12,580 bases of DNA from Methanocella sp. (lineage in GTDB: Archaea > Thermoproteota > Bathyarchaeia > Bathyarchaeales > Bathycorpusculaceae), in contig JBLNCY010000041.1 of assembly GCA_050261115.1 (NCBI GenBank), positions 1-12,580 of the forward strand, given 5' to 3'. The position numbers were made by a program, and so were the translations under genes. Shown piece by piece: positions 1-12,580 of this stretch. The notes under the pieces were generated by a model, which saw only the letters and a list, made by a program, of their open reading frames with translations, had not been told where the DNA came from and did not search any database. Each line of letters begins with the position of its first letter. Within the stretch, counting starts at the first letter, position 1.

Positions 1-1265
1 GCAATCTCCGCTTCCGGAGCACCGCCGCCTGGAACGATTTTTCCATCCTCAACAGCGTTTCGCACAACACACAAGGCGTCACGCAGTGAACGTTCCGCTT
101 CACCAACGATGTGCTCAGCGCCGCCGCGGATGACAACCGTTACAGCTTTGGGGTTCTTGCATTCCCGCACATACACAAGTTTGTCGTCGCCGATCTTGGC
201 TTCTTCGACTGCTTTAGCAGAGCCTAACGCGTCGGCTGTGAGGTCTTTGATGCTGGCGACAATTTTTGCACCTGTCGCTCGACTTAGTTTTTCCATGTCG
301 CTGCTGCTTACACTTTTAACAGCAAGGATGCCTGCTTTTGCCAAAAAGTGCAGGGCCAAATCATCGATGCCTTTTTCACAGAACAAAACGTTTGCGCCTG
401 TGCTGCGTACTTGATCAACCATTTCTTTTAGCATGCGTTCCTCTTCGTCAAGAAACAGCTGCATCTGCTCAGGGCGCTCAATGTTGATTTTGGCATCGAA
501 CTCGGTCTTGTCAATCTCTAGTTTGGTGTTGAGCAGGGCGATTTTTGCATCGTGGATATCTTTGGGCATTTGGCTGCTGGCGACTTCTTTGTCAATCACC
601 ATGCCCCTGACTAGTTCGGTGTCTTCTAGGCTTTTGCCGTGTTTTTTGATGATTTTGATCAGGTCTATGTCAGCTTTGGGTTTGCCGTCACGTTCTTCGG
701 TGACTAGTTTTACTGCGTCAACGGCTAATCGGGCGAAGTGCTCTTTGGCTCCGGTGAGGCCTTTGCTTCCCATGGAAGTTAATGCAACATTGAGGAGCGC
801 TTTTTCGTCGTTTATGTTGACGGGTGTGGCCATGCTGTTGAGGACTTCTTGGGCTTTGTCGCTGGCTTTTTTGTAGCCGTCGATGATTACGGTTGGGTGG
901 ATGTTTTCGTCGATTAGGTTTTCTGCTTTGGATAAGAGTTCGCCTGCGAGGATTACGGATGTGGTTGTGCCGTCTCCGACTTCGTTGTCCTGTGTTTTGG
1001 CGACTTCAACAAGCATTTTGGCGGCTGGATGCTGTACGTCTAGTTCTTTTAGGATGGTTGCGCCGTCGTTGGTTATGGTGACGTCGCCTATGCTGCTGAC
1101 GAGCATTTTATCCATTCCGCGTGGTCCAAGGGTTGTTTTCACGGTTTCAGCCACAATCTTGGCTGCTTGTATATTGTTTTTTTGTGCGTCTTTTCCTGTT
1201 GTTCTTCCTGTTCCTTCTTTCAAAACTAATACAGGTATGTTTCCTTGTTGTGCTATTGCTGCCAT
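1..1265 (-). CDS. ths: Thermosome subunit (group II chaperonin), 3'-truncated by the window edge
   Basis: Manual translation from ATG at 1265: [55 protein letters not shown]...[23 protein letters not shown]...[10 protein letters not shown]...[23 protein letters not shown]...[11 protein letters not shown]. Has the [22 protein letters not shown] and GGGAPE signatures. Open for 421 codons to the edge. GGTGAT SD at 1271-1276. Absent from the ORF track. Subunit type (alpha/beta) not assignable. Confidence 0.98.
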
Positions 1266-1317
1266 GTTAAATCACCTTCGATCTTTAGCATAGCAGTTTT
1301 CCATTATTCTATATCCA

Positions 1318-1332
1318 AAATATAAGTCTTCT
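1318..1332 (-). promoter_or_regulatory. BRE + TATA box of the thermosome promoter
   Basis: Minus strand reads AGAAGAC-TTATATTT: purine-rich BRE then TATA box, about 53 nt upstream of the ATG. Near-identical to the regulator promoter at 2148-2162. Confidence 0.8.
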
Positions 1333-1370
1333 TGTTGACTAATTGTTGACATGTTTATTAATAATAAACA
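1333..1370. promoter_or_regulatory. Two abutting 19-bp palindromic operator-like boxes
   Basis: 1333-1351 TGTTGAC-TAATT-GTTGACA and 1352-1370 TGTTTAT-TAATA-ATAAACA (perfect 8-bp inverted arms), directly upstream of the BRE. Same pattern recurs at 2163-2181. Confidence 0.75.
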
Positions 1371-1427
1371 CAGGCGCAGTTGACTCTATGCAAGCACTAA
1401 ACACGCAAAATACAGAGGGGTCCATCG

Positions 1428-1703
1428 TTAAGTAGACTTTGTCTTTTCAGCCCTCAACTCGGCTAAAATAACGATAGCTTCTCCAAGCGGCAGCCCCAAC
1501 CGTCCAGCAAGCTCCACTGCAGAAATGTCTGGCTGCTGAGGCAAAATGTTGTCGCGTGTGTATGCTTTACGTGTTGGAAACATAACTGAAGCATGCACGA
1601 CTTCAAGGAGTAGCTGCCAAAGTTTCTCCTTAGAGTATTCCTCAAGGTTTACCTGAGTATTCAAGTTTATCTCCATCCCTGACGGGCAGCAGCTAACTTT
1701 CAT
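1428..1703 (-). CDS. Small hypothetical protein with C-terminal HTH-like segment
   Basis: 91-aa ORF (alternative ATG at 1676, 82 aa). ATG 1703 overlaps the upstream TGA (ATGA), suggesting translational coupling. PDISAVELAGRLGLPLGEAIVILAEL resembles a helix-turn-helix. Confidence 0.75.
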   Translation of the reverse strand: MKVSCCPSGMEINLNTQVNLEEYSKEKLWQLLLEVVHASVMFPTRKAYTRDNILPQQPDISAVELAGRLGLPLGEAIVILAELRAEKTKST

Positions 1704-2125
1704 CTTGAGACCAAGCCCAAGGTATGATCAATATTTTCAGATACGTCTATGATGTTCTCAAATAGTCGATTTATGTCTCTGTGGATTTCTTCAACGGTGC
1801 CTTTGAGGCTTTTTTCTCTGAGTTTAAATTTGCCGCCGTGGAAAATGACCAACCCGCTTTTCATCATCTTGTTGAGGTGGTGAATCATGGTTCCTCTGGT
1901 AAGGTTTAGTTTTTCTGCAAGCTCGTCACTTGTTAGCCCGTTGTTTTGTGCGGCAGATTCGAGTAGCGCCTTAAAAATTAGGTGTGCGGTTTTTTGTTTG
2001 TCTCTGGATTCGAGGAAACCAAAGGTTCGGCAGAACCATTCAAGATCTGGTATGTATTCTGCTGTTGAGGGTTTTCTTACTGATAAGAGGACATATTCGG
2101 CCAAGGCTTCTTCCTGTGAGGACAT
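1700..2125 (-). CDS. Winged-HTH (ArsR/TrmB-like) transcriptional regulator; candidate heat-shock regulator
   Basis: wHTH pattern GLTSDELAEKLNLTRGTMIHHLNKMMKSGLVIFHGGKFKLR followed by an amphipathic helix. Start moved from the track's TTG 2182 to ATG 2125 (MSSQEE..., 141 aa) because 2148-2181 is promoter/operator sequence. Confidence 0.9.
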   Translation of the reverse strand: MSSQEEALAEYVLLSVRKPSTAEYIPDLEWFCRTFGFLESRDKQKTAHLIFKALLESAAQNNGLTSDELAEKLNLTRGTMIHHLNKMMKSGLVIFHGGKFKLREKSLKGTVEEIHRDINRLFENIIDVSENIDHTLGLVSR

Positions 2126-2147
2126 GTGAATAACTTGGAAGCCTAAT

Positions 2148-2162
2148 AAATTTAAGTCTTCT
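2148..2162 (-). promoter_or_regulatory. BRE + TATA box of the regulator promoter (probably leaderless mRNA)
   Basis: Minus strand AGAAGAC-TTAAATTT ending 22 nt before ATG 2125, the spacing expected for a leaderless archaeal transcript. Confidence 0.8.
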
Positions 2163-2181
2163 TGTTGACAATTAATTAACA
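2163..2181. promoter_or_regulatory. 19-bp palindromic operator-like box
   Basis: TGTTGAC-AATTA-ATTAACA, at the same offset from BRE/TATA as the box at 1333-1351. Confidence 0.75.
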
Positions 2182-2261
2182 AGCAAACCTATTTGGATAA
2201 TGCTGCCTGGCTATACCCAAAGCTCTATTCAACTTAAAGAAATGGAGATATTGGGTTGAAC

Positions 2262-2483
2262 TTAGCTTACATGCAAACCCGTGACGTCTTTCCCGTGATA
2301 TTCACTATGCATCGTACGTAAGTGCTTTAGATGAACAGTGTGCAGGTGCTTTTCTGCTGCGTCTTTAATGTCAAAGGTTTTACCGCACTCTGGGCACAAG
2401 AATTCGCCGCTCTGCAATTGATTTATCGCAGTGCTATGCCCTTGAGTATGATTAGGCTCCTGAGAAACATTAGATGTGCTCAA
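2262..2483 (-). CDS. C2H2 zinc-finger microprotein with His-rich tail
   Basis: FLCPECGKTFDIKDAAEKHLHTVH fits F-x-C-x2-C-x3-F-x8-H-x4-H. TTG start overlaps the hsp20 TGA (TTGA at 2480-2483). Confidence 0.8.
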   Translation of the reverse strand: MSTSNVSQEPNHTQGHSTAINQLQSGEFLCPECGKTFDIKDAAEKHLHTVHLKHLRTMHSEYHGKDVTGLHVS

Positions 2484-3052
2484 ACGCTTTTCCCCTCCTC
2501 TATGGTGAGTTTCTTCTTCTCTTTGGGCTCCTTCTTGGGCAACGTGATCTCTAGGATACCGTTGCTTAGGCTTGCTTTGGCATCGTCTGAGCGTACCGGT
2601 TCAGGGAGCTGTATTTGCCTATAGAAAGCTTGGCTTGCTCTTTCACGTCGAACATAGTTCTTTTTCTTCTCTTCCTCACTTTGGGCCCTCTTTGCATGGA
2701 CGGTTAAGGAATCGTCGGTAACCTCGATCTCAACGTCTTCTTTCTTAAAGCCAGGCAAATCAACAGTCAAATGATAATCTTTGCCGCGATCCTCTAAGTC
2801 AACCGATGGCATCTTCATATCCTTGAAGGGCAGCATCGGAAATTCTCCTCTCCAAAGCCTATGTCCCCATCTAGTGGGTAGCTCCCAGAAATCCTCGAAC
2901 TCACGCTCAAACCTGTCCATCATGCGGTCAAAATCCCTTTGAATCTCCCTAAAAGAATAAGGAACCATTTCACCCTCATCGCGTTTTCTGATTTCGCTGG
3001 CTTTCTTCTCTTTACCTCCATAATAATACATACTCTTTTTTTCCTCAGCCAT
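2480..3052 (-). CDS. hsp20: Small heat-shock protein (Hsp20/alpha-crystallin family)
   Basis: PSVDLEDRGKDYHLTVDLPGFKKEDVEIEV...FYRQIQLPEPV...AKASLSNGILEITLPK plus C-terminal I/L-x-I motif (LTI). ATG 3052 is preferred over GTG 3064 because of the GGTGAT SD at 3057-3062. Confidence 0.97.
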   Translation of the reverse strand: MAEEKKSMYYYGGKEKKASEIRKRDEGEMVPYSFREIQRDFDRMMDRFEREFEDFWELPTRWGHRLWRGEFPMLPFKDMKMPSVDLEDRGKDYHLTVDLPGFKKEDVEIEVTDDSLTVHAKRAQSEEEKKKNYVRRERASQAFYRQIQLPEPVRSDDAKASLSNGILEITLPKKEPKEKKKLTIEEGKSV

Positions 3053-3186
3053 TTCTATCACCACTATTTTAAACGGATTTATTCGCCAAACCTGTCACGT
3101 AGTCGCCAATAGACTGACATGGAGTGAGCAACAAAGTTGAATGGCAACCAGCAACAGAAAAATCCTATATGATATGGTTGAATTCG

Positions 3187-3204
3187 TTTTTTAAAAAACC
3201 TTTC
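3187..3204 (-). promoter_or_regulatory. Candidate BRE/TATA for hsp20
   Basis: Minus strand GAAAGG-TTTTTTAAAAAA about 135 nt upstream of the ATG; implies a roughly 115-nt leader. Confidence 0.45.
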
Positions 3205-3284
3205 GCAATACAAAAGGACACCCACATACGGCCTGGCATTTACCGCGAGGTCACCTACAACACAATTGACGCAACAGAAAGTCT

Positions 3285-3290
3285 AAAAAA
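3285..3290 (-). terminator. Candidate oligo-T terminator after the trpD-like gene
   Basis: T6 run on the minus strand about 12 nt after the TAA at 3302-3304. Archaeal intrinsic terminators are oligo-T, but the signal is short. Confidence 0.35.
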
Positions 3291-3301
3291 TTGGTTTAAG
3301 G

Positions 3302-4363
3302 TTAGGCTTGTTCGCTAACCAAGTGATTTAGCTGCTCTAAAGCCTTACCCGAACATAACGCGTTACGTGCCTGCTCCATGCCATCTTTATACGAGGATGC
3401 GGCACCAGAAATGTACAGTGCAGCGGCTGCGTTCATGCAGAACAAATCCGCCAACGGATTGCTATAATCGCCTGAAAGCACTCGCCGTATCGCCGAAGCA
3501 TTGTCATAGGCTTTGCCAAAGGAAGCCACATCGAAAGCTGCATGTGTTTTTATCCCGAAATCTTCTGGCTGCACCGTGTATGTTTGGATTGTGCCGTCTT
3601 TTAGTTCGACCACTCTTGTGGGGCCACAGGGGGAAAACTCGTCGATCCCCAAAGCCGCATCAACGCCATTAACCATACCATAAGGTGAAACAGCACGTTT
3701 CATACCAATTTCTCTTAGGATTGCCACAAGCTGGTCGCATACGTGGGGTGCATAAGCGCCGATTACAATGCTGCTAGTGTTCTCGCAGGGCATAGTCAGG
3801 GGTCCCACGATGTTAAAAGCTGAGGTGAAACGCATAGATTGGATCAGCCGGGCCCAGCCTGATTTCAAAAAGGCTTCACCGGGCATGTAGCAGATGTTAT
3901 GTTTTTCTAGGCACTGTTTTGCTTTACTCATGGGGCTTGATAGGTTGACGCCGAGGATTTCATAGATTTCCGAAGCGCCAGATACCCCTGTTACCTTTTT
4001 TGCGCCCTTTTTTGCGATCGGTATCCCGCAAGCGGAAGCGATAAGTGCTGCTGGCGAGGATGCATTCACAGTTTTTAAGGCATCTGAGCCGGTTCCGACG
4101 ATGTCGCAGATGACGCCGTCTATGTTTGCTCGGAACTTTTCGGTATCAAACCTGTCCAGCGCATCCCAGGTGCCGGATAATTCCTCTGTGGTGGGTCCAC
4201 GCGTTATATGCGCCATCAGAAAGGCTCCTTGCTGAAGCTCAGGCTGCTCATTTAAGATGACTTGCCTGTAGGCTTCACAGGTTTCTTCTCGGGTTAGGGT
4301 TTTGCCGGCTGCTACTTTGCAGATTAGCTGGCCGAATTCTCGTAGTTTTTCTTCAGTTACCAT
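3302..4363 (-). CDS. Anthranilate phosphoribosyltransferase (TrpD)-like protein, glycosyltransferase family 3 fold, with divergent active site
   Basis: TrpD layout throughout: QQGAFLMA...TTEELSG, DIVGTGSD..KTVNASS, AFNIVGPL, GIDEFS, VQPEDFGI, MNAAAALYISG...SGKALEQL. The KHGN motif is replaced by KKGA. ATG 4363 follows GAGTGAT (track start GTG 4372). Symbol withheld because the function may not be TrpD. Confidence 0.9.
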   Translation of the reverse strand: MVTEEKLREFGQLICKVAAGKTLTREETCEAYRQVILNEQPELQQGAFLMAHITRGPTTEELSGTWDALDRFDTEKFRANIDGVICDIVGTGSDALKTVNASSPAALIASACGIPIAKKGAKKVTGVSGASEIYEILGVNLSSPMSKAKQCLEKHNICYMPGEAFLKSGWARLIQSMRFTSAFNIVGPLTMPCENTSSIVIGAYAPHVCDQLVAILREIGMKRAVSPYGMVNGVDAALGIDEFSPCGPTRVVELKDGTIQTYTVQPEDFGIKTHAAFDVASFGKAYDNASAIRRVLSGDYSNPLADLFCMNAAAALYISGAASSYKDGMEQARNALCSGKALEQLNHLVSEQA

Positions 4364-4372
4364 TGGTATCAC

Positions 4373-5338
4373 TCACATTTTTACTATGTACTTTAGGGCT
4401 TTGCCGCCTAGGATTTCAGGGAACACCTCGGGAGCCTCTGCGAGTTGAACAATTTTGTGGATCAACAGCTTGATTTTTTCGGGGTTGGCTTCAAAGATTT
4501 TTAGGGCTGTCTCCATCTGCCGTTTGGTGCTTCCGTAGGCTCCAACAAGGGTTAACTGCCTATAGTGGACTTCATTTAACAAATCAGTGGACAACCCTTG
4601 GTTGCTTGTGAATCCGCTAAACAGGCAATATTTACCGCTGGGCTTTAGCTTCCTAACGCCCTCTACAAAGGTATTTGGGTCTGGCGCCGCATTTATAGCA
4701 ACATCAAACCCATCAAACGGTGCGGCAATAGAAATGGGAACGCCTGTCTCTTGGCAGAATTTGGCGGCTAGTTGAATCTTTGCTGGGTTTTTCTCAACCA
4801 CAAAAGGCACTGCGTCATAATACTTGCAAGCCAATGCAAGTAAGAGCCCTGCTGGTCCTCCACCATAGATGAGCACTTTCTGATTCTTTTGCAGGTTCAC
4901 TTGTTCGATTGCGTTTATCGCTGAGGACATCAATTCGGTCATGCAAGCGACTTCGGAAGGAAGGGTGGGTGGTATTTTTATGAGGCTTGCGGTCGGTGCC
5001 GCGATGTATTGTGCCAATCCGCCATCGCGGTGAAAGCCGATGACTTGGATGTTTTTGCAGAGGTTTTCTTTGCCGTTTCTGCAGTATTCACAGCTGTTGC
5101 AGGTAGCTGCCGGCCAGACGATGAACTGTTCGCCCGTGGTGGGGTTTTGTCCGCTGATTTCGTGGCCCAGGACTCTAGGTAGCAGGAGGTCTCGTTGGCC
5201 CTGGCTCCATGCTTTTGCATCGGTTCGGCATATTGCGCAATGGGTTACTTTTAGTAGTGTCTCGTTGGCGCCGCAGGTAGGCGTTTGGATGTCAGTTACG
5301 GTGGCCTTTTTTGTGTCTTTGAGGATGAGTGCTTTCAT
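4373..5338 (-). CDS. Zn-dependent medium-chain dehydrogenase (threonine/sorbitol dehydrogenase-like)
   Basis: Catalytic Zn ligands in CAICRTD and LGHE plus Glu (CMTEL), structural Zn CNSCEYCRNGKENLC, Rossmann IYGGGPAG with downstream acidic residue (VVEKN, NAD-type). Start uncertain: ATG 5338 (MKALIL, typical of MDRs), ATG 5362 or GTG 5386. Confidence 0.95.
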   Translation of the reverse strand: MKALILKDTKKATVTDIQTPTCGANETLLKVTHCAICRTDAKAWSQGQRDLLLPRVLGHEISGQNPTTGEQFIVWPAATCNSCEYCRNGKENLCKNIQVIGFHRDGGLAQYIAAPTASLIKIPPTLPSEVACMTELMSSAINAIEQVNLQKNQKVLIYGGGPAGLLLALACKYYDAVPFVVEKNPAKIQLAAKFCQETGVPISIAAPFDGFDVAINAAPDPNTFVEGVRKLKPSGKYCLFSGFTSNQGLSTDLLNEVHYRQLTLVGAYGSTKRQMETALKIFEANPEKIKLLIHKIVQLAEAPEVFPEILGGKALKYIVKM

Positions 5339-5428
5339 GGTGGTGCCTGCAGGGGTGTTCATTTTTTTGCTGGCATTTAAGAGCACCCATCAGTGTTACA
5401 AACGTAATACGGGGGGCGGTGTGGTGTG

Positions 5429-6526
5429 CTACTTTAAAACCCCGTTCTCCATAATTTCCCTAACTGAACCATCCCTAAAGTAACCGATAATCGTGGGCTT
5501 TGCAACCAACATATCAACATGGCACCTAACATTACCTGGGGCAAGATGGCAGGTGCCTCGGATTTTTTCGTCCTCCAACATGTTTCCTGTCACTCGGGCT
5601 TTCTCGTTAAGGCCAATGCCTACCTCTTCAAGAACAGTCGCTAAGCCATATCTGCCCTCAGAGGCTAAAATATCCCGCTTTATGCATTGAACTGCTGGGT
5701 CTTGGCATTGCAGGTTAGTCAAAATGCCATTTTGAAACTGGGCAATCAACGGTTTCTGTGGGTCTATTCTGCCCATATAGCCGCCGGCGGTCACGTCACA
5801 AACCAGCACACCATCCGCCCTATGCTTCACAGGGTAACTTTGTGCCTCAGTCTTGCCCGTTTCTTTATCAACTACCTCTATTAGCTTATCTTTTTGAGAC
5901 CAAACTTCACCTACTGGCAAATTTCCAAATCGGCCCGGTCCGCCATAAGCGTTAGGCGGCACAATAGTGCAGTCTGTATCAAAAGTCACTCCTTCAGGAA
6001 TTTCTACGGTTAGGTCGGTGCCGCTTGGAGCGGTGATATGGAATTTAACGATGCCCCTGAGGTTGGTAAGTAGCTGCTCAGACGACCGAACCAATTCGGA
6101 GTAGTCGCATTGCAGCGGCCCATTTAGCGCCATATCCACCGTTATGCCCGGCGAATGTGCCCAGCTTATGGGGACCTGCTCTATGACTTTGTGCAGGAAC
6201 TCGATTCTTGCGCCGACTTCTTTTAGGTTCCAATCGGGGTTAGTGGAGTAATCAAAAAGGCCCATGCCGCCCTTGGGCGTTTCTTTCCGTAGCAGGCTTA
6301 TCAGTTCTTCTGGGAAATGCCTGTAGGGTTCTTGGCTGTCTAAGTTGTAGGTGGCGACGATTAGTTCCTGATTTTCTGCGGCTTTTACGGCTGCTTGGGT
6401 TAGTATGGGTGAGTTTCGATTTACGATTAGGTAAGTGTCGTTTTTTTCTAGTTTTTGGCTGTACTGCATGAACTCCTGAAGTTTGCGCGTGATTTTATCC
6501 ATGTCATTGCTGGTTAGATTCTGCAT
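5429..6526 (-). CDS. M29 (aminopeptidase T/AmpS-like) metallopeptidase-fold protein
   Basis: Motifs PSGTDLTV, GNLPVGEV, EEVGIGLN, LEDEKIRGTCHLAPG, HVDM and C-terminal IMENG follow the order seen in archaeal M29-type proteins. Confidence 0.85.
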   Translation of the reverse strand: MQNLTSNDMDKITRKLQEFMQYSQKLEKNDTYLIVNRNSPILTQAAVKAAENQELIVATYNLDSQEPYRHFPEELISLLRKETPKGGMGLFDYSTNPDWNLKEVGARIEFLHKVIEQVPISWAHSPGITVDMALNGPLQCDYSELVRSSEQLLTNLRGIVKFHITAPSGTDLTVEIPEGVTFDTDCTIVPPNAYGGPGRFGNLPVGEVWSQKDKLIEVVDKETGKTEAQSYPVKHRADGVLVCDVTAGGYMGRIDPQKPLIAQFQNGILTNLQCQDPAVQCIKRDILASEGRYGLATVLEEVGIGLNEKARVTGNMLEDEKIRGTCHLAPGNVRCHVDMLVAKPTIIGYFRDGSVREIMENGVLK

Positions 6527-6656
6527 TGTGTTCCCGTTTAGTCAAGTGCTTTCAGAAATAATAGGTGTAGTGTTCTTGTCGGGTGCATCTGGCTAAACTT
6601 TACCAAAAAACACTTAGGCGAAGACTCTGATATCCTACAGCTAAGGAGAAAACGCC

Positions 6657-7136
6657 TTGTCCGATTTGGCCAGCAGCTGCGAATATTTCACCGTCGAGAA
6701 AACCTGCTTAGCCGTTTCTGAGAGCCCTAAAGCTCAAAGTAACAGGCAACTCCGCTGTTTAAACGACGATAAACAAAGTTGCTGCTACATATGCGATTCA
6801 CGACAGGAATGCTCAATTAGCTGCAAGTATCTTGGAGCAGGCGACGACACAAATTCAGCCCAACCCAAGATCGAGAACCCCCCACCGCCCATTTGCCCCG
6901 CGCCAACTAGTCAGTCTTCTGAAACAAAGGCGACCGCAAGCATCCCTGCAGTGTACTGTGCTTCGTGTAACATAGAAATGGGTGCCAAGAAATCGAAACT
7001 TAAACTCGAAGGTGACAACGCTGCACCTAAACATTTCGGGGACTATCCTCCGCAGGTTGAGGAAGCTCTTCCAGTCATAGTTTACCTATGTCCTTTATGT
7101 GGCAAAATCGAGTTTAGGGCGAACAGAGGTGCATAG
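6657..7136 (+). CDS. Cys-rich hypothetical protein with C-terminal split zinc ribbon
   Basis: 159 aa, AGGAG SD at 6644-6648 before TTG. N-terminal 8-Cys cluster, Pro/Ser/Thr linker, then CASC...CPLCGKIEF. Confidence 0.85.
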   Translation: MSDLASSCEYFTVEKTCLAVSESPKAQSNRQLRCLNDDKQSCCYICDSRQECSISCKYLGAGDDTNSAQPKIENPPPPICPAPTSQSSETKATASIPAVYCASCNIEMGAKKSKLKLEGDNAAPKHFGDYPPQVEEALPVIVYLCPLCGKIEFRANRGA

Positions 7137-7138
7137 GT

Positions 7139-7387
7139 TTGGTTCATCGGCGGGTGCGTGGCGGTAAATTTAAGGTTAAAAAGTCGCCTAGGCCGTCTCC
7201 GGTTGAGGTGGGTGATGAGTTGGAAGTTAATATAATTGACCGTGCTCCAAGTGGGGCAGGTGTCTCTGAGATTCGGGGTTACACGATTGTTGTGCCTCGA
7301 GCGAAACCGGGTGAATGTGTAAAGATTAGGATAACAGAGGTCGGCAAGAAAACCGCCACTGGAGAAAGAATACAAGAGGATGAATAA
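7139..7387 (+). CDS. Stand-alone TRAM-domain protein (putative RNA-binding protein)
   Basis: PVEVGDELEVNIID...SGAGVSEIRGYTIVVPRAKPGECVKIRITEVGKK matches the archaeal single-TRAM pattern. Basic N-terminal tail, GAGGTG SD, 2 nt after the upstream stop. Confidence 0.88.
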   Translation: MVHRRVRGGKFKVKKSPRPSPVEVGDELEVNIIDRAPSGAGVSEIRGYTIVVPRAKPGECVKIRITEVGKKTATGERIQEDE

Positions 7388-7389
7388 GG

Positions 7390-7626
7390 ATGAAGATTCC
7401 ATCACGTAAAACATTAGGCATCATAGCGCTCCTAACGGGCGTACCTGCGCTGGGTTTACTCGTTCTACCTTACATGCTATTTCCGCAGTGGTATATCCCC
7501 AAAGCGAACGCAGCCTCAGGCTACGTAGCACCCGCAACCATTGAGGGCTGGGTTTTTATGGCCGCTGGTCTGGCTTTGCTTGCGGTGGCTGTCGTGTGCG
7601 GTATGCTTCGCAAGAGCAGAGACTAA
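7390..7626 (+). CDS. Small membrane protein, two predicted TM helices
   Basis: 78 aa with hydrophobic stretches LGIIALLTGVPALGLLVLPYMLF and WVFMAAGLALLAVAVVCGML and basic termini. Starts 2 nt after the TRAM stop. Confidence 0.75.
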   Translation: MKIPSRKTLGIIALLTGVPALGLLVLPYMLFPQWYIPKANAASGYVAPATIEGWVFMAAGLALLAVAVVCGMLRKSRD

Positions 7627-7751
7627 GTTTAGTAGAATAGTCCTTTGCTCCTTGGAGGAGAGGGTTTGGTCGCTGTTAGTTTAGGTTAAGCGCCTTATCC
7701 CCTTTAACATGCTTCAATGCAGAAATTTGTGGGGTTGTGCATCAGAGCTGT

Positions 7752-7764
7752 GACAGGTTTTTAT
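7752..7764 (+). promoter_or_regulatory. Candidate BRE/TATA for the MBL-fold gene
   Basis: GACAGG-TTTTTAT ending about 31 nt before ATG 7796. Confidence 0.45.
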
Positions 7765-7795
7765 CCCACGTGAAGCATCTTTTCAACCGATAGTT

Positions 7796-8407
7796 ATGCT
7801 CTTTAAACAAATTCAGCGTCATGGCGACAACTTTTCCTACCTCATAGCAGACCAAACAACCCATGAGGCTGCAGTGGTTGATTGCAGCTACAACGCAGAC
7901 GAAATAACCCAGATACTCAAGGCTCAAGCACTCAAACTAAAGTACATCATTAGCACCCATGGTCACTCGGATCACACAGCAGGCAACAGCCAACTCAAGC
8001 GAACCTTCAGCGACGCCAAGACAGTTGCGCATAAACTATCGGCATTCAAAAATGATTTGCAGGTGGATGACGGCGACAAACTACAGGTGGGCAAAATAAA
8101 CATAGACGTCATCTATACGCCTGGTCATACACCCGACGGTATTTGCCTACTTGTTGAGGGTCAGAAGCTTCTAACGGGCGATACACTTTTTGTGGGGGAA
8201 TGCGGACGCACTGACCTAGCTGGCGGAGACCCCGCAAAACTATACCGGAGCCTCTTTGATGTAATCCTCAAACTCGACGATAGCGTCGAGATTTACCCGG
8301 GGCATAACTATGGTCACTTGCCCTCATCAACGGTGGGGTATGAGCATAAGACTAACTATGTTCTAAAGCCCCGGACACTATCAGAGTTTGTAGATTTTAT
8401 GCAGTGA
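7796..8407 (+). CDS. Metallo-beta-lactamase-fold hydrolase (glyoxalase II / persulfide dioxygenase-like)
   Basis: THGHSDH, TPGHT, LTGDTLF, CGRTDL and YPGHNY motifs. Confidence 0.95.
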   Translation: MLFKQIQRHGDNFSYLIADQTTHEAAVVDCSYNADEITQILKAQALKLKYIISTHGHSDHTAGNSQLKRTFSDAKTVAHKLSAFKNDLQVDDGDKLQVGKINIDVIYTPGHTPDGICLLVEGQKLLTGDTLFVGECGRTDLAGGDPAKLYRSLFDVILKLDDSVEIYPGHNYGHLPSSTVGYEHKTNYVLKPRTLSEFVDFMQ

Positions 8408-8708
8408 CGCTAGTTTAGTACAAAATTCGTTCATGCATCCGAGTGGGGCTGATTCATTTACTAGTTAACGGTTGCTGGTTTATTCGGATAGTTATTTATC
8501 TATCCTGTTCTAATGATTGGGTTTAATAAATAAACTATGCTGATATAGCTAAAAAACAAAAGTTAATGAACATAAAAGGTTATAGTGAAGACTGTAATGA
8601 AATCTACAATATCTCTACACCACCCGCCGAATTTGAAAGTCTACAGGCTAAACGTGTCGAGATATTTCCCTTGGATGTTTCTGAGTTCTGAATGGTCGCA
8701 GGATACGC

Positions 8709-9980
8709 ATGATAATAACTGATATCGTCTCCATGGTTCTTTTGGCGATCCTCCTATTCTGGACTATTTACAATGGTTCCATCATATACGTGGGCATAAG
8801 ACAAAAACGCAGAGAGCAAGCACTCTTAAAAGCCAAAGATCACAGCGGCGCAAGCAATCTCAGTTACTCTATTATTGTTCCGACAAAGAATGAGGAGTCA
8901 GTAATCCGCCGCTGTCTCGATGGCATATTAAACATTGATTATCCTAAAGATAAACTTCAAGTCATCGTTGTGGACGGAAACAGCACAGATCGGACTTTGC
9001 AGATATGCGGAGAGTTTGAACAAAAGTATCCGCAAATATTCAAAGTCGTCTCTGAACCGGCAAACCCCCTCAAGCACAGCGGAAAACCGGCGGCGCTAAA
9101 TCTTGCTATGTCTTATGCAACCAATGATGTAGTCGCAGTGTTTGATGCAGACAGTCTACCAGAATGTGATGTCTTAACTAAAGTAACTGGCTATTTTAGT
9201 GACCCAAACTTAGTGGCCCTACAGGGCAGAACAACCTCGATTAACGAACGCAGTAATGTCCTAACGAGAGTCATTGCCCAAGAGGAAAAGGCCTGGTATC
9301 AGATGCTACTAAGTGGCCGAGAAAGACTCCAGCTGTTTGTTCCCCTAAATGGAACTTGCCAATTTGTGAGGCGCGCGGTGCTTGAGGAGCTTCATGGCTG
9401 GGATGAAAATTCCCTCACTGAAGACGTCGAGTTAGCGTTGAGGCTTGTCGAAAAAGGCCACCAAGTAAAATACGCGCCCGATGTTTGCTCTGGGCAGGAA
9501 ACACCTGCGGTTCTTCGCAGTTTAGTTAAGCAGCGGATACGTTGGTACCGTGGTTACATGGAGACTGCACTAAAGTATGGCCGCTTACTTGATAACATCA
9601 ATAAGCGTACTTTGGACGCTGAGGTTTCACTTGCGGGTCCGTTTATGATGGTTGTGTCGCTGCTAAGCTACATTAACTGGTTTGTGGTAATAGTTTTCGC
9701 TCAGACAAACCCCATCATTGATTTCACTGGGTTAGTGATTGTTTTGACTGCGGTTTCGCTGTTTTCGATAGGTATAGCGTTGACGGCTTCAGAGCGGCCT
9801 ATTCGGCTGCGGAATATTCTTTGGATACCCTCCATCTATGTTTATTGGCTTCTGCAGATGGTTATTGCTGGTTGGGCGTTCCTCAAGTTGGTGTTTAGGC
9901 GCAAACGGGAATGGAGCAAAACTGCAAAGAACGGCGCACAGGGCGATCCTGTCGGCGTAAAAAAGGGGTTCATGCACTGA
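8709..9980 (+). CDS. Membrane GT2 glycosyltransferase, cellulose-synthase-like processive type
   Basis: N-terminal TM, IIVPTKNEE, VVDGNSTD, SGKPAALN, FDADS, LTEDVEL and QRIRW (D,D,D,QxxRW), then C-terminal TM helices ending WSKT. Confidence 0.95.
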   Translation: MIITDIVSMVLLAILLFWTIYNGSIIYVGIRQKRREQALLKAKDHSGASNLSYSIIVPTKNEESVIRRCLDGILNIDYPKDKLQVIVVDGNSTDRTLQICGEFEQKYPQIFKVVSEPANPLKHSGKPAALNLAMSYATNDVVAVFDADSLPECDVLTKVTGYFSDPNLVALQGRTTSINERSNVLTRVIAQEEKAWYQMLLSGRERLQLFVPLNGTCQFVRRAVLEELHGWDENSLTEDVELALRLVEKGHQVKYAPDVCSGQETPAVLRSLVKQRIRWYRGYMETALKYGRLLDNINKRTLDAEVSLAGPFMMVVSLLSYINWFVVIVFAQTNPIIDFTGLVIVLTAVSLFSIGIALTASERPIRLRNILWIPSIYVYWLLQMVIAGWAFLKLVFRRKREWSKTAKNGAQGDPVGVKKGFMH

Positions 9981-10032
9981 AATTAGCCATCCACACAATT
10001 CAAGGTCTGATTGGTGAGGTGAATGGTTAAGC

Positions 10033-11163
10033 TTGCGGGTTTGTTTTGTATCCTCCTATCCACCTAACCGCGCTAGGTTAAGCGAATATGCCTGGAACCT
10101 TGTAACTGCATTGGCTGATCGGAAGGCAATAGATGAACTTCACTTATTAGTGGATAAAACCAATTATCCTGAAGGTTTAAGCGTTAACCCGAAAGTTAAG
10201 GTATACCGAATTTGGGCCGCTGACTCCTTTATATCTCTTCTAAGAGTGCTCTGCTGTATTGTTAAATTAAGGCCTGATGTAGTGCACTTTAATGTTTCAT
10301 TTCAGAGTTTTGGGAAATCCAAACTCACCAACCTTTCTGGGTTATCCTTGATACTTCTTTGCCGTCTATTTGGGTTCCACGTTCTAGCGGGAGTACACAC
10401 GCTGGCCGATATGGCTGACCTCGAGAAGTTTCATGTAAAACCCACCGCCATTAATAAAATCGGCATATTCGTAGCTACAAAAATCGTTCTGACGGCACAG
10501 AAAGTTGTTGTACTGGTAAAGGGATATGGCGACTCACTAAAATACCGCTATGGACACAAAGGCGTGCTCTTTATTCCACACGGCACCACAGTGGCTAGTG
10601 ACCCCAAAATTGTTTCTGACCAGAAAACTATACTACTCTTCGGACATATGGGCCCCCACAAGGGGCTCCCCATAATGCTTCAAGCTTTCAAAAAAATAAG
10701 CGCCGAAAAAAATAACGTTAGACTGGTTGTAGCTGGAACTAATCATCCTAACTATCCAGGTTATCTTAAAAAATTCATCCAAGCCCAAATTCCAAACGTG
10801 GAGTACACGGGGTATGTTCCTGAAGAGAAGTTGGGCTCAGTTTTTAAGCAAGCGAACGTGGTGGTGCTGCCTTATCATGCTGCTCCCGGGACAAGCGGTG
10901 TGTTCCATCTTGCATGCGGGTACGGTCGACCTGTGGTGGCTTCTGATTTGCCTGAGATACGTGAGTTAGTTCATGATGGGGCCTCAGCGATCTTGATTCC
11001 GCCGGATGATGCAGAAGCGCTCAAGGCTGCACTCATGACCGTGTTATTTGATGATGAAGTTGCCTCTCGGATGAGTAAACAAAATTTAGAGTTTGCGCAG
11101 AAGGAAAGTTGGGGTGCAGTGGCAAAGGCCTACGAGGATGCGTATTATGCGTTCCAGAAATGA
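10033..11163 (+). CDS. GT4 (GT-B fold, RfaB-like) glycosyltransferase
   Basis: RVCFVSSYPP, PDVVHF, IPHG, LLFGHMGPHKGL, GYVPEE, VVLPY, SGVFHLACGYGRPVVASDLPEIRE. GGTGAGGTGA SD at 10013-10022. Confidence 0.95.
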   Translation: MRVCFVSSYPPNRARLSEYAWNLVTALADRKAIDELHLLVDKTNYPEGLSVNPKVKVYRIWAADSFISLLRVLCCIVKLRPDVVHFNVSFQSFGKSKLTNLSGLSLILLCRLFGFHVLAGVHTLADMADLEKFHVKPTAINKIGIFVATKIVLTAQKVVVLVKGYGDSLKYRYGHKGVLFIPHGTTVASDPKIVSDQKTILLFGHMGPHKGLPIMLQAFKKISAEKNNVRLVVAGTNHPNYPGYLKKFIQAQIPNVEYTGYVPEEKLGSVFKQANVVVLPYHAAPGTSGVFHLACGYGRPVVASDLPEIRELVHDGASAILIPPDDAEALKAALMTVLFDDEVASRMSKQNLEFAQKESWGAVAKAYEDAYYAFQK

Positions 11164-11231
11164 TTTCCCTGCCTGCTTGTTTGAATATTTAGGAAATCTT
11201 TAACTGTGCAATCTCATTTTTTTAGTTTACC

Positions 11232-12580
11232 TTGAAATATAAAACACTCCTCTTTCCGCTGCTTGCCTTCTTAATCCCTCTTGTAGTCAGGTGTATCCCC
11301 GAGGTCATAATGGGTTCGTACCTTGTTGGTTTTGACAACATGGCTCACTATGTACCCACAACAACACTATGGCTACGTGGTCAAGTTACACTGGAAAGCT
11401 TCATCGCCACAGCACCTTTACTCTACATATTAACCACAAGCTTATCCACTGTAAGCGGCTCGGTCATTCTCACGCTAAAAATAATTCCCCCTCTGTTGCT
11501 TGGTGCCTTGGGTCTTTCAATATACACTTTTGCACGGCGAGGTTTAGCTTGGTCCCCCATAAAGAGTCTGATCCCCGCGTTAGTTGGTACCCTGTATTTC
11601 GTGGCTTTGAGAGTTTCATGGGATGCCCTCCGGGAGGAACTGGCCATTATCTTTCTGTTTTTGGCTTTAACTTTCGTAACCCAGATTGCTGCTGGTAAGC
11701 TTTCGAAGAAGCGCTATTTTGCTCTTGCTTTGGCTCTGAGTGCAGTCATGTTGTCTAATCAGGTTGTAGCTGTGCTTGGTCTCGGTATAGTACTGTTTAC
11801 CGTTATCTATGCCTTATTTGGCAAAAAAACAGGTACCGCTTTACGCTTAGCTGGCTTGTCTATACCGGCCATCGCCATATTCCTAACAACCTTCTACCTG
11901 AGCCCCAGCATCCCCGAGTACCGCCTAATCTTTGGCTTTCCTAGCACACCTGATGGGTGGCTATCGCTTTTCGGCTATGCCTCCTACCCTGAAATGCTCA
12001 TAAGCGAGGCAGTGTTTGTCCTCTACTGTTTTGGGTTCCTGCTGCCCCTAGCCCTGCTGGGTGTTAGACGTTTTAAGAATTTTCAGATGTGCGGCTGGAT
12101 AATTTTGCTTGCCATTGCCGCCTTTATTCCGATGGTCAGCCCCAGCGGCTTACGTTTACTTATGCTGCTAACGTTCCCGTTAGCGTTTTTTGCCACCGAA
12201 GGCCTCAGTAGGTTGTATTCTGTGCGTTGGCGTAGGCTTCGCAAGCCTCTTGTTGGCGCTGGGTTAATCTATCTGGCCTTGGTTGTGGGGGTGCTTAGTT
12301 GGGGCTTTATGGCTTCAACCCCCGAGGAGCCATACGATTACTTTATTGCAGACGGCCCAAACAGCCACATCTACTCTATCCCATCATCTATGCTCCAGAA
12401 CACGGTGTCAATAAACGATTGCTCTGATACCGAAAAAGCCGTGGCTTGGCTTAAAGCCAACATGAACTCGACGGATGTTTTGATATCCCATCGAGCTTTC
12501 TATGGTTGGGCTCTTACAGGCTTAGATAAAGACCAAATAATCATGTATGAGTACGATAATCCGCTGGATGCGGCGACCTC
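11232..12580 (+). CDS. Polytopic membrane protein, probable GT-C-fold glycosyltransferase; 3'-truncated by the window edge
   Basis: Manual translation from TTG 11232 (in-frame TAG at 11223) is open for 449 codons to the edge: MKYKTLLFPLLAFLIPLVVRCIPEVIMGSYLVGFDNMAHY...APLLYIL...LRVSWDALREELA...AVAWLKANMNSTDVLISHRAFYGWA. About 10-11 hydrophobic segments, an acidic residue in the first external loop, and a soluble C-terminal domain. Absent from the ORF track. GT-C assignment is by pattern only. Confidence 0.85.
   Translation, partial: MKYKTLLFPLLAFLIPLVVRCIPEVIMGSYLVGFDNMAHYVPTTTLWLRGQVTLESFIATAPLLYILTTSLSTVSGSVILTLKIIPPLLLGALGLSIYTFARRGLAWSPIKSLIPALVGTLYFVALRVSWDALREELAIIFLFLALTFVTQIAAGKLSKKRYFALALALSAVMLSNQVVAVLGLGIVLFTVIYALFGKKTGTALRLAGLSIPAIAIFLTTFYLSPSIPEYRLIFGFPSTPDGWLSLFGYASYPEMLISEAVFVLYCFGFLLPLALLGVRRFKNFQMCGWIILLAIAAFIPMVSPSGLRLLMLLTFPLAFFATEGLSRLYSVRWRRLRKPLVGAGLIYLALVVGVLSWGFMASTPEEPYDYFIADGPNSHIYSIPSSMLQNTVSINDCSDTEKAVAWLKANMNSTDVLISHRAFYGWALTGLDKDQIIMYEYDNPLDAAT

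Follow-up and report, generated by a model that had tools for sequence, protein, structure and literature searches.

The question raised by this locus is whether a thermosome gene and a neighbouring gene for a small winged-helix protein, whose promoters share almost the same sequence, are both controlled through that sequence by the winged-helix protein itself. The window analyzed here is the whole of contig C41 (12,580 nucleotides) from a genome of 2.15 Mb (2,148,294 bp in 66 contigs, labelled G000), and the minus strand carries all genes of the region, which are as follows:

3 to 1265, minus strand: 5' part of the thermosome (group II chaperonin) gene, start ATG at 1265 (Pfam Cpn60_TCP1, E 6.7e-149)
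1428 to 1703, minus strand: ORF of 91 aa, whose start overlaps the stop codon of the regulator (ATGA)
1700 to 2125, minus strand: winged-helix regulator P0001, 141 aa, start ATG at 2125
2262 to 2483, minus strand: C2H2 zinc-finger ORF of 73 aa, located 3' of hsp20
2480 to 3052, minus strand: hsp20 gene (Pfam HSP20, E 1.3e-25), linked to the regulator and box-free
3302 to 4372, minus strand: trpD

Public gene calls give the regulator as a protein of 160 aa starting from a TTG at 2182, a start which would place one of the boxes described below (box 2) within coding DNA. Since the orthologues of the regulator are mostly 141 aa long and their alignment begins at residue 1, which corresponds to the ATG at 2125, this ATG was taken as the start. 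Pfam and NCBIfam scans of the 91-aa ORF gave no matches, and among the loci compared this ORF is confined to G000 and its closest relatives (loci L008 to L010). A scan of positions 1200-3300 against Rfam likewise returned no matches.

An earlier note on this DNA had reported that 1318-1339 and 2148-2169 are identical at 21 of 22 positions, and direct comparison bears this out; over the 34 nt of 1318-1351 and 2148-2181 the identity is 82%. The 22-mer GTCAACAAGAAGACTTAWATTT (minus strand) has two exact matches in the window, at these two places, and none with up to three mismatches in 200 shuffles, while its first 14 letters, GTCAACAAGAAGAC, are found at exactly two sites in the 2,148,294 bp of the genome; a chance origin of the repeat is therefore excluded. 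As had also been noted, one copy precedes the thermosome gene (ATG 1265) and the other the winged-helix gene (ATG 2125), and the three 19-bp boxes described at these promoters are all present. The elements of the two promoters are:

1271 to 1278, minus strand: Shine-Dalgarno-like AAGGTGAT before the thermosome ATG; GGTGAT is invariant in the seven-genome alignment
1289 to 1300, minus strand: conserved AAAACTGCTATG (motif also given as AAAAYTGCTATG), spaced from the TATA box at 1318-1325 as a thermosome transcription start would be; putative start site
1318 to 1325, minus strand: thermosome TATA box TTATATTT, invariant in seven orthologues
1326 to 1333, minus strand: BRE-like AAGAAGAC abutting the thermosome TATA box, within the 14-mer found twice in the genome
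1333 to 1351, minus strand: box 1, TGTCAAC-AATTA-GTCAACA, with direct GTCAAC half-sites at 1334-1339 and 1345-1350
1352 to 1370, minus strand: box 3, TGTTTAT-TATTA-ATAAACA, with GTTTAC-N7-GAAC as its counterpart in relatives
2148 to 2155, minus strand: TATA-like TTAAATTT in the regulator promoter, separated from the ATG by 22 nt
2156 to 2163, minus strand: BRE-like AAGAAGAC of the regulator
2163 to 2181, minus strand: box 2, TGTTAAT-TAATT-GTCAACA, with the conserved GTCAAC half-site at 2164-2169
2183 to 2198, minus strand: decayed upstream half-site GTTTGC and decayed ancestral TATA CCAAATAGG, recognised by comparison with the promoters of 36 relatives

The BRE and TATA elements which had been seen within the repeat are those of an ordinary core promoter: box-free thermosome promoters elsewhere in this genome and in the genus read GAAAAAC-TTATAT, so that AAGAAGAC-TTATATTT can be read as an ordinary BRE plus TATA. 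In both window promoters the coding strand reads GTCAAC-AAGAAGAC-TTAWATTT. The start-region motif at 1289-1300 is kept in six of seven orthologous thermosome promoters and is found, at the same distance from the TATA box, also in the box-less promoters of two further genomes (G075 and G097). On the regulator side the TATA-like element ends 22 nt before the ATG and no Shine-Dalgarno sequence lies between the two, which suggests a leaderless regulator mRNA with a predicted start site.

The boxes had been described as copies of a common palindrome, and this part of the description did not stand. Boxes 1 and 2 are complementary at just five of seven arm positions and have only the TATA-proximal arm in common. 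Box 1 reads TTGTTGAC-N3-TTGTTGAC, a direct repeat that is exact and has a period of 11 bp, and the only perfect 7-5-7 palindrome is box 3, which is not kept as a palindrome in relatives. The degenerate consensus proposed for the boxes, TGTTNAY-W5-RTNRACA, matches only the three from which it was derived and is thus without independent weight. Judged from these comparisons, the geometry is that of an array of GTYRAC half-sites rather than of one palindrome.

Relatives of the regulator were found at 239 places in contigs from one genome per species, and 80 of these were kept (42 loci of Bathyarchaeia and 38 distant loci). Within Bathyarchaeia a thermosome gene is located beside the regulator in 34 of the 42 loci, either divergently at a distance of 118-150 bp (27 loci) or downstream on the same strand (seven loci), and in eight loci it was not found within the available flanking DNA. 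An hsp20 gene is present in 13 of the 42 and a gene of the proteasome assembly chaperone family (PAC2-like) in 14, and in the nearest relatives, L008 to L010, a third copy of the box is found upstream of the gene for a membrane-anchored trypsin-type protease of 377 aa.

Conservation of the box upstream of orthologues had been set beforehand as a test, and the box proved to be conserved in seven thermosome upstream regions and in 36 of the 41 distinct upstream sequences of Bathyarchaeia regulators. The latter carry TATA-TTTAC-N14-[GA]T[ACGT]AAC, in most cases with AAGAAGAC-TTAAAWTT next to it; the other five comprise one sequence with N13 spacing and four, including G000, outside the searched pattern. 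In relatives there is a second TATA (AAATATTTAAGG), located upstream and with TTTAC after it, and at the counterpart of 2183-2198 they have TTTAC and the TATA ATATTTAAGG, with a spacing of N14 as against N13 in G000. The regulator promoter of G000 deviates from this family pattern by its TTTGC, its N13 spacing and the decay of its upstream TATA; the other copy of the upstream TATA, at box 3 of the thermosome promoter, is lost in G000 as well. Where the two genes are divergent, one half-site coincides, in our own reading, with the thermosome BRE, and its partner abuts the BRE-like element on the regulator side. In the clade of G000 the thermosome has its own copy of the array, GTTTAC-N13-TGTCAAY-N5-GTCAAC-AAGAAGAC-TTATATTT, of which the part TGTCAAY-N5-GTCAAC-AAGAAGAC-TTATATTT is the best-conserved block in the alignment of seven thermosome upstream regions; box, BRE and TATA are near-invariant here while the flanks have diverged (mean column identity 62%). 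The GTCAAC hexamer is conserved across species whose regulator proteins are 75-92% identical.

The 38 distant loci are of DPANN type and encode proteins 35-46% identical to P0001; they are labelled as Woesearchaeota, Nanoarchaeota, Pacearchaeota and "Methanosarcinales," and one genome with the last of these labels has a size of 1.3 Mb. Scanning 87 of the 126 ORFs in their flanks against Pfam placed grpE among the nearest upstream ORFs in 23 of the 38 loci, with dnaK behind it in five and hsp20 in front in two. It is the gene linkage to thermosome, hsp20, the PAC2-like gene, the trypsin-type protease and grpE-dnaK that marks the family as chaperone-associated. The sequence TGTTGAC-N5-GTCAACA is present, with up to two mismatches, in 22 of the 38 distant loci. 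It is flanked there by the grpE start on one side and by two TATA boxes in inverted orientation on the other, which by its location is a repressor position. GTCAAC, the hexamer found in the boxes of G000, is part of this palindrome, with which box 1 and box 2 agree at 12 of 14 positions each. With up to two mismatches it occurs at eight sites in the whole genome of G000 and about seven are expected by chance (our own arithmetic); only where the two boxes lie is informative. The distant grpE loci resemble the locus studied here in having a homologous winged-helix protein beside chaperone genes together with a GTTGAC/GTCAAC repeat; they differ in their candidate target, which is grpE-dnaK and not the thermosome, and in that the half-sites here are direct or widely spaced (TTTAC-N13/14-GTNAAC).

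The boxes shared by the winged-helix gene and the thermosome gene point to a stress regulator not previously described in archaea, and to its candidate site. That the winged-helix protein controls itself and the chaperonin through the box, as the earlier note proposed, is supported by comparative data, i.e., by the observed conservation and linkage and by the co-variation given below, and we consider it quite likely that regulator and operator form a real pair. Our main reading, to which we assign a probability of roughly 0.5, is that a factor of the winged-helix family recognises GTYRAC arrays at both promoters and represses them until stress; binding, regulatory sign and stress signal are here what we infer. 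The 141-aa protein would be a transcription factor of an archaeal family dedicated to chaperone genes, and would recognise arrays of GTYRAC half-sites (GTCAAC in this genome) directly upstream of, and abutting, the BRE/TATA of two target promoters, namely its own and that of the co-inherited accessory thermosome paralogue. Under normal conditions a dimer or higher oligomer would occupy the boxes and cover the BRE, denying TFB/TBP access to both promoters. Its release by heat or unfolded-protein stress would then lead to induction of the thermosome paralogue and of the regulator, which would reset the system.

As to the sign, a repressor appears somewhat more likely than an activator. The array abuts the BRE in G000, with the nearest half-site ending 8 bp from the TATA box, which favours occlusion; in most relatives the element is downstream of a TATA, between the upstream TATA box and the regulator start; and in distant members its place is the start region of grpE, bounded by the TATA and the start of that gene. 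The latter two are repressor positions. Boxes upstream of the BRE are in a position that is also typical of archaeal activators (Ptr2, SurR, TrmBL1), and the same regulator-operator pair could operate with the protein as an activator, in which case the protein, bound to the array at about -38 to -75, would recruit TFB/TBP to the thermosome promoter and to its own, and autoregulation would be positive. Such a protein may still repress where its site is downstream of the TATA box, as at the distant grpE genes, and dual-function archaeal factors with position-dependent sign are known. In G000 and its clade the boxes do lie wholly upstream of BRE/TATA, and where the regulator is missing, the orthologous promoters without boxes have CGAAAAA in place of this BRE, which fits a promoter no longer needing help. 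In view of the repressor positions listed above, we regard activation as the less likely, though still plausible, account.

Regulator and thermosome were followed through 81 sampled genomes of the genus. Four of these have the regulator (G000, G027, G080, and G083, the last with two copies), and a thermosome at least 89% identical to that of the window is present in five (G000, G027, G083, where it occurs twice, G075, and G097). G000 contains three other thermosome paralogues. In five regulator-free genomes examined the best thermosome shows 74-76% identity in four cases and 58% in one (G104); the former are counterparts of the G000 paralogue on contig C8 and have plain promoters, none of the four with boxes. 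As orthologues of at least 89% identity are restricted to five of the 81 genomes, and the best matches in the five regulator-free genomes just named are the counterpart of the C8 paralogue or lower, the window thermosome is, on its distribution, an accessory paralogue which travels with the regulator. Two nearly complete genomes, G075 (99%) and G097 (97%), have a thermosome orthologue 89-90% identical to that of the window, and a search with the family profile finds no regulator in either. In the promoters of both orthologues the TATA position, the leader and the start-region motif are retained, and neither a GTCAAC box nor AAGAAGAC is present. Boxes are thus found in seven of seven regulator-linked thermosome promoters versus none of two regulator-free orthologous promoters, in what are few and related genomes.

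This pattern also bears on whether some other factor, e.g., the product of the 91-aa ORF or a variant of a general factor, binds the boxes while the winged-helix protein is simply linked to them or binds elsewhere. The overlap of the 91-aa ORF with the stop codon of the regulator would agree with such a role, but the ORF is present only in G000 and L008 to L010 whereas the element extends across Bathyarchaeia, the boxes co-vary with the winged-helix gene itself, and the GTCAAC hexamer accompanies the winged-helix family into distant lineages, all of which makes another factor improbable. That the twin promoters arose recently, when a core promoter was duplicated or copied by gene conversion, and have no operator function is the least credible explanation: part of the common 22-mer is indeed just the BRE and TATA that other promoters of the genus also have, but GTCAAC is conserved between species with regulators as divergent as given above, is absent from ordinary thermosome promoters (0/4) and is lost where the regulator is lost.

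For the size of the regulon a 14-mer matrix was made from the 36 regulator promoter sites of relatives, which were taken by pattern from the loci and did not include G000. With this relatives-only matrix the two window sites are the top sites of the genome, with 22.0 of a maximum of 22.6, and the next site scores 17.7. The earlier note had expected a matrix scan to give hits at other chaperone or protease promoters, and none was found in this genome; the next matches are in coding DNA or before genes for phosphoglycerate mutase and an acetyltransferase. The box is absent from 11 other upstream regions of thermosome, protease, hsp20 and PAC2-like genes in G000 (0/11, best matrix scores not above 5.9), comprising those of three thermosome paralogues, three trypsin-type proteases, three hsp20 and two PAC2-like genes; the window hsp20 is one of these and has a best score of -2.0. 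Since these chaperone and protease promoters are box-free, the regulon in G000 seems to consist of two promoters and not to be a broad heat-shock regulon. Searches of the 81 genus genomes for the 14-mer with one mismatch gave counts equal to the level of the reversed control. Exact single matches to it occur in six regulator-free genomes; the one examined (G104) is, by translation, inside an argininosuccinate synthase gene.

P0001 is an ArsR/MarR-type winged helix-turn-helix protein by its Pfam scores, both of which are above the gathering cut-off (HTH_24, PF13412, 35.3 vs 21.9 bits; HTH_5, PF01022, 29.5 vs 22). Its AlphaFold model (mean pLDDT 90.2) consists of an N-terminal helix, the winged helix and a C-terminal helix of 30 residues. 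Foldseek searches with this model produced generic MarR/ArsR matches, none at E ≤0.001, and the longest VIA-align matches, with Z around 9, include ST1889 (2D1H), TrmBL2, AbfR2 and a regulator of M. mazei. Among 8,000 candidates scored, no fewer than 3,672 clusters fall within the family at E ≤0.001, all with generic names, and the Atlas contained unnamed HTH clusters only. P0001 is, by these matches, a member of a large, unnamed archaeal family, of which no description was found in the part of the literature surveyed. The nearest protein both by sequence profile (E 1.8e-6) and by full-length fold (Z 9.3 over 95 residues) is ST1889 of Sulfolobus tokodaii (2D1H). Like P0001, ST1889 and the Lrs14/Sta1 proteins are small winged helices with a C-terminal helix; the NCBIfam scores of P0001 are below the cut-offs for both Sta1 (NF053606, 24.5 vs 80 bits) and Lrs14 (NF040939, 21.9 vs 90 bits), and it differs from Lrs14/Sta1 by a conserved N-terminal part of 45 residues and by its linkage to chaperone genes.

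The excerpted texts of three papers name Phr of Pyrococcus furiosus and HSR1 of Archaeoglobus fulgidus as the only characterised archaeal heat-shock regulators (PMC9133787, PMC10653856, PMC5852551). Both are, as proposed here for P0001, archaeal winged-helix proteins of ArsR type which are tied to heat shock and autoregulated; they belong to arCOG01684 according to the extract of PMC5852551. Their sites are given, in the extract of PMC9133787, as TTTA/TGGTAA/AAAA over the start site for Phr and CTAAC-N5-GTTAG for HSR1, and those described here differ in sequence, being GTCAAC arrays, with the N5 palindrome of the distant members sharing only the geometry of the HSR1 site. In the extract of PMC10653856 the regulons of Phr and HSR1 contain hsp20 and an AAA+ ATPase and no thermosome; at the present locus it is the thermosome and the regulator that have boxes, and the hsp20 is box-free. 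No sequence match to Phr (PDB 2P4W) was obtained at E ≤10 with P0001 or with two family profiles (A1 and A2), and 2P4W was absent among the Foldseek matches listed. VIA-align of P0001 against 2P4W gave Z 8.0 and rmsd 2.9 over 75 residues, at rank 34 and tied with many winged helices; the fold match is confined to the winged helix, and P0001 has 141 aa as compared to a chain of 198 residues. The excerpts of two reviews from 2022 and 2023 describe heat-shock regulation outside Euryarchaeota as unknown (PMC9133787, PMC10653856).

In outline the proposed system is like HrcA/CIRCE of bacteria, where a dedicated factor acts at a repeat before chaperonin, grpE-dnaK and its own gene. It differs from it in fold, in site and in the archaeal BRE/TATA context of the promoters, and the HrcA domain is absent from the 12 Pfam matches of P0001 at E ≤0.01. 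The literature on the archaeal DnaK system that was examined mentions no regulator, HrcA, helix-turn-helix or upstream element. We tentatively suggest, at a little short of even odds, that there is a pan-archaeal counterpart of HrcA, in which the principal chaperone machine of every lineage is controlled by a single winged-helix family through a single half-site (GTTGAC/GTCAAC or GTTTAC/GTAAAC). If so, the target would be the thermosome in Bathyarchaeia, together with hsp20, the PAC2-like gene and the trypsin-type protease, and Hsp70-GrpE in DPANN archaea, while in the genus of the window a cassette of regulator and dedicated stress thermosome paralogue would be gained and lost between species. 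Thermosome genes would thereby gain their first assigned transcription factor, and archaea other than Euryarchaeota their first heat-shock regulator. For a thermosome gene of the Bathyarchaeia, which are abundant and uncultured, the locus offers a concrete protein with a candidate DNA site, and it links the same protein family to the Hsp70 operons of DPANN archaea; control of an archaeal chaperonin becomes directly testable with one 141-aa protein and two DNA fragments of 60 bp.

Parts of the window are contained in 23 sequencing runs, and contigs from three RNA runs, which specify neither start, strand nor level, partly cover the genes for the thermosome, the regulator and hsp20/zinc finger.

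In public gene calls the regulator (P0001) starts at TTG 2182 and is 160 aa long, a start which would place box 2, the half-site array before this gene, together with the TATA element within coding DNA (2126-2182, minus strand). This start is disfavoured, and the ATG at 2125, giving a protein of 141 aa, is backed by the orthologues. The regulator gene runs directly into a second small ORF:

1428-1703, minus strand: 91-aa ORF, its ATG overlapping the stop codon of the regulator (ATGA)

A family search with the 91-aa ORF returned no match, and the ORF is confined to the genome of the window (G000) and its closest relatives (loci L008-L010). As a candidate role, the ORF might supply a partner or a second DNA-binding subunit. 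In our own reading of the sequence its C-terminal part has an HTH-like look.

In the closest relatives (L010:3865-5066, and also L008 and L009) the box recurs a third time, as TGTCAAC-TATTA-GTCAAC-AAGAAGAC, upstream of a gene for a 377-aa protein, which has a coiled coil and a Trypsin_2 domain besides a membrane anchor. At all three loci the 91-aa ORF lies on one side of this gene and the thermosome gene on the other; the corresponding place in G000 is without it. Genome G083 carries the whole cassette of regulator, 91-aa ORF, protease and thermosome twice (L009 on contig 3 and L010 on contig 1), with both regulators 91-92% identical to P0001. Since the contamination of G083 is 7%, two strains in one bin are possible.

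Two features flank hsp20:

2262-2483, minus strand: C2H2-type zinc-finger ORF of 73 aa, overlapping the stop of hsp20
3199-3217, minus strand: terminator-like hairpin followed by a T run, immediately 3' of trpD

A single RNA-library contig (2344-2907) spans both the zinc-finger ORF and hsp20, and a paralogue of the former (68% identical) is found on contig C43. Given the hairpin and T run, the trpD end is a likelier reading of the AT-rich DNA before hsp20 than a promoter for that gene.

Elsewhere in G000 an intergenic near-palindrome, CCTTGAC-TTTTA-GTCAACA (C11:2710-2728), is located about 130 bp upstream of a 221-aa ORF; it resembles the boxes in shape but may be an operator unrelated to them. 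The N-terminus of this ORF, as we read it, resembles another winged-helix regulator.

Among the distant loci, L051 belongs to a genome of only 1.3 Mb (G061) titled "uncultured Methanosarcinales archaeon"; its regulator, grpE and palindrome resemble those of Woesearchaeota loci, and the taxon label of this record and of the other loci so titled looks doubtful. At L056 the region upstream of the regulator (approximately 2890-3000) is a masked run of N, so that the operator sequence is not readable.

Contig C21 of G000 starts with a copy of thermosome residues 298-421 (C21:3-374, 99% identical to window 1-374) and runs on into an hsp20-like gene; it probably continues the left end of the window.
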